A DNA stretch of 64,000 bases from an uncultured Gammaproteobacteria bacterium (GTDB lineage Bacteria; Patescibacteriota; Patescibacteriia; Magasanikbacterales; UBA922): assembly GCA_964612105.1 (NCBI GenBank), contig CAZTEU010000001.1:79115-143114 (forward strand), written 5' to 3'. Positions within the stretch are counted from its first letter, which is position 1. Each line of letters opens with the position of its first letter. The notes under the pieces were generated by a model. The model saw only the letters and a program-made list of their open reading frames with translations. It did no database searches and had not been told where the DNA came from. Shown here in pieces: positions 1 to 64,000 of this stretch. Made by a program: the position numbers and the translations under genes.

Positions 1-1729
1 TAGAATTGCATTTCTGCAATTAATTGATGGAAGTAGCTATCTTGTGTCTGCAGAAAGTAACAGAAGGCGAGCCTTACCAATTGTGTCTGAGAGGGGAACT
101 ATATACGATAGATCTGGGAACCAATTAACAGAAAATATCCCAAACTTTGCGCTAGCTCTAATCCCTCAGGATTTACCTAGGGACACTCTTGAAAGAGAGG
201 GGATTGTAAGGAAGCTTGCAGAACTAACAACACAGACCTCAGAAGAGATAAGGAATAAGCTCAAGAAATATGGAAACTATAGTTATGAATCAATAGTAAT
301 TCAAGAAGATTTGGATTACGACACTGCACTGCTCATACAAATTGAGGCTTCTGATCTTCCAGGAATCCACATTCAAAGAGGGAGCAAGAGGCTGTACAAT
401 AACGAAGAAGTAAAATCTATATCACACTTAATTGGCTATGAAGGGAAAATCTCCCCAGAAGATCTTAGTTTGCTATATGAACACGGATACCTTCCTTCAG
501 ATAGTGCAGGTAAGACTGGTGTAGAAAAAACATATGAAAATATATTACGCGGAAAATATGGTAAGAAACTAATCGAAGTAGATTCCAGAGGTAGGGAACA
601 GTTTGTTATTTCTGAAGAGCCACCAACGCCTGGATCAGACATATATCTTTCAATAGACATTGACGCACAAAAAAAATTAGAGGAAGTCATGTCTGCTAAT
701 ATGAAAATAGCCAACAAGAGCAGGGCATCTGGTATAGCACTAGACCCAAGGAATGGTGAGATTATAGCTATGGTAAGTTTACCAACATACGATAACAATC
801 ACTTTTCAGGAGGGGTTGATACGGAGCAATACAAACTTTATATAGACAATGAAGACAAACCACTTTTTAACAGAGCAGTTGGAGGTATGTATCCGTCTGG
901 ATCTACCATTAAACCAATAATTGCAGCGATTGCGCTCCAGGAGAAAATTATTACACAATTTACAACTTTTATGAGTACAGGTGGTCTTAGGGTGACTAGC
1001 TGGTATTTTCCAGACTGGAAGATAGGTGGGCACGGGTTAACAAAAGTAAGAAAGTCAATTGCAGAGTCTGTGAATACATTTTATTACTACATAGGGGGTG
1101 GTTATGATGATTTTGTAGGTCTTGGTGTAGATAAAATAACAGAGTATCTTAGAAAAATTGGATTTGCTAAGCCTTTAGGTATTGATATAACAGGTGAGCA
1201 AGCTGGTTTCTTGCCAAGTAAGCAGTGGAAGGAAGAAAAGAAAGGTGAGAGATGGTATGTTGGAGATACTTATAATTTATCTATTGGTCAAGGAGATATA
1301 TTAGTTACACCTCTACAGATTGCGAATATGACAGCTCAGATTGCGAATAGTGGAAAGTATTACAAACCACACGTTGTTAAAGAAATTGCCGATTATGAAA
1401 GTGGTAGGAAGATACCTGTAAATTACGAAGGATCAGGAGAGGGCATTATAGATTCTAGTCATTACCATACAGTTAGAATGGGGATGAGGGATTGTGTAAC
1501 ATATGGTTCGTGTATAAGACTCTCATCGTTACCTATTTCAGTAGCTGGTAAAACAGGAACTGCACAATGGCACAGTGAAAAGCTTAATCATGCTTGGTTT
1601 ACGTCCTTTGCGCCATTCAGAAATCCAGAGATAGTTGTTACTATAATAGTTGAAGAAGGTGAAGGTGGGGCTAAGCTTGCAGCCCCTATAGCTAATGATT
1701 TTTATAAATGGTGGGTAAACAATAGATAG
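1..1729 (+). CDS. Penicillin-binding protein 2-type transpeptidase (PBP2/FtsI family), 5' end beyond window edge
   Basis: The 561-aa ORF begins with GTG at 44, but the frame stays open back to nt 2, so the N-terminal TM anchor is probably upstream of the window. Transpeptidase motifs S-T-I-K (SxxK) and K-T-G-T are present, and the N-terminal RGxIYDRSG dimerisation-domain motif is also present. Confidence 0.8.
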   Translation, partial: RIAFLQLIDGSSYLVSAESNRRRALPIVSERGTIYDRSGNQLTENIPNFALALIPQDLPRDTLEREGIVRKLAELTTQTSEEIRNKLKKYGNYSYESIVIQEDLDYDTALLIQIEASDLPGIHIQRGSKRLYNNEEVKSISHLIGYEGKISPEDLSLLYEHGYLPSDSAGKTGVEKTYENILRGKYGKKLIEVDSRGREQFVISEEPPTPGSDIYLSIDIDAQKKLEEVMSANMKIANKSRASGIALDPRNGEIIAMVSLPTYDNNHFSGGVDTEQYKLYIDNEDKPLFNRAVGGMYPSGSTIKPIIAAIALQEKIITQFTTFMSTGGLRVTSWYFPDWKIGGHGLTKVRKSIAESVNTFYYYIGGGYDDFVGLGVDKITEYLRKIGFAKPLGIDITGEQAGFLPSKQWKEEKKGERWYVGDTYNLSIGQGDILVTPLQIANMTAQIANSGKYYKPHVVKEIADYESGRKIPVNYEGSGEGIIDSSHYHTVRMGMRDCVTYGSCIRLSSLPISVAGKTGTAQWHSEKLNHAWFTSFAPFRNPEIVVTIIVEEGEGGAKLAAPIANDFYKWWVNNR

Positions 1730-1781
1730 ATATTTGACTCAAGTTAAATGATGCTATATTATATAGTGTACCGCTTAAATA

Positions 1782-2258
1782 ATGATAAATATTATGACAA
1801 AAGAGCAATACCTGTCACAGGAGAAATTTAATGAGCTAAAATCAGAGAGAGAAAGGCTCAAAAAAGAGGATATACCGGGACTAGCAAAAAGGATTGATGA
1901 TGCAAGGCAAATGGGGGATTTGTCGGAAAATGCTGAGTATCATGCTGCGAGAGAAGATATGTCTTGGGCACAAAGTAGGGTAAAACAGATTGATAGTATT
2001 TTGGACAGTGCTGAAATAATCGACAAAGGTAGCTCAGACGGAACTGTAGGGATAGGATCATCTATAACTGTACTTTCTGAGAATGCAGGAGAAAAGATAT
2101 TTACAATTGTTGGTGCGCAAGAGGCAGACCCAATGAATGGTAAGATATCAAACGAATCACCATTAGGTAGTGCTTTCCTAGGAAGGGCTGAAGGAGATGA
2201 AGTAGAGGTTGAAGCACCGGCTGGCATACAGAGATATATCCTTAAAAAAATCGTGTAA
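1782..2258 (+). CDS. greA: Transcription elongation factor GreA
   Basis: GreA-like N-terminal coiled coil with the typical acidic tip (DLSENAEYHAARE) and a C-terminal FKBP-like domain. The likely true start is ATG at 1794 (MTKEQYL). Confidence 0.85.
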   Translation: MINIMTKEQYLSQEKFNELKSERERLKKEDIPGLAKRIDDARQMGDLSENAEYHAAREDMSWAQSRVKQIDSILDSAEIIDKGSSDGTVGIGSSITVLSENAGEKIFTIVGAQEADPMNGKISNESPLGSAFLGRAEGDEVEVEAPAGIQRYILKKIV

Positions 2259-2287
2259 AATCCCCTAAAAATGGGGATTTTTTTATT
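2259..2287 (+). terminator. Rho-independent terminator after greA
   Basis: Hairpin atcccc-taaaaat-ggggat followed by a T7 run. Confidence 0.7.
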
Positions 2288-2351
2288 CTTGTAAACTTTC
2301 TATTGTTTTGGTACAATTAAAACATCTAATTTGCCATAAATAAGCCAAATT

Positions 2352-3812
2352 ATGGATGTAAACATAAATGATGAGAGGTCAGTTAGGTTTCAGAAACTTG
2401 AAAATCTGAAATCAGAAAAAATTGATCCTTACCCAGCTAAAACAAAGCGGAAGCATTCTATAGAGACTGCTAGAAGCAAAAAAGAAGACCAGCGAGTACT
2501 TGTTGCTGGTCGAATTATGATGAAGAGGGAGTTTGGAAAACTTATATTCTGTCAGCTTCAAGATGAGTCTGGAAGAATGCAAATTGCATTAAAGCAGAAT
2601 GAAATGAGTGTTAAGCAGTATAAACTTTTTGAAAAAAAGGTTGATATAGGTGATATTGTAGAAGTACAAGGTACTAGGTTTAAGACCCATAAGGGCGAGG
2701 AATCAATTTTAGTTAAGAAGTGGGTACTACTTTCAAAAGCATTAAGACCTCTTCCAGATAAATTTCATGGACTAAGTGATGATGAAACAAGGCTGAGAAA
2801 AAGATATTTAGAGCTAATGACCGACAAGGAGGTAAGAGATTTATTCTATAAAAAATCCGTCTTTTGGCAAAGTGTTAGACAACATTTACTGAAAAAAGGG
2901 TTTTTGGAGGTTGAGACTCCAGTCCTTGAAACCTCTTCAGGAGGAGCAGAAGCAAATCCATTTGTAACTCATCATGACGCCTTGGACATAGATGTGTTTC
3001 TAAGAATTTCTATGGGCGAACTTTGGCAAAAGCGTCTCATGGTTGGAGGTTTTGAAAAAACATTTGAAATTGGTAGACAGTTTCGTAATGAAGGTATGAG
3101 TAGAGAACACCTACAGGATTATACGCAAATGGAGTTTTACTGGGCATATGCAGACTATAATGATGGGATGAAGTTAGTAGAAGAAATGTGTAAAGAGGTC
3201 GCTAAAAAAACATTCGGAAGTTTGGTTTTTAATATAGGCGAATTTAAAGATATAAATTTGGATCAGGAATGGAAAAAGATAAGTTACATTGATGCAATTA
3301 AAAACCATTTTAAAATAGATGTAATTGAGTCCTCAGAAGAAGAGATTAAGTCGTTATTAAAAAAAGAAGGAGTTAGATATGAATCTCACTCAGGAAAAGG
3401 TAGGTTAATTGATTTATTGTGGAAACAGGTGCGGAAGACCATCGAAGGTCCTGTATTTGTAGTAGATCTTCCAGTATTAGTATCGCCACTTGCTAAAAGA
3501 AAAGCTGACAACAAAGAACTTACAGAGAGATATCAAATTCTAATTGCGGGTAGTGAGTTGGGAAATGGATATACCGAGTTAAATGACCCTATTGATCAAG
3601 CAGAGAGGTTTGCTGAGCAGTCGAAATTACGAGAAGCCGGAGACACAGAGGCGCAGATGCATGACAAAGACTTTGTGGAAGCGCTTGAGTATGGAATGCC
3701 CCCCACAACAGGATTTGGATTCTCAGAAAGGTTATTCTCTTTTCTAGCAGACAAACCAATAAGGGAGTGTGTTCTATTTCCTCTAATGAAGCCAGAGGTA
3801 GAAGCTGAGTAA
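2352..3812 (+). CDS. lysS: Lysyl-tRNA synthetase (class II)
   Basis: N-terminal OB anticodon-binding domain and class II core motifs, including the FRNEG motif-2 region and the C-terminal GxGxGxxR-like GFGFSERL. Confidence 0.9.
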   Translation: MDVNINDERSVRFQKLENLKSEKIDPYPAKTKRKHSIETARSKKEDQRVLVAGRIMMKREFGKLIFCQLQDESGRMQIALKQNEMSVKQYKLFEKKVDIGDIVEVQGTRFKTHKGEESILVKKWVLLSKALRPLPDKFHGLSDDETRLRKRYLELMTDKEVRDLFYKKSVFWQSVRQHLLKKGFLEVETPVLETSSGGAEANPFVTHHDALDIDVFLRISMGELWQKRLMVGGFEKTFEIGRQFRNEGMSREHLQDYTQMEFYWAYADYNDGMKLVEEMCKEVAKKTFGSLVFNIGEFKDINLDQEWKKISYIDAIKNHFKIDVIESSEEEIKSLLKKEGVRYESHSGKGRLIDLLWKQVRKTIEGPVFVVDLPVLVSPLAKRKADNKELTERYQILIAGSELGNGYTELNDPIDQAERFAEQSKLREAGDTEAQMHDKDFVEALEYGMPPTTGFGFSERLFSFLADKPIRECVLFPLMKPEVEAE

Positions 3813-3819
3813 TTACTAT

Positions 3820-4239
3820 ATGGAAAAAGTTCTGATATTTGGATCATTTGATATTTTGCATTTTGGACACATTCATTTGTTTAAACATGCTAGCGAATAT
3901 GGTGATTCACTATCAGTAGTTGTCGCACGCGAAGAAAACATCAAGAAACATAAAAAACTAGAGCCATTCCACACAGAGAAAGAAAGGGTGGATATGCTCA
4001 AAAGCATATCAATCATTGACGAAGTTCTACTTGGAGATGAGGATGATGTGTACAAAATAATAGATGAAGTACGTCCCAATACTATAGCCCTAGGCTATGA
4101 TCAGAGACTGTTTGTGGATAAGATAGCTGAGAAAATTACAGAGTATGGGCTTAACACAAGAATAGTTAGAATTCCTGCATACCGACCAGATCACTGCAAA
4201 ACAAACAATATTAGAGTGCATCTAAATAAGAGCGTGTAA
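3820..4239 (+). CDS. RibL-like CTP/ATP-dependent FMN adenylyltransferase (archaeal-type FAD synthase, cytidylyltransferase fold)
   Basis: 139 aa with GSFDILHFGH (a (T/H)xGH nucleotidyltransferase motif) and VVAREE. Colinear with archaeal RibL (GTFDILHPGH...VARDE). Confidence 0.6.
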   Translation: MEKVLIFGSFDILHFGHIHLFKHASEYGDSLSVVVAREENIKKHKKLEPFHTEKERVDMLKSISIIDEVLLGDEDDVYKIIDEVRPNTIALGYDQRLFVDKIAEKITEYGLNTRIVRIPAYRPDHCKTNNIRVHLNKSV

Positions 4240-4240
4240 A

Positions 4241-5281
4241 ATGAAATTACTCATAGGAAGTACAAATAGCGGAAAAGTAGAGGAATATATTGATGCACTA
4301 AAATCATTACCCTTTGAAATAATTGGGCTTAGTGATTTAGATAGTAATATTCCAGAGCCAGAGGAACCTTTTGATGATTTAGTTTCAAATGCCATACATA
4401 AAGCCAAGTACTATGGGGATAAAACAAACCTGCTGACTTTGGCTGACGATACTGGACTATTTGTAAACTCTCTAGATGGCTGGCCTGGGACACACTCTTC
4501 TAGAATTGCAAATACCGATGATGAGAGATGTGACTTACTCCTCGAGAAGATGAAAGGTGTCCCAAAATCCAAAAGAGAAGCAAAGTTCATGGGCGCACTT
4601 GCGCTCCATGATCCAAACTCAAATGATACTTTTATAGCTCAGGCAGAACATGCTGGTGAGATATTATTAGAAAAAGCGAGTAATGGAAAAAATGGATTCG
4701 GATATGACCCATTATTCTACATCAAAGAAGAGGATAGAACTTATTCTGAAATGACAAAGCCCGAAAAATCCAGTATTAGCTGGCGTGGAAAAGCAATTAA
4801 GAGGGTGGAGTACTTTTTAAACAAGCAGTACGGTGTCAAGCAGATTGTTGTACCTATGGGTATCATAGTGAATGATGAAGGTAAGATACTAATGTCACTT
4901 AGAAATGATCCGCATAATCTAGAGTTCCACAAAAAGTGGGAATTTCCAGGTGGAACTTTGGAGCAGGATGAAAGTATAGAGGATAATCTACTTAGAGAAG
5001 TCAAAGAAGAGGTTGGATATGACATAAAAATAGAGAAATTATTACAAAGAGTAATAACAAAATCAGTATCACCAACAGAAGGTTACACCTATCAGGTATG
5101 CTTACTTCCAGTAATTTGTACAATATTAGAGGGTAATGGAGAATCGGACGATCAAGAAATACTAGAAACCAGATGGATTGTGCCTGACGAAATGAAAGAA
5201 TTGGATCTACTAGGATCCATAGATATCGAGTTACTGTCCGAAATAAAAGAATCAATTAAAGAATTGAGACTAATAAAATAG
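4241..5281 (+). CDS. Fusion protein: Ham1/RdgB-family non-canonical NTP pyrophosphatase (N-terminal) + NUDIX hydrolase (C-terminal)
   Basis: The N-terminal ~190 aa have an ITPase-like pattern (GSTNSGK, ..DTGL...PG..S.R, FGYDP.F). The C-terminal ~140 aa carry a Nudix box GGTLEQDESIEDNLLREVKEEVGY. Confidence 0.7.
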   Translation: MKLLIGSTNSGKVEEYIDALKSLPFEIIGLSDLDSNIPEPEEPFDDLVSNAIHKAKYYGDKTNLLTLADDTGLFVNSLDGWPGTHSSRIANTDDERCDLLLEKMKGVPKSKREAKFMGALALHDPNSNDTFIAQAEHAGEILLEKASNGKNGFGYDPLFYIKEEDRTYSEMTKPEKSSISWRGKAIKRVEYFLNKQYGVKQIVVPMGIIVNDEGKILMSLRNDPHNLEFHKKWEFPGGTLEQDESIEDNLLREVKEEVGYDIKIEKLLQRVITKSVSPTEGYTYQVCLLPVICTILEGNGESDDQEILETRWIVPDEMKELDLLGSIDIELLSEIKESIKELRLIK

Positions 5282-5282
5282 T

Positions 5283-6542
5283 ATGTTAGATATAAATTTC
5301 ATTAGAGAAAACTTAGATTCTATTAAAAAGAATATTTCAAATCGTAGAATGAATGTTGATTTGACAAGACTAATAGAACTAGATGATTTTCGACGAGAAT
5401 CAATAATTCAGATTGAAAAATTGAGAAACGTTCGTAATTCTGGATCCAAAACTAAACCAAGTGAAGATGAAATTTCAAAAATGAGAGAAATTGGTGGGCA
5501 GATTAAAGCTCTTGAACTAAAACTAGATGAAATCTACCCAGAATACATAGAAATCTTAACAAGTGTTCCAAATATTACACACCCAGATGCTCCGGTCGGA
5601 GAAGAGAAGGATTTTGCTGTGCTTGAAAAGAAAGGTAATATCCCTACGTTTGTGTTTGATGCAAAGACACACGATGTTCTTATGCAGGATTTGGACTTAA
5701 TTGACTTTGAAAGAGGTGCAAAGGTGGCAGGATCTAAATACTACTACTCAAAAGGGGATTTAGTGAGATTGAATCAAGCATTGCTAAATTATGCTATTGA
5801 TATAACAACAAAACATGGTTATCTCCTAATTGAAACCCCTGATGTTGCAAAGCATGATATTCTTGCCGGTGTTGGATTTAATCCAAGAGGAAAAGAGACA
5901 CAGATATACTCTATAGAGAACACAGATCTTGGCCTAATAGGAACTGCTGAAATTACTGTGGGAGGTTATCATAAAGATGAAATACTAGACCTTGGAGATG
6001 GTCCAAAAAAATATGTTGCTCTCTCACACTGCTTTAGAACTGAGGCAGGCGCATATGGTTCTGCAAACAAAGGTTTATATAGAGTACATCAATTCACAAA
6101 ACTAGAGATGTTCGTTTATTGTAAACCAAATGATAGCGAAGAGCTACACAACGAGATTTTAGAGATTGAGAAAGAGATTTGTGATGGTCTTGAGCTTGCA
6201 TATAGAGTAATAGATACCCCAACAGCAGACTTAGGGGCTCCAGCATATAGAAAGTACGATATAGAGGCATTTATGGTTATGAAAAATGAGGATGGGGATG
6301 GTTATGGAGAGATAACAAGTACAAGCAACTGTACGGATTATCAAGCCAGAAGTTTAAACATCAAATATAAGGATGAGAATGGGAATAAATCCTATGTGCA
6401 TACTTTAAATGGCACTGCTGTCGTAATGAGTAGATTCCCACTGGCTATTTTTGAACAAAAACAACTGGATGATGGAAGTATTGAAATTCCAAAAGCGCTA
6501 GTTCCATATTTTGGAAAGGATAAGATAGTTAAAAATGGATAA
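5283..6542 (+). CDS. serS: Seryl-tRNA synthetase
   Basis: N-terminal coiled-coil arm, class II core and a typical SerRS C-terminus. Confidence 0.9.
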   Translation: MLDINFIRENLDSIKKNISNRRMNVDLTRLIELDDFRRESIIQIEKLRNVRNSGSKTKPSEDEISKMREIGGQIKALELKLDEIYPEYIEILTSVPNITHPDAPVGEEKDFAVLEKKGNIPTFVFDAKTHDVLMQDLDLIDFERGAKVAGSKYYYSKGDLVRLNQALLNYAIDITTKHGYLLIETPDVAKHDILAGVGFNPRGKETQIYSIENTDLGLIGTAEITVGGYHKDEILDLGDGPKKYVALSHCFRTEAGAYGSANKGLYRVHQFTKLEMFVYCKPNDSEELHNEILEIEKEICDGLELAYRVIDTPTADLGAPAYRKYDIEAFMVMKNEDGDGYGEITSTSNCTDYQARSLNIKYKDENGNKSYVHTLNGTAVVMSRFPLAIFEQKQLDDGSIEIPKALVPYFGKDKIVKNG

Positions 6543-7269
6543 GAAAAATACCACACTTTTTATACTCCCTGGGTGGGGTGGTAGTGAAACAACCTGGAAA
6601 CCCTTTATTAAGGTAGCTAAAAAAGATTTTGATGATGTTGTATGCATTAATCTACCTTGTTTTGGAGATGAGCCTTGCCCAAAGAACCCGTATGGTGTGA
6701 AAGGGTATTCGAAATTTGTTGAAAAGAATATAAAAGAATATAAATCTAATAACAAAAACAATAAGATTTTTTTACTGGGACACTCTTTCGGAGGGCAGGT
6801 TGCAACACAATTACTTTCTACAAATCAGGATATTGTAGATCACCTAATTCTTGTTGGCGCTGCAGTTATTAGGCCCAAAAAATACCTTAGACGAGGTATT
6901 TTATTGGTTATTTCGAAGCTGGGTTTTATAATATTTCAAATACCCTTTTTATCAAGGTTTTTTAGCATAGCCAGGGGTCTGCTGTACAGAATCATAGGTT
7001 CTCCTGACTATGCAAAGACATCTGGAGTTCAAAAAGAGGTATTTAAGATAGTTACAAGAGAGGATTTAACAAGTAAGCTTATAAAAATAAAGGTCCCCAC
7101 TACAGTTATATGGGGGGATAAAGACACTTATACAAGGTTGACATATGGTAAGATTATTGCCAAACTAATACCTAGATCAACATTAGTAGTTATAAAGGGG
7201 GGAAAACACGGTCTACATATTGACAAGACTAACGAGCTTATCAAACACATCAGGAAATTATGCTATTAG
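6535..7269 (+). CDS. Alpha/beta-hydrolase fold protein
   Basis: GHSFGG nucleophile-elbow motif in a ~240-aa protein; substrate unknown. Confidence 0.55.
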   Translation: MDKKNTTLFILPGWGGSETTWKPFIKVAKKDFDDVVCINLPCFGDEPCPKNPYGVKGYSKFVEKNIKEYKSNNKNNKIFLLGHSFGGQVATQLLSTNQDIVDHLILVGAAVIRPKKYLRRGILLVISKLGFIIFQIPFLSRFFSIARGLLYRIIGSPDYAKTSGVQKEVFKIVTREDLTSKLIKIKVPTTVIWGDKDTYTRLTYGKIIAKLIPRSTLVVIKGGKHGLHIDKTNELIKHIRKLCY

Positions 7270-8903
7270 AAATCTTAGAATTTACACTTCTATCTCCACT
7301 GAACATGGCCATATTTGTGTTGTGGTTATTTAGTGCTTTCTTTGATTATGGAGAGCTGATATACATTGCACAACTAAAGGAATATAGACTAGATAGATTC
7401 AAGGACTTCCTATCTACAAAGCAAGGTAGAAAATTCTGGTTCAGGTATGCAAGGATGATGAGAATTATATTTGCTTTCGTTGCTCTACTCTGGCCAATTA
7501 ACGACATACCAACAATGAAATATATGTTGGTATCATTACTTATTGTGGATATAACTTATGCTATGTATGGGGGTCTTAAATATCACCTGACCAGGCCAGT
7601 ACTAACATTAAAAGTAGTAATAATATTTCTAGCCTCACTAGCAGTCGAAGGTCTGCTTTTGATAATAACTAGAGATTGGGCTTTACCATTTTTTGTGTTA
7701 ATAATTAGAACTTTCCTGCTTGCGACAGTTGTGTGGGTACTCTCTTTTCCTACAACATGGATTAAATACATAATAGTTGCAAAAGCCAAAAGGAAGATGG
7801 AAAGAAATAAGAAAGTGAAGGTGGTTGGAATTACTGGTAGTTATGGAAAATCAACAGTTAAGGAGTTTACAGCACAGCTATTGGTAAAAAAATACAAAGT
7901 TTTGAAAACACCGAAAAATATAAATACAGAAATAGGTATTGCAAAATTTATTTTGGAAAGTGATTTTAGTAATATTGATATATTCGTAGTAGAAATGGGA
8001 GCATATACTATTGGTGAAATTAAGCTGATTAGTGAGATGGTTAAACCTACGGTAGGTGTATTAACAGCAATAAATGAACAGCATTTGTCACTTTTTGGAA
8101 GTATAGAAAACACAATAAAAGCTAAGTATGAATTATTGGAAGCGCTACCAAATGATGGTTTAGCTATAGTAAATGTTGACAACGAGCTTTGTAGAGAAGG
8201 ATTGAGCAGATTAAATACTAAAGTACGGACTTATGGATCTGACAGCGATTGTGCACCTACAGTTCGTATAATTAATGTAGAAAATATGAATGGTGGAGGA
8301 AGGATAGAAGGAAAAGTTGAATTCGATAATACTATCTACACAGTTGATCTTCCAATACTTGGAAAACATAATTTTTGGAACTTTGTCGCCGCAGGTCTTG
8401 TAGCCGGACATTTTGGTTTTACTTATGATGATATAAAAGATCAAACGAAGAACATTTCCTTACCAGAAAGGACTTTGGGTGAGTTTGAATATGGAAACTG
8501 TACAATTATTGATGACTCATACAACTCAAATCCAGACGGCTTCAAGGCTGCACTAGCACACCTTGGTACCTATTCTTCAACTAGGAAAAGAGTTGTAATC
8601 ACTCGTGGAATGTTGGAGCTTGGAGGTAAAAGTGAGGAGATCCATGAGCAAATTGCTGGAGAAATTGATTTTGTTACAGATGTGCTTGTAATAATTAATG
8701 AAGATTACTCCGATTCGCTACAGAAAGGTGTTGTTGGTAAATATCGTACTGATATTCTACTAAGATACGAGGATGAAAGTTTATTAAAATACATCAAATC
8801 TCTCAAGCATACGGACTCTGTGATTCTTCTAGAAAACAGAATTCCTCAAAAAGTCTACAATGAAATAACAGGAGCTACAAGAAAAAATCAAAATGACACT
8901 TAA
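7260..8903 (+). CDS. murF: UDP-MurNAc-tripeptide--D-Ala-D-Ala ligase (MurF-type Mur ligase) with an N-terminal ~180-aa polytopic membrane domain
   Basis: Mur ligase P-loop GITGSYGKST plus central and C-terminal Mur ligase domains. The N-terminus has 5-6 predicted TM helices, which cytoplasmic MurF proteins do not have. Confidence 0.65.
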   Translation: MLLEILEFTLLSPLNMAIFVLWLFSAFFDYGELIYIAQLKEYRLDRFKDFLSTKQGRKFWFRYARMMRIIFAFVALLWPINDIPTMKYMLVSLLIVDITYAMYGGLKYHLTRPVLTLKVVIIFLASLAVEGLLLIITRDWALPFFVLIIRTFLLATVVWVLSFPTTWIKYIIVAKAKRKMERNKKVKVVGITGSYGKSTVKEFTAQLLVKKYKVLKTPKNINTEIGIAKFILESDFSNIDIFVVEMGAYTIGEIKLISEMVKPTVGVLTAINEQHLSLFGSIENTIKAKYELLEALPNDGLAIVNVDNELCREGLSRLNTKVRTYGSDSDCAPTVRIINVENMNGGGRIEGKVEFDNTIYTVDLPILGKHNFWNFVAAGLVAGHFGFTYDDIKDQTKNISLPERTLGEFEYGNCTIIDDSYNSNPDGFKAALAHLGTYSSTRKRVVITRGMLELGGKSEEIHEQIAGEIDFVTDVLVIINEDYSDSLQKGVVGKYRTDILLRYEDESLLKYIKSLKHTDSVILLENRIPQKVYNEITGATRKNQNDT

Positions 8904-10125
8904 ACAACATTTCACAGGATTCTCACCAAACATAACACTTCGAGACACCATTGAAGCTGTTTTGTTTTTATTATTACCTTGGAGATGGTTAAAATGGAGA
9001 ACCGGAAGATCAACAATTCAGGCTGAGGCTTTAATTAAGAAGTACTTTGATACAGATAAAGCACTACTACTAGATAGTGGGCGTACAGCGCTGTATTTTG
9101 CTCTTAAGTCATTAGGAGTAGGGAAGGGGGATGAGGTTCTTGTACAAGCATATACATGTGTGGTTGTTATAAATGCAATAAAATGGACAGGGGCAAAGCC
9201 AGTATTTGTAGATATTGGAAATGATTTCTGCATGGATCCAGAAGACTTAACACGCAAAATCAGTAAAAATAGCAAAGTAGTAATAATTCAGCACACTTTC
9301 GGTAAACCAGCAGATGTTGAAAGAATTATAGAGATTGCTAAAGAAGGTGAAATTAAGACAATTGAAGATTGTGCGCATTCGCTTGGCGCAAGACATAAGG
9401 GTAAACTACTTGGAACGTTCTCAGATATTGGTATGTTTAGTTTTGGAAGTGATAAGGTTATCTCGTGCGTAAGAGGTGGTGCTTTAATTGCTAATGATGA
9501 AAATATTTATAATACATTGGTAAAATATAGAGAACAACTTCTCAAGACTCCAATTATTACTACCCTACAGCACCTAATGCACTTCCCTGTATTTATAGTA
9601 GGAAGAGCAACATACAGACTAGGATTTGGTAAATTACTGTTTTTTGTTTCAAAGAAACTAAGGATAATTAATAAAATTATATATAAGAAAGAGAAGGTGG
9701 GGGAGATGGTAAGTTTTTACCCAACTCTTATCCCAAATTGTCTTTCAAAAATACTAATTAACCAGTTAAGGGAGATAGATGAAGTAAATAACCACAGGAA
9801 AAAAATTGCTAAGATTTATGATAAGCAAATTTTGAATAATGATGATGTTGTGCTTCCCAAATATAACAATGAATCAATATATTTAAGATATACAATCCTC
9901 TCCGATAACCCATCTGCAATTGCAAGAAGGGCTAAAAAGAAAGGAATTATCCTTGGGGACTGGTATAATACAGTAATTGCTCCTAAGGACTCGGAAATCA
10001 GTAAAACTGGATATATTATAGGGTCATGTCCGAATGCAGAGAGACTATCTAATATGTCCATTAATTTACCAACTAATAGGCATATCACATTAGAAGATGC
10101 AAAATACATTGCAAATATATGCTAA
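8893..10125 (+). CDS. DegT/DnrJ/EryC1/StrS-family PLP-dependent aminotransferase (amino-sugar type)
   Basis: Fold-type I aminotransferase pattern; a conserved lysine region (SFGSDKVIS) is consistent with sugar aminotransferases. Confidence 0.6.
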   Translation: MTLKQHFTGFSPNITLRDTIEAVLFLLLPWRWLKWRTGRSTIQAEALIKKYFDTDKALLLDSGRTALYFALKSLGVGKGDEVLVQAYTCVVVINAIKWTGAKPVFVDIGNDFCMDPEDLTRKISKNSKVVIIQHTFGKPADVERIIEIAKEGEIKTIEDCAHSLGARHKGKLLGTFSDIGMFSFGSDKVISCVRGGALIANDENIYNTLVKYREQLLKTPIITTLQHLMHFPVFIVGRATYRLGFGKLLFFVSKKLRIINKIIYKKEKVGEMVSFYPTLIPNCLSKILINQLREIDEVNNHRKKIAKIYDKQILNNDDVVLPKYNNESIYLRYTILSDNPSAIARRAKKKGIILGDWYNTVIAPKDSEISKTGYIIGSCPNAERLSNMSINLPTNRHITLEDAKYIANIC

Positions 10126-11156
10126 AAATAAAAGCAATTAATGATGAGAAGGTGTGGGAGCGTTTTATAGCTGAGCAGTCAAACACTACATTCGTCCAAG
10201 CTCCTGCATATGGTGACTTCTATAAATCTATAGGTGAAAACTATTGGATTTTTGGTGTTTATGATAATGATCGTATTGTTGGTGGCTCACTTGTTGTTAG
10301 TGTACACGCAAGAAGAGGGGACTTTCTTTATCTTCCATATGGTCCTATATTAGACGATGATATTGATTTAACAAAGGTTGACGAAGCTTTAGATATTTTC
10401 TACAAATATCTTAAAGCATTTGCTGAAGATAGAAAGTATGATTTTATCAGAGTAAGTCCGTTTGTGGAAAATTCCAAACATCATATTGTTAGATATAGAA
10501 AGAATGGATTTAGATCTGCACCAATGCATATTTTAGCGGAGACAACTTGGATGTTAGATGTGAAAAAAAGTGAAGAGAAGTTACTTAGAGAAATGAAAAA
10601 GAACCACAGAAATTTAATTAATAGGTGTAAAAACGCTGGAGTAAAGATAGTAAAGAGTACAAATGCCCATGATCTTGCTAAACTAGATAAACTTCTTACT
10701 GAGACAGCGCATCGTCATAAATTCGTCAGATTTTCACAGGAATACATAGAAAAAGAATTTCAGTCTTTCTCAGATAATGATAATACAGCACTATTTCTTG
10801 CATATCTCCCAGATGGCACATTGGATTCAGCAGCTGTGATTATGTTTTATGCAAAAATGGCTGCATATCGCCACAGTGCATCAATTAATAGTGATAAGAG
10901 ACTACCAACATCATATCTACTACAGTGGGAGATTATAAAAGAGGTTAAAAGAAGGGGAATTAGTAAATACAATTTTTGGGGGATAGCACCAGATAATGCA
11001 AGCTCAAAACATCCTTTCTATGGTATTTCGCACTTTAAAAAAGGATTTGGTGGAGAAAAACAACAACTTATACATTGTCAGGACATGCCTTTAACAGCAA
11101 AATATTGGCTAAATTGGTCAATAGAAACCCTTAGACGACTAAAGAGGGGATTTTAA
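10119..11156 (+). CDS. FemAB-family peptidoglycan aminoacyl/peptidyl transferase (FemX/MurM-like)
   Basis: 345 aa with a FemAB-like two-GNAT-lobe pattern. Located between murF and ftsQ. Confidence 0.6.
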   Translation: MLKIKAINDEKVWERFIAEQSNTTFVQAPAYGDFYKSIGENYWIFGVYDNDRIVGGSLVVSVHARRGDFLYLPYGPILDDDIDLTKVDEALDIFYKYLKAFAEDRKYDFIRVSPFVENSKHHIVRYRKNGFRSAPMHILAETTWMLDVKKSEEKLLREMKKNHRNLINRCKNAGVKIVKSTNAHDLAKLDKLLTETAHRHKFVRFSQEYIEKEFQSFSDNDNTALFLAYLPDGTLDSAAVIMFYAKMAAYRHSASINSDKRLPTSYLLQWEIIKEVKRRGISKYNFWGIAPDNASSKHPFYGISHFKKGFGGEKQQLIHCQDMPLTAKYWLNWSIETLRRLKRGF

Positions 11157-11160
11157 ACAT

Positions 11161-12186
11161 ATGCGCAGGAGGAAGATACTAAATTTATATGCTCTAAGAC
11201 GTAAAATGACTCGTCGGATTTCTCGTGCAAAGAACCAGCTTTTCATGCCTGTGGTAGCAAGTAAGAGGCATAAAGATTATTCCTGGCACAGGTCAAAGAG
11301 TAATCCATATGTAAGAAAGGATTATAAATACATAAATAAAAAGAAGATTGAAATTGTGATTACTGCTATATGTATACTTACAACACTTTCTCTGCTTCTA
11401 TATCACAAAGCATTTCGTATAGATACAATAAATGTAGAAGGGCTTCGTAGACTTACACAACACGAGATTACAGAATCTGTGTATGCTTCACTCGCGTATA
11501 ATAAATTATACTTATTTCCAGCTAATAGTTATATTATGACTGATACCGCAAGTGTGATGGAAGTAATACAGCAAAAATTTCCAATTGAAAAAATTGAAGT
11601 AAAAAAATCATTTCCAAATACTCTTTCAATAGTCCTAGAGGAAAAGATATCAACTATTATATATGATAATGGAAAAGAGTATTCATACATTGGGCTGGAT
11701 GGTCGGGTTGTCGAAACACTACGAATGGTGGGGGAGGACGAATGGAAGATCACAAAAGAAATGGTAACATCCACAAAAGAAAATGGAGATTTATTTATGG
11801 AGGAAGTTGTTGTAGAAGAAAAACACACTCCACCAATAACACAGATTAAGACTGAGATGGGGGACTACCCCATAATATACAAGGACATGAAAAAGGAATT
11901 AGAAACAAACGATATTGTTATCAGTGACAATATTGCAAGTAGTATAATTGAATGGTTTAATTACTTCGAAAAGAAGACAGAAATTCCTTTTGGATATGCT
12001 GAGGTTACCAACGAAGTAGGGGACACAACACTTCACACGAGGGAGGGTTGGGATATTATAGTTAGGGCGGATAGTACTACAAAAGATCAGATTGAGCGTC
12101 TTGAGTCTGTCTTAAGAGAAAAGGTAGACAGAAGTAAAATTAATTATATAGATGTTAGATTCAAGGGTAGGGTATACTGGCAGTAA
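11161..12186 (+). CDS. ftsQ: Cell division protein FtsQ/DivIB (POTRA domain)
   Basis: Basic N-terminus, a single TM helix and a POTRA-like region (IDTINVEGL..LTQHEITESV). Position within the dcw-like cluster supports the call. Confidence 0.55.
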   Translation: MRRRKILNLYALRRKMTRRISRAKNQLFMPVVASKRHKDYSWHRSKSNPYVRKDYKYINKKKIEIVITAICILTTLSLLLYHKAFRIDTINVEGLRRLTQHEITESVYASLAYNKLYLFPANSYIMTDTASVMEVIQQKFPIEKIEVKKSFPNTLSIVLEEKISTIIYDNGKEYSYIGLDGRVVETLRMVGEDEWKITKEMVTSTKENGDLFMEEVVVEEKHTPPITQIKTEMGDYPIIYKDMKKELETNDIVISDNIASSIIEWFNYFEKKTEIPFGYAEVTNEVGDTTLHTREGWDIIVRADSTTKDQIERLESVLREKVDRSKINYIDVRFKGRVYWQ

Positions 12187-12542
12187 TATGTGTAGAAGGG
12201 AGTAGTGTTTTACAGGATAGAGGAGTGTCGCACAATGTACCTTATGCGACATCTATACTGTAGCTTTTGGTGTATTTAGTGTAAATTAGTATGTATTTAA
12301 CTATAGAAAATATATAATTAATTAATTTTCCTGCTGTATTATATATAATTATATTGATCATATCATGTCACAATATTTGGCTAACTTTAGCCCAAAAAAC
12401 GTCATTTTGCGACACTACAAAATGGCTGTTTAAAACACAGAGGTAGTACGTATCATCTTTTTATAATAAAAAAACACACGAGTATCTCATGTGCCCAGCG
12501 CGGGCTTAAAATATTAGAAAGATTGGTGAATATCTATCCAAA

Positions 12543-13793
12543 TTATAGATAATTAACAGGGTTTACTGGAATCCCATTTTTCCGAACCTCAAAATGCAGA
12601 TGTGGACCAGTAACAAATGGACCAGCACCAACAGTGTAAGGTGAGCCGCCAGAATATCCTATTGTGTCCCCTCTTGTTACAAATTGGCCTTCTGATACAG
12701 ATACTTTACTCAAATGCCCATATACAGTTGATAGTCCCCCAGAGTGTATTATCATAACGTAGCTATAACACCTCCATGATGAACAAACACGGGCTCTACC
12801 AATATACCCACTTGATGCAGCTCTTATTGGAGTCCCCTGCCCCGCTCGTATGTCTATAGCATTATGTTCAAAAATATGCCTGTATGGGTATTCCGGGTCG
12901 TGAAAATCTGCAGTTATATATTTACTTTGTGTTGGCCACGACAATACCGTTGAGTCATCATCAATATTATTAAACTTATCCTGATTTTTAAGTTTTTCTC
13001 TTACTTTCTTTTCAATTGATGATATTTCATACTCTATCGATTGATATTGGTTTTTTAAACTTTTTACTAGCGTCTGAAACTTTAGTTCGGAAGATTGAGC
13101 AGAAATTAGAAGATCTTGTTTTGCAAAAGTTTGTTCGTCTAGATCTTTAATTCTCTCTTCAAGTCTATCCTTCATATCTTTATATGAATCCTTCCTATCA
13201 TTTTTAGAGTCCCTTTTTTCCTCTAATTCTCCCTTGGATACTTTTAAGGCTTTTGCGCTCTTCCCCAAATCTCTTTCCATCATCTCAAGATGTTGTAATT
13301 GATTGTAAAATGAAGAAAAATTATCATATGCAGCCAGGACATATAACATATTCTTATTACCGTGTGTATATATGTTACGTATAAGTTCTGATAATATTTT
13401 CTGCTGTCTATCAATAGACTCAGCCTTGTCTTTAATTCCAATCTCTAAGGCTTCAATCTCCAGACTAAGGGTCTCTAATTTCTCGTTTGTGGCTTCAATA
13501 TCCAACTTTACTTCTGCAAGATGGTTATCAATTATTGCTATTTGATTTGTAAGAGAAACCGACTCTTTTCTTTTCTGCTGAATCTTATCTTTATACTCCT
13601 GTATTGATTTTTCTATTTTTTTAATCTTCTCCTTCCTTGCGGCAATTTCTTTGTTTAGCTCACTCACCTCTTCTGTGTTTCCACCTTGATTTTCCACACC
13701 AAAAACAACTGGAGATGGTCCAATTAGGAGTATAGCAATCATTAAAACACAAAATAAACTAAACCTTGTCCGCATATATCTACATTGTATCAT
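12543..13793 (-). CDS. M23-family peptidase with N-terminal coiled-coil (EnvC-like murein hydrolase/activator)
   Basis: Signal/TM at the N-terminus, a long coiled-coil, and a C-terminal M23 LytM domain (HxxxD...GPHLHFE). Confidence 0.75.
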   Translation of the reverse strand: MIQCRYMRTRFSLFCVLMIAILLIGPSPVVFGVENQGGNTEEVSELNKEIAARKEKIKKIEKSIQEYKDKIQQKRKESVSLTNQIAIIDNHLAEVKLDIEATNEKLETLSLEIEALEIGIKDKAESIDRQQKILSELIRNIYTHGNKNMLYVLAAYDNFSSFYNQLQHLEMMERDLGKSAKALKVSKGELEEKRDSKNDRKDSYKDMKDRLEERIKDLDEQTFAKQDLLISAQSSELKFQTLVKSLKNQYQSIEYEISSIEKKVREKLKNQDKFNNIDDDSTVLSWPTQSKYITADFHDPEYPYRHIFEHNAIDIRAGQGTPIRAASSGYIGRARVCSSWRCYSYVMIIHSGGLSTVYGHLSKVSVSEGQFVTRGDTIGYSGGSPYTVGAGPFVTGPHLHFEVRKNGIPVNPVNYL

Positions 13794-13814
13794 AAAATAA
13801 CCTCTTTGCAGAGG

Positions 13815-15311
13815 TTATAATAGTTTTATTGCTTCCTTTATTCTTTTAAGTGATTTGTCTTTACCTAAAACTGATAGAATTTCAAATGGACCAGGTGAGT
13901 TCTTTTTTCCAGACAGGGCTACCCTGGTTGGCCACAAAGTATTTCCAACTCCGTAGTCATTCTTCTTTATCCACAACATTATTGATTCTTCTAGTGCAGC
14001 AGAATTCCAACTTTTATCATCATATGTAGTCAAAAATTCTTCTATAAGACTCAGTATTTTTTTTGCCTCTTCCCTATCCCCTTTTTTCCATATAAGCAAT
14101 TCACTGGGGTACTCTAGACTATCTGCATACACGAATGCCAAATCCCTAGCAAAGTCCTGCAAAGTTGTAGCTCTTTCTTTTTCCAATAATATTACTTCGT
14201 CCAGCTCTTTCACAAATTGACTGTTCTCCATGCCAGCATCAGGAATTAGCCCTGCATTTACCATGTATGGTGCTACTAGTGAAGCCAGTGAACCTGTCTT
14301 CATTTGCCTTATATACTGCTGATTATACCAATTAAGCTTTTCGCGATTGAATACCGCGGCAGCTTTACCAACCTTTGAAATATCAAACTCCTCTATAAGC
14401 TCTTTTAACGAAAATATTTCCCTCTCGTCTCCAGGGTTCCATCCTAAAAACGAAATAAAATTTATTAAAGCATCTGGAAGATATCCTGCTTCTTTAAAAT
14501 CTTCTACTGATACATCACCATGTCTTTTGCTTAGCTTTTGCTTCTTCTCATTAACCAGTAAAGGAAGGTGGGCGTATACAGGCGGTTCCCAATCAAATGC
14601 CTTGTATAATTGGATGTGTTTAGGTGTTGAACTTATCCACTCCTCTCCCCTGACAACATGTGTGATTTCCATTAGATGATCGTCTACAACAACAGCAAGA
14701 TGATATGTTGGAAACCCGTCAGATTTTAGTAAGATCTGATCGTCCACCATTTCATTCTTAAACACAACTTCTCCTCTAACAAGATCGTTAAATTTAGTCT
14801 CCCCTTCTTTTGGCATCTTTAATCTTACAACGTAGTTGTTATCACTTACTCTCTTTTCTAAGTCTTCTTTTGGGATGGTGAATTGATTATTCATCCCCTC
14901 TCTATCATACAAAACTTGTTTCTTGGCAGTTTGCTGTGCTTCTCTCATTTTTTCTAATTCCTCAGGTGTATCAAATGCGTAGTATGCGTTTCCACTATCT
15001 ACTAGCTTAGTGACGTACTCTTTGTATATTTCTAGACGTTCAGATTGGATATAAGGGCCTTTCTTGCCATTCTGTGTGATCTTATCATCTTTTAGTGTTA
15101 CACCTTCATCAGGGCTAATTCCAGCCCACTGTAGGGCATGTAGGATGTTTTCTACAGCACCATCTACATATCTTTCCTTGTCTGTGTCTTCAATACGAAG
15201 AATAAGGTTTCCTCCTTCTTTTTTGGCAAGTAAGTATGCAAAAAGCGCGGTCCGCAGACTACCTACATGCAGAAATCCTGTTGGGCTTGGGGCAAATCTA
15301 GTTCTTATCAT
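13815..15311 (-). CDS. gltX: Glutamyl-tRNA synthetase
   Basis: HIGH-type motif (PSPTGFLHVGSLRTA) and KLSKR (KMSKS), with class I GluRS architecture. Confidence 0.9.
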   Translation of the reverse strand: MIRTRFAPSPTGFLHVGSLRTALFAYLLAKKEGGNLILRIEDTDKERYVDGAVENILHALQWAGISPDEGVTLKDDKITQNGKKGPYIQSERLEIYKEYVTKLVDSGNAYYAFDTPEELEKMREAQQTAKKQVLYDREGMNNQFTIPKEDLEKRVSDNNYVVRLKMPKEGETKFNDLVRGEVVFKNEMVDDQILLKSDGFPTYHLAVVVDDHLMEITHVVRGEEWISSTPKHIQLYKAFDWEPPVYAHLPLLVNEKKQKLSKRHGDVSVEDFKEAGYLPDALINFISFLGWNPGDEREIFSLKELIEEFDISKVGKAAAVFNREKLNWYNQQYIRQMKTGSLASLVAPYMVNAGLIPDAGMENSQFVKELDEVILLEKERATTLQDFARDLAFVYADSLEYPSELLIWKKGDREEAKKILSLIEEFLTTYDDKSWNSAALEESIMLWIKKNDYGVGNTLWPTRVALSGKKNSPGPFEILSVLGKDKSLKRIKEAIKLL

Positions 15312-15313
15312 AT

Positions 15314-16126
15314 TTATATATTTGCCAATACTATACCAACAGAAACAGCAAGATTCAAGGACTCTGCCCCTCCTTTGCCAGGAATTGTATATTTCTCACC
15401 AATCTTCTCTATCTCTTTTCTTAGTCCGTGTGACTCACTACCAAACATATATACAGTCTTGTTACTATTATTCATTTTGCTGATGTTCTCACCCTCCATT
15501 GCAAGTACACTCATATTATATTCTTCGTCCCTCAATTTATTAAGACTTTTAATGGCGTCGCTACTTCTAATTATTTTGACTCTAGAAATTGATCCCATCG
15601 TTGAGCGTACACATTTTTCATTATATGGATCTACAGAATCCTCGCTTAATAGTATATTCTCCACACCGAACCAATCTGCTGTCCTAATAATAGTACCAAG
15701 ATTTCCCGGGTCTTTTATGTTATCAAGGTATACAATTGGACTGTTATTTATAATATCTTCTTCTGTATATTCTGGCATTTCTACAATTGCCATAACTCCA
15801 GAGAAAGTCTCTGTTGCTTTTATCGAACCAATATCTTTCCTACCACAAAACTCAATTGGGACTCTTTTCTTCTCGGCGAGTTTTATTATGTGCTGGATAT
15901 CTTTCTCATCTCTTCTATTACCTTCTATTACAACAACCAGCACTGTTGCATCTTTTAGTGCTTCTTCTACCCCCTTTACACCTTCTACCAAGAACTCATT
16001 AAACTCGTAGCGGTATTTCTTTTGATGAAGTTTGGTTATCTGCTTTTTAATTTGGGGTTTTAACATAATATATCCATAAAAATTTAATAGTTGCTTTCCA
16101 TATCCTAGGAGCTCTCCAGGGTTCAC
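15314..16126 (-). CDS. SpoU/TrmH-family RNA 2'-O-methyltransferase
   Basis: SPOUT methyltransferase motifs. The 5' 80 nt overlap tagA; an alternative ATG at 16066 (MLKPQIK) reduces the overlap. Confidence 0.65.
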   Translation of the reverse strand: MNPGELLGYGKQLLNFYGYIMLKPQIKKQITKLHQKKYRYEFNEFLVEGVKGVEEALKDATVLVVVIEGNRRDEKDIQHIIKLAEKKRVPIEFCGRKDIGSIKATETFSGVMAIVEMPEYTEEDIINNSPIVYLDNIKDPGNLGTIIRTADWFGVENILLSEDSVDPYNEKCVRSTMGSISRVKIIRSSDAIKSLNKLRDEEYNMSVLAMEGENISKMNNSNKTVYMFGSESHGLRKEIEKIGEKYTIPGKGGAESLNLAVSVGIVLANI

Positions 16127-16832
16127 GTATTAGTCTCCAAAGCCATTCCAAGCCAAATCTTCTCATTATTTTAGGGGCCCTTTTTATTTTACCACTAATC
16201 ATATCAAAACTTCCACCAACTCCCATCATAACTTTGACAGATGGTAATTCTTTTATATATCTATTAATCCACTTCTCCTGTTTGTTATGTCCAAATCCTA
16301 CAAATATAATGTCTGGCGCTCTAGCTATTATATCGTCAATAATTAGATCATTATTATCTTCGCTGTGCGGGACTAGTTCACCATCAATTACTGACATGTT
16401 AGGTCCGATATTTGTACCAACGATGAAAAGACCTGGGTATATTTTGTTTAGATTATCTTTTGTATTCTCTATTACATCTTTATCTCCAGAGCCTAAAAGA
16501 TATACCCTCTTTTCCTCTTCCTGTGCAATTTTGCAGATATCTTGCATAAAATCTACACCTGAAATCTTGTTTAGCTTTCCAGAAGAAACGAACTCTAATC
16601 CCCTTCCGTCACATATATTAAGTGAGCCTAGATTTAGGGCATTAAGAAAAGAGTTGTCAATTTGTGCATCTACAAGCATTTCTGGATTAGGGGTGAATAT
16701 TGTATGCTGATCATTACTATTTAAAAAGTGGCGCACTTTTTCACGCGCCTCTCCCCTGTCGACCTCATCTATTCTTACTCCCATTATCTTCATATACTTA
16801 AAATATGTTATAATATAGCAAAATATTAGCAT
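16047..16832 (-). CDS. WecB/TagA/CpsF-family glycosyltransferase
   Basis: Family pattern (TPNPEM..., GxDFM). An alternative start at 16793 (MKIMGVRI) is possible. The annotated start codon lies inside the clpB promoter. Confidence 0.65.
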   Translation of the reverse strand: MLIFCYIITYFKYMKIMGVRIDEVDRGEAREKVRHFLNSNDQHTIFTPNPEMLVDAQIDNSFLNALNLGSLNICDGRGLEFVSSGKLNKISGVDFMQDICKIAQEEEKRVYLLGSGDKDVIENTKDNLNKIYPGLFIVGTNIGPNMSVIDGELVPHSEDNNDLIIDDIIARAPDIIFVGFGHNKQEKWINRYIKELPSVKVMMGVGGSFDMISGKIKRAPKIMRRFGLEWLWRLIREPWRAPRIWKATIKFLWIYYVKTPN

Positions 16833-16835
16833 ATC

Positions 16836-16863
16836 TTGACATAAAAATCCAGTATGTTATAGT
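16836..16863 (+). promoter_or_regulatory. Sigma70-like promoter of clpB (-35 TTGACA, 16-nt spacer, -10 TATAGT)
   Basis: TTGACA at 16836-41 and TATAGT at 16858-63, immediately upstream of CIRCE. Confidence 0.5.
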
Positions 16864-16864
16864 A

Positions 16865-16891
16865 TTATCACTCTCAGTACATGAGTGCTAA
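16865..16891 (+). promoter_or_regulatory. CIRCE inverted repeat (HrcA operator)
   Basis: TTATCACTC-N9-GAGTGCTAA against consensus TTAGCACTC-N9-GAGTGCTAA: the right arm is perfect, the left arm has one mismatch, and the spacer is exactly 9 nt. Confidence 0.75.
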
Positions 16892-16910
16892 TACTCCTAA
16901 ATACAGTGTC

Positions 16911-19547
16911 ATGGGACCTCAAAATTTTACACAAAAATCACAAGAAGCACTACAAAGAGCTGCTCAAATTAGTAATGAGAATGGACAGCCTCATATAGAG
17001 CCACCTCATCTATTTTTATCATTACTTTCACAAGATAATGGAGTTGTAATATCTGTACTAAAAAAGCTAAACATAGCTACCGCCCCACTTCGTACTCAAG
17101 TGCAACAGATGATATCCTCTTTGCCCAAACAATTTGGTCAAATGGGTAGTTTTGGGCAAATAATGATGGGACAGTCAATGATGTACATACTCCAAGTCGC
17201 ATCTCAGGAATCCAAAAGGATGGGAGACGACTATATTAGTGTAGAACACATGCTATTGGCATATTTAAAGAATAAAAACCCTATCAGTGACATGTTAACT
17301 CAAATGGGCATAAGGTATGACGATGTGCTAAAGGTTCTTGCACAGGTAAGAGGTCACCACAGAGTAGACTCACCTACCCCAGAAAGCAAGTACCAGTCGT
17401 TAGAGAAATATGGAAAAAACTTTACAGAACTTGCCAGAGAAGAGAAATTAGACCCAGTTATAGGTAGAGATGACGAGATTAGACGTGTGATGCAAGTTCT
17501 AACAAGAAGAACAAAAAACAATCCTGTACTTATTGGTGAACCAGGTGTTGGTAAAACAGCCATAGCTGAAGGTCTAGCTCAAAGAATTGTTAATGGAGAT
17601 GTTCCAGAGAGTCTTGATGGAAGAGAATTAATTGGTTTAGATGTTGGAGCCTTAGTTGCAGGTACAAAATTTCGTGGAGAGTTTGAAGAGAGATTTAAGG
17701 CTGTATTAAAAGAGGTTACAGAATCCTGTGGAGAAATTATATTATTTATTGACGAATTACACACAATCGTAGGTGCTGGCTCTTCAGAAGGAGCAATCGA
17801 TGCTAGTAACATGCTTAAACCTGCATTAGCGCGTGGTGAGCTACACACAATAGGAGCTACTACAATTAAAGAGTATCAAAAATACATTGAGAAAGACGCT
17901 GCTTTTGAGCGTCGTTTTCAGCCTATTTATATTAAGGAGCCAGGCTTAGATGATGCAACAGCAATTCTACGTGGAATAAAAGAAAAGTACGAAATTCATC
18001 ATGGTGTTAGAATAACGGACAAAGCAATTGTATCTGCTGTTGAGTTATCCGACAGATATATTACGGATAGGTACCTGCCAGATAAAGCAATTGACTTAAT
18101 AGACGAAGCTACTTCTGCTTTGCGTATGGAGATTGAGTCTATGCCTGATGATTTAGATAAAATGAAAAGAAAGATAATGAAGCTTGAAATTGAGATGGAA
18201 GCATTAAAAAAGGAGAAAGATAAGGAATCAAAAGATAGGTTAAATAAAATTAAAGAGCAACTAGAGAATATCCGCGAGGAGAGTAATGAGCTAGAGGTTC
18301 ACTGGAATACAGAGAAAGAAATAATTACAAAAATTCGTGAATCAAAGAAAGAAATTGACAAATTAAAACAAGATGCAGAAATATCAGAACGACAAGGTAA
18401 TTTACAAAAAGTAGCAGAAATTCGTTATGCACAAATTCCTGGAATTGAGATGCGCATAATAGAGGATGAGAAAATGTTAGATGAGGTTCAGGAAGGAAGA
18501 GCAATCCTTAAAGAAGAAGTAACAGAAGAAGACATAGCAGCGGTTGTAGCTAGATGGACAGGCATCCCTGTTTCAAAAATGTTGCAAGACGAATTAAGTA
18601 AACTAAACAAGATGGAAGATGACCTTGCTCATAGAGTAGTCGGTCAAGGTGAAGCTGTAAAGGCAGTCTCAAATGCAATCCGTAGATCAAGAGCTGGAGT
18701 TAGTGAAGAGAAAAGACCAATTGGCTCTTTTATATTTATGGGTCCTACAGGTGTTGGAAAGACAGAGTTAGCAAGAGCTCTTGCTGAGTTTATGTTTAAT
18801 GATGAGGAAGCTATTGTGCGTGTAGACATGAGTGAGTATATGGAAAAACATTCGGTAAGTAAGATGATGGGATCCGCGCCGGGCTATATAGGTTATGAAG
18901 AAGGTGGACAATTAACAGAAAAGATACGTAGACGACCATATTCTGTAGTGCTATTTGATGAAATCGAAAAAGCACATCCGGAAGTATTTAATGTTATGTT
19001 GCAAATATTAGAAGATGGACAATTAACTGATGCAAAAGGAAGGAAAGTCAATTTCAAAAATACAGTTATAATTATGACAAGCAATATTGCATCAGATATG
19101 ATAATGAAGTTAGGCAGAAAAGGAGAGTTTGGTTTTGAGGGAGAAAGGTCAAAAACACCAAAGGTAAAAGAAGAGAGAGTCAAGGAGAAAATTATGGAAT
19201 CATTACAAAATCACTTTAAGCCAGAATTCCTAAACCGTGTTGATGAAATAATAACATTCCACCCCCTGGGCGAAGAACAGATTAGGCTGATTGTAGACTT
19301 ACAGCTTGAGAGAATTAAAAAGAGACTTCAGAAGAAGAAAATTACTCTCGATATAAGCAAAAAAGCAAAAGATTGGTTAGGCAAAAAGGGTTATGATCCA
19401 GATATGGGTGCTAGACCACTAAAACGAGTTCTTCAAACAGAACTCTTGGACGAATTAGCCATAGAGATGATAGAAGAGAAGGTAAATAACGGAGATACTG
19501 TAAATGTTGACATAGAAAAAGATGAGGTAGTGGTTAGTAAAAAATAA
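16911..19547 (+). CDS. clpB: Chaperone ClpB (AAA+ disaggregase)
   Basis: Clp N domain, two Walker A boxes (GEPGVGKT and GPTGVGKT) and a coiled-coil middle domain. The ORF track starts at 16881, inside CIRCE; ATG at 16911 ([14 protein letters not shown], a typical ClpB N-terminus) is the more likely start. Confidence 0.9.
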
Positions 19548-19564
19548 AATGACACAATAAGCAA

Positions 19565-19589
19565 AAACAGCCCCATAGGGCTGTTTTTG
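19565..19589 (+). terminator. Rho-independent terminator after clpB
   Basis: aaaaacagcccc-atag-gggctgttttt. Confidence 0.75.
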
Positions 19590-19590
19590 C

Positions 19591-20019
19591 TTGACTGAAA
19601 TAATCTTTTATTATAACGTAGTTATGAGTTGGGAGGGTATCATGACCACAATCATGAGCGAGTCACCACCGCTTCGTAGTGGTGATACTAGAAAGAAGGA
19701 TAGGTTCAGAGATGCTGTGTTGGAGGCTGTTCACGGATGGACAGGTTTCAAAATCAGAGAACAAGGGAACAGAAGGCCCAGGGTGTATCAGAAAGACATT
19801 CTGGACCATCTAGGCGTCTTGATTGAGTGCGTTCAACCACTGGAGTTCAAGGGAGCTTGGATTTCAAAGAATGCGCGTCTTGTGAAGTTTGTATTCATTA
19901 ACCATTTCGCTGAGTGCTTCAAGTACACGATAGTTACCTGCGACCATGGTAAAGGAATAAGACTACTCAAGGTCATCAAAGCACGCGCTGAAGTATCTAA
20001 GGGGCAGAAGAAGGGATAA
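19591..20019 (+). CDS. Hypothetical protein (GC-rich, compositionally atypical ORF)
   Basis: 142-aa ORF whose GC content is visibly higher than its flanks. No recognisable motifs. Start ambiguous (ATG at 19591, 19624 or 19645). Confidence 0.35.
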   Translation: MTEIIFYYNVVMSWEGIMTTIMSESPPLRSGDTRKKDRFRDAVLEAVHGWTGFKIREQGNRRPRVYQKDILDHLGVLIECVQPLEFKGAWISKNARLVKFVFINHFAECFKYTIVTCDHGKGIRLLKVIKARAEVSKGQKKG

Positions 20020-20055
20020 TGACGGCGCTGCCTTATGGCACGTCGTCACTCCTAA

Positions 20056-20376
20056 TTATTCCGGAAAGATTTGATTACCTTCCTCGTCATAAAGAATTAC
20101 AGCAAGGGTTGGACATGACTGAGCAGCCAGAAGAATAGTATCTTCATCTTCGCTATCTGGATCAACAACATATGCAAGATTCTCCTCATCCATTTGGAAA
20201 ACTCCAGGAGCAGTAACCACACATGACTGGGCACCTATACATCCTTGCCTATCAACAACAATTCGGCGGATTTTACCGCCTTTTCTTATACCTTGAGATA
20301 GTTCTTCAGGTAGGTTTTCCGGTATCTTTACATCCGGGAATGCTTTGTTTAATTGTTCATTAATTTCATTATTCAT
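20056..20376 (-). CDS. Small single-cluster 4Fe-4S ferredoxin
   Basis: CIGAQSC....C..P cysteine pattern. The start is chosen at the internal ATG (MNNEINEQ) abutting the upstream stop. Confidence 0.55.
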   Translation of the reverse strand: MNNEINEQLNKAFPDVKIPENLPEELSQGIRKGGKIRRIVVDRQGCIGAQSCVVTAPGVFQMDEENLAYVVDPDSEDEDTILLAAQSCPTLAVILYDEEGNQIFPE

Positions 20377-20683
20377 AAAGAAAATTATTGTCAAAATATT
20401 CTTCTGCGCTTTCAATATCTAGCTCTCTGCCAGACACATCCTCTCCCCCACTTTCTATTTCTGACATTATAGTTTTTGGTTTAGATGAGAATACAATACT
20501 GTTATCATCTACTTCAACATTTGGTGATTTTGAACAGTATCCTAAACAGCCACACCAATCAAGATCAATTTTATCATTTTTTTCTCCAGGTCTCAAACCT
20601 GCACCTTTGTGAATAGCTTCCATCACCCTTTCTGCACCAAAAGCAGAGCAGGAACCACTACCACATACTCTTACTTTTTTCAT
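20369..20683 (-). CDS. Thioredoxin-like [2Fe-2S] ferredoxin (NuoE-like fold)
   Basis: CGSGSC ... CGCLGYC cysteine spacing in ~100 aa. Confidence 0.55.
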   Translation of the reverse strand: MKKVRVCGSGSCSAFGAERVMEAIHKGAGLRPGEKNDKIDLDWCGCLGYCSKSPNVEVDDNSIVFSSKPKTIMSEIESGGEDVSGRELDIESAEEYFDNNFLYE

Positions 20684-20684
20684 A

Positions 20685-20972
20685 TTATAATCCCATCATA
20701 ATCCTAACTTCCTTAGGAGCTGTCCACGGAGGGTCAAAAGTTACAACAATATCTACATCATCAATTTCTATATTCTTAAGCTCTGATCGTATTTGCTCCT
20801 TTAACATTGGGGCGGCGGGACAGAACGGTGTTGTAAATGTCATAGTAATAGTTACGGAATTGTCGCTCTTACAATCGATATCATATATAAGACCTAGTGA
20901 ATAGATATCAATTCCTAAATCTGGATCTATTACTTTCTTTATCTGCTTAATTATAATATCTTTATTTTTCAT
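20685..20972 (-). CDS. sufT: SufT/MIP18-family Fe-S assembly protein (DUF59)
   Basis: 95 aa with a DUF59 pattern: a conserved Cys in TPFCPAAP and IDPDLGIDIYSLGLIY. Confidence 0.6.
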   Translation of the reverse strand: MKNKDIIIKQIKKVIDPDLGIDIYSLGLIYDIDCKSDNSVTITMTFTTPFCPAAPMLKEQIRSELKNIEIDDVDIVVTFDPPWTAPKEVRIMMGL

Positions 20973-21696
20973 AATAGTTGTTGTATCCTAATTTCTCGAT
21001 TTGTTCAACTAGTTCTGATTTTCCACTTTCTACAATCCTACCTTCTACCATTACATGTACATAATCTGGTTCTACATATTTAGTAATTCCACTATTGTGA
21101 GTAATAATTAATATTCCCTTATTTTTCTTTTTGAAGACATTTATTCCTTTAGAAACAGTCTTCAGAGCATCAACATCTAGGCCAGAGTCAGTTTCATCTA
21201 AAATTGCATATTTAGGATCTAATGTTAATAGTTGTAGAATCTCAAATTTCTTTTTCTCACCACCAGAAAAATTAACATTTATATGTCTTGAGAGGAAGGA
21301 TTCATCAAAATCTAGTTTATTTGACAAACTTTTTAGTTCCTTATAAAAATCTATTGGATTGGTCCTTTCGCCTGTAAGTGCTGACCTGCATGTCTGCAAG
21401 AAATTAGCAACTCCAATTCCGGGTATTTCTGGTGGGTGTTGCTGAGAAAGTAGGACACCCATCTTTGCGATATCTTCAGGCTTTGAGTTGTTGATTTCTT
21501 TCCTATCAACTAATATCTGCCCACCTGTAATTCTGTATTTGGGATTACCCGCAATTGCGTTTACTAGTGTTGATTTTCCAGATCCATTTGGACCCATCAC
21601 AACATGCACTTCGCCTAGCCCAATAGTAATATCAACACCATGAACAATTTCTTTCTCTTTTGATGAAACTTTTAAATTATTTATTTCTAAACTCAT
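20962..21696 (-). CDS. sufC: Fe-S cluster assembly ATPase SufC
   Basis: ABC ATPase Walker A (GPNGSGKST) and signature (FSGGEKK), with SufC-like length. Confidence 0.85.
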   Translation of the reverse strand: MSLEINNLKVSSKEKEIVHGVDITIGLGEVHVVMGPNGSGKSTLVNAIAGNPKYRITGGQILVDRKEINNSKPEDIAKMGVLLSQQHPPEIPGIGVANFLQTCRSALTGERTNPIDFYKELKSLSNKLDFDESFLSRHINVNFSGGEKKKFEILQLLTLDPKYAILDETDSGLDVDALKTVSKGINVFKKKNKGILIITHNSGITKYVEPDYVHVMVEGRIVESGKSELVEQIEKLGYNNYYEK

Positions 21697-22064
21697 ACTT
21701 TCTTGAGCATTACTCCCAGTGTATTAAGACCAAGCATAGCACACCGCATTCTTCCTTGCGATATTGGAATGCCAAGTAGGTCTAGAACTTTCTCCTCATT
21801 AATTTCAGAATCTTCTCTTATATTCAAATTCTTTGCACACTCTGTTAACAACGACACACCAGCCATCGAAATTGCGCAACCACTTCCTTGGAAGCCTATA
21901 TCTTTTATATAGCCGTTTTCTAAATATAACTGAATAATTATGTTATCTCCACAATTTGGATTGTGTCCTTTTTGTTCGTGACTAGTTTTTTCTAATACTT
22001 TAAAATTGAGTGGTTTTTTATATAGCTCCAAAATATTTTCTTTATAAAGATCTTCAATGTTCAT
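21693..22064 (-). CDS. sufU: SufU/IscU-type Fe-S scaffold / sulfur acceptor
   Basis: NifU-like N-terminal motifs (NPNCGD, GSGCAIS). Confidence 0.75.
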   Translation of the reverse strand: MNIEDLYKENILELYKKPLNFKVLEKTSHEQKGHNPNCGDNIIIQLYLENGYIKDIGFQGSGCAISMAGVSLLTECAKNLNIREDSEINEEKVLDLLGIPISQGRMRCAMLGLNTLGVMLKKV

Positions 22065-22065
22065 A

Positions 22066-23271
22066 TTATTTTGAAAAAATTTCTTTTACCCTACTTATGC
22101 CAGACATTAAACTATCTATATCATTTTTATCATTATATATACCAAACGATGCTCTTGATGTTCCATATATACCTAGATACTGCATTAATGGCATAGCACA
22201 GTGGCTACCTGCACGTGTTGCAATCCCCTGTTTTCCAAGAATATCTGAAATATCGTGTGGGTGTATTCCATCAATTGTGAATGAAAAGACCCCACCCCTC
22301 TGCGTTATGTCTTTTGGTCCAATAATGTTCAAAAGAGGTACTTTTTCAAGCTCTCTCATTGCATAATCTGTTAGTTCCTTTTCGTGTTTTTCAATTGAGT
22401 CCCAGCCAATTTTTTTTACGAACTTAATTGCTGCACCAAGTCCAATAATGCCTGAAATATGTGGTGTTCCGGCTTCAAATTTATAAGGAACCTCTGCCCA
22501 TGTTGCCTCATCAAATCTCACTTCGGAAATCATATCTCCACCAAAGAAAAGGGGTTGCATAGCTTCAAGTAAATGATATTTTCCATAAATCACACCCACT
22601 CCAGTGGGTCCGTATATCTTATGTCCACCAAACACGAGAAAATCACAGTCCAATTCTTGCACATCCGTACTCTGATGTACAATTCCTTGGGCAGCATCTA
22701 ATATTGTTGTGGCATCCACCTCTTTTGCTATTGAGATTAGTTCCTTGGAAGGTAGATAAGTACCCAGCACATTTGACATTGTAGCAAAAGAAACTATTTT
22801 TGTATTTTTATCAATTAGTTCCCTAGCAGAATTTAGATTAATTTGGTAATCATCATTTAGCTCAATAAATCTAAGCTCACATCCTGTTCTCTTTACTGCT
22901 TCCTGCCACGGAACTAGGTTCGCATGATGCTCTAACCTTGTTATTACTATATTATCTTCTGCTGACAGGCCACCGGCAAGCTGATAAGCAAGTAGATTCA
23001 ACCCGTGGGTTGTACCATTTGTAAAAATTATCTCTTCCTTTCTATCTGCATTAATAAACTTTGCGACAAGCTCTCTAGACTTTTCACATGCTTCGGTTAC
23101 ACACTCACTCATCTCATAGAGCCCTCTATGCACATTCACTGAACACTCGCTATAGTACCAGTTTATAGATTTAATTACTTCTTTTGGTGTTAACGCGGAC
23201 GCTCCACTATCAAGATAAACCAACTCTGGATTCTTTTGAAATACTGGAAATTCCGATTTTATATTATTCAT
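22066..23271 (-). CDS. sufS: Cysteine desulfurase SufS (class V aminotransferase, group II)
   Basis: SufS-type C-terminal motif RAGSHCA and a PLP-lysine region. The ORF track extends to 23298; the internal ATG (MNNIKSEF) avoids most of the overlap with sufD. Confidence 0.8.
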   Translation of the reverse strand: MNNIKSEFPVFQKNPELVYLDSGASALTPKEVIKSINWYYSECSVNVHRGLYEMSECVTEACEKSRELVAKFINADRKEEIIFTNGTTHGLNLLAYQLAGGLSAEDNIVITRLEHHANLVPWQEAVKRTGCELRFIELNDDYQINLNSARELIDKNTKIVSFATMSNVLGTYLPSKELISIAKEVDATTILDAAQGIVHQSTDVQELDCDFLVFGGHKIYGPTGVGVIYGKYHLLEAMQPLFFGGDMISEVRFDEATWAEVPYKFEAGTPHISGIIGLGAAIKFVKKIGWDSIEKHEKELTDYAMRELEKVPLLNIIGPKDITQRGGVFSFTIDGIHPHDISDILGKQGIATRAGSHCAMPLMQYLGIYGTSRASFGIYNDKNDIDSLMSGISRVKEIFSK

Positions 23272-24157
23272 ACCTATATTTACTTTCCGTGCACCCATAT
23301 ATATATGGATGAAGTGATTTAGGAAGATGTTTGAGGATTGGTTCTACGTGTGCATGTACAGCACTCCTCGTAGCTAGCCCCTTATCCAGTCCATGTGAAT
23401 TTAAATAGAAAAGCACTTCTTTGTCAATGTCTGATGTAGATGTTCCGTGACTACATGTTATATCATTCTGTCTTATTGATAATTCTGGTGTTGCAGTTAT
23501 TTTTGCATTTTTTGAGAGCAGTAGGTTTCTTTCCTTTTGTAGTGCGCGTGTTTTCTTTGCTGATTTTTCCACATCGATTAGACTCTTATATATTACTTTA
23601 GATGTATTATCTAAAACTCCATTTGTGAGAAGGGTGCTTTTTGTATTCTCTCCCACATGCTTGACTGAGTGCTTAATATCAAATTCTTGACTACTATTTG
23701 TCAGAAAGAGTCCATATATACTTGTTTGAGAATTTTTTTCCAGTAGCTGGGACTCAATAGATGATCTGCTTGTGTCTGAGCCTATCTGAATATCAACCCA
23801 CTCAATTTTTCCATCTCTTTTTACTTTGCTTACCCTTTTAATTGTATTCTTAATAGTTTCATTAGTATTCTGTATAGCAACATATTTAACTTCTGCACCA
23901 ATCCCAACTAAGATATTCACTTCCAAATCCAACTCACCCTTAATATCTATGTTTTCTAATATCTCTACAACAGTTTTGTCCTTAACCTCAATATTGAGTT
24001 TCACCTTGTTAGTTGAACTAGAGGATTTAATTAGTATCTCAATTGGATTTTTTTGTACTTTGTCACCAATAGAAAGTTCATACAGCCCTTCAGACTTTTT
24101 TTTCAGCACCTCTCCAGATACAATAATATTTGTTTCCTTGTTAGTCATATTATCCAA
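23264..24157 (-). CDS. sufD: SufD-like Fe-S assembly protein (SufB/SufD family, short form)
   Basis: Weak SufBD beta-helix-region similarity; the position between sufB and sufS supports the call. Confidence 0.55.
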   Translation of the reverse strand: MDNMTNKETNIIVSGEVLKKKSEGLYELSIGDKVQKNPIEILIKSSSSTNKVKLNIEVKDKTVVEILENIDIKGELDLEVNILVGIGAEVKYVAIQNTNETIKNTIKRVSKVKRDGKIEWVDIQIGSDTSRSSIESQLLEKNSQTSIYGLFLTNSSQEFDIKHSVKHVGENTKSTLLTNGVLDNTSKVIYKSLIDVEKSAKKTRALQKERNLLLSKNAKITATPELSIRQNDITCSHGTSTSDIDKEVLFYLNSHGLDKGLATRSAVHAHVEPILKHLPKSLHPYIYGCTESKYRYE

Positions 24158-25553
24158 TTGCCCCCTCAGTTTCCATCATTATTAACCTCTGTAGCTCAAT
24201 TGCATACTCCATTGGTAATGACTGCACAATGGGATTAACAAAACCTGTAACAATCATCTGTTGTGCTTGTTCTAAACTTAAACCACGAGATTGAATATAA
24301 AATAACTCATCATCTCCAATTTTCCCGACTTTTGCTTCATGCGCTACACTAACTTCGCTGTTCTCTACCTTCATCTTTGGAATTGTGTTACTCTGCGATA
24401 GCTCATCCATGATAAGAGCATCACACTCAACTAGCGAGTCTGAGTTATTAGCTTTTTTTGTTATTTTAACTAGTCCTCTATACGTATTAATTCCACCATC
24501 CACAGAAATTGATTTTGATCTAACATTTGATTTAGTGTTTGGTGCAGAGTGAATTACTTTGGAGCCAGTGTCTTGAGTCTGACCTTTTCCAGCAAAAGCT
24601 ATACCAAGAGAATTAGAGGACGAGTTTTCTCCTCTAAGGACACTACACGGATACAGCATTGTTGTACAACTACCCATATTTCCACTCACCCACTCTATAG
24701 ACGCATCCTTGTCCACAAGTGCTCTTTTGGTATTAAGATTATAAACATTTTTTGACCAGTTTTCTATTGAAAAATATTTGACCACTGCCTTCTCTTTAAC
24801 AAATATTTCTACACATCCAGCATGAATAGAGTTTTTATTGTATTGTGGAGCGCTACATCCTTCAATGTATTCTATATGTGATTCCTCATCTGCAATAATT
24901 ATAGTATGCTCAAACTGCCCAGAACCTTGTGCATTCATCCTAAAATATGCCTGAAGAGGTAGCTCTACATGAACTCCTTTTGGGATATATATAAAAGTAC
25001 CTCCAGACCACACAGCTCCATGCAACATTGTAAATTTGTGATCATGAACCGGAACACAACTTGTCATGAAATATTCTTTAACCATTTCTGGATATTTATG
25101 CAGAGCAGTATCCATGTTTTCGAATATTACTCCCTTATCTAACAAATTTTCCTTCAATTTGTGATATACGGAATCGCTATCGTATTGTGCCCCAACTCCA
25201 GCTAGATGTTCACGCTCTGCTTTAGGAATACCAAGTTTCTCAAAAGTTTCATGTATCTCTTTTGGTACTTCATCCCAGCTTGTGACTTCCTTTGCGTCTG
25301 GTCTTACGTAATAGCAAATATCGTCAAGATTAAGATTTGATATATCTGGGCCCCAGTTTGGCAGTTTAGTTTCATTAAATAGCCTGAGTGCATCTAATCT
25401 TTTCTCTAGCATCCATGCTGGTTCCTTTTTTTGATTTGATATTTCTCTTACAACCTCTTCATTAATCCCCAGTTTGGCTTTATATAAAGAACTGTCCTTG
25501 TTTCCTCTATCAAAAATCTTCTTATTGTATTTATTTTCATTTATACTTTTCAT
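24150..25553 (-). CDS. sufB: Fe-S cluster assembly protein SufB
   Basis: 467 aa, typical of SufB in length and pattern (FxxGxxGxxxF..., C-terminal FVNPIV). Confidence 0.85.
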   Translation of the reverse strand: MKSINENKYNKKIFDRGNKDSSLYKAKLGINEEVVREISNQKKEPAWMLEKRLDALRLFNETKLPNWGPDISNLNLDDICYYVRPDAKEVTSWDEVPKEIHETFEKLGIPKAEREHLAGVGAQYDSDSVYHKLKENLLDKGVIFENMDTALHKYPEMVKEYFMTSCVPVHDHKFTMLHGAVWSGGTFIYIPKGVHVELPLQAYFRMNAQGSGQFEHTIIIADEESHIEYIEGCSAPQYNKNSIHAGCVEIFVKEKAVVKYFSIENWSKNVYNLNTKRALVDKDASIEWVSGNMGSCTTMLYPCSVLRGENSSSNSLGIAFAGKGQTQDTGSKVIHSAPNTKSNVRSKSISVDGGINTYRGLVKITKKANNSDSLVECDALIMDELSQSNTIPKMKVENSEVSVAHEAKVGKIGDDELFYIQSRGLSLEQAQQMIVTGFVNPIVQSLPMEYAIELQRLIMMETEGAIG

Positions 25554-26749
25554 GATATTCCCCGATTCATCCCTCTTACTTTACTTATTACAATCTGTAG
25601 TTTATCTATGCAGTAGTCAATGTCTTTCTTTGTTGTATTTGCACCCAATGTAAATCTTATTGCACTTGATACTCTTTCTGAACTAAGTCCGCATGCTCTT
25701 AATACATGTGATTCTTCTCCAGACTGTTCAGAACAAGACGATCCAGATGATACTTCAATTCCATATGAATTTAAATATAGTATAACTGCTTCGGACTCGG
25801 CGCCAACAAAAGAAACATTAAGATTTTCTTGTAACCTGCGGTCACTGTTCAACAGCGGTCCATTTATCTGCACATTCTTTATACTACTATTAATTCCATT
25901 CCATAGGTAGTCTCGTAAATTCTTTATTACATCTGACTCCTTTTTGTTGTCTTTAAGAATTGAAAGTGCTTTTGCCATACCTACAATACCAGGAGTGTTG
26001 TGTGTTCCAGGTCTAATCCCCTTTTCCTGCCCTCCACCATAAGATATAGGTTCTAGTTTGATACCTTTCCTTTTGTATAGAATTCCTACACCCTTTGGTC
26101 CATAAATTTTTGAGCTACTCATTGACATTAAATCCACGTGAAGTTTATCAACATTAATATCTATATGTTTCATCGACTGACATGCGTCTGTGTGAAGTGC
26201 TGGATAATTAGAACTGTTTTCTTTTCTCCATTTTATAATTGCTCTACCAAATTCTGGAATATCTAGAATAGTTCCAATTTCATTATTTGAGTGCATTATA
26301 GAAACGAGAATTGTATCTTCTCTTATTTCTTTGATTATATTATCAGCCAGAACTCTTCCATCTTCTTCTACTTCTACGTAAGTAATTTCAAAACCTTCCT
26401 CCTCTAGTCTTTTTATTGGTTCCAATACAGACGTATGCTCAATCCTTGTGGTGATTATATGCCTTCCAATACTTTTGTTAGCCCTGGCAAAACCTAGTAA
26501 TGCTAAATTATTTGATTCAGTACCACCACTTGTGAATATTATACTAGTTGGATTTGCGGATATTTCTCCAGCAATTATCTTCCTAGACTTTTCTATGGCC
26601 TTTTTTGAACATATTGCTGACTTGTACAATGAAGATGGGTTAGCATATATATCAAAAAAATACGGACTCATTGCTTTATAGACCTTTTTTCTTAGAGGTG
26701 TTGATGCCGCGTGGTCTAGGTAGACTTTGCGCTTTTTTCCCCAAAACAT
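25550..26749 (-). CDS. Cysteine desulfurase NifS/IscS-type (class V aminotransferase, group I)
   Basis: SGGTESNN motif, a PLP-lysine region and a C-terminal active-site Cys loop (SSGSSCS). Confidence 0.8.
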   Translation of the reverse strand: MFWGKKRKVYLDHAASTPLRKKVYKAMSPYFFDIYANPSSLYKSAICSKKAIEKSRKIIAGEISANPTSIIFTSGGTESNNLALLGFARANKSIGRHIITTRIEHTSVLEPIKRLEEEGFEITYVEVEEDGRVLADNIIKEIREDTILVSIMHSNNEIGTILDIPEFGRAIIKWRKENSSNYPALHTDACQSMKHIDINVDKLHVDLMSMSSSKIYGPKGVGILYKRKGIKLEPISYGGGQEKGIRPGTHNTPGIVGMAKALSILKDNKKESDVIKNLRDYLWNGINSSIKNVQINGPLLNSDRRLQENLNVSFVGAESEAVILYLNSYGIEVSSGSSCSEQSGEESHVLRACGLSSERVSSAIRFTLGANTTKKDIDYCIDKLQIVISKVRGMNRGIS

Positions 26750-26824
26750 ATATACTTGAATCTTATAAGAATCTGATGTATCATAGAGGAGATTCTTGTC
26801 TCTGTCAAGGTAAATATTGCTAAA

Positions 26825-27508
26825 ATGAAGGAATATTCTGCAAAATTAGAAAGTATTAAGGAAATAGCAACTGACATACTACAGTTGCGTTTTTCGCATC
26901 CTGAGGACCTTAAATATGAGGCTGGTCAATTTGTTCAGATAATTGTACCTGACAATTCGAAGGAAGTGCTTAGATCATACTCAATATCAAGTGCTCCAGA
27001 AGATAATTATATTGAATTCTGCGTTAAGTATTTAGAAGATGGAAAAGCATCAAACTATTTCAAGAAAATGAATATAGGCGACAATATGCGTTTTAGAGGA
27101 CCACTCGGAAGATTTGTTTTTAAGGATAAAGACCAAGGTCACCATTTTATAGCCACTGGTACAGGTATAGCCCCTATAATAGGTATAATTCGTAGTAGGC
27201 TAGAGTATAATAACGAGACGAGGAATATACATCTACTGTTCGGCGTAAGATATGAGCAAGACATCTTTTGGAAAGAAAAACTTGATGATCTAAAATATAA
27301 ATACACCAATTTTGATTATAATCTAATACTCTCAAGACCCCTAGACACTTGGAGTGGTATGTCAGGACATGTTACAGAACATGTAATCCCAAAAGAGATA
27401 AAGGATCACTATTATATATGTGGAAACGGAGGAATGGTAAAAGATGTTAGGACCCTCCTAATTAATTCAGGTGTAAATCTAAAAAATATTAGCTTAGAGA
27501 TTTTCTAA
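26825..27508 (+). CDS. FNR-family FAD/NAD(P)-binding oxidoreductase (ferredoxin reductase-like)
   Basis: RSYS (RxYS FAD-binding) motif and GTGIAP NAD(P)-binding motif. Confidence 0.7.
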   Translation: MKEYSAKLESIKEIATDILQLRFSHPEDLKYEAGQFVQIIVPDNSKEVLRSYSISSAPEDNYIEFCVKYLEDGKASNYFKKMNIGDNMRFRGPLGRFVFKDKDQGHHFIATGTGIAPIIGIIRSRLEYNNETRNIHLLFGVRYEQDIFWKEKLDDLKYKYTNFDYNLILSRPLDTWSGMSGHVTEHVIPKEIKDHYYICGNGGMVKDVRTLLINSGVNLKNISLEIF

Positions 27509-27514
27509 GCTAAT

Positions 27515-28090
27515 TTATATCGGTAGCGTCATATTAATTCCAGACCCACCAATCTTCTGTGTTACAACCTGTTCGTGAAAACTGACAGCAATAGGTAAAA
27601 TATCTCCAGTTATAGTAGGATAATAAAGCATCCTGTTTTTTTTACCAAATTCGTATATTTCCTTAGTAACCCTGACATCCTGTTCACAATACTTCTTTAT
27701 CTCTTCTATTTTTCCTTCCTCATACCATTTCACAGCCTGCAATCCGTCTGCGCTTTTCTTCATCTGAAGAGTTGCAGAAGCAATATCATCCAGCTTATAT
27801 CTTTTACCAGAAGATTCTTTTATGCACTTAAGTAGGTCTAATTGAGGAAATTGTAATAAGTCACCAGCATAGAATCTGTTTAGAATTGGTATATCAAAGT
27901 GTTCACTATTGTATCCAATAATTCTATCTGCTTTTTCAAGAATTGGCCAGAGGTCACCGAGTTGATTTTCATCAAAAGATCTATATGAATCTGTTTCATA
28001 CTCATAAATAGAAACTACAGTCACTTTTAGCGAGTCGTAATTTCTTATATCTCCATATGTTTCAATATCCAGTACAATTTCTTTTGACAT
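27515..28090 (-). CDS. DEDDh-family 3'-5' exonuclease (RNase H-like fold)
   Basis: Exo I DIETYG, Exo II YNSEHFDIPIL, Exo III YCEQDVRVT. Confidence 0.6.
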   Translation of the reverse strand: MSKEIVLDIETYGDIRNYDSLKVTVVSIYEYETDSYRSFDENQLGDLWPILEKADRIIGYNSEHFDIPILNRFYAGDLLQFPQLDLLKCIKESSGKRYKLDDIASATLQMKKSADGLQAVKWYEEGKIEEIKKYCEQDVRVTKEIYEFGKKNRMLYYPTITGDILPIAVSFHEQVVTQKIGGSGINMTLPI

Positions 28091-28125
28091 ATAATATAAA
28101 AGCAGCCTGAGGCTGCTTATTCAAT

Positions 28126-28359
28126 TTAGGATTTACCTAACGCTTCATCCACCTTGGCAACATCAAATCCGACAATTATTGTCCCATTAACGTCCAGAAC
28201 AGGGACTCCCATTTGTCCCGATTTCTCTACCATTTCTTTTGCTCTGTCTTGTTCTGCAGCAACATTTACATCTTCAAAATCTACTCCTTTTTCTTTAAGA
28301 TAATCTTTTGCTTTGTGACAAAAAGGGCATGTAGGTGTGGAGTATACTATAACACTCAT
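28126..28359 (-). CDS. Glutaredoxin (CPFC active site)
   Basis: 77 aa with YSTPTCPFCHKAK and a GVP...G motif. Confidence 0.8.
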   Translation of the reverse strand: MSVIVYSTPTCPFCHKAKDYLKEKGVDFEDVNVAAEQDRAKEMVEKSGQMGVPVLDVNGTIIVGFDVAKVDEALGKS

Positions 28360-28365
28360 ATATTT

Positions 28366-28719
28366 TTAATTAATTTTTTTAAACGAAACTTTAAATATTG
28401 GTTCGTATTCCTGATCATTTTCATCTGTAATCTGTACAGACTCCCCTTTCATAACTGTTGTCATTGCAATGTCACTTAATAATTCTTGCTCGGAATCTAT
28501 ATCAATCTTTAGATCATCCATCTGCACAAACTCTCCACTAAACTGTTCTTTCGTAACATTCTCTATTACCTTTTTCCTTTCTCGCATAGTTTTCATCTCA
28601 TCAATAATTTCAACATATTCTTGAGAAGTTGATAAAGCATCTTTGTATGCCTTTTTTAAGTCTTTTAGTTTCTTTTTTTGTGTTTGTAGTCTTTCAAACA
28701 CTTTTTGTATGTCTTGCAT
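28366..28719 (-). CDS. Hypothetical coiled-coil protein
   Basis: 117 aa, K/E-rich heptads, no motifs. Confidence 0.4.
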   Translation of the reverse strand: MQDIQKVFERLQTQKKKLKDLKKAYKDALSTSQEYVEIIDEMKTMRERKKVIENVTKEQFSGEFVQMDDLKIDIDSEQELLSDIAMTTVMKGESVQITDENDQEYEPIFKVSFKKIN

Positions 28720-28755
28720 ATATGATATCAGTCGATATATGATATCACAAAATCA

Positions 28756-29766
28756 CTATTTGTACAGTTCTGTTTGTGGATGGACTGCTACCCAAGAAAA
28801 CCAATATGTGGTAAATGGATTGATCCTCTCAAGTTTGTTATCAGTTTTCTTAAACATCTGCACTGCGTCCAATTCACTAATATACTTAAGTACAATTTCT
28901 TCACCTTCAAAATGATCTACAATTTCTTTTTTGTCTTTTATTTTGCTAGGTACGTACGCTTTAGCTTTATTATTTATAATAATACCAAACACCAACTCCT
29001 TTGGGTTTAGCCTATCATCTTTATTGTCCACAGGAAATATTATTTCATCGCTTTTATGATAATCCGCGTATGGGTCTCTCCCATAGAATCTTATAGCACC
29101 TGTGTCCTTCGAGAGCACCTCACCATCTGGATAATTACTGGACCACGAACCAAAGGTTGTAAGATCATATGGGACTATCCTAAGTTTCCTGCCTGTCATA
29201 GGACCTACAATGGCTTCTCCAAGCGCTTGGGACCAATAGCTAAGAGTTGCCCTATCATACATAACGAGATTTGAGTTCCAAAGCTTTCCTGATGTACCAA
29301 ACTCTACCCTCTCGTCATTTACTAGTGGGTCAAACACAATACCAGAACCACACAGTGGGCAGTACGTAACTAATATTCTTTGTCCATTAACTGTATCATT
29401 TACAATTTCATGCCAGACTAGTATTTGATAAGGATAAAATCTACTAACTCCGTCCATATCTATACTTATCCCCGAATCATCGTCCTTAAGAAATTTACTT
29501 GCATCACTTACAGAAACGTATTTTGGGTCGTCTATAGAAGGAATACCGTCCATTGGAGGTCCTCCTCCAACTATATCTTCAAGAGGAACACTATGTTTTG
29601 TTTCTTCATCCATAATGTCCTTATCAATTTCTTCTGCTGTATTATTTGTGCTTGGATCTAGAGCTTCTTTACGTAGGTTTTGTACAGCAAAAAGGTAGTA
29701 TACAATTGCAAATGTACAGATAATAACAACACTTATAATAATGAAGGCTTGTATTGAATTTTTCAT
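28756..29766 (-). CDS. DUF3179-family membrane-anchored protein
   Basis: N-terminal TM helix and a conserved YCPLCGSG core. Confidence 0.5.
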   Translation of the reverse strand: MKNSIQAFIIISVVIICTFAIVYYLFAVQNLRKEALDPSTNNTAEEIDKDIMDEETKHSVPLEDIVGGGPPMDGIPSIDDPKYVSVSDASKFLKDDDSGISIDMDGVSRFYPYQILVWHEIVNDTVNGQRILVTYCPLCGSGIVFDPLVNDERVEFGTSGKLWNSNLVMYDRATLSYWSQALGEAIVGPMTGRKLRIVPYDLTTFGSWSSNYPDGEVLSKDTGAIRFYGRDPYADYHKSDEIIFPVDNKDDRLNPKELVFGIIINNKAKAYVPSKIKDKKEIVDHFEGEEIVLKYISELDAVQMFKKTDNKLERINPFTTYWFSWVAVHPQTELYK

Positions 29767-29772
29767 TTCGTC

Positions 29773-30189
29773 TTATTTCTGAGACTCTACAATAGCTTTT
29801 ACAATTTTTGAGTCTGCTTTTAGGTTTTCTATAAAAAGAATGTTATCTTTGTTGATAATCATCAAATCCTCTGGCTCATGTAGCTCTTCCCCAAGTTTTA
29901 TTAATGACATGTCTGTTTTATCTATAGCGTTCTTGTTTTGATCCTGCAATTGTTGCTTCGCCTTTAGATAATAAATATCCGTTAGGTTTATCCACTCATA
30001 CTTTTGTCTTTCCACATGACCAAAATATACTTGACCGTTTGTGAGAAATACTGCTTGATATGTATTATCTTGAAATTGATATGATTTTTTGTGTTTTATA
30101 TATACTAACTTAGTTGCAATCAAAAGTATTATTACTGAAATAATCACAACTACAAGCTTCGATTCAATTACTTTATTTCCAATCTTCAT
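29773..30189 (-). CDS. Hypothetical single-pass membrane protein
   Basis: N-terminal TM helix, 138 aa. Confidence 0.4.
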   Translation of the reverse strand: MKIGNKVIESKLVVVIISVIILLIATKLVYIKHKKSYQFQDNTYQAVFLTNGQVYFGHVERQKYEWINLTDIYYLKAKQQLQDQNKNAIDKTDMSLIKLGEELHEPEDLMIINKDNILFIENLKADSKIVKAIVESQK

Positions 30190-30193
30190 ATAA

Positions 30194-30622
30194 TTATTGC
30201 TCTAGTGTGGGTTCATTATCCTCCCCTTGAGAATTAAAATTTACTGATCCAATATTTATTATCTTCTTCTCCGCCTCTCTATATATTAGTGCCCTATCTT
30301 TATAAATTAATAACCTATCACCATTTTCTGCATTATTAAAAAACTCTTGTTGTTCTTTGAGTACCACTATATCCTTAATAGTAGCCACTGCTGGTTTCTC
30401 CTCTGGAAGAAGAATAATTTTGTTTACCTCTTCGATTAATAAATCTACACTATTACTGTCTTCCTCTGTTACAGTATCTACGTTTTCTACTATTTCTACA
30501 TCGCTTTTGTTTTTATTAGTAAAAAACCACAGAGAAAATAGTATAATTACAATAATAAAAATTACTGTGAGTATCACAGTGACAGGTGGTCTGTTCTCTT
30601 TTTTCTTATACTCTATAGGCAT
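30194..30622 (-). CDS. Hypothetical single-pass membrane protein
   Basis: TM helix near the N-terminus, 142 aa. Confidence 0.4.
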   Translation of the reverse strand: MPIEYKKKENRPPVTVILTVIFIIVIILFSLWFFTNKNKSDVEIVENVDTVTEEDSNSVDLLIEEVNKIILLPEEKPAVATIKDIVVLKEQQEFFNNAENGDRLLIYKDRALIYREAEKKIINIGSVNFNSQGEDNEPTLEQ

Positions 30623-30634
30623 ATACTAATCACA

Positions 30635-33600
30635 CTATGAATCTAGATCTGTATTTTCTATTACTTCTGGGACTTGCTCTTGTATTTCCAAAACCTCTAT
30701 AGCTTCTTCTACAACTTCTGGAACTTCCTCAATAACCACCGTTGATGGTTCTTCTACTACATCTTCTGTAACATCAAGCAATAATTCTTCTTCATTATTA
30801 ATTATTTCTTCGTCCTCGCTTATAGTTCCTACTTCTTCTGACTCATCTACTGACTCAATCAACCCTTCGCTTTCCTCTTCTAGAACCTCGTCTTCTACAT
30901 CTTCGATATCATCTTCCTCTACTAATTCTACTTCCTCAACATCTTCATCAGTAACGTTCTCCACATTCTCTGTTTCCTCCTCTATATTACCCTCTTCTGC
31001 ATTATTCTCTTCCTCTACTAATTCTACTTCCTCAATCGTATATTCGCAAGTTCCATCATCCAGTGTCGCCTCCTCTGAGTAATTTTCTGCAGATGGATCT
31101 ATACAACCAGCGCTTACTTCGTAATTGTAATAATCACTCCATGATTTTACTTCTAGTGTGTAATTTCCAGTCTCGCCCGTAGATACAAATATTTTTGGCT
31201 CGTTCACTGGCGTTGCTAACCAATTCAAGGGTACATCACTAGATGACACTGGATCTATAGAAATTGTAAATCCTTTGGTGCTTATATTTTCTGCAACAAA
31301 ATAGTTTAGCTCGGATCTACTTGTTAGTGTAAGATTGATAATTGGCGTGTACGTAAACTCTTTTACAAAAACTATATCAACCTGACTATCCCCTGCAACT
31401 ATCTTTGCCGCTCCAGCTGTTGCACTCTCTAGCTTGTTTACACTCTCAACTACTATATTCTCTTTCTCTGCTACTATCTCACTACCTGCAAGCAAATTAA
31501 GTGTCTGTTCTATAACATCTAATCTAGAAGATGTCTCTTTATGACTACTGTCCATTTCTGCTACATCATGCAATATTGAACCCATTTTTACTTCGTTTGA
31601 GGTTGTAAATTCTGTAAGCGTGTTTTGTAGTTCAGTATATGTATCATTAAGAGAAACCACCTTGATTGTATTTTTATCTACTTTCTGGCCGATATCCTCA
31701 ATTTCTGACTGATGAATAGCAAGAGTTGATGTTACACTTCCTAAATTATTAACAACTAGCTTCTGCTCCTCAATTGCTTTATACAATTCTAAAATATATA
31801 ACGAATTGGTCTCTGTTGTCTCCCATAGTTGCGTAGACAATTCACCAAGAGAAAGTCTGCCCCCCTCATCCCACTCACTTCGTCCTCTAATAGTTGGTAA
31901 GTGCCTATTCTCTTCTACAAAATCTGAAAGTTCAGCAATTCCCATCATCTGATACTGACTCCTAACATGATCATCTTCCTCTGCCACCTCTCCATCAAAG
32001 TACCAATCAAATACATAGTCAGCAAGAAGAACATTGTCGTCATAAACATTTTGAGCATTAATATTACCCGCCCCGGGTGTTATATCAGCGGGATCTCCAA
32101 CAATAATTCCACCAGAACCACCCTCTGCTCCAGTTACATACAAGGTTCCACTAACATATGTATCTGGAGTAAAGTAGTCCCAATACATATTTATCTCTTT
32201 ATTATCCCCCATCTTTTCTCCAGAACCAAACTCAACTCTGTTCTCTGTCTGATTTCTATAAAACCAAAATGGTCTGTTTACCTCTCCAATTACTAAACCA
32301 CCTGTTGTGGTTACTACACCACTCATTAAAGAATCGCCAGTATATACTGTTCCAGACGCAAATATATTATTAAATGCAGAGCCGAAGTTACCAATTGATG
32401 ACTGTGCATTCCCTGGTAGTCCAGGTAATGCGTCTCCCCCAAGATATACTGTATTTGAGACATATAAACTACCCCACGCTGCACCAAACCCACCCAAATC
32501 ATATGTATCGTGCAACCATGGGGTTATTTGGGTGGTTGTAACAGATGACATGTAGGCTGTACTAGAAACAGTTAAATTTCTCCAAGCATTTTCAAACACT
32601 CCAAGATCTCTCGTATTGTCTCCATCTGGCATTAAAGCAGAAGCAACAGTAGAATTAAAGGTTACTGTATCTGCTGCAACAGAATCACCAAAAGTGTTGT
32701 TGCTGTTGAACACACCATTGCCTGTAACAGTCAGTGTACCACTCATATTTACACCTTCGGAGCTATCTGTTGTGACTATTTCAACTATGCCGGTTTTTCC
32801 AGCTGAATCAAAGCTTAGTGCAGATGCATTATTGTCTAATAAATCCCAATCGATGGCAGTATCAGATGTTATGTCGCCGTTTATACCAAAAGCTCCTGCA
32901 TAAACAGTACCAGACGCAAATATGTCATTAAATGATGCGTTGAACCCACCTATTGATGAGGCTCCATTTCCACCAAGACCAGGAAGAGCATCCCCTCCTA
33001 GATATACTGTATTTGATACATATAAATTACCCCATGCCTGACCAAACTCTCCCAGATCATGCGTGTCATGAGTCCATGGTGTAATCTGTGTAGTAGTAGC
33101 TGATGCAATTCTTGCTGTACCAGATGCATATAAGTCATTCCAAGCGCTTCCGTACGCACCAATGTCTGTTGTATTATTTTCTGTTGGAGCAACCGTATTT
33201 GCAAAGGTGCTTGTACCACTCACAGCCAAATCTCCGGATAGTTTTACTCTTTCATGACCATCTGTTGTGTCTAGTTCTAATATCCCTGCAGATCCAGCTG
33301 AATCGAAACTTAGAGCAGATGCATTATTGTCTAATAAATCCCAGTCCAGAGCAGTTCCTGTGGTATCAAAATCCGAGACATTTGTTAGAACTGTTCCAGA
33401 TGAACCAGAAAAGGTAAAGGTGGACGTTGCAGAAAGGTCTCCGATGTCTAGTATTCCATAAAATGCACCTCCGGAGGATTCCAGTATAGATATGTTTGAA
33501 TTGGCATTACTTAGCACTAAATCACCAGTAGACGTTGTATTTCCAGCTCCATCTATTTTAAGGGCTGTTTCTTCCGACCAGTTTGAGCCATCCCATCTTA

Positions 33601-34165
33601 GCAATGCTCCTGCACTTGTACCATCTGCAAGTGTTCCACTAGCAACAGTGTCTACCCAACTGGAAGAAAGCCCATCATAGAGATATAGCAGACCATCGTC
33701 TGTATCGTAGTATAGATCCCCCGCTGAAGGTGATGTTGGTGCTGTAGTTGTTGCATATGCCCCATATGTTGTATCTGAGGTGTATGCAAAACCTACAGCG
33801 TTGACCGGTTGACGTGGTGTCATTGCCCCATCACTATTTACATTAACCTCTACCCAATACTGTTTGTCAAAATCTAGATTTAGTGCTGTTGTATCTCCAA
33901 GAGAAACGGAGAAATAACCACTAGATATTGAAACACTAGATTGGGTCTCTGTCCAAACAGAACTACCTCCAGTTAGTGCATCATACAATGTAAACACAAT
34001 GTCGTATGTGGCTGTTACTGCCGCATCATTTCCGTCTGTTAAATATCCCGCATAGGTTATATAGTGAGGTACATTTTGCGCAGTTTTTGCTGGTACTGCA
34101 AAAAGCACTTGTGTTACCAGAAGCGCTACAATGCAAATGGGAATTATTCGCATTATGTTTTTCAT
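30635..34165 (-). CDS. Giant secreted repetitive surface protein (possible adhesin / fibre-like protein) with a poly-acidic C-terminal tail
   Basis: 1176 aa with an N-terminal signal peptide and Gly/Ser/Thr/Asn-rich beta-type composition. A ~165-aa module is duplicated (AIDWDLLDNNASALSFDSAG...TTTQITPW.HDT.DLG.FG.AWG.LYVSNTVYLGGDALPGL). The last ~170 aa are almost entirely E/D/V low-complexity. Confidence 0.6.
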   Translation of the reverse strand: MKNIMRIIPICIVALLVTQVLFAVPAKTAQNVPHYITYAGYLTDGNDAAVTATYDIVFTLYDALTGGSSVWTETQSSVSISSGYFSVSLGDTTALNLDFDKQYWVEVNVNSDGAMTPRQPVNAVGFAYTSDTTYGAYATTTAPTSPSAGDLYYDTDDGLLYLYDGLSSSWVDTVASGTLADGTSAGALLRWDGSNWSEETALKIDGAGNTTSTGDLVLSNANSNISILESSGGAFYGILDIGDLSATSTFTFSGSSGTVLTNVSDFDTTGTALDWDLLDNNASALSFDSAGSAGILELDTTDGHERVKLSGDLAVSGTSTFANTVAPTENNTTDIGAYGSAWNDLYASGTARIASATTTQITPWTHDTHDLGEFGQAWGNLYVSNTVYLGGDALPGLGGNGASSIGGFNASFNDIFASGTVYAGAFGINGDITSDTAIDWDLLDNNASALSFDSAGKTGIVEIVTTDSSEGVNMSGTLTVTGNGVFNSNNTFGDSVAADTVTFNSTVASALMPDGDNTRDLGVFENAWRNLTVSSTAYMSSVTTTQITPWLHDTYDLGGFGAAWGSLYVSNTVYLGGDALPGLPGNAQSSIGNFGSAFNNIFASGTVYTGDSLMSGVVTTTGGLVIGEVNRPFWFYRNQTENRVEFGSGEKMGDNKEINMYWDYFTPDTYVSGTLYVTGAEGGSGGIIVGDPADITPGAGNINAQNVYDDNVLLADYVFDWYFDGEVAEEDDHVRSQYQMMGIAELSDFVEENRHLPTIRGRSEWDEGGRLSLGELSTQLWETTETNSLYILELYKAIEEQKLVVNNLGSVTSTLAIHQSEIEDIGQKVDKNTIKVVSLNDTYTELQNTLTEFTTSNEVKMGSILHDVAEMDSSHKETSSRLDVIEQTLNLLAGSEIVAEKENIVVESVNKLESATAGAAKIVAGDSQVDIVFVKEFTYTPIINLTLTSRSELNYFVAENISTKGFTISIDPVSSSDVPLNWLATPVNEPKIFVSTGETGNYTLEVKSWSDYYNYEVSAGCIDPSAENYSEEATLDDGTCEYTIEEVELVEEENNAEEGNIEEETENVENVTDEDVEEVELVEEDDIEDVEDEVLEEESEGLIESVDESEEVGTISEDEEIINNEEELLLDVTEDVVEEPSTVVIEEVPEVVEEAIEVLEIQEQVPEVIENTDLDS
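32440..33450. repeat. Tandem near-identical DNA repeats (~0.5-kb units) inside the giant surface-protein gene
   Basis: For example, gcagatgcattattgtctaataaatccca at 32820 and again at 33314. The encoded peptide ADALLSNKSQS also appears twice in the reverse-frame ORF track. Confidence 0.6.
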
Positions 34166-36198
34166 TTCTTCTTTTTAATACCTTCTTTAAAAAATAACCA
34201 GTATATTGCAATTGACAGTATCAATATTATACCACAAATTATTATAATTGTTTGAAGTATGTCCCCAATTTTAGTCAGTGCTATCCTCTTGTTTATAACC
34301 TCTTCATTAACAGTGAAAGAATCCGTCGTTTTGTCTCTGTAAGTTGCAGATTTTACTTGGAGATAATAGTCACCTGGAGGAGTCTTAAACGCAAACTCCC
34401 CGTCTTCTGCTGTAACTTGTGGATTTATCTGATTGTATAAGTGTGCTGGCCATACAACCCACTCCCCCGTCTTATTTAGTACAAAGAGGGTTACCTCTGC
34501 TGACTTAATCAAGGATTCTTGTCTTGTAAACACTTTCCATGGTTTTTTCCAGCTCCACTCTCCCCATTCCTTTGTGTATACAACCCCGTATGGATCTACA
34601 AGCACTGTCCTATCCAACTCCTCATACGTATTGTCTGTATAAATAATCTGAACAATCATCTGGTATTTACCCTTCTCCTTTGGTGCATTAATTGTTGCTT
34701 CGTATTGATTTGAATCTCTGTTATAGCTTAGGACATATGCTTCTGTTTTTAGTGTAAGAGTGATTGTTTCTACAGGCTTCCTAAACATTGATGCAGAAAT
34801 TGCAAATATAGCATCTGAGTCTGCAAATACATGCCAATCTACAGATTCATCGATAGGCTGTACTGTAATAGGAGCAACTATTGATTTTTCTTCTTCACTT
34901 GCAATATCTGGTAATTTCTCCTGTAATATCTCCTCAATCTCTACTTTTTCCTCTGGAGTGAGGGTTTTGTATATATTTGCTTGTATTGCACCAAATTGAT
35001 CAACAAGCCCTTCTTTTATTTGGGAAACTCTCTCTCTTGAGTCTTCTCCTAAATCACGGAATATTTGTGCCACATCGTATAGCCCCCTGTTTATTCTTTG
35101 CTTCATTAATGAGAAAAGTGTTGGCTCTATTGTAATCTGAGACTCCTCCGGGGTAATATCCACAAGTCCTTCTGGAAGTTTTTGTGGTTCAGCTGGGAAG
35201 TATGGTAATTCTACTTTATCTTTCTTAGTGTCCCCCTCACTCTTATCTTTTTTTTCTGTAATTGATTCTGCTTTTTCTTTCTCCTCATATGTAGTTTTAC
35301 CTGTGCTCACCGCCTTTATGGCTCCAGAAGATATATTACCTGAAGTATCAACAACAAAAAGTGAATAGTAATAGGTCACATTCGCGATTATATCACTATC
35401 TTTGTATGATTCACCCTCCCCAACATATATACTTTCTCCATCTGTACTGTTATTTGGATAAGACTTATTATTTCTAACCAATTTAATGCTTTTCATGTCA
35501 TTAATCTCTGGGTTTTTCCAGGATAATCCTATATTTGACCCATCAAAAACTGCTTCAAAATTCGTAACATTAGAAACCTGCTTCACTATAGGTAATGAAA
35601 TAAATGAGTATGACTTTGTTTCCTTTACATTATTTGGAAGATCCTTGAGATGAATTGTAAAATTATATTCTACTCCTGGAACTAAATCCTTGAGTAGAAA
35701 TGAGTGATTCTCTGAAAAACTGTCTTCTGTTGCTGTGCTAAGATTATATAGATTACCTACTCCGTATTGAATATATGCAACCGCTATTTCGTTTGTATCA
35801 AAAACAATCTGAGCTGTACTATCTGTAATATTTATTATTGTAAGATTTTCTACAGTTGTAGGAACCTTATCAGGAAGACTTCCTCCACCTCCTCCCCCAC
35901 TAGACGATGAAGAGTCATCAGAGCTAGCTTCTGCTGCAAGAGGAATTGGAACTGTACCAGACTTTACAGTAAAGCTGTCACTGGCGCTTTTTTCTGCAAG
36001 TCCTCCACCTGAGTTTACTTCAAAACTATCTGATGTGGAGTTTTCGCTTACAGAGTCTACCTGACCATTATATATCTTAAAGTTAGTGCTTGCTGAAACA
36101 GCAAACACGTTCTGTGGTATTAAAAAAATACAACCAACAAGCGCTATGATAACACCTCTCGCCATAATCATTTTTAATATTTGAATACAGTATATCAA
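34162..36198 (-). CDS. Secreted, C-terminally membrane-anchored surface protein with Ig/FN3-like beta domains
   Basis: Signal peptide, a poly-Gly/Ser linker, FN3-like segments and a C-terminal hydrophobic helix followed by KKKK. Confidence 0.5.
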   Translation of the reverse strand: MIYCIQILKMIMARGVIIALVGCIFLIPQNVFAVSASTNFKIYNGQVDSVSENSTSDSFEVNSGGGLAEKSASDSFTVKSGTVPIPLAAEASSDDSSSSSGGGGGGSLPDKVPTTVENLTIINITDSTAQIVFDTNEIAVAYIQYGVGNLYNLSTATEDSFSENHSFLLKDLVPGVEYNFTIHLKDLPNNVKETKSYSFISLPIVKQVSNVTNFEAVFDGSNIGLSWKNPEINDMKSIKLVRNNKSYPNNSTDGESIYVGEGESYKDSDIIANVTYYYSLFVVDTSGNISSGAIKAVSTGKTTYEEKEKAESITEKKDKSEGDTKKDKVELPYFPAEPQKLPEGLVDITPEESQITIEPTLFSLMKQRINRGLYDVAQIFRDLGEDSRERVSQIKEGLVDQFGAIQANIYKTLTPEEKVEIEEILQEKLPDIASEEEKSIVAPITVQPIDESVDWHVFADSDAIFAISASMFRKPVETITLTLKTEAYVLSYNRDSNQYEATINAPKEKGKYQMIVQIIYTDNTYEELDRTVLVDPYGVVYTKEWGEWSWKKPWKVFTRQESLIKSAEVTLFVLNKTGEWVVWPAHLYNQINPQVTAEDGEFAFKTPPGDYYLQVKSATYRDKTTDSFTVNEEVINKRIALTKIGDILQTIIIICGIILILSIAIYWLFFKEGIKKKK

Positions 36199-36240
36199 TA
36201 ATAGTGTAATAATTGAACTAATTTCTGTGGATTATATAAA

Positions 36241-36268
36241 CAAAAAAACCCCAATTTAGGGGTTTTAT
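36241..36268 (-). terminator. Rho-independent terminator downstream of the tRNA pair (minus strand)
   Basis: Minus-strand aacccctaaattggggtt hairpin followed by a T7 run. Confidence 0.65.
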
Positions 36269-36269
36269 G

Positions 36270-36341
36270 CTCTGCGGGTCGGATTCGAACCGACGGCCAA
36301 TTGGTTAACAGCCAACTGCTCTACCACTGAGCTACCGCAGA
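36270..36341 (-). tRNA. tRNA-Asn (anticodon GTT)
   Basis: Cloverleaf with a 7-bp acceptor (tctgcgg/ccgcaga), D arm gctc/gagc, anticodon loop ctGTTaa and T arm gtcgg-ttcgaat-ccgac. No CCA encoded. Confidence 0.85.
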
Positions 36342-36356
36342 ATTTTTTTCTCCTTG

Positions 36357-36427
36357 TTCGCGGGCAGGGATTCGAACCCCGATAGCCAGGACCAAAACCT
36401 GGAGTCCTACCATTAGACGACCCGCGA
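36357..36427 (-). tRNA. tRNA-Gln (anticodon TTG)
   Basis: Acceptor tcgcggg/cccgcga, anticodon stem ccagg/cctgg, loop ttTTGgt and T loop ttcgaat. No CCA encoded. Confidence 0.8.
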
Positions 36428-36428
36428 G

Positions 36429-37376
36429 TTATACGCGCAGGTGTCTGCGCATTGCAATCAGACTTGATAAAATCGTCAGCACCAGGACAATGGCGCACTG
36501 AGATCCAAGCAACAGCATTATATTCGAGTTGAAGTACATTGTCAAGAAGTCGGCCTTTCCAATAATTACCTCAATATATGGATCAAGAAAATTGGCTGTT
36601 AACAGCATTATAAGGTATGTAAGAACAGCACTGACTACACTAAAAATGATAGATACAAGCATGTATGGACCTCTCACAAACCAATTAGAGGCTCCAACTA
36701 GTTTTTTTATGCTAATTTCTATTCTTTGTGTATATATAGATATTCTAATTGTATTAAATATTATTACAAAAGCAATAATTGCAAAAAATATGCTGAGCGC
36801 CACACTAAAGCGCTCAACCTGAACCATAATCATATCTATGCGACTAATTGCCTTCTCTGTATCCTGAAACGTCTTAGATTCGATTATATTTTCATACTCA
36901 GGCACACCAAGTGCTGTTATTATCTTCTGGTAATCACTTGTCTCCCTTGTCTTAACTACCATTGTTGCTCCAAGTGGATTGTCTTCCAGCTCATCTAAAG
37001 CACCTACAATTTCTTGGCTGTCCTTGTAGGTTTTCCTAAATTGATCAAGTACTTCTTCTCGAGTATAAAACACAGTGTCTGTAACTTCAGGAAATGATTT
37101 GATAAAACTCTTTACTTCCTCGATTTGAGTATCTGTTGCTGAATGATCAAAATATATACTAACATCTATACGATCTTTAATATTCGCACTCGCCTCTTCT
37201 GTAAGAAGTCTAATAACGACGACTGTATTTATAGAAAGCAACATGAGTATAAGAACAAGAATAGTCATCATTGAGAGGCTTGAATTGCGGACTATATCTT
37301 GGAGCGCAAACTTAACTACACGTAAAAATGAAAGCATATTAAAGTATATATTTACCATGTTGTTTGTCTGAAACAA
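36429..37376 (-). CDS. ftsX: Cell division permease FtsX
   Basis: Four-TM FtsX topology with a large periplasmic loop. Probable true start at the internal ATG near 37331 (MLSFLRVV). Confidence 0.8.
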   Translation of the reverse strand: MFQTNNMVNIYFNMLSFLRVVKFALQDIVRNSSLSMMTILVLILMLLSINTVVVIRLLTEEASANIKDRIDVSIYFDHSATDTQIEEVKSFIKSFPEVTDTVFYTREEVLDQFRKTYKDSQEIVGALDELEDNPLGATMVVKTRETSDYQKIITALGVPEYENIIESKTFQDTEKAISRIDMIMVQVERFSVALSIFFAIIAFVIIFNTIRISIYTQRIEISIKKLVGASNWFVRGPYMLVSIIFSVVSAVLTYLIMLLTANFLDPYIEVIIGKADFLTMYFNSNIMLLLGSQCAIVLVLTILSSLIAMRRHLRV

Positions 37377-38019
37377 CGTTTCCTTCTGATATTGAAATTA
37401 CCCTTTTGTGAAGACTATTAACAACTTCTCTGTTATGTGTAACAAGCACTATTGTGGTGCCAAACTCATTAATTTTCTTTAGGATATCAATTATCTCTTG
37501 AGTGTTAATAGTATCCAGGTTTCCAGTTGGCTCATCCGCTACTAAGATTTTTGGTCTGTGTACAAGTGACCTAGCAATAACCACACGTTGCTGTTCTCCA
37601 CCAGAAAGTTGGTGTGGGTATCTGTTTCTTTTATCTGAAAGCCCTACAACATCTAAAACCTTTGGTACAACCTCATGTATCCTACTGTGCGCCTCACCAG
37701 CAACCTGTAGTGCAAAAGCAACATTTTCATATACTGTTTTCTGTGGTAACAGCTTAAAGTCCTGAAATATCACACCAATTTGACGACGTAGAAATGGTAC
37801 ATCACGCTCCGCTATATTTGTTATATCCCAGCCTCCAACTTCAATACGACCATGGCTTGGTCGTTCTTCTGCAATAAGTAGCTTAACAATTGTTGTCTTA
37901 CCTGTCCCGCTCTGCCCCACAATAGAAACAAACTCTCCAGGAGCAATTTCCAATGAGAGGTTCTCAACACCGACACTACTTTGATTGTATCTTTTTGTTA
38001 CGTTTTCTAACGTTATCAT
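37339..38019 (-). CDS. ftsE: Cell division ATP-binding protein FtsE
   Basis: ABC ATPase Walker A (GQSGTGKTT), signature (LSGGEQQR) and Walker B (ILVADEPT). Confidence 0.9.
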   Translation of the reverse strand: MITLENVTKRYNQSSVGVENLSLEIAPGEFVSIVGQSGTGKTTIVKLLIAEERPSHGRIEVGGWDITNIAERDVPFLRRQIGVIFQDFKLLPQKTVYENVAFALQVAGEAHSRIHEVVPKVLDVVGLSDKRNRYPHQLSGGEQQRVVIARSLVHRPKILVADEPTGNLDTINTQEIIDILKKINEFGTTIVLVTHNREVVNSLHKRVISISEGNVVSDKQHGKYIL

Positions 38020-38088
38020 AATCTAGATAATTATATCATAGTCTTGTGTTGTGTATCAAAAAAACAGATGCTTACTCTGTTATTAAAG

Positions 38089-38162
38089 GAGCCACCTCGG
38101 GGAGTCGAACCCCGGACCTACGCGTTACGAGTGCGTCGCTCTATCCAACTGAGCTAAGGTGG
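38089..38162 (-). tRNA. tRNA-Thr (anticodon CGT)
   Basis: Acceptor gccacct/aggtggc, D arm gctc-agttggata-gagc, anticodon loop ctCGTaa and T arm ccggg-gttcgac-tcccc. Confidence 0.75.
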
Positions 38163-38173
38163 CATAGTGGTGC

Positions 38174-38506
38174 CTAGGATAGCTCTAGTCTAGGTATTAT
38201 GTCAATGGGAGGTTCTTCGTATGGGTGATTTTTTTTAATTATATCTACAACACTAGCAACTTTGTCCTTGTGACATAGCATTATAATTACCTCTTCTTCT
38301 ACCTCTTCTTGCTTACCTACATCACCAATAGCCGGTTCTGCTCCATCTCCTGGTATAAATCTACCAACAGACACAAAAGACCCACTACAGTGGGTATAAT
38401 TCCCTTGCTGTCCAGCCCCAGCATCTCCCATTGCTTTACGCAAAGATTCTGCATCTTTTGTTGGTACAGAAGTTTGTATTTTTACAAAATCTGACTCTAT
38501 TAGCAT
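38174..38506 (-). CDS. Small conserved hypothetical protein
   Basis: 110 aa with Gly-rich GDAGAGQQGNY..CSG and an FIPGDGA pattern; family not confidently identified. Confidence 0.35.
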   Translation of the reverse strand: MLIESDFVKIQTSVPTKDAESLRKAMGDAGAGQQGNYTHCSGSFVSVGRFIPGDGAEPAIGDVGKQEEVEEEVIIMLCHKDKVASVVDIIKKNHPYEEPPIDIIPRLELS

Positions 38507-38514
38507 AGAGTTTA

Positions 38515-39465
38515 CTATGATTCAAAAGGGTTTGGAACATTTATGTTCATCGTAACCTCTGATTCTGCTATTTTATCTTGTAGGTACTTATCAAAGTCTT
38601 TGCTTATCCTTTCACCTGTTTTTTGTATTATATGATATCCAAATTCAGATTTTAATGGTTCTTGATATAGTTCATTAACCTCAAGTCCAAATACAGCCTC
38701 TTCAAACTCTGGAATCATAATTCCTTTGCCAAACCAACCTAAATCCCCTCCATTTTTATTGGTGGCATCATTTCCATATTTTAGTGCAAGTTCTGCAAAA
38801 TCTGCCCCATCCTTAATCTCATCCAATATTTTATTTGCAAGCTCTTTAACCTCTTTCTCTTCCAGTCCGTCTACTATTGCAAGTAATATATGTCTAGCCT
38901 GTATCTCCTCTCCACCCTCATACTTTTCCTCTGTTTCTCCACCCATTTCATTAAAAGCCTCTCTTACTTTCTGTTCTCTTAGAAGTGGTACAACCACCCT
39001 TTGGACATATGTATCCAAATCCCAGCCATATTTCTTCTGAAGATCCTCTATTGCATCTTCTTTTGATTCAAACTGACCAAATAGTTGATTGTTGGTCATA
39101 TTTACATCCTCCTCTAATACTTCCACATTCAGTTCTCCAGCCATATCCTCAATTACTGAATTTGCAATAAGCCTGGCTATAACCTGCTGTGATAGGATCT
39201 CTTCACTCTCACCATTATTGTTCTGCCCTGTAGATATATAGAAATTCTTTAAAGATTTGATATCAACAAGATATTCTGAGTATGGTATTTCATCATCACC
39301 AACTGTTACTACCGGCACGTTGAAAACCCTAGCAGCAACAGTAGCAACACTGTTTGTAGATAATTTCTTCACTAGTATAAATCCTAGAGCAAGTACTACA
39401 AGTACAGCCACAACTAAGCTTAGAAGTGCTCCTAGTACAATCATCTGTTTGTTTGATTTCTGCAT
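38515..39465 (-). CDS. PpiC/parvulin-type peptidyl-prolyl isomerase (PrsA/SurA-like, membrane-anchored)
   Basis: N-terminal TM helix and a C-terminal parvulin domain (ARHILL...GGDLGWF...FGYHIIQ). Confidence 0.8.
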   Translation of the reverse strand: MQKSNKQMIVLGALLSLVVAVLVVLALGFILVKKLSTNSVATVAARVFNVPVVTVGDDEIPYSEYLVDIKSLKNFYISTGQNNNGESEEILSQQVIARLIANSVIEDMAGELNVEVLEEDVNMTNNQLFGQFESKEDAIEDLQKKYGWDLDTYVQRVVVPLLREQKVREAFNEMGGETEEKYEGGEEIQARHILLAIVDGLEEKEVKELANKILDEIKDGADFAELALKYGNDATNKNGGDLGWFGKGIMIPEFEEAVFGLEVNELYQEPLKSEFGYHIIQKTGERISKDFDKYLQDKIAESEVTMNINVPNPFES

Positions 39466-39475
39466 ATATGTGTAA

Positions 39476-39883
39476 TTATTTAGAATACTGGTGTATAAAA
39501 TAGTACCACCATTTAGTTGGGTTGCCTAGATGTTCTATTTTTACCTGTGGACTATTTATATTCCTTTTACCACTTTCACCAGCCTGTTCCACAACAGCAA
39601 CTTTTTCTCCGGGTTTCCTAAGATTTAACTCTGTCCTAGCTTTCTCTTCAACAAACGCATCGCTTGTTACGTATTCTAAAATACTGAGGGACTCTATTTT
39701 CTTTTGCTCCAGATTTTTTACTTCCTTTTCTAATAGCTTAATTTCATCTCTAATTTTTATATCCTGATAATAAGCACGTGCAAAATTAAGCGCAACAAGT
39801 ACAGCAATAATAAGAAGTATAATTAGGAATAGCCTGGAGCTAAAAAAACGTTTTGCAACTGATTGTGAGTCTGAGTTTGGCAT
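39476..39883 (-). CDS. FtsB/DivIC-family septum formation initiator
   Basis: Single TM helix followed by a short coiled-coil, ~130 aa. Confidence 0.55.
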   Translation of the reverse strand: MPNSDSQSVAKRFFSSRLFLIILLIIAVLVALNFARAYYQDIKIRDEIKLLEKEVKNLEQKKIESLSILEYVTSDAFVEEKARTELNLRKPGEKVAVVEQAGESGKRNINSPQVKIEHLGNPTKWWYYFIHQYSK

Positions 39884-39886
39884 ACT

Positions 39887-40513
39887 CTATAACTCTTTCT
39901 TTAGCGAGATAATTCTTTTTCTAACAGATTTTTCTATTCTTTCTAACTCTTCTAACTCAAGTTCATGTATCTTCTCCCTTATTGCATGAACTAAATCCCC
40001 TCTTAGTTCTTTTGCGCCCTTATCTAGATACTGCTTTTTCATTTTTTTAATATGTCTTTGTAAATCTTCCGGATATTTTACTTTTTCTGCAACAATTTTT
40101 ATTCTTCCCTCACTAGCTTCTATCATGGTGTTTCCATATCTAAACATAGTTCCCCAAAATCCCTTTATTTTACCCGCAACATCTTCTATATCTTCTAGAG
40201 ATATGTCTGAGATTACTTTTTCAAATATTCCTCGCTGTTCTATGTCTATTATTCGATCAGTTGTAATTACGAGAGCGTTTTTCTGCCAAATATAAAGCGT
40301 GTGAATAAGCCAGATTACAGCAAGGACAATTGGAACAACAAATAACATCTGCCCCCATTGTCCATGTTGGAACAACCAAAACATGAAAAAGAATGGGGTT
40401 GCAAATAGTATTGCAATTCCAAACCAGCTCCAAAAATATGTTAGCCAATATCTATGTATTACATGACTAATTTTTTCTTTTTCCCCAAGTTTAATTTTTT
40501 TCTCGAGCCCCAT
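39887..40513 (-). CDS. Membrane protein with bacterial PH-like (YdbT/DUF304-type) domain and C-terminal coiled-coil
   Basis: Two N-terminal TM helices, then ..LVITTDRIIDIE.. (bPH_2-like). Confidence 0.4.
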   Translation of the reverse strand: MGLEKKIKLGEKEKISHVIHRYWLTYFWSWFGIAILFATPFFFMFWLFQHGQWGQMLFVVPIVLAVIWLIHTLYIWQKNALVITTDRIIDIEQRGIFEKVISDISLEDIEDVAGKIKGFWGTMFRYGNTMIEASEGRIKIVAEKVKYPEDLQRHIKKMKKQYLDKGAKELRGDLVHAIREKIHELELEELERIEKSVRKRIISLKKEL

Positions 40514-41789
40514 AGACTAATTTTATTGCGTCTCTAACAAATTGCCTATCGTCCCATGGAATAATTTTGTCGTTTTTTAGACACATTCCCTGCTCTGATC
40601 CTTTTCCACTTACAATTACTAAATCACCTTTTTGTGCCATAGATATTGCTTCTTCTATAGCTTCCTTTCTGTCTAATATCTCAAACAGGTCCTCATTAAG
40701 TGTTTTACCAACTTCTTTTGCCCCCTTTGAAACCTGTGCCATTATTTCTAGTGGATCCTCATCATAAGGATCTTCATCAGTAATGATAAATATGTCTGCT
40801 TTTTCTCCAACCAATCTACCAATTGGCTCTCTTCTTGATTTATCTCTTCCGCCACCTGTAGCACCACAAACATGAATAATTCTTTTCGGTTTTAGAAGAT
40901 CAACAACAGAATATAATGCATCTAATGCTTTTAACTCAAAAGCATAGTCTACTATTACATCAAAACCTTCTTCTTTTGCCTCACCAATAAACTCAACTCT
41001 TCCAGGAGCATTTGTTAATTCACCAATTGTTTTATCTATTATACCCCAATCTACGCCGAATGTGCGAGCAATGGACACAGCACAAAGAATATTCATAGCA
41101 TTATGCTCGCCATAGATTGGTGAAGTAAAACTTCTTTTATTTATAGAAAAACTTATCCCTGCTTTTGATGAAGTTACATTAGACAGTGTAAAGTCTCCAC
41201 TCTTCTTTCCAAAAGTAACTTTCTTTGAAAAACCATAATTTATAAACTCCCCCGACTCATCCAAATCCCCATTAATTATGGCTGTCCTATTTTTTCCAAG
41301 TGATGCTGTATACGAAAACAACTTCTTCTTTGCATTCTTATACCTCTTAAAATTACCGTGTGATTCAATATGCTCGGGATATAAATTTGTAAGAACAGCC
41401 GTATTGTAATCAATAAATCTATGCCTGTGTTGCACAATTCCTTCTGAGGTTGTCTCTACGATAGCAATTTCACATTTCTTTTCTACCATTTCCCTCAGGA
41501 ATTTTTGTACTTGCATTTTACCAAGCATTGTCATTTTTTGGTCGTTTAGTTTATCTTTACCTGCAATGTAAAAATCAATTGTAGAAAGTGAGCCAACTAC
41601 TTTTCCTGCATTCTCAAATATTTTTCTAAGAAAAAATACGGTTGTTGACTTTCCACTTGTTCCTGTAATTCCAATAACTTTTAGTTGTTTAGATGGATTT
41701 CCGTATTTTATTGCCCCTAACCAAGCATAGAAAAGATGACGAAGATTAAGCACTCGCTTTGGAATAATTTTTTTTATTACTCTTTTCAT
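40491..41789 (-). CDS. murE: Mur ligase, probably UDP-MurNAc-L-Ala-D-Glu--diamino acid ligase (MurE)
   Basis: Mur ligase P-loop GITGTSGKST, a central domain and a C-terminal domain. The specificity call is inference. Confidence 0.6.
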   Translation of the reverse strand: MKRVIKKIIPKRVLNLRHLFYAWLGAIKYGNPSKQLKVIGITGTSGKSTTVFFLRKIFENAGKVVGSLSTIDFYIAGKDKLNDQKMTMLGKMQVQKFLREMVEKKCEIAIVETTSEGIVQHRHRFIDYNTAVLTNLYPEHIESHGNFKRYKNAKKKLFSYTASLGKNRTAIINGDLDESGEFINYGFSKKVTFGKKSGDFTLSNVTSSKAGISFSINKRSFTSPIYGEHNAMNILCAVSIARTFGVDWGIIDKTIGELTNAPGRVEFIGEAKEEGFDVIVDYAFELKALDALYSVVDLLKPKRIIHVCGATGGGRDKSRREPIGRLVGEKADIFIITDEDPYDEDPLEIMAQVSKGAKEVGKTLNEDLFEILDRKEAIEEAISMAQKGDLVIVSGKGSEQGMCLKNDKIIPWDDRQFVRDAIKLVYGAREKN

Positions 41790-41791
41790 TG

Positions 41792-42364
41792 CTATTCTTT
41801 TAAGCTTAGTTCGTAACTGATTATTTCTAATCTCCTAACAGCTCCTTTAGCTTGATCAAATTTGGTTCTTAAGTATTTAGTAAAGTGAAACTCAATTAAT
41901 TCCCCTACTATTTCTTTTCCAGCAGATACACACTTCTCTACCATCTTCCTGTCCCCAATTGTTGCTGACTTTATTGCATATCTCTGCAATTCACCTGGAA
42001 CATCGCATAACCCAGCCAAAAAAACGGAGTCATCAACACTTATATTTTTTATCTCACCCATCTTACCAGAGGTAATGAACTGGTACAATAGCGTTGCTTC
42101 TACGTACTCTTCAACACCTTCGCGATATGATCCTTCTTTTAATGCTTTCTGAGTCTTCCTATACCTTTTCTGTAGTGCTTTTAGTAGCTTTTCTGCCTCC
42201 GATAGCTTGAGCTTAGCAGCCTTCAAATTACCCGCGTGAATCTCAAATATAGCTCTCTTAGCATGGTGTTGTGCGTCTCCTGAGTGCTTTATTACATCTC
42301 TTCTTACATTTGCGTAAGAATTATATTCCCTCTTCATTTTTCTTATGTATTTCTTTTCCAACAT
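41792..42364 (-). CDS. Translin/TRAX-family-like protein (putative)
   Basis: 190-aa helical protein. The segment VFLAGLCDVPGELQRY resembles the translin/TRAX motif (D.LLG.ADLTGEL.R), and EEYVEA fits the acidic Glu-rich region. Confidence 0.4.
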   Translation of the reverse strand: MLEKKYIRKMKREYNSYANVRRDVIKHSGDAQHHAKRAIFEIHAGNLKAAKLKLSEAEKLLKALQKRYRKTQKALKEGSYREGVEEYVEATLLYQFITSGKMGEIKNISVDDSVFLAGLCDVPGELQRYAIKSATIGDRKMVEKCVSAGKEIVGELIEFHFTKYLRTKFDQAKGAVRRLEIISYELSLKE

Positions 42365-42367
42365 ATA

Positions 42368-45043
42368 TTAATTAATTATTTTTTTTCTGTGTGAACGAAC
42401 AATAAATATAAATTTCATAAACTCGATTAGTACAACATCAATCGCCCCAAATAAGAACACAAGTCCCCAATGAGACATATTCAGTGGTGTTGTACGCAGT
42501 AAAGTTTGCAGAGGCTCCCAGTATATGGACGACACCAACAAGATTACTCCAAACAATACACTGTATGTTACGTATTTATTATTAAATGGATTGATTTCCC
42601 ATATCATGTGTCTAATACTTCGTACAGGATATATAAACAATAGAGAATTAAAAGCAAGTGTTGCAAATATAATGGTTCGTGTTAATTCCAGATCTTGTAA
42701 GTGTCCTTCCAAATAAACAAAAAGTCCAAGTAGTGCGAATCCAGCAATTATAGTTATTATGGAAATCATAATCTTCATGTGATTATCTATAATCTTTTCA
42801 CCCCTACCTCTAGGCTTATCCAACATATTTTCCTTATCTCCTTTATCAAAAGCCAGAGCCATGGTTGGGAAAGTATCCTCTATTAAATTAACCCACAATA
42901 TCTGTGCCGGTAATACAGCCAAAGGAAGCCCACCAGCAATACTTCCTATAACTATAATAATTTCTGTAAAGCTACCCGAAAGTAGATACAGAACAACTTT
43001 TTTAATGTTTTGGTATATTGTCCTCCCTTCCTCCACAGCCGAAACAATTGTACTAAACTTGTTGTCCAACAAAACCATGTCCGAGGTTTCCTTTGCTACG
43101 TCTGTCCCAGAACCAAGAGCAACACCAACGTCTGATCCTTTTATTGCTGGGGCGTCATTCACACCGTCTCCTGTCATTGCCACAGTCTCCCCATTAGACT
43201 TAAGTGCTTGTACAATATGAATTTTGTCCTTGGGATCTACACGAGCAAATATTGTTACCTTCTGTACAACATCCTTAAGTTTCTCTTTAGATATGGAACG
43301 TAATTGCTCTCCATTAAATACTGAGTCCTCGGAAACCTTCAATCCAATCTCTCTTCCAATTGCACTAGCTGTACTCACGTGATCACCCGTTATCATAACC
43401 ACACGAATACCTGCTTTACGTGCAATTTTGAGTGTCTTTTTTACATCTGCGCGTAACGGATCGCGTAAAGCTATTAATCCCACAAAGACAAGAGAAGATA
43501 CATCTTTCTCAGATATCTTATTAAGATTTTTATTTTGTTTTTTGTATGCTACAGCAAGCACACGTAATCCTCTGTTTGTTAACTTCTCTTGAGCTTCTCT
43601 AAACCATTCTTTCTGTTTTTGAGTTAATTTTTGCGTCTTTCCGTTCTTCTCAAAAAAAGTGGAGCGTTTCAATAAAACCTCTGGGGCACCCTTCACATAT
43701 ATCCTGCTCTCATTACCAAAATCATGTAGTGTTGCCATGTATTTTCTACTACTTGTAAACGCAACCTCATCTTTACGCACGTATCTTTCATCCAAATCAG
43801 CTTTTTTAATACCAACCCTTGCTCCTGCCTCCGCCAACGCTCTCTCTGTCATATCTCCCAAAAAGTGTATACCACCACTCTCTTTAGTTGTATCTAAAAT
43901 AGCATTATTGCTGAGTGTACCTATTTTCAGAGCTGTCAAAACATCACTAAACTTACTAGGCTTCTTTTGTAAGAGTGACATATCATCATCACCTATCTCC
44001 TGCCCAGCAGTAATAATCTCTGTTGCCCTCATCTTACCTTCCGTAAGAGTACCTGTCTTATCTGTACATATAACACTTACAGAGCCTAGAGTTTCTGCTG
44101 CAACCAACTTCCTAACAAGAGCTTTTTTCTTTAGTATAAACTGCATTCCTACTGCCAGAATAACAGTAAGGGCAATAACAAGACCTTCTGGAATAGCAGC
44201 AACCGCAACCGCAATTGCAGTCTCAAAAAGTTCGAAGGTGGTGTATTCTTCGCTGTGAAAAAATCTTCCAAATGCAAAAATTGCTGTGGATATTCCAATC
44301 ACAGCTATCGCCAAAATCTTACTAAGATGTGCTAATTGATTCTGTAAAGGTGTTTTTTCTTGTGCTGTTGTCTTTACTAAAGAGGCAATCCCGCCAAGTT
44401 GTGTTTGTAACCCTGCTGCTGTAACGAGTATAGTCGCCGAACCGTTTACTACAGTTGTTCCACGAAATACCATGTTTAATCTATCCCCTATTGCGACAGA
44501 TTTTCTAAGTTGTTTTTTATCCTTCCTTACAGATTCCGACTCTCCTGTAAGCACCGATTCATCTACTTCTAAACTTTTATGTTCCAATATACGACCATCT
44601 GCCTGCACCTTATCGCCTGCTTTTATATATAATACATCTCCAGGAACAATCTCATTACTCTCAATCTGTATCTTTTGTCCATCACGCAACACTATTGCCT
44701 TATATGTAACTATCTTATGAAGTTTCTCCAACGCCCTGTCTGCTTTGTCTTCTTGCACAAAACCAATAATCACGTTCACTGCAATTGTAATTACAATAAC
44801 AAGAGAATCTAGTAATTCATGCAAAAGAAAGCTTGCAATAGCAGCTACAACCAAAATAATAATCAATGGACTCTTCCATTGATCTAAAAAGATATTAAAA
44901 CGTGTAATCTGTGTGCTAGAATCTGGTAACTTATTTTCTCCGTATTTTTTCAACAACTTCTCTGCATTATTACCAGACAATCCACCCTCTGATGCTTGAA
45001 GTTCTCCCATTAGTTGTGTTATACTCTTTGCGTGTGTGTCCAT
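42368..45043 (-). CDS. P-type cation-transporting ATPase (P2-type, Ca2+/Mg2+ family)
   Basis: TGES, PEGL, DKTGTLTE phosphorylation site, TGDGVNDAPA and 10 predicted TM segments. Confidence 0.9.
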   Translation of the reverse strand: MDTHAKSITQLMGELQASEGGLSGNNAEKLLKKYGENKLPDSSTQITRFNIFLDQWKSPLIIILVVAAIASFLLHELLDSLVIVITIAVNVIIGFVQEDKADRALEKLHKIVTYKAIVLRDGQKIQIESNEIVPGDVLYIKAGDKVQADGRILEHKSLEVDESVLTGESESVRKDKKQLRKSVAIGDRLNMVFRGTTVVNGSATILVTAAGLQTQLGGIASLVKTTAQEKTPLQNQLAHLSKILAIAVIGISTAIFAFGRFFHSEEYTTFELFETAIAVAVAAIPEGLVIALTVILAVGMQFILKKKALVRKLVAAETLGSVSVICTDKTGTLTEGKMRATEIITAGQEIGDDDMSLLQKKPSKFSDVLTALKIGTLSNNAILDTTKESGGIHFLGDMTERALAEAGARVGIKKADLDERYVRKDEVAFTSSRKYMATLHDFGNESRIYVKGAPEVLLKRSTFFEKNGKTQKLTQKQKEWFREAQEKLTNRGLRVLAVAYKKQNKNLNKISEKDVSSLVFVGLIALRDPLRADVKKTLKIARKAGIRVVMITGDHVSTASAIGREIGLKVSEDSVFNGEQLRSISKEKLKDVVQKVTIFARVDPKDKIHIVQALKSNGETVAMTGDGVNDAPAIKGSDVGVALGSGTDVAKETSDMVLLDNKFSTIVSAVEEGRTIYQNIKKVVLYLLSGSFTEIIIVIGSIAGGLPLAVLPAQILWVNLIEDTFPTMALAFDKGDKENMLDKPRGRGEKIIDNHMKIMISIITIIAGFALLGLFVYLEGHLQDLELTRTIIFATLAFNSLLFIYPVRSIRHMIWEINPFNNKYVTYSVLFGVILLVSSIYWEPLQTLLRTTPLNMSHWGLVFLFGAIDVVLIEFMKFIFIVRSHRKKIIN

Positions 45044-45118
45044 AGTTACAAAAATCAGCGCAATTCTTGACAGTTGCGCAGTAGTAGTATATCATATTCG
45101 CGTGCTAAAAAACTATAC

Positions 45119-45191
45119 GGTCCGGTAGCTCAGTTGGTAGAGCAGCAGCCTTTTAAGCTGATGGTCCTGGGTTCGAGCCCCAGCCGGATCA
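45119..45191 (+). tRNA. tRNA-Lys (anticodon TTT)
   Basis: Acceptor ggtccgg/ccggatc (one G-U pair), D arm gctc/gagc, anticodon loop ctTTTaa and T arm ctggg-ttcgagc-cccag. Confidence 0.85.
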
Positions 45192-45198
45192 CAGATTG

Positions 45199-45227
45199 AG
45201 ACTTCTCTTTTTGAGAAGTCCTTTTTA
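45199..45227 (+). terminator. Rho-independent terminator after tRNA-Lys
   Basis: gacttctc-ttttt-gagaagtc followed by cttttt. Confidence 0.7.
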
Positions 45228-45267
45228 ATTAGCAAATATATTTATTTTCTGTTAAAATATCTATATT

Positions 45268-45600
45268 ATGGATATTATAATTAAAAGTTTTGCTTCTGCT
45301 GTTGTGACAGCAATAATATTGTTAATAGCAAGATTCTCTGGACCAAAGCTAGCTGGAGCAATAGGGGGTATCCCAATTGTTTTTGCAGTAACTTATGTAT
45401 TAATAACAATTGGAGATAAGAGTGTTTCCAAGGATTTCTTGGTTGGTGGAATATATGGCGCTGTAGCTGCTATTTTTTTTAGTATAATATTAATCTGGCT
45501 TAATTTTCAGTTTATAAAGAGTCATTGGATTAACTTTATAGTTGCGTACACACTTTCATTTTTACTAGCTCTAGCGCTGGTACATTTCACATCTAAATAA
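45268..45600 (+). CDS. Small polytopic membrane protein (hypothetical)
   Basis: 110 aa with 3-4 TM helices. Confidence 0.4.
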   Translation: MDIIIKSFASAVVTAIILLIARFSGPKLAGAIGGIPIVFAVTYVLITIGDKSVSKDFLVGGIYGAVAAIFFSIILIWLNFQFIKSHWINFIVAYTLSFLLALALVHFTSK

Positions 45601-45601
45601 T

Positions 45602-46555
45602 ATGACAATAATAATACAAGCTATAGTCCCTGTTTTCCTGCTTGTGCTTCTTGGTGTAATTGCTGAGTTGTTACTAAAAGATCGTATAGAGCCACCAAAA
45701 TACCTTGTGTGGTTAGGTTGTGCAGAAAACTCTTGGATTAGTGGTCTTAATGGTTTTGCGCTGTATTTAGGGCTTCCAGCGCTTATCTTCTATAGTCTTG
45801 CTCATACAGATAAGTCCCAAATTCTATCTACACCTGTTATTGGAACAAATCTGGCAATCTTGGCTGGAACAATTCTGGTTACAACTATTGTTGTACATCT
45901 GTTAAGACTAAAGAAAGAAATAGCTAATGCATATATTACAGCAGTATTTTTTGGTCAGGTTGCATATCTAGGCTTTCCTTTTTTAGACTCTTTAATACCT
46001 GGTTCTACAGGTATAGTTAGCATGCATGTTGCTGTTCATGTTGGTATAGCATTTACTGTGCTTTTAGGGGTACTGGAGTATCAGCACTATAGCAAAGCAA
46101 ATGTTGGCCTAATACTAAAAAGCCTAATTAAAAATCCATTACTACTTTCTGTATTGCTTGGTGTATTGTGGTTAATAGGTGGATTTGGTATTAATCCAAT
46201 GGTCGACAAAGCTCTGGCTATGCTTGCATCTAGCGCATCGCCTGTTGTGCTTGTGGCAATTGGTATGTTTATGGGAAGGAAAATTAACATAGACAAAACA
46301 TTTATCCATTCTGTACTTATTGCTGGATTTAAGATAATAATATTACCTCTTTTATTCCTTATTGTTGGTCTGTTCACAAAGCTTGGTTCCTCGTACCAGA
46401 TATCAACAATACTTGCTGGAATGCCTGTGGCTCTTACATGTTTTGCTTTGTCAGAAATATATGATATAGACAGAAAAGTTATTGCTAATGCAATAATACT
46501 ATCTACTATTGGTTCTATTGTATCACTTAGTGCATTGTCGTTTCTTGTATTATAG
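45602..46555 (+). CDS. AEC-family (auxin efflux carrier/malate permease-like) transporter
   Basis: ~10 TM helices and an AEC-like N-terminus (IVPVFLLVLLGVI). Confidence 0.6.
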   Translation: MTIIIQAIVPVFLLVLLGVIAELLLKDRIEPPKYLVWLGCAENSWISGLNGFALYLGLPALIFYSLAHTDKSQILSTPVIGTNLAILAGTILVTTIVVHLLRLKKEIANAYITAVFFGQVAYLGFPFLDSLIPGSTGIVSMHVAVHVGIAFTVLLGVLEYQHYSKANVGLILKSLIKNPLLLSVLLGVLWLIGGFGINPMVDKALAMLASSASPVVLVAIGMFMGRKINIDKTFIHSVLIAGFKIIILPLLFLIVGLFTKLGSSYQISTILAGMPVALTCFALSEIYDIDRKVIANAIILSTIGSIVSLSALSFLVL

Positions 46556-46616
46556 TTTGGAAACAAAAAAGTATTATAAAACCACTCATACTGAGTGGTT
46601 TTATGTTTGATCTGTA

Positions 46617-47411
46617 TTATTTTAGCTTCAGATCACCAAGTGGTGTGTTCTTCTGCATTGTTCCGTCACTGTCCCAAGTTATGTCATAAGTACCATTTGA
46701 GTTGGCCTTTGTAACCTTACCTGACCAATAACTTCCACCGTTCCATCTTGCTTCTACTGCTGTTCCAGCTTTTAGACGTACACTACTAGCCGCTGTTCCT
46801 GGCTGTGTTGTGCCATCGTCCCACTTTACATCAAAAGTACCATTAGCATTTACTTTACTAATCATACCACCGTACCAACTTCCGTCTGTAACCCACTTTC
46901 CTTCTACTGGGGTACCTACTGAGAAAATACCGCTTGATGGTGCTGGTGCGCTTACTTCTACTTTTACATCAGAAGTGTCTGCTGATTCTTTTGCAGTGGA
47001 AACACCAGGGTTTGGATCCAAACGAAGCTCACTAAGTGATACATCGTACTTTGCTCCATCATAATAAGTTACAGTGTAAACATCATCACTAATTGATGTT
47101 ACTTCTGCATCATAGTAAGGAGTACCTGTCCATTTTGCAATGACTTTTGTACCAACCTTAACTTTACCCTCTTTTGGAACCACGTTACGTATGATTTGGT
47201 CAGGAGCAACACACTTCTCACCACTTTCATCGAAAGCAACGTTGAACCCAAGGTCACAGGTTTTGTCTATGGTACCTGAATACCATTTTTGTGATGTCCA
47301 CTCAGCGAAGACGTTGTCCCCAACTGCAAGTGGCGCCACAGAGGATGCACACCCTCCTCCAATTAGAAGAAGAGAAACTGCAAGACCTCCAAAAAGTCGG
47401 CTTAGCCTCAT
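46617..47411 (-). CDS. Lipoprotein with four tandem Tudor/SH3-like ~55-aa repeats
   Basis: Lipobox (LLIGGGC). Four repeats of the form G.kV.A.W....Wy.G.i.k....GtydV.wDdG. Confidence 0.5.
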   Translation of the reverse strand: MRLSRLFGGLAVSLLLIGGGCASSVAPLAVGDNVFAEWTSQKWYSGTIDKTCDLGFNVAFDESGEKCVAPDQIIRNVVPKEGKVKVGTKVIAKWTGTPYYDAEVTSISDDVYTVTYYDGAKYDVSLSELRLDPNPGVSTAKESADTSDVKVEVSAPAPSSGIFSVGTPVEGKWVTDGSWYGGMISKVNANGTFDVKWDDGTTQPGTAASSVRLKAGTAVEARWNGGSYWSGKVTKANSNGTYDITWDSDGTMQKNTPLGDLKLK

Positions 47412-47451
47412 ATAACTTTACGTTATTAATAAATAAAATTTAATAAACTAT

Positions 47452-48531
47452 CTACTTTTTTATAACAAGTGAATTTAGTGAATTGATTATATCATTTTCC
47501 CTTGCCTGGGGCAAAAGTTCTTTTAACTTATCCCCAAGTGCATCTCTTCTTGCCTTATTGTCTATTAACTTAATAATTTCCCTGGACAGTGCATCCCTAT
47601 GTATATCATCCTCATCTACAAACACAACAGCACCAGATTTCTTTAGAAAATCTACATTTTCTTCCTGATGACCTGGCTTTGGAACTAATATAGACGGCTT
47701 TCCAAGAGCTGCAAGTTCACTAATTGTACCAAATCCACCTCTAGAAACTACAACATCTGCAATCGCATATGCGTGTTTCATTTCATCACTAAATGACTGG
47801 AATACATGATAGTCATCAAAATGCTTCATAGCATTCTTTGCTAGCTCTTGTGAGCGTTCTTTACCTGTAAGATGTATTATCTGTGCTTTTCCCTTAAGAG
47901 CCTCCAGAGAGTCCACCACAAGCTGATTAACACGCAGAGAACCTGTACCCCCTCCAGTAACAAAAACAACAGGTAGGTCAGATTTTATAGAAAAAATCTG
48001 CTTAGCCTTCTCTTTATTGCCATTTAGTATGTCTTTTCTGACAGGATTCCCTATCCACCTAGTTTTTTTCTTTGGAAAGCCCTTTAGTTGCTGTTTTAGT
48101 GCTGTTGTGATAAGGGTAGCGAATGGGGACATAACCTCATTACTCATCCCCTTCTGTATATCCTGCTGATGTATCCATGTAGGTATTCCAAGTAGCCACG
48201 CAGCCCAATGTAGTGGTACAGACACAAAACCACCCGCAGAGATACACCCGTTTGGCTTTTCTGCTTTTAGTAATTTAATTGACTCAAAGACACCTTTTAT
48301 AACCCTAAAAATATCCAACACATTAAGGAAGGAGATATACCTCCTAAACTTTCCAGATGAGATTGAGATAAACTTAATATCATAGTTTTTAATAAACTCT
48401 CTCTCTGGACCAGTTTCTGAACCTACCCACACAAAAGTAGCGTCTGTGTATTTATTAACAATCACTTCACGCATTGCTAGTAGTGGAGTCACTGGACCTA
48501 ATGTACCTCCTCCAGAAAGTAATATTTTCAT
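47452..48531 (-). CDS. murG: Undecaprenyldiphospho-MurNAc-pentapeptide beta-N-acetylglucosaminyltransferase MurG
   Basis: GT28 N- and C-terminal domains, with GGGTLGPV and GGTGS.. motifs. Confidence 0.85.
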   Translation of the reverse strand: MKILLSGGGTLGPVTPLLAMREVIVNKYTDATFVWVGSETGPEREFIKNYDIKFISISSGKFRRYISFLNVLDIFRVIKGVFESIKLLKAEKPNGCISAGGFVSVPLHWAAWLLGIPTWIHQQDIQKGMSNEVMSPFATLITTALKQQLKGFPKKKTRWIGNPVRKDILNGNKEKAKQIFSIKSDLPVVFVTGGGTGSLRVNQLVVDSLEALKGKAQIIHLTGKERSQELAKNAMKHFDDYHVFQSFSDEMKHAYAIADVVVSRGGFGTISELAALGKPSILVPKPGHQEENVDFLKKSGAVVFVDEDDIHRDALSREIIKLIDNKARRDALGDKLKELLPQARENDIINSLNSLVIKK

Positions 48532-49634
48532 AATTTCGCGTGTTTAGAAACATTAATCATTATACCCACTCCTGCCATTACAATCATAAGTGCTGTACCC
48601 CCATGACTTACAAAAGGCAAAGGAACGCCTGTAAGAGGAAGAATGCTAACCATTGCACCTATGTTTAGGAATGATTGGGCTAATATCCAGATAAGTATAC
48701 CTGTAACTAAAAACTTTCCAAAATCATCCTTTATCGCCTGTGCTAATAAGAATCCCCTATATGCAATTCCAACCAAGATTGCAACTAGCGCAAGTGAGAC
48801 TATTAGACCCATTTCCTCAGCTATAATAGCAAAAATACTATCTGCATGCACCTCTGGAAGATACTGAAACTTCTGCCTGGATCTACCAAGACCTAGACCT
48901 AGTGTTCCACCAGATCCAATAGCCACTAATGCCTGATTTGTCTGATATCCAACTCCTTGAGGATCTAGTTCTGGGTGTAAAAATACAGTCAGTCTAGCTG
49001 TCCTGTACGGCGCAACTAGTATTAGTAAAACCATAGCTGAAACACCAGAAATAGCAAAAATAGACATGTGGGTAGGTTTTGTTTCTGCAACAAAGAGTAA
49101 TCCAAAAACAATCGCTAATAATATTGCAACAGTACCAATATCTGGCTGAAGTACAACTAAAATAATTGGTGCAAGAGCAAGTCCAATTGCCACTAAAAAA
49201 CCTTCCTTAAAATCCTGGATGCCTTTCCCCTTCTTCGCAAGATACGCAGATAGAAAAATTATTAGACCTAGTTTTGCAAACTCCGCAGGTTGTATGGAAT
49301 TACTACCTATCTTAATCCAACTCTGAGCTCCCGTATTAAGGCTAGAGCCGATACCTGGGATAAAAACAAGAATAAGTACAAGTAACACAAGCCCGTATAT
49401 TGGTGTAGCAAATTGAGCAAGTCTCCTATATGAAATCTTTGCAAATGCAAAGAATAGAATTAGTCCTGGAATTACCCCAAATATTAGCTGTCTCTTAATA
49501 AAAAAATAACCGTCCTGGAAACGATCATGCCCAACCGGTGAACTTGCAGAGCTTAGCATAACAAGTCCAAAGATAAGTAGAATTGTAAATAGAGATAATA
49601 ATGTATAGTCTGCCTGATTGCTGCTTCCCCTCAT
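48528..49634 (-). CDS. ftsW: SEDS-family peptidoglycan glycosyltransferase (FtsW/RodA)
   Basis: 10 TM helices and a SEDS pattern. Overlaps murG by 4 nt. Confidence 0.8.
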   Translation of the reverse strand: MRGSSNQADYTLLSLFTILLIFGLVMLSSASSPVGHDRFQDGYFFIKRQLIFGVIPGLILFFAFAKISYRRLAQFATPIYGLVLLVLILVFIPGIGSSLNTGAQSWIKIGSNSIQPAEFAKLGLIIFLSAYLAKKGKGIQDFKEGFLVAIGLALAPIILVVLQPDIGTVAILLAIVFGLLFVAETKPTHMSIFAISGVSAMVLLILVAPYRTARLTVFLHPELDPQGVGYQTNQALVAIGSGGTLGLGLGRSRQKFQYLPEVHADSIFAIIAEEMGLIVSLALVAILVGIAYRGFLLAQAIKDDFGKFLVTGILIWILAQSFLNIGAMVSILPLTGVPLPFVSHGGTALMIVMAGVGIMINVSKHAKL

Positions 49635-49636
49635 AA

Positions 49637-49999
49637 CTAAACGTTAAGAAGTATAATTAGCTGTGCTACTACCAATATTACTAACTGACAGATTAGAGAT
49701 ATTCCATTAAAAATAGTAGATACAAACTTATCATCTCGGAAGAACAGCCAACCAACCAGGGCATTTACAAGTAAAATAAGTAGCCCTAGACCAGGCAGAT
49801 AAAGCATATGTTGCCAAGGACCAATAAGATCTACACCAAATAGTACATTGTAATGCAGGAAAATATGATCTTCTCTTGGTCCAATATGCCACAATAGCCA
49901 CAACCAAGTAGCTACATTCACTATAAATGAGGACAATACAAAGATAAGGTTTGGTTTGTATTTTAAATAAAGCTTTATAGGGTAAAGATTTTTTGACAT
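49637..49999 (-). CDS. Small membrane protein (hypothetical)
   Basis: 120 aa with 3 TM helices. Confidence 0.35.
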   Translation of the reverse strand: MSKNLYPIKLYLKYKPNLIFVLSSFIVNVATWLWLLWHIGPREDHIFLHYNVLFGVDLIGPWQHMLYLPGLGLLILLVNALVGWLFFRDDKFVSTIFNGISLICQLVILVVAQLIILLNV

Positions 50000-50201
50000 A
50001 TATTTACTACATTATAGCTAATATATGCACTATTGACAAACTTACTCAAGTTAGCTATAATCTTGTCATTCAAGTTAAAGAATGATTAACGACAGATATA
50101 ACACCCTTCCTGAGAAATCATAGGTGAATATCTGGGCGGTTCCTCTATAATATAGATTGTAGTCGAAACAATCCATATAGAGTGGTAAAGAATACTTTCT
50201 T

Positions 50202-50489
50202 ATGGCAAAAAAGAAAGCAGGTGGTTCTACCAGGCTGGGCCGTGACTCTAATCCACAGTATCTAGGTACAAAAGTTGGAGATGGTCAGACAGTCAAAAGC
50301 GGGCAGGTTATTGTTCGTCAACGTGGTACAAAAATCCACCCAGGGAAAAACGTAAAGCGTGGTAAAGATGACACACTTTTCGCACACATTGCAGGAGTAG
50401 TCAAATTTACACAGAAGAAACGAAAGCGTTTCGATGGATCGCTAAAACTTGCTAAGTTTGCAAACGTTATCCCAACAGGAAAAAAATAA
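50202..50489 (+). CDS. rpmA: 50S ribosomal protein L27
   Basis: [22 protein letters not shown]... matches the L27 N-terminus. Confidence 0.9.
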
Positions 50490-50497
50490 TTCCAAAT

Positions 50498-50524
50498 AAA
50501 AAATCCCCTTATGGGGGTTTTTTG
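50498..50524 (+). terminator. Rho-independent terminator after rpmA
   Basis: aaaaatcccc-ttat-gggggtttttt. Confidence 0.75.
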
Positions 50525-50525
50525 A

Positions 50526-50903
50526 TTGCTACGCGAAAAAAACAAATATTCATGTTATACTATAATGCATATGCCACACCCAATACATCATCAAAACAGA
50601 CGAAAGCGGATTCATCTCAAACACGAGAAATATCCGCACCCAAACACATTAAAAAACTTTGTAGACAAACTAATATATCTTGTTTGCATTTTTGTCCCTT
50701 TCATGACATTAGTGCAATTACTAAAAATATACTTAGAAAAAAATGCATCCGGTATATCATGGGTAGCGTATACTGGTTATTTTACAGCAAACCTTGTTTG
50801 GTTATTATATGGAATAGTACACAAAGAGAAGCCAATCATGATTATGTATACTCTGCTAGCTATCCTTAACATAACAATCGTGATAGGCGCCTTCCTTTAT
50901 TAA
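50526..50903 (+). CDS. SemiSWEET/PQ-loop (MtN3-like) three-helix transporter (putative)
   Basis: Three TM helices, with a PQ-loop-like VPFMTLVQLLKIYLEKNASGISW.......WLLYG pattern. The true start is probably an internal ATG (MHMPH, ~50565). Confidence 0.45.
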   Translation: MLREKNKYSCYTIMHMPHPIHHQNRRKRIHLKHEKYPHPNTLKNFVDKLIYLVCIFVPFMTLVQLLKIYLEKNASGISWVAYTGYFTANLVWLLYGIVHKEKPIMIMYTLLAILNITIVIGAFLY

Positions 50904-50904
50904 T

Positions 50905-51714
50905 ATGCCTCCTGTAGTGCAAAACATATTAGTGGCTGCATTTTCTCAACTAATAGGGGTATTTGGGATTTTTTTTGTGTTTGGTTTTGTTCTCTCTAGG
51001 TTACAAAGATGGACGTCTAGTAATTATTATAGGAGTGTTGGCTGGAAAGGAATATTATGGACAGCTTGGCTTGGTACTCCTATTCATGAATTATCTCACG
51101 TGTTCTTTGCTTGGTTATTTCGTCATAGGATAATTAAAATTTCCCTGTTTAAACCAAACAGAGAGACTGGAGAGTTAGGTCATGTGGATCATTCATACAA
51201 CAGATTAAGCATATACCAGAGGATGGGAAGTTTCTTTGTTGGGGCTGGTCCAATGATTATTGGACCATTTGTATTAACTTTCTTGCTGTATGCACTTGTA
51301 CCAAATGCAAAAGGCGTATTTAATCCTCTTATAGACACATTCTCAAGTGTTTCTGCATTTACCACATCCGTAGTAGCAATTGGAAAACTATTCATAGTAG
51401 AAAACATTAGATCTTGGAAATTTTGGATATTTATTTATCTATCATTATGCGTAGCATCTCACCTCGCACCAAGTAGAGCTGACCTAAAAACTATGTGGGG
51501 AGGCCTTGCCTGGATATTTGGTTTGGTTATTGTGATAAATGCCGCCACACTAATGCTAAATATAGATCTGACAGCGTATGTGCTCAGAGTAAATCAGTAT
51601 CTTGGAATCTTTACAGCTATTTTCCTGTACGCTACAATTTTATCTGTAATACACTTTATTTTCTCTCGTTTTATTTTTGCAATATTCTCTAAAAACTGGA
51701 AGCTTGGTCAATAA
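50905..51714 (+). CDS. Polytopic membrane protein with intramembrane HExxH (putative zincin-like metallopeptidase, DUF3267-like)
   Basis: HELSH embedded in a TM helix (PIHELSHVFFAWL) and 6 TM helices. Confidence 0.4.
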   Translation: MPPVVQNILVAAFSQLIGVFGIFFVFGFVLSRLQRWTSSNYYRSVGWKGILWTAWLGTPIHELSHVFFAWLFRHRIIKISLFKPNRETGELGHVDHSYNRLSIYQRMGSFFVGAGPMIIGPFVLTFLLYALVPNAKGVFNPLIDTFSSVSAFTTSVVAIGKLFIVENIRSWKFWIFIYLSLCVASHLAPSRADLKTMWGGLAWIFGLVIVINAATLMLNIDLTAYVLRVNQYLGIFTAIFLYATILSVIHFIFSRFIFAIFSKNWKLGQ

Positions 51715-51715
51715 T

Positions 51716-52462
51716 ATGAATAATAAAAAAATAAAGCGCTCACCTGCGCTTTTAAAGAAAAGAAAAATAATAAACTCAGTTACTGCTATAAAAGTAAGAG
51801 AGGAAATTATTGCGTTAAAAAAAGCTGCAAAACTTACAGATAATATTTTTGATAAGATAATCAAAAACTGGAAGGAGTTTAATACAGAAAAGGATATAGA
51901 AACATTTATATTAAAAAAAATATCAAATCTTGGACTTAGGCCATCTTTCCCTCCAATTGTTGCTAGTGGAAAACACGCATGTAATCCACACGCTGTACCA
52001 AGAAATAAAAAATTGGAAAGAGGTTTTTGTGTTATAGACATGGGATTAATATTTAATGAGTATTGTTCGGACATGACAAGAACAGTCTTTATTGGAAAAC
52101 CTAAACAAAAAGAAATTGAGTTGTATGAAAAAGTTTTAGAAGCACAGATAAAGACAATTGCAAAGGTAAAAATTGGGATGCAGACAAAAACATTAGATAG
52201 GTATAGTAGAAAAATACTTGGAAAGGAGCTTTCTAAGCAATTTATTCACGGGCTTGGTCATGGTGTTGGTACTCAGGTGCACGAGTGGCCGTTTATAAAC
52301 TCAAAAACCAATGCAAAGCTATTGGAAAATATGGTTTTTACAATTGAGCCAGGGGTGTATGTAAAAAAAGGCTATGGTATAAGAATAGAAGATACGATTT
52401 TATTAACAAAAAAAGGGCCGGAGACCCTAAATAAATCTTCTAAGAAATTAATTATATTCTAA
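51716..52462 (+). CDS. M24-family metallopeptidase (Xaa-Pro aminopeptidase/methionine aminopeptidase-like, short form)
   Basis: HGLGHGVGTQVHEWP and EPGVY M24 metal-ligand motifs. The start is set at ATG 51716 after the upstream stop. Confidence 0.7.
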   Translation: MNNKKIKRSPALLKKRKIINSVTAIKVREEIIALKKAAKLTDNIFDKIIKNWKEFNTEKDIETFILKKISNLGLRPSFPPIVASGKHACNPHAVPRNKKLERGFCVIDMGLIFNEYCSDMTRTVFIGKPKQKEIELYEKVLEAQIKTIAKVKIGMQTKTLDRYSRKILGKELSKQFIHGLGHGVGTQVHEWPFINSKTNAKLLENMVFTIEPGVYVKKGYGIRIEDTILLTKKGPETLNKSSKKLIIF

Positions 52463-52468
52463 ATAGAA

Positions 52469-53245
52469 TTATTTACTATTTAGAATATTGATTATTTCCT
52501 TATATACTCCTGGACAAGCCATTACAAGCTCATCCTTTTCTATGTTCCATTCATTTCCACTAAAATCTAATGCTACTCCACCCGCTTCTTCTACTAATAA
52601 CTTTGCAGGAGCATAATCCCATATTTTAGCACCTTTGGATATTGACCAATGAATTTTTCCTCCCGCAACAAAAGAAGATGAAACGCCTACACTACGGAAC
52701 GAATTAAACTTATACATGTATTTATCTTTTACAGCAAAAAACCTCTCGTGTATTTGTGCGTTTCTATTTCTGAATGTACCTGGTAAATCTCCCTGGGAAC
52801 CAGCAAAACCATCCTTCTTTGAGCATTTGATTCTATGGTCATTTAGGTACGCTCCCTCACCTTTTTTAGCGAAATAAAATTCATCTAGTAATGGATGGTA
52901 TATTGTTGCAAGGATAGGAGTTTTTTTATGCAATAGAGTAATCATAACACAGAAAAGTGGAAGTCCTCTTGAGAAATTACCAGTCCCATCTATTGGATCT
53001 ATTAACCACGTGTACTCTCTCCCTAAAAGATCTTCATCTTTTTCTTCAGAAATAATACCATGATCTGGAAACTCTTTTTTAATCCTATTAACTAGCATTG
53101 TATTTGCATACTCATCCGCCTCAGTAACGTAATCCATCTCGTCTTTTTTTGTATACAAAACATCTACTTTTTTGTATTTTTCCAACACAAACAAACCCGC
53201 CTCTTTAGTGGCGGACTTAATTACTTTTTCAAATCTATCTTCCAT
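52469..53245 (-). CDS. Inositol monophosphatase-family phosphatase
   Basis: WLIDPIDGT and DxxxxE-type metal-binding motifs. Confidence 0.8.
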   Translation of the reverse strand: MEDRFEKVIKSATKEAGLFVLEKYKKVDVLYTKKDEMDYVTEADEYANTMLVNRIKKEFPDHGIISEEKDEDLLGREYTWLIDPIDGTGNFSRGLPLFCVMITLLHKKTPILATIYHPLLDEFYFAKKGEGAYLNDHRIKCSKKDGFAGSQGDLPGTFRNRNAQIHERFFAVKDKYMYKFNSFRSVGVSSSFVAGGKIHWSISKGAKIWDYAPAKLLVEEAGGVALDFSGNEWNIEKDELVMACPGVYKEIINILNSK

Positions 53246-53278
53246 AACAAAATGATTTTGATCATTTGAGTTTACTTG

Positions 53279-53365
53279 CGGAAGGATGGGGATTCGAACC
53301 CCAGGTACCCGTTAAGGTACACAGCCTTTCCAAGGCTGCGCAATCGACCACTCTGCCATCCTTCC
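53279..53365 (-). tRNA. tRNA-Ser (anticodon GGA)
   Basis: Acceptor ggaagga/tccttcc, anticodon loop ttGGAaa and a long variable arm (tgtaccttaacgggtacc). Confidence 0.8.
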
Positions 53366-54145
53366 TTAGCGCTTTTTACGGAATATATATATCCCTGCAA
53401 TGACAAGAAGGATAGCAAAATATTGCGCCGGAGTCAATCCAAAATAGCGAGCATCTGCTTGCACTATATCTTCTGCTCTGTAAAAATCTAACACTAGTCG
53501 CAATATTCCATAATAAACAAACAGCATAGATATATACCAGCCACTTCTCCTCTTCTTATACCAAGAAAATATAAATATAATTGCAAGTGGAATAAGCCCC
53601 AGTATTTCCAGAAGAGCTGTTTCTAATCTAGCTCCTCCTATATATTTAATAGCTATAAAAGAGTCACTTCTTTTACCAAGATGATCATGAATCATAACAC
53701 AGCCTATACGACCAACCATCCATCCAAATAATGCAGAAAAGCTTATCAAGTCTACAACCTTAGTTATATTTTCTTTTGTTACATGATATTTCTTTCTAAG
53801 TAAAACAAAAGCAAGTCCTGCCCCAAACAATCCACCAAAAGATGACATCCCGCCTTTCCAAAGTTTAATTATTTCTGCTGGGTTTTCCAAAAAGAATGAT
53901 GGTTCATAGAAAAAAGCATGGAAGAACCTAGCCCCAATAATTCCAAATATAATCATCCAGAATGCTAGATCTATAATTTTCTTTGAGTGTGTACCAACGA
54001 AAGAGTAAGAATACTTTTGGATAAGTATAATAGACACAATCATTCCAAGTGCTACAAAAAAACCCCACACTTGAATTGGTATAGGTCCAACATTAATTAC
54101 AGTATACTGAAACCATGGAATCATATTACTTATTTCTAAACTCAT
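53366..54145 (-). CDS. lgt: Prolipoprotein diacylglyceryl transferase
   Basis: Lgt signature region (GARFFHAFFYEP; GRIGCVMIHDHLG) and 6-7 TM helices. Confidence 0.85.
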   Translation of the reverse strand: MSLEISNMIPWFQYTVINVGPIPIQVWGFFVALGMIVSIILIQKYSYSFVGTHSKKIIDLAFWMIIFGIIGARFFHAFFYEPSFFLENPAEIIKLWKGGMSSFGGLFGAGLAFVLLRKKYHVTKENITKVVDLISFSALFGWMVGRIGCVMIHDHLGKRSDSFIAIKYIGGARLETALLEILGLIPLAIIFIFSWYKKRRSGWYISMLFVYYGILRLVLDFYRAEDIVQADARYFGLTPAQYFAILLVIAGIYIFRKKR

Positions 54146-55460
54146 TAATTATACTCATTGCCTCATCCACATCATCTGTAATTTTATATAGCTCAGTATC
54201 TTCTTTAGAGATTGTTCCATTCTCTTTTTCCAATATCTTTGTTATAAATTCATCTAAATCCTTCCAATAGTCGGAGCCAAACAAAATTATTGGAATTTTT
54301 TGCATCTTATTAGTTTGTATAAGGGTTAATACCTCAAAAAACTGATGCATTGTTCCAAAACCACCTGGGAAAAACACAAATGATTTACTTGGTGCTGTTA
54401 CTATTAGTTTCCTAGTAAAAGGAAACTTAAACATTATTTGTTTATTTACATAACTATTCATCCTAGCTTTACCGTGCACTTCCATACCAACACCTACAGA
54501 TTCACCCCCTACTTCTATTGCACCTTTATTAGCAGCCTCTGCTATTCCAGGAGCTCCACCAGTTACTGTAGAATAACCATTTTCTGCTAATTTCCTTCCA
54601 AGTGTATATGCAGATAAGTAATAGTCACTTTCTGGTTTTACACTTTTTGTTCCAAGCACAGTTACATCTTCTACTGACCCGGTTAAGAATTCAAAACCCT
54701 CAACAAGCTCTGCCATTATTCTAAAAATCTTCCAATCCATTTGTTTTGCTGGACCATGGAAGCTTAATGTAGATAGTTCACATTTTTCCCTTCCTTCATT
54801 ATCTTCATGAGTAGAGATAATATCGTATGCTTCTTGCGCTGTATCCACTATATGCCACTTTTCTAATGATGCAACATGAGATACGGAAAGTCTACACACG
54901 TTTTCTCGTAAAAACCTTACCAGTGGTTCCCAATAACTCTTTCCTACAAGCACAATTGGTAGTTCGCACATTTTCTTTATTTCCATGTGATCTATAACCT
55001 CAAAGAACTCGTCCATTGTCCCAAATCCACCAGGGAAGAAAATGAAAGCGTGCGCAGGAGATGTAAGCATTACTTTACGTGTAAAGAAGTATGAAAAATC
55101 TAATGACTTTGTGGCATATGGGTTAATTGTTTGCTCAAACGGGAGTTGTATATTAATTCCTACGGATTCTCCCCCAGCTTCATGTGCTCCACGATTGCCA
55201 GCTTGCATTATTCCGGGCCCTCCTCCGGTTAGGACAGTATATTTTCCCTTAGCTAAAAGCGCGCCAATCTCTACAGCAATCTTATAATATTTATTATCCT
55301 CCTTAAATCTTGCAGAACCCAGTATTGTAACTTCTCTTTTTAATGACGATATGAACTGGTAACCCTCAACAAACTCTGACATTATCCTAAATATTTTCCA
55401 AGTGTCTCTGTAGTCACCGGATTCGTTTATTCTATAACTAAAATCTTTTTCCTCTTTCAT
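54126..55460 (-). CDS. Tandem LOG-family (TIGR00730 Rossmann-fold, lysine-decarboxylase-like) fusion protein
   Basis: Two complete LOG domains, each with PGGFGT(M/M)(D/H)(E/Q)FFEV. Confidence 0.7.
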   Translation of the reverse strand: MKEEKDFSYRINESGDYRDTWKIFRIMSEFVEGYQFISSLKREVTILGSARFKEDNKYYKIAVEIGALLAKGKYTVLTGGGPGIMQAGNRGAHEAGGESVGINIQLPFEQTINPYATKSLDFSYFFTRKVMLTSPAHAFIFFPGGFGTMDEFFEVIDHMEIKKMCELPIVLVGKSYWEPLVRFLRENVCRLSVSHVASLEKWHIVDTAQEAYDIISTHEDNEGREKCELSTLSFHGPAKQMDWKIFRIMAELVEGFEFLTGSVEDVTVLGTKSVKPESDYYLSAYTLGRKLAENGYSTVTGGAPGIAEAANKGAIEVGGESVGVGMEVHGKARMNSYVNKQIMFKFPFTRKLIVTAPSKSFVFFPGGFGTMHQFFEVLTLIQTNKMQKIPIILFGSDYWKDLDEFITKILEKENGTISKEDTELYKITDDVDEAMSIINEFRNK

Positions 55461-55464
55461 ATAT

Positions 55465-56889
55465 TTAATTTATTTCTAACTGATGACCTACCTGTAAAAC
55501 TGTTTCATCTCTCATCCTTGGTCCTATAATCTGCATACCTACTGGCAAACCTTCGTCTGTACTTCCAACTGGAACAGATAAAGAAGGAAGTCCAGCAAGT
55601 GCAGAAGGTGCTACAAAAACATCTGCGAGATACATTGATAATATATCGTCTCTCTTTTCTCCTATCTTAAACGCAGTATGTGGAGATGTTGGAGTAAGAA
55701 TTACATCAACATTTTCAAACGCATTGGTGAAATCCATTCTAATAAGAGTCCTTACCTTTTGTGCTTTTTTATAGTACGCATCGTAGTATCCTGCAGAAAG
55801 TGCATATGTACCTATCATAATACGTCTCTTAACTTCATCCGGGAATCCTTTTGCTCGTGATTTAGTATATGCTTCTGTAAGATTACTATGAGGTGCTTGC
55901 ACTCCGTATCGGATACTATCTATTCTAGCCATATTTGAACTATCCTCACTTGGGACTACAATATAATAAACTGGTACAGCGTATTTTGTGTGTGGTAATG
56001 AAAGCTCTACTATTTCACAACCAAGGCTTTCTAATTTTTTTATTGTTTCTTTTGTAATATCTCGCACTTCATCTTCCAGTCCATCATTTTCCATGTATTC
56101 TTTTGGTATCCCAATCTTCATTCCTTTTATACTTTTTTGTATTTCTTGATTGTACTTTGGCACCTTATCCATCACAGTTGTAGCATCTCTTTTGTCTTTT
56201 CCAGCAATAGTTTCCATTATTATAGAAATATCTTCTACACTTTTTGCCATAGGACCCACCACATCCAATGAGCTTGCCATTGGCATTATTCCATATCGTG
56301 AGTTCCTTCCATAGCTAGGACGAAATCCTGCTATACCACAAAAACTAGCTGGTTGACGAATAGAGCCACCTGTATCTTCTGCTATAGAAAAAACACTCAT
56401 TCCAGAAGCAACCGCAGCCGCAGAACCCCCAGAACTTCCACCAGAGACTCTTGTCTCGTCGTGTGGATTCTTTACAGGGCCATACATTGAATTTTCATTA
56501 CTTGCTCCATGACCAAAGCTATCGCAATTATTCTTGCCTATTAGTACCCCACCTTGTTCTACTATTCTATTAATAACAGTTGCTCCGTGCGGTGGTAAAT
56601 AATTGTCTAATATCTTTGCAGATGCAGTAGAGCGAATATCTTTTGTACAAATAGCATCTTTTACAGAAAATGGTATACCTGTCAGTGAATTTGATTCACC
56701 ATCTGCAATTAGTTTGTCAGCAGTTTCTGCAGACTGTATAGCTGTCTTTTTGTCTATGGAAATAAAAGCATTTAACTTCTCTTTCTGCTCAATAGTTTTT
56801 AGAGTCTCTGTTGTTAATTCTACAGACGAAAACTCTTTCATCCTAAGTCCTTTATATGCTTTTGCAATTGTAAGTTCAGAAAGATTCAT
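55465..56889 (-). CDS. gatA: Glutamyl-tRNA(Gln) amidotransferase subunit A
   Basis: Amidase signature (GGSSGGSAAAVA, Ser-cisSer-Lys triad region). Confidence 0.9.
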   Translation of the reverse strand: MNLSELTIAKAYKGLRMKEFSSVELTTETLKTIEQKEKLNAFISIDKKTAIQSAETADKLIADGESNSLTGIPFSVKDAICTKDIRSTASAKILDNYLPPHGATVINRIVEQGGVLIGKNNCDSFGHGASNENSMYGPVKNPHDETRVSGGSSGGSAAAVASGMSVFSIAEDTGGSIRQPASFCGIAGFRPSYGRNSRYGIMPMASSLDVVGPMAKSVEDISIIMETIAGKDKRDATTVMDKVPKYNQEIQKSIKGMKIGIPKEYMENDGLEDEVRDITKETIKKLESLGCEIVELSLPHTKYAVPVYYIVVPSEDSSNMARIDSIRYGVQAPHSNLTEAYTKSRAKGFPDEVKRRIMIGTYALSAGYYDAYYKKAQKVRTLIRMDFTNAFENVDVILTPTSPHTAFKIGEKRDDILSMYLADVFVAPSALAGLPSLSVPVGSTDEGLPVGMQIIGPRMRDETVLQVGHQLEIN

Positions 56890-56892
56890 AGT

Positions 56893-57189
56893 CTAATCAG
56901 TAAATACACCTTTTACTTTGAGTAAGTCACCCATCCTGTCTGGAAATTGAGAGATAATTTTTTTTCTTGTTTCTTCTGTGCATGCAACCACCTCATCCTC
57001 TCTTGTAACATCTTCCAAACCTGTTACCTGATTTGTCTCCTCTACAGAACTTGTATCTACTTCATTTAGTTGAGATATATATGCAAAAACAGCAGAAAGT
57101 TGTTCTGCATACATTTCTTTTTCTTGTTCTGTTAATTCTAAGCGCGCAAGAAGCGCAATGTCTTCAATTTCTTTTCTTGTTAGTGCCAT
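56893..57189 (-). CDS. gatC: Glutamyl-tRNA(Gln) amidotransferase subunit C
   Basis: ~98 aa with a GatC pattern. Start at MALTRKEI (ATG 57189), immediately upstream of gatA. Confidence 0.75.
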   Translation of the reverse strand: MALTRKEIEDIALLARLELTEQEKEMYAEQLSAVFAYISQLNEVDTSSVEETNQVTGLEDVTREDEVVACTEETRKKIISQFPDRMGDLLKVKGVFTD

Positions 57190-57198
57190 ATTAAGCCA

Positions 57199-57227
57199 AT
57201 TATATATCAATTACTTGCTCCAAGCAA
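57199..57227 (-). promoter_or_regulatory. Putative sigma70-like promoter for gatCA (-35 TTGCTT, 17-nt spacer, -10 TATAAT)
   Basis: Read on the minus strand: ttgctt-ggagcaagtaattgata-tataat, 9 nt before the gatC ATG. Confidence 0.3.
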
Positions 57228-57261
57228 GGTTAATATTGACAAGTACTCACATTGCTAATAT

Positions 57262-57750
57262 TATATATCCATGTATGCGTTCAGCCTGGGGCAACCACCC
57301 ATCGGCGAGATCAAGAGCAAAGAACGCGTCTACACGCTGGTTGGCCTAACTTCGCTACCGCGTGGGTATGGTCTGATGAGGCAGAGAGTCGAAAGAAGGA
57401 GAGATTTATCGACTCACCCCGGCCTGTGCTGGAATCTACTGTTGTCAGATAGCCATGCTTCTGGCTTACCAAGAGGTCGATTCGAACGTTGCTACCACTT
57501 GAGGAGCCTCTGTGTCAGAGTAGTAGTTACCGGATCAGTTTCCTGCTGTTCTGACACACGAACGAGAGCTAACTGCTCATAACGTGACCAGCTCCCTTGG
57601 TCACTAGTCTTCAGCAACTGCGCGTTGCTGGATTGCTCTTTCAGGGGTATCCTCCCTGTGGTCACAAACCAAAAAAGGAAGGCGTCCAACTTGGTGGCGG
57701 AAACTGGGTTTCGCTCTGTTGGGTTCAACCACACCAGGTTGGGCGCCGCT
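57262..57750. ncRNA. GC-rich, hairpin-dense non-coding island: probable structured RNA gene, class and strand unresolved
   Basis: ~490 nt of markedly higher GC than the flanking DNA. It has no ORF longer than 103 aa and no protein-like periodicity. Perfect 7-8 bp stems occur at 57510-57560, 57584-57605 and 57614-57632. Confidence 0.45.
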
Positions 57751-59771
57751 CAACTTACTAATAACTTAAACTGGGATTCTGTGATAATGTTTACACCCAG
57801 TTTTTTTGATTTTTCATATTTACTTCCTGGTTTCTCTCCCGCAACAAGATAGTCTGTATTTTTGCTCACAGAACCAGAAACACTTCCTCCATTACTTCTT
57901 ACTATTTCTTTTGCTTCATCTCTTGAGAGGGTTTGTAGTGTTCCAGTAAAGACAAAACTTTTTTCTTTAAGTTTACTATTAATTTTCTTTTTCTTTGTCG
58001 ATTTAATAGTAACGCCATTCTCTAATAATTTTTCTACAAGTTTTTTGTTTTTATCATCTTTGAAAAACTCAACAATGGATTCTGCAACACGAGGACCAAC
58101 ATCTGGAACATTTTCTAGTTCTTTCTGCTCTGCTGATATTAATTTTTTAAGAGAAATAAAATGATTTGCAAGTGCAATTGCACTCTCTTCCCCAACGTGC
58201 CTTATACCTAGTGAAAAAATCAAACGCGGTAGTGTAATTTCTTTTGCGTTGTTAACTGATTCCACTAAATTTTCTGCAGATTTTTCAGCAAAACGCTCCA
58301 GTGGTTCCAGATCATCAACTCTTAATGTAAATATATCCGAAACGTCTTTTATTAGACCTTCGTTCATTAATTGCTCCACAATCTTTTTACCAAGTCCATC
58401 TATGTTAAAAGCCTTTTTAGAAACAAAATGAATTATGTTTTTTAACTCTTGAGCAAAACAGTTCCTATTTGTACAAAACAATGCTGTAGAACTCTCTTTT
58501 TTCTTATCCATTATTTCTTTTCTTTCTACTTTCGAGTTACATATTGGACACTCTTTTACTTCTTTTACTTTCTTTTCTTTACCTGTTCTCATTTTCGTAA
58601 GCACACGAACAACTTTTGGAATAATATCCCCCGCTTTCTCCACAATAACTGTATCTCCTACACGAACATCTAGTCGTTTAATTTCATCAAAATTATGTAG
58701 TGTTGCGTGTGTTACGGTTGTTCCAGCTAATTGTACGGGTTCCATTAGCGCAACCGGAGTCAACGCACCTGTTCTACCAACTTGTACATATATATCTTTT
58801 ATTTTTGTACTCCCCTGCTCTGCTGGAAATTTTAATGCTATTGCCCAGCGAGGAGCTTTTCCTGTGTAGCCAAGTATATCCTGATACTCCTTCTGATTTA
58901 CTTTTACAACAACTCCATCTACCCAAAACTCTTTGCTGTGCTTTTCCTTCTGCCACTTATCATGAAAATCCATTATTTCTTTTAGTGTTTTGCACACTTT
59001 CCAATTGTTGTCTGTCAAAAAACCTAGTTCTTTTAGTTCTCTTAGCTCACCTTCCTGCGAAAGCGTGTGTTCATTGGAAATATCATAAGCTGTTACACTT
59101 AACTTTCTTTTTTCCACTATTCTAGGGTCTAATTGGCGAATAGTACCCGCTGCAATATTTCTTGGATTTGCGTAAAGCGGTTCATTATTTTTTTCCCTTT
59201 CTTTATTTATTTTATTAAATATTTTTTGTCCCATCCAAACCTCTCCTTCTGCAATTAAATCTACTTCTTTATTTAGTTTTAGTGGTACGCTGTGAATTGT
59301 TTTAATATTCTGAGTTACATCTTCCCCAACTTTTCCATCACCACGAGTGGCGGCTGTTTCTAACACTCCTTTTTTATAATTTAATACAATGTGCAATCCG
59401 TCTATTTTTAGTTCACAAATATATGTTACATCTTTTGGACGATTTCCTAATTTCTTTTCTAATATTTTTAATATCCTCTCCTGCCAATTTTCCATGTCTT
59501 CTTCTGTAAACGCATCGTTAAATGACCACTGGGGAACAGTGTGTGTAATTTTACTAAACTTTTCCAGGGGGGTACCTGCAATTCTTTGTGTAGGCGAATC
59601 TTTTGTAATTAGTTCTGGGTTTTTCTCTTCTATTACACTAAGCTCATCCATTAACCCCTCGTACATTTTGTCTGTAACTTCTGGATCATTAAGAACATGG
59701 TAACGATATCTAAGATCATTTATTTGTTTGTGCAACTTTTCTACATGCTTCTTTATGTCTTTTTTTGTCAT
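57750..59771 (-). CDS. ligA: NAD-dependent DNA ligase LigA
   Basis: KxDG adenylation motif (ELKIDGLHIV), an OB fold, a Zn finger (CPICNS...C), HhH repeats and a C-terminal BRCT domain. Confidence 0.9.
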   Translation of the reverse strand: MTKKDIKKHVEKLHKQINDLRYRYHVLNDPEVTDKMYEGLMDELSVIEEKNPELITKDSPTQRIAGTPLEKFSKITHTVPQWSFNDAFTEEDMENWQERILKILEKKLGNRPKDVTYICELKIDGLHIVLNYKKGVLETAATRGDGKVGEDVTQNIKTIHSVPLKLNKEVDLIAEGEVWMGQKIFNKINKEREKNNEPLYANPRNIAAGTIRQLDPRIVEKRKLSVTAYDISNEHTLSQEGELRELKELGFLTDNNWKVCKTLKEIMDFHDKWQKEKHSKEFWVDGVVVKVNQKEYQDILGYTGKAPRWAIALKFPAEQGSTKIKDIYVQVGRTGALTPVALMEPVQLAGTTVTHATLHNFDEIKRLDVRVGDTVIVEKAGDIIPKVVRVLTKMRTGKEKKVKEVKECPICNSKVERKEIMDKKKESSTALFCTNRNCFAQELKNIIHFVSKKAFNIDGLGKKIVEQLMNEGLIKDVSDIFTLRVDDLEPLERFAEKSAENLVESVNNAKEITLPRLIFSLGIRHVGEESAIALANHFISLKKLISAEQKELENVPDVGPRVAESIVEFFKDDKNKKLVEKLLENGVTIKSTKKKKINSKLKEKSFVFTGTLQTLSRDEAKEIVRSNGGSVSGSVSKNTDYLVAGEKPGSKYEKSKKLGVNIITESQFKLLVS

Positions 59772-60538
59772 AACAAACTCATATACCAGTTAATAATTGA
59801 CGTCCCCCAAAACATTGCCACAAGTGTGCCGACTGTAAGAAATGTACCAAAAGGAATTTCACTTCTAATTTTTCTTCTTTTTAGAAGAATAAGCATAACA
59901 CCAGCCACTGCTCCAAATATGTATGCAAGCAATAATCCAACTAAAATATTTGGCCAACCTAATATAATACCCATAAACAAACCTAGTCTAATATCTCCCC
60001 CTCCAACCCATTTTCCTTTAGATAATAGGTATTGCAATAAAAAGAAACCAGCACCAATAGATGCTCCTATTAACATAGCTCCCCATTCTTGCCAACCAAG
60101 CCACCAGCTTATACCAAATAATATTACAGCTGGAATTGTTGTTACACGATCTAAAATCTCCATGTAATATAGGTCATACACAAAGACAAACACTAGGAGG
60201 GAAACCAAAATACAGTCGCGTATTATCTGAGGGGCTGGATTTATAAGATAGAGTGAATGATAGTAAGCAACCCATGTAAACAAAACACCTGTAACTATTT
60301 CTACAAGTGGATAGTGGCACGATATATTCTCCTTGCATGACCTACACTTTCCTTTTAGGATAATAAAACTACAGACAGGTATTAGGTCTATAATGCCCAG
60401 GGTTACATTACAATGTACGCATACTGATCTTTCTCTCCAAATCGTGCGTCCTACTCTTGTACGCCAAATCCAAGCATTGAGGAAACTACCAAATACAGCA
60501 CCAATTATTAAAAAATAGGACAAAAATAGCCAATCCAT
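59768..60538 (-). CDS. pilD: Type IV prepilin peptidase (A24 family)
   Basis: N-terminal Cys-x-x-Cys tetrad (CVHCN...CRSC) and polytopic membrane topology. Confidence 0.8.
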   Translation of the reverse strand: MDWLFLSYFLIIGAVFGSFLNAWIWRTRVGRTIWRERSVCVHCNVTLGIIDLIPVCSFIILKGKCRSCKENISCHYPLVEIVTGVLFTWVAYYHSLYLINPAPQIIRDCILVSLLVFVFVYDLYYMEILDRVTTIPAVILFGISWWLGWQEWGAMLIGASIGAGFFLLQYLLSKGKWVGGGDIRLGLFMGIILGWPNILVGLLLAYIFGAVAGVMLILLKRRKIRSEIPFGTFLTVGTLVAMFWGTSIINWYMSLL

Positions 60539-60555
60539 ATGTGGATATTATAGCA

Positions 60556-60586
60556 TTAAAAAAACCCCTCGGAAAGGGGTTTTGTG
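60556..60586 (-). terminator. Rho-independent terminator downstream of the pilin gene (minus strand)
   Basis: cccctttccgagggg hairpin plus a T7 run on the minus strand. Confidence 0.7.
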
Positions 60587-61036
60587 TTATTGTGAGTTGC
60601 GTATTCCAGAAGGTGTGGCTTCTATTACACCTTTTGTTAGTCCACCCATTTCTCCTTCTAGAACTGTTTGTATCCTATATGACGAGCCGTCTGAGGAACT
60701 ATATATATAGGCTCCATCTGATTTAGGGTCACTTGGTACCAATCCCATGTATGCATTCGCATCACAGTTGGCACTCCATCCAGATTCTGTATTTTCCAAA
60801 CAAGCTTGAGTCGCTGCACCTAACGCAACACCGTCTGTGTGTACTGGATACTTGTTGTTGTCTGTGTAGTATAGTTCTAGTGCTGTTTGCACTTGCTTTA
60901 CGTCTGAAAGTCTTTTTGAGTCACGTGCTTTTGTGCGTGCTGAGCTTATCGCAATAACAGCAAGTGTTGAGAGTAGTCCTATAATTGCTATTACAACCAA
61001 AAGCTCAATTAATGTAAACCCTTTTTTTGTACGCAT
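60587..61036 (-). CDS. Type IV pilin / pseudopilin (prepilin-type N-terminal methylation domain)
   Basis: KKGFTLIELLVVIAIIG class III signal peptide. Confidence 0.85.
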   Translation of the reverse strand: MRTKKGFTLIELLVVIAIIGLLSTLAVIAISSARTKARDSKRLSDVKQVQTALELYYTDNNKYPVHTDGVALGAATQACLENTESGWSANCDANAYMGLVPSDPKSDGAYIYSSSDGSSYRIQTVLEGEMGGLTKGVIEATPSGIRNSQ

Positions 61037-61094
61037 ATATTATAAAATTTGATTTTTTATGTGTTTAACACTCTGGACTATACTACAATATTGA

Positions 61095-62258
61095 TTATTT
61101 TGCAATATTTCTCAACGCAAGACCTATTGCTACTCCCATTCTCGGCCCTATTTTATCTAGTACGGGTTTTAGTCCCTGTTGGTATACGACACGTGCCCAT
61201 GGATCTCCTACAAACACCTTCATTGGGAATGTCTTTTCTAGTCTTTCTATAATAAAAGGCATAACAGATGAACCGCCGGTTAGGATTATCTTTTCTGGAT
61301 GTTTTCCTTCGTTTCCTAGCTGGTGTAAATATACATCAAAGTTATATTGAATTTCTTTTACAATAGCATTTAGCATTTCCTCAAAGATTTCTGTGGTTAC
61401 AGAACCTTTTGGTAACCTAGACATATCAACCTTTAGTTGCCCTGCTAGCTTTGGCTCTACCCCAAGTGTGAGAGCAATTGATTCTTCTATATCATTACCT
61501 CCAATTTGAATACTCCTGTGAGTCATTGGGAGTCCTTGATCTATTATAAAAAGGTTTGTTCTTTCTGCTCCTATATCTACAATCATTGATGTTGCTGGAT
61601 CTTTTCCTACAAGTGAGCGCTCTAAAGCAAAAGCCTCTGTCTCTAATTCCTGTAGTCGCAAACCAGCTGCTTGAAAAATTGACGTGTAAAAAGCCACAAC
61701 AGATTTTGGCGCTGCTGTAACTAATACTCGTATGTACTTTCGTTTCTTTTCTAAATCAGTCTGTGGAATCTTTTGATGTATTATTTGCATCTCATCATCT
61801 GATCTCGAGAGTAATTTTTTCACTTCTGCACGCACTATGGGCATTATTCCCTTATCATCTGTCTCTGGAAGAGTTAGTACAGTATGAAAAACATAAGAGA
61901 CAGGAATACTTGCTGCTGCGTTTATAGACTGAGCTTTTGATTGGGCAACAACTTCCTTTAATATCTTGGCGTATTTTGCAACCTGCATCTGATTCTGGTC
62001 GGAAATAATTTTCTGTTCCATACCAGGACCTTTTTGTGTATTTTCTGCATGAGGACTCTTTGCTTCTTTCAAGAAATCGTTTGGGGTTTTGTCTTCCTGA
62101 GAGTCCACATGTATATCTGTAGAATCTTTTGCAATACCATAGGTCCAAAGTTGTGCTCTTCCCTTAGTTTTTTTAAGCTCAACTAACTTAACACCATGTG
62201 CTCCAATGTCTACACCAAGAAAGGAATCAGTTTTATTTCCAAATATTCCCATACGCAA
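61095..62258 (-). CDS. pilM: Type IV pilus assembly protein PilM (actin-like ATPase fold)
   Basis: N-terminal [16 protein letters not shown] and an actin/FtsA-like fold pattern. Confidence 0.7.
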
Positions 62259-62285
62259 AATAGTATATCATAATTTGCAATGTCT

Positions 62286-62313
62286 TTACATGTATCTGTG
62301 GCTATTCTATAAT
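62286..62313 (+). promoter_or_regulatory. Putative sigma70-like promoter for cysS (-35 TTACAT, 16-nt spacer, -10 TATAAT); near-leaderless
   Basis: -10 at 62308-13, only 9 nt before the ATG at 62323. Confidence 0.35.
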
Positions 62314-62322
62314 GACTTCATT

Positions 62323-63687
62323 ATGTTAGAACTATTTAATACACTTACTCGCAAGAAAGAGTCGTTTACCCCTGTTGATAAGAATCAGGTTGGTTTATAC
62401 ACTTGTGGTCCAACTGTATATAATTATGCACACATAGGGAACCTCAGAACATATGTTTTTGAAGATATCCTAAAACGTACTCTTAAGTACAATGGGTATA
62501 AGGTAAATCATGTAATGAACATTACTGATGTTGGACACCTAACAGACGATGGGGATCAAGGGTACGATAAGATTGAGGAAGGGGCAAAGCGTGAAGGAAA
62601 GTCTGCATATGATATTGCAGACACATACACTCAGTATTTTAAACAACACATAGCTGAGCTAAATATCCTAGAACCAAACACTTGGTGCAAAGCTACAGAT
62701 CATATACAAGAACAGATAGATTTAGTGCAGTCTCTTACAGACAAAGGTTTTACTTATGAAACACAGGATGGAATATACTTTGACTCAACAAAGATGAAGG
62801 ACTATGGAAAACTTGCTCTTTTGGAAAAACAGGAATTAAAAGCTGGGGCCCGTGTAGATTTGGGAGAGAAGAAAAATCCCCACGACTTTGCTCTATGGAA
62901 ATTTAGCAAAGACGAAGAACAAAGACAGATGGAGTGGGATGCTTTTGGAAAGAAGGGTTTTCCGGGTTGGCATATTGAGTGTTCTGCAATGAGTATAAAA
63001 TATCTCGGAGATAATTTTGATATCCACTGCGGTGGTGTAGATCACATACCTGTACACCATACAAATGAAATTGCTCAATCTGAAGCATCTACCGGAATCA
63101 GCCCTTGGGTTAATTACTGGATTCATGGAGAGTTTCTTTTGATGAAAAAAGACAAAATGGCAAAATCCGCAGATAATTTTATAACTCTAGAAACACTAAA
63201 AGAAAAAAAGATTAATCCGTTGGATTATAGATATTTCTTATTACAAGCACATTACAGAAAACAACTTAACTTTACATGGACTGCATTAAAGTCCGCACAA
63301 AGTGGATTAAAAAATTTACGTAAACTTGTTTCGCAGATAGAAGAAAGGGCACCACGAGATCCAAAGGTTGTGGATGATTTCAAAAATGCAATTAATGATG
63401 ACCTAAACACTCCGGAAGCATTGGCTGTGCTTTGGGAGGCTCTAAAGAAAAAACAGATAGATATAGATATGGCAAAGAAGTTCGACAAAGTTCTTGGATT
63501 AAACTTATATAATCCAGATAAGAAAGAGGATAAAATTCCAGAAGACATACAAAAGATTGCGGACGAAAGAAAAATTGCAAGAGAGAGTAAGGACTGGGAG
63601 AAAAGCGATAAACTAAGGGACAAGCTAAATGAACTTGGTTACCAGGTCAATGATATGGATGATGGACAGGTGATATTTAAAAACTAA
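62323..63687 (+). CDS. cysS: Cysteinyl-tRNA synthetase
   Basis: HIGN (HIGH) motif, KMAKS (KMSKS) motif and a Zn-binding Cys pattern. The ORF track begins at 62206, but the N-terminal 39 aa overlap pilM and its promoter, so ATG 62323 (MLELFNTL) is preferred. Confidence 0.9.
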
Positions 63688-63713
63688 AACAGCCCAATCT
63701 GGGCTGTTTTTTA
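63687..63713 (+). terminator. Rho-independent terminator after cysS
   Basis: aaacagccca-atc-tgggctgtttttt. Confidence 0.75.
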
Positions 63714-63773
63714 TTATTACAAATTGACAAAATCCTTTTTCTGTGGTCTAGTTAATGTAGAGGAGGTTCCCCC

Positions 63774-64000
63774 ATGACCACAAACACAATTCTCTGGATT
63801 GCCGGAATAGTAGCGGCATTGTTCGTCTGTTACTTCATCTATCTTCGCTACGGGGCAGCGCTAATTGAGCGCGTAGTCTCTGGCGATAACTACGGCAGAG
63901 GCGCAAGACTTGTAGAATCCGACGGCGTAATCAGCAACGTATACGGAGATGGTGGCGACATGGTCATCATGCTCAAGCTCGACAACACCACTTGCCCAAG
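63774..64000 (+). CDS. Hypothetical N-terminally membrane-anchored protein, 3' end beyond window (GC-rich ORF)
   Basis: Strong SD (agaggaggt) 7 nt upstream of ATG 63774, followed by a TM helix (ILWIAGIVAALFVCYFIYL). The open frame runs to the window edge. Codon composition is GC-richer than the neighbouring genes. Confidence 0.45.
   Translation, partial: MTTNTILWIAGIVAALFVCYFIYLRYGAALIERVVSGDNYGRGARLVESDGVISNVYGDGGDMVIMLKLDNTTCP

What the first reader, a model, noticed from the sequence alone, without database searches (positions are those of the whole stretch)
7260..11156. Membrane-anchored MurF followed by a DegT-type sugar aminotransferase and a FemAB transferase inside the division/cell-wall cluster
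MurF is normally a soluble ~450-aa enzyme. This ORF carries an extra ~180-aa N-terminal domain with 5-6 hydrophobic helices fused to an intact Mur ligase. Immediately downstream, on the same strand with overlapping stops and starts, sit a DegT/DnrJ/EryC1-family PLP aminotransferase (usually an amino-sugar enzyme) and a FemAB-family peptide-branch transferase, and then ftsQ. Together these suggest a non-canonical peptidoglycan precursor, such as a modified stem peptide, a cross-bridge, or an aminated sugar.
Basis: partly seen in the sequence, partly recalled or inferred. Interest (0 to 1): 0.5.

Follow-up and report, generated by a model that had tools for sequence, protein, structure and literature searches.

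The report
Membrane-anchored MurF operon lacking ddl
A small-genome (CPR) bacterium has a real but not unique membrane-anchored MurF, and the two genes after it (a sugar-type aminotransferase and a tRNA-dependent amino-acid transferase) sit exactly where other bacteria with this MurF keep their D-Ala-D-Ala ligase gene, which hints at unusual cell-wall chemistry.

Summary
ORF 7260-8903 (547 aa) has five N-terminal membrane helices followed by the central and C-terminal Mur-ligase domains. It overlaps a DegT-family PLP aminotransferase (8893-10125). That gene overlaps a FemX-like transferase (10119-11156), and an FtsQ-like gene follows.

Two corrections:
- The membrane domain is not added to an intact MurF. 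It replaces the canonical N-terminal domain.
- The fusion is not special to this genome. It is a large family found in CPR, Clostridia, Bacteroidota, Chloroflexota and Poribacteria. An EstV-like alpha/beta hydrolase almost always sits immediately upstream. The literature notes four N-terminal TM helices in Helicobacter pylori MurF.

In Poribacteria this gene occupies the murF slot of the dcw cluster, so the MurF assignment holds.

The new point is the gene that follows murF in 80 GTDB species genomes:
- 39 loci have a ~395-aa Ddl.
- 35 loci, CPR by title or by synteny except one 69%-GC 'Chloroflexota' MAG, have DegT+FemAB (33) or FemAB alone (2).
- No locus has both.
- The flanking genes are the same in both kinds (…ftsQ or …mraY).

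Most likely DegT and FemX tailor the wall precursor. A bolder reading, that they replace Ddl, is not excluded because I could not search whole genomes. I found no paper describing this.

The parts
6535..7269 (+). EstV-like alpha/beta-fold hydrolase (244 aa, GHSFG nucleophile elbow). It overlaps the murF start by 10 nt and is the constant upstream partner of membrane-anchored MurF.
   Evidence: Pfam Abhydrolase_1, 74.6 bits. The best NCBIfam hit is NF058580 'EstV family lipase', 89.6 bits over the whole length but below its 300-bit cutoff. A homologue lies immediately upstream of the ligase in about 70 of 80 GTDB loci and in most metagenome loci.
7260..7790 (+). N-terminal membrane domain of MurF (aa 1 to ~177): five TM helices, inferred N-out/C-in topology, with conserved cytoplasmic loops (Q38-K40-Y42-R43-D45; P113-T116-K118).
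   Evidence: Hydropathy. AlphaFold2 helices at pLDDT mostly 82-96 (51 for residues 1-10). Invariant polar residues in 58 homologues. Q38, Y42, T116 and A176 are also conserved in the Ddl-type members from other phyla. The domain alone finds 54 clusters at 50% identity; 38 are 481-571 aa and so carry the same fusion, the other 16 are 73-272 aa. No Pfam family matches.
7818..8903 (+). MurF catalytic part: central ATP-binding domain (P-loop GITGSYGKST at aa 189-198) and C-terminal domain (DDSYNSNP at aa 418-425).
   Evidence: Pfam. TIGR01143 murF, 235.5 bits, profile positions 66-403 of 418. E. coli MurF 1gg4 aligns from its residue 99, and the query's K289 aligns with E. coli K202. The best folds are MurF structures over about 376 columns. 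The catalytic motifs are invariant in homologues.
8893..10125 (+). DegT/DnrJ/EryC1-family PLP aminotransferase (410 aa) of a CPR-specific subfamily. It has a ~48-aa two-helix insertion (about aa 215-262) and VRGG in place of the usual GEGG.
   Evidence: PF01041, 208.8 bits. No NCBIfam equivalog reaches its cutoff. K188 (Schiff-base lysine), D159 and R194 are invariant in 51 sequences. AlphaFold2 pLDDT is 95.2. The best folds are GDP-perosamine synthase, ArnB, WbpE and PseC, target-normalised TM 0.81-0.84. It follows murF directly in 33 of 80 GTDB loci.
10119..11156 (+). FemX-like (FemAB family) aminoacyl-tRNA-dependent transferase (345 aa, no coiled-coil arm).
   Evidence: PF02388, 120.1 bits. 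The closest solved sequences are S. aureus FemX 6snr and Weissella FemX. F306-K307-x-G-F-G-G is invariant in 39 CPR sequences. It follows DegT in nearly all DegT-type loci, sometimes in two copies (L008, L025).
11161..12186 (+). FtsQ-like division protein (POTRA_1) that closes the unit.
   Evidence: PF08478, 28.2 bits. It is conserved after FemAB in CPR loci. No terminator-like site on the + strand lies between 2281 and 12186.

Best explanation
Genes 6535-12186 form one wall-precursor transcription unit: EstV-like hydrolase, membrane-anchored MurF, DegT-type aminotransferase, FemX-like transferase, FtsQ.

The 547-aa protein is the cell's MurF. Its central and C-terminal domains use ATP to add the terminal dipeptide to the UDP-MurNAc-tripeptide. 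Five TM helices replace the usual N-terminal domain. They hold the enzyme at the inner face of the membrane, presumably next to MraY. Their conserved cytoplasmic loops probably take over the substrate-holding role of the lost domain.

This architecture, and the hydrolase partner, are inherited from a family spread over many phyla.

What is particular to this organism and to most CPR lineages is that a DegT-type PLP enzyme and a FemX-type enzyme follow murF. The FemX-type enzyme most likely transfers an amino acid from aminoacyl-tRNA onto a free amino group of the precursor, making a branch or bridge. The DegT-type enzyme most likely makes or modifies an amine-bearing component, for example an amino sugar that may itself be the acceptor.

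Shown: the architectures, the conserved catalytic residues, the synteny and the distribution. Inferred: the substrates, the order of steps and the role of the membrane loops.
For: MurF identity:
- The best HMM, the best solved sequences and the best folds are all MurF.
- The catalytic motifs are invariant.
- In Poribacteria the order is murE-hyd-TM.murF-ddl-mraY-murD. In Chloroflexota L088 it is hyd-murF-mraY.
- PGAP names these proteins MurF in every phylum checked.
- H. pylori MurF, described as an essential precursor enzyme, is reported with four N-terminal TM domains (PMC9448923; PMC9507126).

The membrane domain is real and functional:
- AlphaFold2 gives pLDDT 91.7 and pTM 0.89.
- Polar residues are invariant in the loops.
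- The domain alone finds mostly full-length proteins with the same fusion.

The genes form a unit:
- The start and stop codons overlap.
- No + strand terminator-like site lies between 2281 and 12186.
- The order is the same in Magasanik-, Staskawicz-, Woese-, Gottesman-, Yanofsky-, Wildermuth- and Peribacteria-labelled genomes.

Both downstream enzymes look active:
- DegT K188 and D159 are invariant, and the model has a sugar-aminotransferase fold.
- The FemX F-K-x-GFGG motif is invariant.
- Tandem FemAB paralogues in L008 and L025 recall the multi-enzyme bridge synthesis of Fem systems.
- The window's MurE has DEDPY where DAP-adding enzymes have DNPR (the motif rule is from my own knowledge). 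That fits a non-DAP residue with a free amine.
Against: - No substrate is identified for DegT. No dehydrogenase or dehydratase that would supply a keto-sugar is consistently nearby. Genes inserted between DegT and FemAB in some loci are unrelated housekeeping genes. An SDR and a nucleotidyltransferase lie upstream only in L046.
- L016 and L018 have FemAB but no DegT.
- A lysine epsilon-amine acceptor would need no DegT, so the role of DegT is not explained.
- MurF scores 235.5 bits, below the TIGR01143 cutoff of 288.6, because domain 1 is absent.
- I could not show that this is the only MurF in the genome.
- The strict either/or pattern with ddl is not explained by a pure add-on role.
Confidence: 0.5

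Rival explanations
1. In-situ displacement of Ddl. In these CPR lineages DegT+FemX replace D-Ala-D-Ala ligase. The FemX-like enzyme would build the dipeptide (or another C-terminal unit) for MurF from aminoacyl-tRNA. The PLP enzyme would supply or invert the D-centre, acting either on the free amino acid or on the N-terminal residue of the dipeptide.
For: - Among 80 GTDB loci, the gene after TM-murF is Ddl in 39 and DegT/FemAB in 35, and never both.
- None of 80 metagenome Ddl loci has DegT or FemAB within 10 kb.
- The flanks are identical. Doudnabacteria L070 has hyd-murF-ddl-ftsQ and the window has hyd-murF-degT-femAB-ftsQ. Poribacteria have murF-ddl-mraY, and L021, L032, L045, L052 and L082 have murF-degT-femAB-mraY.
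- In CPR, this ~395-aa Ddl sits right after murF wherever upstream DNA is available.
- The 64-kb window has no Ddl.
- Named CPR Ddl hits come only from lineages not seen with DegT.
Against: - Absence of ddl from whole DegT-type genomes was not tested. Only +-10 kb per locus was visible.
- Fem-family enzymes acylate amines with L-aminoacyl or glycyl groups, and no DegT-family racemase or epimerase is known (my own knowledge).
- Tandem FemAB copies fit bridge synthesis better.
- DegT-type MurFs keep the E. coli-like residues H462 and R527, so there is no sign of a changed dipeptide pocket.
- L016 and L018 lack DegT.
- A PBP2-type transpeptidase is present, which suggests that D-Ala-D-Ala termini are still needed.
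Confidence: 0.15
2. DegT and FemX belong to a different envelope pathway, for example an aminoacylated amino sugar of a teichoic-acid-like or other secondary wall polymer. They are only co-transcribed with murF and ftsQ.
For: - DegT has a standard sugar-aminotransferase fold. The fold hits include Spr1654 and KabA.
- NCBIfam holds a paired FemAB and PLP-aminotransferase model set (TIGR04421, TIGR04422), and both proteins here hit those models weakly.
- A WecG/TagA-type transferase and a small cytidylyltransferase-like gene are conserved a few genes away.
- L046 has a nucleotidyltransferase and an SDR just upstream.
Against: - The pair is wedged between murF and ftsQ or mraY with overlapping codons in very divergent lineages.
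- No glycosyltransferase or flippase is part of the unit.
- The TIGR04421 and TIGR04422 scores are far below their cutoffs (28 vs 250 bits; 22 vs 75 bits).
Confidence: 0.2
3. The 547-aa protein is not the housekeeping MurF. It is a MurT-like paralogue that has lost the UDP-binding domain and works on a lipid-linked intermediate held by its membrane domain.
For: - Domain 1 is absent and replaced by a conserved polytopic domain with conserved cytoplasmic loops.
- MurT, which acts on lipid II, also lacks domain 1 (my own knowledge). MurT appears among the fold hits.
- Aquibacillus (Bacillaceae) has a copy in a van-like context with a VanX-type dipeptidase, where a second, canonical MurF is likely.
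Against: - The protein occupies the murF slot of dcw clusters and is coupled to Ddl.
- MurF is the best model by a wide margin.
- H. pylori's MurF has TM helices.
- The window's MurE also lacks domain 1 without any membrane segment. Loss of domain 1 therefore does not by itself point to a lipid substrate.
Confidence: 0.07

Closest known systems
Canonical MurF (UDP-MurNAc-tripeptide:D-Ala-D-Ala ligase; E. coli 1GG4, A. baumannii 4QF5, T. maritima 3ZL8)
   Same: The central and C-terminal domains match: the P-loop, a lysine (K289) aligned with E. coli K202, and the DDSYNxNP motif. MurF gives the best HMM, sequence and fold matches.
   Different: The soluble N-terminal domain (E. coli residues 1 to ~98) is missing. 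About 175 aa with five TM helices stand in its place. The score is below the TIGR01143 trusted cutoff.
Helicobacter pylori MurF (HP0740) with its neighbours. From memory these are ddlA HP0738 and EstV hydrolase HP0739.
   Same: The literature reports four N-terminal TM domains and calls the enzyme an essential precursor synthase. The hydrolase next to murF here has 'EstV family lipase' as its best NCBIfam match.
   Different: The H. pylori cluster has ddl, whereas this window has DegT+FemX instead. The EstV match is far below its cutoff (89.6 vs 300 bits).
FemX of Weissella viridescens and FemX/A/B of S. aureus; MurM/MurN
   Same: The protein belongs to the FemAB family and keeps the F-K motif. 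It is the size of Weissella FemX and has no coiled-coil arm.
   Different: It scores only 36 bits against the FemX equivalog NF047883 (cutoff 500). The acceptor and the amino acid are unknown. It is fixed in an operon with murF and a DegT enzyme, which is not known for Fem systems.
Sugar aminotransferases of the DegT family (GDP-perosamine synthase, ArnB, WbpE, PseC)
   Same: The fold (target-normalised TM 0.81-0.84), the Schiff-base lysine and the PLP-binding aspartate are shared.
   Different: Identity is about 20-24%. There is a conserved 48-aa insertion, VRGG stands for GEGG, no equivalog is reached, and no keto-sugar-forming partner lies in the operon.
MurT/GatD lipid II amidotransferase
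   Same: It is a Mur-ligase relative that works without domain 1 at the membrane step (my own knowledge).
   Different: There is no GatD partner and no MurT-type C-terminal domain. The MurF model scores far better.

Membership tests
MurF (TIGR01143 / Mur ligase family) | Central ATP-binding domain with P-loop, Mg-binding Glu and the conserved Lys | tested here: met
   PF08245, 132 bits. GITGSYGKST, E245, H275 and K289 are invariant in 58 homologues. K289 aligns with E. coli K202.
MurF (TIGR01143 / Mur ligase family) | C-terminal domain with the MurF-type DDxYNANP motif | tested here: met
   PF02875, 35.8 bits. DDSYNSNP lies at aa 418-425 and is conserved.
MurF (TIGR01143 / Mur ligase family) | Whole-protein score above the curated cutoff | tested here: not met
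   235.5 bits against a cutoff of 288.6. Only profile positions 66-403 of 418 are matched.
MurF (TIGR01143 / Mur ligase family) | Soluble N-terminal domain 1 | tested here: not met
   The alignment to E. coli MurF starts at its residue 99. Residues 1-175 here are TM helices.
MurF (TIGR01143 / Mur ligase family) | murF position in the dcw cluster (after murE, before mraY) or linkage to ddl | tested here: met
   Met for relatives of the same family: Poribacteria L043, L049, L057, L069 and L071, Chloroflexota L088, and 39 loci with ddl. In the window itself the flanks are the hydrolase and DegT.
MurF (TIGR01143 / Mur ligase family) | [quoted passage not shown] | not testable with these tools
   This needs an enzyme assay or genetic complementation.
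Membrane-anchored MurF with hydrolase partner (H. pylori type) | Several N-terminal TM helices in the same polypeptide | tested here: met
   The feature is conserved in about 80 loci from several phyla.
Membrane-anchored MurF with hydrolase partner (H. pylori type) | EstV-like alpha/beta hydrolase immediately upstream | tested here: met
   Window 6535-7269 overlaps murF by 10 nt. Homologues lie upstream in nearly all loci.
Membrane-anchored MurF with hydrolase partner (H. pylori type) | Sequence homology to H. pylori MurF over the TM region | not tested
The link rests on PMC9448923 and on my memory of the HP0738-HP0740 gene order.
DegT/DnrJ/EryC1/StrS aminotransferases (PF01041) | Family HMM above cutoff; fold-type I PLP fold; Schiff-base Lys and PLP-binding Asp | tested here: met
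   208.8 bits against a cutoff of 19.8. K188 and D159 are invariant. Foldseek query-normalised TM is 0.70-0.76 to sugar aminotransferases.
DegT/DnrJ/EryC1/StrS aminotransferases (PF01041) | Membership of a characterised equivalog (PseC, LegC, ArnB, WecE, DesI) | tested here: not met
   Every hit is far below its cutoff, for example LegC 149 vs 420 bits and PseC 145 vs 423 bits.
DegT/DnrJ/EryC1/StrS aminotransferases (PF01041) | Nucleotide-linked keto-sugar as substrate | not testable with these tools
   No conserved keto-sugar-forming enzyme is in the neighbourhood.
FemAB family (PF02388) | Family HMM above cutoff and the conserved Phe-Lys catalytic motif | tested here: met
   120.1 bits against a cutoff of 24. 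F306-K307-x-GFGG is invariant in 39 sequences.
FemAB family (PF02388) | FemX equivalog (UDP-MurNAc-pentapeptide-lysine N6-alanyltransferase) | tested here: not met
   NF047883 scores 36.4 bits against a cutoff of 500.
FemAB family (PF02388) | Use of aminoacyl-tRNA as donor and a peptidoglycan precursor as acceptor | not testable with these tools
   This needs biochemistry.
MurT/GatD | MurT-type C-terminal domain and an adjacent GatD glutaminase | tested here: not met
   Only PF08245 and PF02875 are found. The neighbours are a hydrolase and DegT.

The most novel reading that the evidence does not exclude
In a large part of the CPR/Patescibacteria, the D-Ala-D-Ala ligase has been replaced in situ by a PLP enzyme plus an aminoacyl-tRNA-dependent Fem-type transferase. 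The terminal unit added by MurF would then be made by a tRNA-dependent route, or it would not be D-Ala-D-Ala at all. That would be a new way of completing the peptidoglycan stem peptide.
Probability: 0.15. Interest if true: 0.85.

Novelty: new variant of a known kind. Interest (0 to 1): 0.55.

Why it matters
MurF is taught as a soluble cytoplasmic enzyme and is an antibiotic target. These data show that a membrane-embedded form lacking the canonical N-terminal domain is common. It occurs in CPR, gut Clostridia and Bacteroidota, Chloroflexota and Poribacteria, and by report in H. pylori. It is always paired with an uncharacterised hydrolase. That bears on inhibitor design and on how the last cytoplasmic step is handed to MraY.

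For CPR bacteria, whose wall chemistry is essentially unmeasured, the conserved DegT+FemX pair in the ddl slot gives a concrete, testable prediction. Either the muropeptides are branched or aminated, or the terminal dipeptide is made without Ddl. The second outcome would also predict altered sensitivity to D-cycloserine and glycopeptides.

Tried and rejected
1. Frameshift or mis-assembly of the TM-ligase fusion. Rejected: gene calls are identical on independent contigs and the homologues are full length.
2. A CPR-specific invention. Rejected: the GTDB scan found the same architecture in at least five other phyla.
3. The TM domain as a known family. There is no Pfam or NCBIfam hit, and PDB fold hits cover only the ligase part. 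The AlphaFold-database fold library was not available.
4. Partner enzymes hidden in the gaps between DegT and FemAB. The inserted genes are unrelated: RarA, XseA, EF-P, MBL hydrolases and others. The SDR and nucleotidyltransferase of L046 recur in almost no other locus.
5. A changed dipeptide pocket in DegT-type MurFs. The group-specific positions 462 and 527 keep the E. coli-like residues in the DegT-type group, so this gives no support.
6. A test of whether DegT-type genomes have ddl elsewhere. Only indirect attempts were possible: named Ddl hits, contexts of CPR Ddl genes and 80 metagenome Ddl loci. None could see whole genomes, so the question stays open.
7. Literature. No paper in the library mentions FemAB together with any CPR term, and none describes a TM-MurF apart from the H. 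pylori remark. Blair et al. 2018 was not held. Searches for EstV/HP0739 did not confirm the H. pylori gene order.
8. The TIGR04421 and TIGR04422 paired families as a home for FemAB and DegT. The scores are far below the cutoffs.

Full report
**What is there**

The window has about 36% G+C. Its best protein matches are to Patescibacteria (CPR), and the nearest named ones are Magasanikbacteria. On the + strand a run of tightly packed genes extends from lysS (2352) to an FtsQ-like gene (ending at 12186). No terminator-like site lies on that strand after 2281.

The last five genes are:
- An alpha/beta hydrolase, 6535-7269.
- The 547-aa ORF, 7260-8903.
- A DegT-family PLP enzyme, 8893-10125.
- A FemAB-family protein, 10119-11156.
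- A POTRA_1 (FtsQ-type) protein, 11161-12186.

The first four overlap one another by 7-11 nt.

**The 547-aa protein**

Residues 191-381 and 412-491 are the Mur-ligase central and C-terminal domains. MurF is clearly the best model. TIGR01143 scores 235.5 bits, against about 65-69 bits for MurC, MurD and MurE. The best solved sequences and the best folds are MurF from E. coli, T. maritima, S. pneumoniae, P. aeruginosa and A. baumannii.

The match covers only profile positions 66-403 of 418. The alignment to E. coli MurF starts at its residue 99. The canonical N-terminal domain is therefore absent.

In its place are about 175 hydrophobic residues. AlphaFold2 (mean pLDDT 91.7, pTM 0.89) models them as five long helices, the last one running straight into the ligase domain. 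The ligase must face the cytoplasm, and the lysine/arginine-rich stretches (aa 38-60 and 169-185) follow the positive-inside rule. The inferred topology is therefore N-out/C-in, with loops 38-60 and 109-118 on the cytoplasmic side.

Those loops carry residues that are invariant or nearly so in 58 homologues: Q38, K40, Y42, R43, D45, P113, T116 and K118. That argues for a working domain rather than a passive anchor. I infer that the loops take over substrate holding from the lost domain. This is not shown.

**Not an artefact, and not unique**

The identical 547-aa sequence is on 8 public contigs of up to 372.5 kb. Independent assemblies carry the same gene calls. The 120 best homologues are 490-547 aa long (119 of them 514-547) with 90-99% coverage. 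The TM domain used alone as a query finds 54 clusters at 50% identity. Of these, 38 are 481-571 aa long and so carry the same fusion, and the other 16 are 73-272 aa.

In the 80 loci kept, nearly every ligase has a hydrophobic N-terminal extension of about 110-230 aa before the P-loop, about 175-200 aa in most. By record title these loci include many CPR groups, and also Clostridia, a Bacillaceae isolate (Aquibacillus kalidii), Alistipes, Rikenellaceae, Muribaculaceae, Chloroflexota, Poribacteria and Thiomargarita. Q38, Y42, T116 and A176 are conserved across all of them, so the TM domains are homologous.

An alpha/beta hydrolase homologous to window 6535-7269 lies directly upstream in nearly all loci. 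Its best NCBIfam match is the 'EstV family lipase' of H. pylori, although well below the cutoff.

In Poribacteria the order is murE, hydrolase, TM-murF, ddl, mraY, murD. The protein therefore sits in the murF slot of the dcw cluster. PGAP names these proteins MurF.

[quoted passage not shown] In H. pylori MurF is treated as an essential precursor enzyme (PMC9507126). From memory, H. pylori has ddlA-HP0739(EstV)-murF. I could not confirm that here.

The MurF assignment therefore stands, and membrane-anchored MurF is an existing but almost undescribed kind.

**The genes after murF**

This is where the window differs from most of the family. In the 80 GTDB loci the gene following TM-murF is one of the following:
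- A ~395-aa D-Ala-D-Ala ligase family protein in 39 loci. These are all the loci whose titles name non-CPR taxa, plus Doudnabacteria, Harrisonbacteria and three others.
- A DegT homologue, almost always followed by FemAB, in 33 loci.
- FemAB alone in 2 loci.
- Six loci have neither Ddl, DegT nor FemAB within reach; three of these are cut short by a contig end.

No locus has both Ddl and DegT/FemAB within 10 kb.

The flanks are the same in both kinds. Doudnabacteria L070 has hyd-murF-ddl-ftsQ, and the window has hyd-murF-degT-femAB-ftsQ. Poribacteria have murF-ddl-mraY, and L021, L032, L045, L052 and L082 have murF-degT-femAB-mraY.

CPR do have this Ddl. A Doudnabacteria query found thousands of hits, with names from Doudna-, Roizman-, Wolfe-, Colwell- and Moraniibacteria. 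In the two long contigs I inspected, the Ddl again follows hyd-murF with no DegT or FemAB nearby.

In 80 metagenome loci centred on this Ddl subfamily, hyd-murF-ddl is the rule wherever upstream DNA exists. None has DegT or FemAB.

A neighbour-joining tree separates DegT-type MurFs from Ddl-type MurFs. The DegT-type loci are low-GC CPR-like sequences, with one exception: L046 has 69% G+C and is labelled Chloroflexota.

**The two downstream enzymes**

The DegT protein belongs to a subfamily whose 120 best matches are all CPR-named or unnamed.
- The Schiff-base lysine (K188) and the PLP aspartate (D159) are invariant.
- R194 is invariant, giving VRGG where the family usually has GEGG. That comparison rests on my own knowledge of the family.
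- A ~48-aa insertion is conserved and folds as two helices.
- The fold is that of sugar aminotransferases: perosamine synthase, ArnB, WbpE, PseC, KabA and Spr1654, with target-normalised TM 0.70-0.84 at 18-24% identity.
- No characterised equivalog is reached.

The FemAB protein has the size of Weissella FemX and no coiled-coil arm. Its closest solved relatives are FemX proteins. F306-K307-x-GFGG is invariant in 39 CPR sequences. This corresponds to the Phe-Lys catalytic motif of FemX (my own knowledge). Some loci carry two FemAB genes (L008, L025).

**How it most likely works**

1. MurF, held in the membrane, completes the UDP-MurNAc-peptide next to MraY.
2. The FemX-like enzyme transfers an amino acid from aminoacyl-tRNA to a free amine of the precursor.
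3. The DegT-like enzyme makes or alters an amine-bearing component, possibly an amino sugar that is itself the acceptor.

Step 1 is well supported by homology and gene position. Steps 2 and 3 are inferences from family membership and tight coupling.

One supporting detail is that the window's MurE (40491-41789, - strand) has DEDPY where DAP-adding enzymes have DNPR. That fits a non-DAP residue with a free side-chain amine.

Weak points:
- No conserved enzyme supplies a keto-sugar.
- Two loci lack DegT.
- The either/or pattern with ddl is not explained.

**Rivals**

*DegT+FemX displace Ddl.* The positional evidence is strong, but it covers only +-10 kb per genome. I could not search whole genomes, so a ddl elsewhere cannot be excluded. 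Fem enzymes are not known to make D-Ala-D-Ala, and DegT-family racemases are unknown. DegT-type MurFs keep the E. coli-like residues at the two group-specific positions of the C-terminal domain. A PBP2-type transpeptidase is present. I put this reading at about 0.15.

*The pair serves another envelope polymer and is only co-transcribed.* I put this at about 0.2.

*The ligase is a MurT-like enzyme acting on a lipid-linked substrate.* I put this at about 0.07. The window's MurE also lacks its N-terminal domain without gaining a membrane segment, so loss of domain 1 is not specific evidence for a lipid substrate.

**Novelty and verdict**

Membrane-anchored MurF is a known but nearly unstudied kind. 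Its breadth, its constant hydrolase partner and its dedicated ~395-aa Ddl appear not to have been described in the searched library. No paper there links FemAB with CPR.

The window is a new operon variant of that kind, in which DegT+FemX stand in the ddl slot. I rate it as a new variant of a known kind, with interest 0.55.

Noticed in passing
window 40491-41789 (- strand): The window's MurE (432 aa; TIGR01085 296 bits, above its cutoff) also lacks the canonical N-terminal domain. The match starts at profile position 70 of 472 and protein residue 21. A HAD-family ORF ends 2 nt upstream, so there is no room for an extension. Its specificity motif reads DEDPY instead of DNPR.
   Followed up: partly
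window 6535-7269; loci L010-L173: An EstV-like alpha/beta hydrolase is the near-universal upstream partner of membrane-anchored MurF in every phylum seen. Its role in peptidoglycan synthesis is unknown.
   Followed up: partly
L043, L047-L089, L090, L091, L094-L173: The Ddl linked to membrane-anchored MurF is a distinct long form of about 385-410 aa. It is found directly after hyd-murF in CPR, Firmicutes, Bacteroidota, Chloroflexota and Poribacteria.
   Followed up: partly
L067 9225-13664 (Aquibacillus kalidii): The order is hydrolase, TM-MurF, Ddl-family ligase, VanX-type D-Ala-D-Ala dipeptidase (Peptidase_M15). This van-like arrangement in a Bacillaceae isolate suggests that in some Firmicutes the module is an accessory precursor-remodelling system.
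   Followed up: no
L046 6108-13835 (69% G+C, labelled Chloroflexota): This is the only high-GC, non-CPR-labelled locus with the hyd-murF-degT-femAB order. A sugar nucleotidyltransferase, a 434-aa unknown protein and a short-chain dehydrogenase lie directly upstream. They could be the missing keto-sugar-forming steps.
   Followed up: partly
L008 12833-14856; L025 1-939 and 4226-5251: Some CPR loci carry two FemAB paralogues, in tandem or flanking murF, as in multi-step bridge synthesis.
   Followed up: no
L010, L014, L021, L052 (record titles): These TPA MAGs are titled 'uncultured Gammaproteobacteria' but have CPR-type synteny and low GC. Several titled 'uncultured Candidatus Saccharibacteria' may also be only loosely named. 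Taxon labels of these records should not be taken at face value.
   Followed up: no
window 46617-47411 (- strand): A 264-aa protein immediately downstream of ftsW-murG consists of repeated Tudor/Agenet-like (SH3-like barrel) domains. This is unusual for a bacterial cell-wall operon.
   Followed up: no
window 4241-5281: A HAM1 (non-canonical NTP pyrophosphatase) and NUDIX fusion protein is conserved in the same upstream position in related CPR loci, next to a 139-aa cytidylyltransferase-like gene (3820-4239).
   Followed up: no
window 16047-16832 (- strand): A WecG/TagA-family glycosyltransferase lies a few genes downstream and is conserved in the same place in relatives (L001, L004, L008, L092). 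It hints at a teichoic-acid-like linkage unit in these CPR bacteria.
   Followed up: no

What the first reader, a model, noticed from the sequence alone, without database searches (positions are those of the whole stretch)
16836..16911. Canonical CIRCE operator in front of clpB overlaps the annotated start codon: HrcA-type regulation and start-site correction
TTATCACTC-N9-GAGTGCTAA sits directly after a TTGACA-16-TATAGT promoter, which is the classic HrcA operator placement, but here it lies upstream of clpB rather than groESL or dnaK. The right arm, GAGTGCTAA, includes the ATG the ORF track uses as the start (16881). The downstream ATG at 16911 (MGPQNF...) is therefore the more likely start. 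The same 50-bp region also contains the divergent tagA-like gene's start codon, so the two genes share overlapping control regions. No hrcA gene is in this window.
Basis: partly seen in the sequence, partly recalled or inferred. Interest (0 to 1): 0.5.

Follow-up and report, generated by a model that had tools for sequence, protein, structure and literature searches.

The report
HrcA heat-shock operator before clpB
A textbook heat-shock repressor binding site (CIRCE) sits directly on the promoter of the protein-disaggregase gene clpB in this tiny uncultured bacterium (Candidatus Magasanikbacteria), it is conserved in front of clpB across related lineages, and it shows that the annotated gene start is 30 bases too early; the finding is sound but ordinary.

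Summary
Window 16865-16891 reads TTATCACTC-N9-GAGTGCTAA, matching the CIRCE consensus at 17 of 18 arm bases. It is the only such site in 64 kb. It lies 1 nt after an extended-10 promoter: TTGACA, 16 nt, TGtTATAGT.

The window comes from a Candidatus Magasanikbacteria (Patescibacteria/CPR) genome. In 55 of 58 Patescibacteria-type clpB loci from other species, the only CIRCE-like site in about 20 kb lies upstream of clpB. It is usually fused to the same promoter.

The lineage encodes HrcA, but a short form of about 226 aa. Its own operon (hrcA-grpE-hsp20-dnaK) carries the same CIRCE variant. One 479-kb contig of a relative carries both CIRCE-clpB and CIRCE-hrcA.

The ClpB start correction to ATG 16911 is supported by homolog N-termini, PDB alignments and JGI's own gene call.

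The divergent wecG/tagA-like gene starts at 16793, not 16832, so its start codon is outside the element. CIRCE before clpB is not unprecedented: it is documented in Mollicutes.

I could not check whether this genome itself encodes hrcA.

Verdict: a new member of a known kind, with modest interest. The domain-deleted HrcA of this lineage is the more novel side observation.

The parts
16865..16891 (.). CIRCE operator: TTATCACTC (16865-16873), a 9-nt spacer TCAGTACAT, then GAGTGCTAA (16883-16891). Inferred binding site of an HrcA dimer.
   Evidence: 17 of 18 arm bases, unique in the window, expected 0.02; the same element lies upstream of clpB in 55 other Patescibacteria-type loci. Arm positions 2, 5, 6, 8, 9, 22, 23 and 26 are invariant while the spacer varies.
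16836..16841 (+). -35 hexamer TTGACA of the clpB promoter (P1).
   Evidence: Invariant in the 6-species alignment. Present at the same offset (29-32 nt before CIRCE) in 39 loci.
16855..16863 (+). Extended -10 TGtTATAGT of P1. The predicted transcription start is about 16870, inside the left CIRCE arm; this is inferred, not mapped.
   Evidence: The consensus TG.TATAgTA directly abuts CIRCE in the 39 loci of this promoter type.
16911..19547 (+). clpB coding sequence with the corrected start (878 aa, [14 protein letters not shown]...).
   Evidence: TIGR03346 ClpB scores 1261.7 bits against a cut-off of 1232.1. All homologues begin at this Met. Residue 15 of the 888-aa form aligns to residue 5 of the M. 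tuberculosis and E. coli ClpB structures. JGI calls the 878-aa form (P0123).
16881..16910 (+). Spurious 10-codon N-terminal extension ([10 protein letters not shown]) called by the longest-ORF rule and by the NCBI, Logan and ENA gene calls. It begins inside CIRCE.
   Evidence: The closest relative L046 (84% identical ClpB) has no ATG here, and the leader is unalignable between species.
16047..16793 (-). Divergent WecG/TagA/CpsF-family glycosyltransferase gene (248 aa). Its real start is at 16793, not 16832.
   Evidence: PF03808, E 1e-48. Gene calls of 248 aa. Homologues align from residues 1-3 of MKIMGV..., and the gltX-trmH-wecG<->clpB synteny is conserved.
16806..16831 (.). Conserved extended -10-like elements upstream of the clpB -35: plus-strand TGtTATAAT (16806-14), and minus-strand TGcTATATT (16820->16812) and TGcTAATAT (16831->16823). 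This is probably the wecG promoter, possibly bidirectional and so a second clpB promoter.
   Evidence: (I2), 32, 51 and 62: TATGnTATAAT..TAnCA is conserved in most Magasanikbacteria loci. Function is inferred only.

Best explanation
The inverted repeat at 16865-16891 is a functional CIRCE operator. It places clpB under negative control of the heat-shock repressor HrcA.

Proposed mechanism:
- RNA polymerase uses the strong promoter TTGACA-16-TGtTATAGT. The predicted transcription start (about 16870) lies inside the left arm, so CIRCE spans roughly -5 to +22.
- An HrcA dimer bound there blocks open-complex formation or promoter escape.
- On heat or other proteotoxic stress HrcA loses DNA binding. 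In studied bacteria this happens because GroEL, which keeps HrcA active, is titrated away by unfolded proteins, or because HrcA itself is thermolabile. ClpB is then made together with DnaK/GrpE/Hsp20 and GroES/EL.

In this lineage the repressor is a short HrcA of about 226 aa, made of a winged-helix domain plus a GAF-like domain. The regulon is small: the hrcA-grpE-hsp20-dnaK-dnaJ operon, clpB, and in at least one Patescibacterium groES.

Translation of ClpB starts at ATG 16911. The ATG at 16881 is an accidental in-frame codon inside the operator.

Shown here: the element, its promoter context, its conservation, HrcA and CIRCE-hrcA in the lineage, and the start codon.
Inferred: the transcription start, HrcA binding, heat induction, and the presence of hrcA in this particular genome.
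For: (1) Motif. 17 of 18 arm bases match. It is the only site in 64 kb, against 0.02 expected.

(2) Phylogenetic footprint.
- In 66 clpB loci from GTDB species representatives, 55 of 58 Patescibacteria-type loci carry exactly one CIRCE-like site (<=3 mismatches) in the 2-23 kb held for each.
- Each such site lies upstream of clpB (6-725 nt before the conserved ATG; within about 210 nt in all but one locus).
- The 8 non-Patescibacteria loci have none.
- No other hit occurs in 1.1 Mb.

(3) Arms versus spacer. The arms are conserved in sequence while the spacer and the leader vary freely.

(4) Promoter fusion. 39 loci have TTGACA-16/17-TGnTATAGT ending 1-2 nt before CIRCE. Six Uhrbacteria-type loci instead carry the -10 (TATAAT or TATACT) inside the CIRCE spacer. 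Either position occludes RNA polymerase.

(5) The repressor exists in the lineage.
- A profile of short HrcA sequences finds thousands of proteins, many about 226 aa with PF01628, several named from Candidatus Magasanikbacteria MAGs.
- The winged-helix domain matches T. maritima HrcA 1STZ at E 6e-17.

(6) Autoregulation signature. The same T-variant CIRCE abuts the -10 of hrcA-grpE-(hsp20)-dnaK operons in Magasanikbacteria assemblies GCA_003510435.1 and GCA_001784455.1 and in metagenome contigs.

(7) Same replicon. ENA ERZ27249659 contig k119_27377 (479,447 bp) carries both CIRCE-clpB (ClpB 74% identical to the window's) and CIRCE-hrcA-grpE-hsp20.

(8) Precedent. clpB and lon are HrcA/CIRCE targets in Mollicutes (PMC5138195).

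(9) Start codon.
Against: - hrcA of this very genome was not seen. The window lacks it, and I could not reach the rest of the genome. None of the 7 HrcA proteins I looked up came from the samples that hold the window's ClpB.
- No transcription start, binding or expression data exist for any of these organisms.
- The site has one mismatch, which makes the arms non-complementary at position 4/24. This asymmetric state is nevertheless common among the conserved sites (16 of 56).
- The lineage's HrcA lacks about 107 residues of the canonical protein and scores below NCBI's HrcA cut-off (147-180 against 197.2 bits). Its ability to dimerise and to bind CIRCE is therefore assumed, not shown.
Confidence: 0.85

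Rival explanations
1. The palindrome acts at the RNA level. It would form a 5'-UTR hairpin that controls mRNA stability or translation, like an RNA thermometer, rather than serving as a protein operator on DNA.
For: - The isolated repeat would fold well as RNA: -11.9 kcal/mol, z -3.5 for 16860-16895.
- From my own knowledge, CIRCE has been reported to influence mRNA stability in B. subtilis.
- If the upstream extended -10 (16806-14) fires rightwards, its transcript would contain the whole repeat.
Against: - With the predicted P1 start at about 16870, only 4 nt of the left arm are transcribed. That leader has no unusual structure (z -0.5).
- The arms are conserved in sequence, not merely in pairing. 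16 of 56 sites are non-complementary at position 4/24, and no compensatory changes occur elsewhere.
- The distance to the start codon ranges from 6 to 725 nt, so no fixed relation to the ribosome-binding region exists.
- In Uhrbacteria-type loci the -10 lies inside the spacer, so the left arm is not transcribed at all.
- There is no Rfam match.
Confidence: 0.04
2. The site is bound by a regulator other than HrcA, for example another winged-helix repressor of the lineage. In that case the resemblance to CIRCE would be convergent or inherited from a lost HrcA system.
For: The lineage's HrcA is atypical: it is short, falls below the TIGR00331 cut-off, and NCBI names it 'hypothetical' or 'winged-helix domain-containing protein'. 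No binding data exist.
Against: - The same motif sits on the promoter of the hrcA gene itself in every Magasanikbacteria hrcA locus examined. That is the classic autoregulatory arrangement.
- The HrcA recognition region (ATVRNELR.LE..GYLTHPHTSAGRIPT..GY) is nearly invariant across 59 short HrcAs and matches the canonical HrcA winged helix.
- No HspR (HAIR) or CtsR box lies near clpB.
Confidence: 0.05
3. The site is a chance palindrome or a decayed relic with no present function in this genome.
For: There is one mismatch to the consensus, and hrcA was not seen in this genome.
Against: - 0.02 sites are expected per window.
- The site is retained at the orthologous position in 55 other species, whose flanking leader sequences have diverged beyond alignment.
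- In Mollicutes, sites with up to two mismatches are considered functional (PMC5138195).
Confidence: 0.03
4. CIRCE co-regulates both divergent genes, clpB and wecG, because their control regions overlap.
For: - The intergenic region is only 117 bp, and the wecG<->clpB arrangement is conserved.
- A weak minus-strand promoter-like match (TTAGCA-16-GATAAT, 9 of 12) can be read from the CIRCE arms themselves.
Against: - The wecG start is at 16793, not 16832.
- The conserved minus-strand extended -10 elements lie at 16812-16831, 34-53 bp upstream of CIRCE. On the wecG side that places CIRCE well behind the -10, at or beyond the -35 region.
- A cell-wall glycosyltransferase is not a known HrcA target.
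Confidence: 0.08

Closest known systems
[quoted passage not shown]
   Same: - The same 9-N9-9 inverted repeat (17 of 18 bases).
- The same placement on or just after a sigma-70-type promoter.
- The repressor gene heads the dnaK operon and carries its own CIRCE in the lineage.
- The winged-helix recognition region of HrcA is conserved.
   Different: - The target here is clpB, which B. subtilis lacks. In other Firmicutes, Clp ATPases are typically under CtsR.
- Position 4/24 is frequently T/A instead of G/C in Magasanikbacteria.
- The lineage's HrcA is about 115 residues shorter.
Mollicutes HrcA regulon (Mycoplasma, Spiroplasma): CIRCE before dnaK, clpB and lon
   Same: CIRCE lies directly before clpB in a genome-reduced organism with very few transcription factors. 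The regulon is small and centred on disaggregation and refolding (PMC5138195; the lon CIRCE appears in PMC7737663).
   Different: - The phylum is unrelated.
- Patescibacteria keep one CIRCE fused to a consensus -35/extended -10 promoter, whereas Spiroplasma has tandem, decaying copies.
- No lon CIRCE was seen here.
- The Patescibacteria HrcA is the short form.
Thermotoga maritima HrcA crystal structure (PDB 1STZ)
   Different: About 107 residues of 1STZ have no counterpart. They correspond to a single internal deletion after about residue 124. From my memory of the 1STZ paper this is the 'inserted dimerizing domain'; I did not verify the domain boundaries here.

Membership tests
CIRCE operator (HrcA regulon) | 9-bp inverted repeat TTAGCACTC-N9-GAGTGCTAA | tested here: met
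   The site at 16865-16891 matches 17 of 18 arm bases with an exact 9-nt spacer. It is unique in the window, with 0.02 expected.
CIRCE operator (HrcA regulon) | Overlaps or directly follows a vegetative (sigma-70/SigA-type) promoter of a chaperone or protease gene | tested here: met
   TTGACA-16-TGtTATAGT ends 1 nt before the repeat. The same fusion occurs in 39 orthologous loci, and the -10 lies inside the spacer in 6 more. The downstream gene is ClpB, TIGR03346 above its cut-off. The transcription start itself is not mapped.
CIRCE operator (HrcA regulon) | Conserved at orthologous promoters while flanking non-coding DNA diverges | tested here: met
   55 of 58 Patescibacteria-type clpB loci carry it. 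The arms are near-invariant while the spacer and leader vary.
CIRCE operator (HrcA regulon) | hrcA encoded in the same genome | not testable with these tools
   hrcA is not in the window, and the rest of this genome could not be reached. In a relative, one 479-kb contig carries both CIRCE-clpB and hrcA. Named Magasanikbacteria MAGs also encode it.
CIRCE operator (HrcA regulon) | Further CIRCE copies at hrcA/dnaK/groE operons | tested here: met
   Tested at lineage level. CIRCE abuts the -10 of hrcA-grpE-(hsp20)-dnaK in L189, L193, L201, L205, L216, L219 and L227. CIRCE also lies 143 nt before a groES that NCBI names as from a 'Patescibacteria group bacterium' (L132).
CIRCE operator (HrcA regulon) | HrcA binds the site, and transcription is derepressed by heat or unfolded protein | not testable with these tools
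   This needs EMSA or footprinting and expression data. None exist for these uncultured organisms.
ClpB disaggregase | Full-length match to the ClpB equivalog model above its trusted cut-off: Clp_N, two AAA+ modules and a middle coiled-coil | tested here: met
   TIGR03346 scores 1261.7 bits against a cut-off of 1232.1, covering residues 6-875 of 878. The N-domain aligns to ClpB structures 6dju and 1khy.
HrcA (TIGR00331) - the lineage's repressor | Full-length match above NCBI's equivalog cut-off | tested here: not met
   P0062, P0098 and P0058 score 147, 169 and 180 bits against a cut-off of 197.2. They match in two stretches around a deletion of about 115 aa.
HrcA (TIGR00331) - the lineage's repressor | HrcA fold: N-terminal winged helix plus a GAF-like domain | tested here: met
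HspR/HAIR and CtsR operators (alternative heat-shock repressors) | CTTGAGT-N7-ACTCAAG inverted repeat, or RGTCAAA-NAN-RGTCAAA direct repeat, near the promoter | tested here: not met
   No match lies within the clpB upstream region. Window-wide hits are at or below chance.
Cis-regulatory RNA (thermometer or leader) | Match to a known RNA family, or a significantly stable, covarying leader structure | tested here: not met
   No Rfam hit at E<=1. The P1 leader has z -0.5. There is no compensatory variation.

The most novel reading that the evidence does not exclude
Several candidate phyla of Patescibacteria (Magasanikbacteria, Uhrbacteria, Kerfeldbacteria, Buchananbacteria and others) may run their heat-shock response through a minimal HrcA.

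This HrcA has lost the roughly 110-residue inserted domain that mediates dimerisation in the only solved HrcA structure. It still appears to recognise CIRCE, and it controls a stripped-down regulon in which clpB is a core, ancestral member.

If so, the protein must dimerise or sense stress differently, for example through the GAF-like domain alone. Current annotation pipelines would then be systematically missing the main stress regulator of this lineage.
Probability: 0.5. Interest if true: 0.45.

Novelty: new member of a known kind. Interest (0 to 1): 0.3.

Why it matters
- Patescibacteria (CPR) make up a large share of bacterial diversity, are almost entirely uncultured, and have very few recognisable transcription factors. 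Almost nothing is known about their gene regulation.
- This element gives a concrete, sequence-defined regulon for them: HrcA controlling the hrcA-grpE-hsp20-dnaK operon, clpB and groES. The promoter and operator architecture is well conserved.
- It can be used to annotate promoters, correct ClpB start codons (NCBI, ENA and Logan calls carry a false 10-residue extension here), and recognise the short HrcA that NCBI currently labels 'hypothetical' or 'winged-helix domain-containing protein'.
- For heat-shock biology in general it adds little. CIRCE/HrcA is a textbook system, and clpB is already a known target in Mollicutes.

Tried and rejected
(1) Looking for hrcA in sequence already held. A phmmer search with a B. 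subtilis HrcA written from memory, plus motif regexes, over all ORFs of the window and the 66 clpB loci found nothing. So hrcA is not linked to clpB.

(2) Trying to tie an HrcA to the window's own organism.
- I compared sample accessions. The window's ClpB occurs in SRR8062343, SRR9166043 and JGI 3300007759.
- Seven HrcA proteins were looked up (P0058, P0098, P0065, P0062, P0102, P0077, P0070). None came from those samples.
- The link was made only for a relative, by matching the 'longest contig' value of 479,447 between the ClpB and HrcA hit lists.

(3) A groES CIRCE in Magasanikbacteria. Locus L071 looked promising but belongs to candidate division WOR-1. Only a generic 'Patescibacteria group' groES (L132) could be shown.

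(4) RNA-level readings. Rfam gave no hit. Folding of the predicted leader was not significant.

(5) HspR and CtsR boxes. None lie near clpB.

(6) A possible third CIRCE half-site. TATTAGCA at 16824-31 is perfectly complementary to 16886-93 (I7).
- I rejected this in favour of a minus-strand extended -10 (TGnTAnnnT).
- Its variable base falls exactly at the 'n', the motif lacks the CTC of a CIRCE arm, and a mirror-image TGnTATAAT lies beside it.

(7) Literature. No open-access paper combines HrcA with Patescibacteria, CPR or Saccharibacteria in a relevant way. I could not retrieve a description of HrcA's domain boundaries.
Full report
**What is in the sequence**

- Window 16865-16891 reads TTATCACTC TCAGTACAT GAGTGCTAA. 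Against the CIRCE consensus TTAGCACTC-N9-GAGTGCTAA this is 17 of 18 arm bases, with G4->T.
- A search of the whole 64-kb window allowing 3 mismatches finds only this site. Dinucleotide-preserving shuffles give 0.02 sites on average.
- Directly upstream lie TTGACA (16836-41), a 16-nt spacer and TATAGT (16858-63), preceded by TG at 16855-56. This extended -10 promoter scores 11 of 12, the best in the region.
- CIRCE starts one base after the -10. A start about 7 nt downstream of the -10 (about 16870) would fall in the left arm; this is an inference.
- The longest ORF starts at ATG 16881, whose G is the first base of the right arm. The next in-frame ATG is 16911.

**Which organism and genes**

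- The downstream gene is a bona fide ClpB: TIGR03346 scores 1261.7 bits against a cut-off of 1232.1.
- The upstream divergent gene is a WecG/TagA/CpsF-family glycosyltransferase (PF03808).
- The closest ClpB-encoding loci among species-representative genomes are almost all Candidatus Magasanikbacteria and other Patescibacteria MAGs. Identity is 84% for the best and 70-77% for many.
- Several records labelled 'uncultured Gammaproteobacteria' share the same synteny and are evidently mislabelled.
- The window (GC 0.36) contains no hrcA, grpE, dnaK, dnaJ or groEL/ES.

**Is the repeat more than chance? Comparative footprint**

- I scanned all 66 fetched clpB loci (1.1 Mb) for CIRCE at <=3 mismatches.
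- 55 of the 58 Patescibacteria-type loci have exactly one hit. In every case it lies upstream of clpB, 6-725 nt before the conserved start codon and within about 210 nt in all but one.
- There are no hits anywhere else in those loci.
- The 8 loci from Melainabacteria-like, Armatimonadetes-labelled and Muribaculaceae-labelled records have none.
- Across the 56 sites (including the window), arm positions 2, 5, 6, 8, 9, 22, 23 and 26 are invariant, and the spacer is free apart from a T preference at its first base.
- Only the mirror positions 4 and 24 vary appreciably. The combinations are G/C in 24 sites, T/A in 16, G/A in 10 and T/C in 6.
- So 16 sites, the window's among them, are non-complementary there. 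This argues for sequence-specific protein recognition rather than a hairpin requirement.
- An alignment of the window with five relatives shows invariant blocks at the -35, the extended -10, both arms and the ATG. The leader between them cannot be aligned.

**Promoter-operator architecture**

- In 39 loci the arrangement matches the window's: TTGACA, 16-17 nt, TGnTATAGT, 1-2 nt, then CIRCE.
- In six Uhrbacteria-type loci the -35 lies 14-15 nt before CIRCE, and a TATAAT or TATACT -10 lies inside the 9-nt spacer.
- In a third group (for example L011, L028, L225) the -10 TATTAT is built partly from the first four bases of the left arm.
- All three arrangements put a bound dimer on top of RNA polymerase's footprint. 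This is how HrcA represses in studied bacteria (established knowledge; review text quoted).

**Is there an HrcA to bind it?**

- A metagenome scan for the T-variant (TTATCACTC-N9-GAGTGMTAA) returned 80 loci. Their flanking genes are overwhelmingly groES, groEL, hrcA, dnaK and clpB.
- Four low-GC loci share yidC - Band_7 - CIRCE - hrcA - grpE - dnaK - dnaJ, with an HrcA of only about 226-230 aa.
- A profile of these four finds thousands of proteins, mostly 224-232 aa with PF01628. Five are named by NCBI as from Candidatus Magasanikbacteria, but annotated 'hypothetical' or 'winged-helix domain-containing protein'.
- Their genomic loci show the same operon. These include GCA_003510435.1, GCA_001784455.1 and several groundwater metagenomes. 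The operon often has hsp20, Vut_1 and queF inserted between grpE and dnaK.
- In each of the seven distinct loci scanned, a T-variant CIRCE abuts or overlaps the -10 of the hrcA promoter.
- The ClpB hit P0203 (74% identical to the window's) and the HrcA hit P0070 share a longest-contig length of 479,447.
- Look-ups confirm that both lie on ENA ERZ27249659 contig k119_27377. The trmH-wecG<->CIRCE-clpB region is at 405-411 kb, and CIRCE-hrcA-grpE-hsp20 is at 265-269 kb.
- So at least one genome of this group demonstrably has both. For the window's own genome this remains unverified. Its ClpB occurs in samples SRR8062343, SRR9166043 and JGI 3300007759, and none of the seven HrcA proteins I looked up came from those samples.

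**The short HrcA**

- Compared with a 342-aa HrcA from the same scan, the Patescibacteria form has a single internal deletion of about 115 residues after position about 124.
- It matches PF01628 only from profile position about 80-100 onward. It scores 147-180 bits on TIGR00331, below the 197.2 cut-off, which explains the uninformative NCBI names.
- The N-terminal winged helix aligns to T. maritima HrcA (1STZ residues 15-98) at E 6e-17.
- Its signature ATVRNEL..LE..GYLTHPHTSAGRIPT..GY is nearly invariant over 59 sequences.
- An AlphaFold model from that alignment is confident (pLDDT 92.8, pTM 0.88).
- The protein is therefore HrcA's winged helix plus GAF-like core without the inserted domain. 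From my memory of the 1STZ paper that insert is the main dimerisation domain; I could not check this in the library.

**Start codon**

- tblastn matches in nearly all full-length loci begin at residue 1 of the 16911 form; the rest begin within the first six residues.
- The N-termini share M-x-P-Q/N-N-F-T.
- In the 888-aa form, residue 15 aligns with residue 5 of M. tuberculosis ClpB (6dju) and E. coli ClpB (1khy). The Met at 16911 therefore corresponds to residue 1.
- The closest relative has no ATG at the 16881 position.
- JGI's gene call for the identical protein is the 878-aa form, while NCBI, Logan and ENA aa.
- An ATG 11 nt from the predicted transcription start, and inside the operator, is an unlikely initiation site.

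**The divergent gene**

- Gene callers give 248 aa starting at 16793. WecG homologues in about 40 loci align from residues 1-3 of that form.
- Between 16793 and the clpB -35 there are conserved extended -10-like motifs: TGtTATAAT on the plus strand (16806-14), and TGcTATATT and TGcTAATAT on the minus strand (16820->12, 16831->23).
- In most Magasanikbacteria loci these collapse into a pseudo-symmetric TATGnTATAAT-n-TAnCATA block.
- This looks like the wecG promoter, perhaps a bidirectional one of the kind described for E. coli (PMC12825309 abstract). In that case it could also give clpB a second, upstream promoter whose transcripts would still have to pass the CIRCE-bound repressor. This is inference only.
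- CIRCE lies 34-53 bp behind these -10 elements on the wecG side, so direct HrcA control of wecG seems unlikely.

**Rivals**

- An RNA-level role is disfavoured. The P1 leader lacks most of the left arm and has no unusual stability (z -0.5). There is no Rfam hit, no compensatory change and no fixed distance to the ATG. In some lineages the left arm lies upstream of the -10.
- HspR and CtsR boxes are absent.
- A different regulator is unlikely, given the autoregulatory placement on hrcA itself.

**Comparison with what is known, and verdict**

- I found no paper that treats HrcA in Patescibacteria.
- The finding is therefore a correct and well-supported annotation: a new member of a known kind. 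It brings two practical corrections (ClpB start at 16911, wecG start at 16793). It also brings one more interesting by-product, a lineage-wide, domain-deleted HrcA that current pipelines fail to name.

Noticed in passing
   Followed up: partly
window 16806-16831: Conserved, pseudo-symmetric extended -10 motifs lie on both strands just upstream of the clpB -35: TGtTATAAT on the plus strand, and TGcTATATT and TGcTAATAT on the minus strand. They are shared by most Magasanikbacteria clpB loci. This is probably the wecG promoter, possibly bidirectional.
   Followed up: partly
L034, L036, L038, L040, L061 and L063 (Uhrbacteria-type clpB loci): The operator has moved relative to the promoter. The -10 hexamer (TATAAT or TATACT) lies inside the CIRCE spacer, and the left arm reads TTAGCAGTC (or TTAGCAATC). 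So the operator stays on the clpB promoter, but its position relative to the promoter differs between lineages.
   Followed up: partly
L189 6745-7734, L216 2227-3138, L219 2190-3113: In several Magasanikbacteria the grpE gene downstream of hrcA encodes a NUDIX-GrpE fusion of 303-329 aa, instead of a GrpE of about 170-190 aa.
   Followed up: no
L201, L205 and related loci: The hrcA-grpE ... dnaK operon of these genomes has unrelated-looking genes inserted between grpE and dnaK: hsp20, a Vut_1 (queuosine-precursor transporter family) gene and queF.
   Followed up: no
window 19624-20019 (+): A 131-aa ORF lies 77 nt after clpB on the same strand, with no terminator-like site between them and no Pfam match. 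It is found only in the closest relative, L046 (34% identity). It may be co-transcribed with clpB.
   Followed up: partly
L141 (metagenome contig, GC 0.61): A CIRCE (TTAGCACTC-N9-GAGTGATAA) directly precedes a clpB in an unrelated high-GC organism. CIRCE-clpB therefore also occurs outside Patescibacteria and Mollicutes.
   Followed up: no
L004, L007, L009, L012, L016 and other loci: Many GTDB representative MAGs whose record titles say 'uncultured Gammaproteobacteria bacterium' carry Magasanikbacteria-type ClpB (70-84% identity) and the gltX-trmH-wecG<->clpB synteny. The titles look like placeholder mislabels.
   Followed up: no
window 13815-16832 and the clpB loci: The gene order gltX - trmH (SpoU methylase) - wecG, divergent from clpB, is conserved across Magasanikbacteria and extends to Uhrbacteria-type genomes.
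   Followed up: partly

Follow-up and report, generated by a model that had tools for sequence, protein, structure and literature searches.

A probable MAT-like fibre adhesin with membrane-anchored partner proteins in a Patescibacteria-like bacterium

Described fibre systems and the present locus

A MAT protein, by definition, opens with a signal peptide and a conserved N domain, beta-rich and ~130 aa long, and continues with a shaft built as a trimeric beta-helix or prism and an adhesive tip of the S74 or non-S74 type (Caulton et al. 2024, PMC10769870). The repertoire of Bdellovibrio bacteriovorus comprises 21 members whose fibres bind prey, and six MAT tips have been described, among them S74, two new beta-sandwiches, TNF-like and C-type lectin tips (PMC10769870). 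The window analysed here, a stretch of 64 kb, contains the gene of a 1176-aa secreted protein that resembles the non-S74 subgroup of these fibres (NF053851, Bdello_MAT_N), in that a signal peptide comes immediately before a homologous beta-rich N domain. Further shared features are a long Gly/Ser/Thr-rich shaft, exchangeable C-terminal modules including a lectin-type fold, and relatives of which some end in Peptidase_S74 and others do not; in addition, the genes lie on the chromosome and not in a phage, and a life attached to other cells is predicted for the organism. However, the N domain of the window protein stays under the model cut-off and matches only the first half of the model, and its H-type-lectin-like tip falls outside the six described MAT tips and is internal, between a neck with a helical stalk and a Cys motif with a 134-aa acidic tail. 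Moreover, the fibre gene is flanked by conserved genes for membrane-anchored partners and is present in a single copy in the 64-kb window, compared with 21 in Bdellovibrio. The envelope of Patescibacteria is presumably monoderm-like, unlike that of Bdellovibrio.

The H-type lectins (PF09458), such as Helix pomatia agglutinin (2CCV), SLL-2 (3WMP) and discoidin II (2VME), share with the window tip a six-stranded beta-sandwich of ~75-100 residues, and phage and pyocin tips of this fold are known from the R2 pyocin fibre (6CL6) and the cyanophage Pam1 tailspike (7EEA). In contrast to these lectins, the window domain scores below the Pfam threshold and lies inside a C-terminal region that extends beyond it. 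Known members of the fold are trimers that bind carbohydrate at the tips of fibres.

Phage tail fibres paired with a downstream assembly chaperone, including lambda stf-tfa, P2 H-G and T4 gp37-gp38, display a comparable layout, in which a long modular fibre gene is followed at once by a small conserved gene, here that of the 142-aa protein p142. Unlike those chaperones, p142 is membrane-anchored with an extracytoplasmic domain and does not resemble Tfa families in sequence, PHROG and Pfam having given no match. The YadA-family trimeric autotransporter adhesins are likewise modular, repetitive fibres following a logic of head, stalk and coiled coil, and YadA-head repeats occur in one N-domain relative; the window protein, by contrast, gave no match to a YadA head or neck or to a C-terminal beta-barrel anchor, its anchoring would be N-terminal, and an outer membrane is not expected.

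Gene cluster and architecture of the fibre protein

The preliminary description of this DNA proposed five consecutive co-directional genes for exported or membrane proteins, which the ORF list of the window confirmed in coordinates and strand; hydropathy analysis placed an N-terminal hydrophobic export or anchor segment in 5/5 proteins. The cluster and its borders comprise the following features:

28100-28118, bidirectional: terminator-like hairpin after the glutaredoxin gene
28756-29766, minus: DUF3179 protein gene (Pfam PF11376, E 8.9e-93), N-terminal TM anchor
29773-30189, minus: gene of a 138-aa N-terminally anchored protein, the second small partner
30194-30622, minus: gene of the 142-aa protein p142, N-terminal TM anchor and conserved ~75-aa ectodomain
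30635-34165, minus: gene of the 1176-aa secreted fibre protein (ORF; sequence identical to P0001)
34162-36198, minus: gene of the 678-aa FN3 protein p669 (ORF), FN3 domains and C-terminal TM helix
36245-36266, minus: terminator-like hairpin directly after tRNA-Asn (36269-36341), then a TATAAT box

The Pfam match upheld the DUF3179 identity assigned earlier. Gene callers placed the start of the 678-aa gene at ATG 36171, giving 669 aa, and P0001 starts 4 codons downstream of the 1176-aa ORF start. The genes form a tight operon with intergenic gaps of -4 to +12 nt across the cluster, and an ATGA overlap joins the 678-aa and 1176-aa genes. The hairpin at 36245-36266 is likely the upstream border of the transcription unit. 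Reading on along the minus strand, the hairpin at 28100-28118 is the first site of this kind reached beyond the cluster, apart from one weak match within the p142 gene. The neighbours are housekeeping genes (FtsEX upstream, SUF, glutaredoxin), and the type IV pilus genes mentioned in the preliminary description were located at 59768-62258 (prepilin peptidase, pilin and PilM).

The fibre protein is divided as follows:

34079-34165, minus: signal peptide, aa 1-29 (MKNIMR, hydrophobic core, PAKTA)
33791-34075, minus: conserved N-terminal domain rich in beta structure, aa ~31-125, a homologue of the N domain of Bdellovibrio MAT fibres, pLDDT 80-96
32186-33595, minus: Gly/Ser/Thr/Asn-rich shaft, aa ~191-660, two diverged copies of one module, pLDDT <50
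32858-33352, minus: shaft module copy, aa 272-436, three D[LI]G.FG.AW..LY.S-type motifs
32306-32857, minus: shaft module copy, aa 437-620, three motifs of the same type
31751-32128, minus: conserved 'neck' module of ~125 aa, aa ~680-805, profile VG.P...GAG.INA..VYDDNVLL.DYVFD.YFDG ... RHLPT..GR.EW ... LWET.ET..LYI.EL
31451-31750, minus: predicted helical stretch, aa ~806-905 (helices 838-852 and 861-893, pLDDT ~45-64; weak heptad signal)
31196-31423, minus: H-type-lectin-like six-stranded beta-sandwich, aa ~915-990, pLDDT 73-95 (Foldseek, Pfam H_lectin)
31040-31108, minus: two-Cys motif GC.DP.A.NY....DDG.CEY, aa 1020-1042, weak match to an MPEG1 segment (E 0.31)
30638-31039, minus: acidic low-complexity tail, aa 1043-1176 (134 aa), 46% Asp/Glu, 62% Asp/Glu/Val, no Lys/Arg

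The signal peptide proposed earlier was supported by hydropathy and by helix 2-22 of the structure model. Comparison of the N domain with NCBIfam NF053851 gave E values of 1.5e-4 for the whole protein and 5.3e-6 for aa 1-200, a match of 26 bits against the curated cut-off of 60, confined to positions 4-77 of the 162 in the profile. The same model was matched by 8/10 homologues (best 4.8e-13), and the domain was found at 418 confirmed loci in GTDB species genomes. It is presumed to be the cell-proximal docking domain.

In the predicted structure, pLDDT lies below 50 for 906/1176 residues, and the model of the shaft is unreliable. The recurring motif DLG.FG.AW..LY.S was confirmed in the form D[LI]G.[FY]G.AW..LY.S and its variants, with 6 occurrences (aa 334, 370, 404, 520, 556 and 590). 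The neck module is widespread and takes the C-terminal place in many other proteins; searches found neither a Pfam family nor a PDB sequence relative for it; the Cys motif recurs in up to 23 matched stretches of other proteins, and the representative search returned 40 representatives at E<=1e-30 for the two counted together. The helical stretch between neck and tip possibly forms a coiled-coil stalk.

For the tip, Pfam H_lectin was the top family for both the domain and its homologues, with E values of 0.033 (whole protein) and 0.0021 (domain alone) and a score of 18.6 that is below the Pfam gathering threshold of 24 bits; it was matched by 4/11 homologues, with a best E of 3.5e-4. Foldseek on the structure model, a check suggested beforehand, pointed to a fold resembling that of H-type lectins and of the tips of phage or pyocin fibres, the top PDB matches being SLL-2, HPA, HAA, discoidin II, the R2 pyocin fibre and the Pam1 tailspike RBD at modest E values of 2e-3 to 1e-2, in an output that does not give the aligned query residues. 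Matches in BFVD were phage tail fibre, receptor-binding and H-type lectin proteins. This domain is presumed to be the ligand (glycan) binding tip. With the NF053851 and H_lectin-like matches, the earlier statement that homolog families could not be named is superseded; the idea of an exported surface protein akin to phage tail fibres or adhesins is supported by the MAT N-domain homology and the tip fold. The acidic C-terminus is present as well, at 134 rather than ~170 aa, and comparable tails occur in P0002, P0068 and the L004 fibre.

Partner proteins and the conserved cassette

In the 669/678-aa protein, the signal peptide leads into a linker rich in Ser and Gly that carries S-x-N-F/Y-K-I-Y-x-G motifs. 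Next come two FN3-like domains at aa ~107-289 (weak Pfam matches; Foldseek tandem FN3, E 1e-9 to 1e-7), a long helix predicted with low confidence and two CarboxypepD_reg-like beta-sandwich domains at aa ~446-632; the C-terminus is formed by a TM helix and the basic tail KKKK. Pfam, Foldseek and this C-terminus agree with its first description as an FN3 protein with a C-terminal anchor, and it is a candidate for a membrane-anchored base or partner of the fibre. The ectodomain of p142 displays the pattern LLP..E.P.VATI.D ... FF..A.NGD.LL.Y ... YR.S..KI..VGPV, for which Pfam and PDB searches returned no relative.

Examination of related genomes, also suggested beforehand, showed that the pair of fibre and FN3 membrane-anchored protein recurs. 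Homologues of p669 lie immediately upstream of MAT-N fibres at L002 and L003; at L004, L016, L070 and L071, the upstream place is taken by proteins that start with a signal peptide and have a TM helix at the C-terminus, and p142 homologues lie directly downstream of the fibre. In the reverse test, an independently found p142 homologue (P0058) was seen to adjoin a 2750-aa protein with a MAT-N domain. Gene order is the same on the P0002 contig, with a 663-aa gene in the place of p669 and a 131-aa gene in that of the 138-aa protein, which is kept only in the closest loci and whose L004 homologue directly follows the p142 homologue. Among the 80 loci examined, partner genes occurred at Patescibacteria loci only. 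DUF3179 was rejected as a conserved cassette member in favour of local synteny, as it neighbours the cluster in no genome but this one and its closest syntenic relative.

In other Patescibacteria, the fibres found in this arrangement have only the N domain in common with the window protein. Because the 669/678-aa protein and p142 co-occur with fibres sharing this domain alone, both are candidate docking or assembly partners, a role proposed from gene order alone. Furthermore, p142 accompanies S74 and non-S74 fibres alike and thus tracks the N domain rather than the tip, which favours docking over a function as tip chaperone.

Proposed function and competing explanations

The locus probably encodes a MAT-like cell-surface fibre adhesin with membrane-anchored partners in an ultrasmall, Patescibacteria-like bacterium, assigned by the affinities of its relatives, and the fibre cassette is most likely a host-attachment device. 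Its signal peptide would direct the 1176-aa protein to Sec export, and the conserved N-terminal beta domain would then be retained at the cell surface. The shaft, neck module and helical stalk of the fibre, which may be trimeric, would hold the H-type-lectin-like domain outward, and this tip would bind glycan on the surface of a host or partner cell. The acidic tail may be a disordered appendage. The translationally coupled FN3 protein with its C-terminal TM helix and the N-anchored p142 would serve to dock the fibre, or to assemble it, at the wall or the cytoplasmic membrane.

The preliminary description had regarded the shaft duplication as near-identical, with exact matches of 30-40 nt, and hence as able to vary by recombination or slipped-strand events, possibly as a variable antigen. 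The duplication is real, but the near-identity and the long runs were wrong. The two copies (aligned aa 281-434 vs 446-620) share 56% protein identity with 21 gap columns, and 67-79% at the DNA level (67.5% over aligned codons, 70-79% in ungapped blocks). Exact matches between them reach 29 nt in a single case (32820/33315, spacing 495 nt) and 17 nt in the next longest, and exact repeats of >=30 nt are absent. A contingency locus, at which RecA-dependent or slipped-strand exchange would alter fibre length or antigenicity at high frequency, could draw on this 29-nt match, as it is in frame (165 codons) and ~29 nt is close to the minimum for efficient homologous recombination in E. coli. It is nevertheless very improbable: the copies have diverged and differ by a 21-residue indel, there is no tandem array (Tandem Repeats Finder reported nothing at the duplication), 8/8 contigs read carry an identical full-length fibre protein, the 90% protein cluster holds no shortened or lengthened variant, a metagenome scan found no close variant, and no database yielded a variant in length. 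The C-terminal parts of N-domain homologues are Peptidase_S74, pectate-lyase or YadA-head, and the MAT-N family is therefore mosaic; compared across genomes, fibre variability appears only at the evolutionary scale, as module mosaicism.

That the gene is what remains of a phage or tailocin tail fibre, a prophage-derived cargo with unrelated neighbours, is largely refuted and scarcely credible. The tip fold is like that of phage tail fibres, receptor-binding proteins and the R2 pyocin fibre, N-domain relatives often end in a phage-type Peptidase_S74 chaperone, and GC reaches 41% over 32-34 kb vs 35-37%. However, Gly/Ala/Ser/Thr-rich coding accounts for the rise in GC, the fibre has a Sec-type signal peptide, phage genes are absent nearby, and the locus and its gene order are shared with a related genome; no PHROG family matched the fibre, IMG/VR yielded no N-domain relatives, and tblastn against 50,697 phage genomes gave no match. 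It is also unlikely, to a lesser degree, that the fibre is a structural envelope component (S-layer, wall-associated spacer, or matrix or biofilm fibre) whose lectin-like domain binds the cell's own wall polymers. The conserved chromosomal place among housekeeping and cell-division genes, the single copy set against the 21-member Bdellovibrio repertoire, the membrane anchoring of the partners, and an acidic tail that could bind cations or basic wall components would all suit such a role. Against it, the tip comes closest in fold to lectins and to the tips with which phage and pyocin fibres bind receptors. Even syntenic orthologous loci encode different shafts and tips, P0002 having a middle region largely unrelated to that of the window fibre, a pattern typical of receptor-binding proteins under diversifying exchange and not of a structural scaffold.

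The minus-strand cluster and the anatomy of the fibre

The preliminary description of this DNA had reported five consecutive minus-strand genes for exported or membrane proteins, centred on a large repetitive secreted protein (hereafter the fibre). The ORF listing agrees, and an N-terminal hydrophobic segment was present in 5/5 of the products.

Genes of the fibre cluster (ORF listing)
28756-29766, minus strand: DUF3179 gene (Pfam PF11376)
29773-30189, minus strand: gene of p138, a small N-anchored protein of 138 aa
30194-30622, minus strand: gene of p142, a small N-anchored protein of 142 aa
30635-34165, minus strand: fibre gene, 1176 aa
34162-36198, minus strand: gene of a 678-aa FN3 protein (p669, 669 aa, with the start at 36171 in public gene calls)

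The spacers within the cluster are 4-12 nt long, the 678-aa and fibre genes overlap by ATGA, and the DUF3179 protein matches PF11376 above threshold (E 8.9e-93, 311 bits, gathering score 27). A terminator-like hairpin (36245-36266) lies directly after tRNA-Asn upstream of the cluster. The next minus-strand terminator-like site (28100-28118) comes only after the glutaredoxin gene, one weak match inside the p142 gene having been set aside, so that the transcription unit may also take in the 117-aa and glutaredoxin genes. The tRNA-Asn and tRNA-Gln genes (36269-36427) are placed between ftsX (ORF end 36429) and the cluster and are followed by this strong hairpin; three small protein genes occupy the corresponding place in the syntenic contig of the database protein P0002. 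The G+C content reaches 41% at 32001-34000 vs 35-37% in the flanks, coinciding with the Gly/Ala/Ser/Thr-rich shaft coding, and a compositional effect of the encoded protein is the simplest reading. Type IV pilus genes, mentioned earlier for this genome, are indeed present at 59768-62258 (prepilin peptidase, a 149-aa pilin with a GFTLIE leader, and PilM), where they adjoin the NAD-dependent DNA ligase gene ~25 kb from the fibre cassette.

The fibre begins with a predicted signal peptide (aa 1-29) composed of a basic n-region and a hydrophobic segment at aa 2-29 with a maximal Kyte-Doolittle value of 2.5, within which the AlphaFold2 model places a helix (2-22). This model is a monomer built from a 23-sequence MAFFT alignment, with a mean pLDDT of 46 and usable only at aa 31-122 and 915-990. 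The N domain (aa ~31-125) was modelled as an all-beta unit with pLDDT 80-96. The sole NCBIfam match of the fibre is NF053851, the N domain (MAT-N) of the mosaic adhesive trimer (MAT) fibres of Bdellovibrio, at E 1.5e-4 with the whole protein and at E 5.3e-6 with aa 1-200. Since the latter score, 26 bits, falls short of the curated cut-off (60 bits) and the alignment spans no more than profile positions 4-77 of 162, the fibre lies outside the Bdellovibrio subfamily as NCBI defines it. The same family is matched by 8 of the 10 proteins sharing the N domain (best E 4.8e-13), and profile comparison supports homology of the fibre to MAT fibres in this domain. The following shaft (aa ~191-660) is rich in Gly/Thr/Ser/Ala/Asn, has pLDDT <50 in the monomer model and consists of pieces common to many proteins of unrelated length; the stretch YLGGDALPGL, occurring twice in the fibre, bears only a loose resemblance to the MAT capping-loop motif V-G-G/N-pi-x-x-P-x-x-x-L.

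Neck module, lectin-like tip and acidic tail

The shaft is followed by a strongly conserved neck of ~125 aa (aa ~680-805; 31751-32128), whose alignment (A5) reads VGSPTGG.KGAGTINA.AVYDDNVLLTDYVFD.YFDG ... RHLPT..GR.EW ... LWETVETQ.LYI.EL, with the core also written VYDDNVLL.DYVFD.YFDG ... RHLPT ... LWET.ET..LYI.EL. A HMMER search of aa 656-1041 against 1.84 billion representatives (E<=1e-3) returned 2899 proteins, most of which align at query positions ~25-145; in these proteins the matched part is usually C-terminal or nearly so. The neck module was seen in this place in hundreds of proteins of very different lengths. A profile search against the PDB found no sequence relative of the neck (coiled-coil noise only), no Pfam family corresponds to it, and a separate family might be worth defining for the module. 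A degenerate Peptidase_S74 chaperone was rejected as its identity, with no S74 structure in the PDB profile search and 0/27 members matching PF13884; likewise, no PF13884 match at E<=0.1 indicated a Peptidase_S74 domain (S-D-x-x-x-K dyad) at the fibre C-terminus. The helices predicted at aa ~838-893 have low model confidence and weak heptad periodicity.

The next domain (aa ~915-990) was predicted by AlphaFold2 to be a six-stranded beta-sandwich with strands at aa 916-986 and pLDDT 73-95. Its best Pfam family is H_lectin (PF09458), at E 0.033 (14.8 bits) with the whole protein and E 0.0021 (18.6 bits) with the domain alone, both below the gathering score of 24; 4 of 11 homologues of the domain match H_lectin at E<=0.1, the best at 3.5e-4. 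In Foldseek against the PDB, for which the aligned query range is unreported, H-type lectins took ranks 1, 3, 5, 7, 8, 10 and 12 (SLL-2, the agglutinins of Helix aspersa and H. pomatia, discoidin II); the R2 pyocin fibre and the receptor-binding domain of the cyanophage Pam1 tailspike stand among them in the ranking. The top matches among predicted viral structures were phage tail fibres, an 'H-type lectin domain' protein and receptor-binding proteins. The earlier idea of an adhesin-like surface protein reminiscent of phage tail fibres is partly supported by this tip, whose predicted fold resembles phage and pyocin fibre tips and lectins. In its predicted fold the tip resembles H-type lectins, though below the Pfam sequence threshold. 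MAT fibres by definition have at the C-terminus either an S74 chaperone or an interchangeable tip with an adhesive fold, and the counterpart in the window fibre is this predicted H-type-lectin-like domain. The predicted lectin-like tip region as a whole (aa ~906-1042) would offer a defined handle for finding the host ligand.

This region closes with a two-Cys motif, GC.DP.A.NY....DDG.CEY (aa 1020-1042; 31040-31108), for which at most 23 matched stretches were found in other metagenomic proteins; a segment of mammalian MPEG1/perforin-2 is a further, weak match (E 0.31). The acidic tail, put at ~170 residues in the preliminary description, measures 134 aa (1043-1176), is 46% Asp/Glu and lacks Lys/Arg.

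Module exchange and the spread of the N domain

Module sharing was read from BLASTP of the database matches against the fibre. The N domain is common to proteins ending in Peptidase_S74, pectate-lyase-like or YadA-head parts, the shaft submodules are common to a different protein set from the N-domain relatives, and the C-terminal 340 residues are common essentially to P0002 only. This 1223-aa protein from the syntenic locus of a related genome is 49% identical in the N domain and 38% in the C-terminal region and shares the acidic tail; its middle is largely different, and the shaft differs between syntenic orthologues.

A narrow pattern scan for the N domain with alignment A4, covering one genome per GTDB species, yielded 418 tblastn-confirmed loci. 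A homologous N domain thus stands at the start of modular fibres from a wide range of phyla, among them Omnitrophota, Planctomycetota, Zixibacteria, Eisenbacteria, Nitrospirota, Geobacter relatives and several Patescibacteria classes. Among the loci retrieved, from which the source genome is absent, the nearest N-domain relatives are L002 (62%) and L003, a Candidatus Magasanikbacteria MAG (53%). L002 (CAYSQU010000036.1) holds the closest p669 and N-domain relatives in the order of the window and is labelled 'uncultured Gammaproteobacteria', a bin label that is probably wrong. Tandem fibre paralogues are frequent in the non-Patescibacteria loci and recall the MAT repertoire of Bdellovibrio. Two to four MAT-N fibre paralogues per locus were seen at L017, L024, L027, L043, L052, L054, L060, L065, L073 and L074 (Zixibacteria, Melioribacteraceae, Cloacimonadota and other non-Patescibacteria), several of them followed by small N-anchored proteins (~75-190 aa) whose sequences have no relation to p142.

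Conserved putative partner proteins and a candidate display system

The contig of P0002 holds the fibre cluster in the same order: FtsE, FtsX, three small inserted genes, a 663-aa protein, the 1223-aa fibre, proteins of 234 and 131 aa, PPIase, DUF3179, a 117-aa protein, glutaredoxin, an RNase-H-like protein and SUF. DUF3179 adjoins the cluster only in the window and on this contig. Across the 80 loci examined, homologues of the window partners adjoin Patescibacteria-type fibres only: those of p669 are directly upstream of the fibre in L002 and L003, those of p142 directly downstream in L004, L016 (Paceibacterota), L070 and L071 (Saccharimonadales), and that of p138 is in L004. The fibres next to these homologues share only the N domain with the window fibre. 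Wherever the upstream DNA of a partner locus is visible, the fibre gene is preceded by one for a protein of 269-1067 aa that has a basic tail and, at the C-terminus or close to it, a TM helix; most of these proteins also have a signal peptide. The 669/678-aa protein itself ends in ...RIALTKIGDILQTIIIICG...KKKK, that is, a C-terminal TM helix and a KKKK tail, and its single NCBIfam match is weak and confined to the tail (E 0.049). Sortase anchoring was rejected for this protein, the LPXTG motif being absent and its homologues likewise having no conserved LPXTG. A word-index protein search with p142 returned 2 proteins, of which P0058 is the sole distant homologue; in the reverse test, P0058 was located directly after a 2750-aa MAT-N protein and before a second p142 paralogue, in agreement with the fibre-p142 pairing. 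The L016 fibre (P0007) contains an S74 domain. Because the partners track the N domain and are found with both S74 and non-S74 fibres, a role in base docking or assembly is favoured over that of a tip-specific chaperone.

Published MAT fibres start with a signal peptide and, directly after it, an unvarying beta-rich N domain of ~130 aa, which together keep the fibre on the surface of the producing cell; the shaft, an intertwined trimer, extends outward to an exchangeable adhesive tip for prey glycans. Which surface component of the producer binds the N domain is explicitly unidentified there, and other bacteria may, according to the same authors, use further tip domains (PMC10769870). The window fibre is homologous to these in its N domain and would work alike; the trimeric shaft is a defining MAT feature, and the window fibre is known from its sequence and a monomer model. 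By this analogy, the fibre would be Sec-exported, held at the membrane or wall via its N domain by one or both of the conserved flanking anchored proteins, and would present its H-type-lectin-like tip to a host-cell glycan; trimerisation, surface exposure, a ligand and host attachment are what we infer on the same footing. It is a tentative and rather doubtful proposal that the three-gene core (a signal peptide/C-terminal-TM protein, the MAT-N fibre and p142) forms a dedicated display system by which Patescibacteria fix MAT-type fibres to their cytoplasmic membrane or wall, with one flanker as the MAT N domain receptor. If so, the cassette would be what many ultrasmall episymbionts mainly use, independently of type IV pili, to recognise their hosts, and host range would be set by swapping of shaft and tip modules. 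Literature abstracts report little on host recognition and attachment of Patescibacteria (CPR) beyond type IV pili, and full-text literature searches found no paper describing MAT-like fibres in this group. Four features go beyond the published MAT description: fibres of this kind in Patescibacteria, where they are flanked by a conserved gene pair for membrane-anchored proteins; a tip resembling H-type lectins; a neck module that has no family name; and the acidic tail. The two conserved membrane-anchored proteins bracketing the fibre gene are concrete candidates for the N-domain docking partner.

Other readings of the fibre were weighed against a role in host attachment. A purely structural envelope component is improbable, as it agrees poorly with the way in which syntenic orthologues have exchanged modules. 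A prophage or tailocin tail-fibre remnant is scarcely credible given the signal peptide, the conserved synteny and the housekeeping neighbours; a phage origin was rejected on these neighbours and on uniformly negative searches, with no PHROG family match, a negative IMG/VR scan with the N-domain alignment and no tblastn match in 50,697 phage genomes.

The preliminary description had further proposed, from near-identical module copies with 30-40 nt exact repeats, that the fibre varies in length and might be a variable antigen. The duplication is real, and the fibre has six instances of its recurring motif, D[LI]G.[FY]G.AW..LY.S, three per module. The copies, in contrast, are not near-identical in DNA but have diverged to 67-79% identity: aa 281-434 and 446-620 are 56% identical in protein (21 gap columns), and DNA identity is 67.5% over the aligned codons and 70% and 79% in the ungapped blocks. 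The longest exact repeat is one 29-mer (32820/33315, 495 nt apart), followed by 17 nt, and Tandem Repeats Finder detected no tandem array at the duplication. The fibre protein was identical on 8/8 contigs read, its 90% cluster contained no shortened or lengthened variant, and the metagenome scan gave no close variants, only distant relatives sharing the WDLLDNN submodule. With such diverged copies and no trace of variants in the databases, alteration of the fibre by recombination between the modules is very improbable, and a contingency locus for phase or antigenic variation finds no support. As read from the sequences, fibre variability is module exchange over evolutionary time and not phase variation.

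Two minor observations concern the partner proteins. A lectin identity of p142 was rejected, the profile of its family alignment (A7) giving only sub-threshold PDB matches (E 0.03-2.6), in which the segment A.NGD.LL.Y...YR.S aligns with monocot-mannose-binding-lectin domains (pyocin L1/L2, tuber agglutinin), a likeness that is probably due to chance and is mentioned here since p142 is paired with a fibre bearing a lectin-like tip. In the two Saccharimonadales loci (L070:3913-13819 and L071:239-8453), the fibre-p142 pair is located inside a longer co-directional run of secreted or anchored proteins (~319, 191, 350, 345 and 380 aa upstream; 296 and 220 aa downstream), which may be a larger surface-structure operon; two of these proteins, of ~350 aa, begin with SSTNFNLKSYDFGNGGG, resembling the mature N-terminus of the 669/678-aa protein (ASTNFKIYNGQ).
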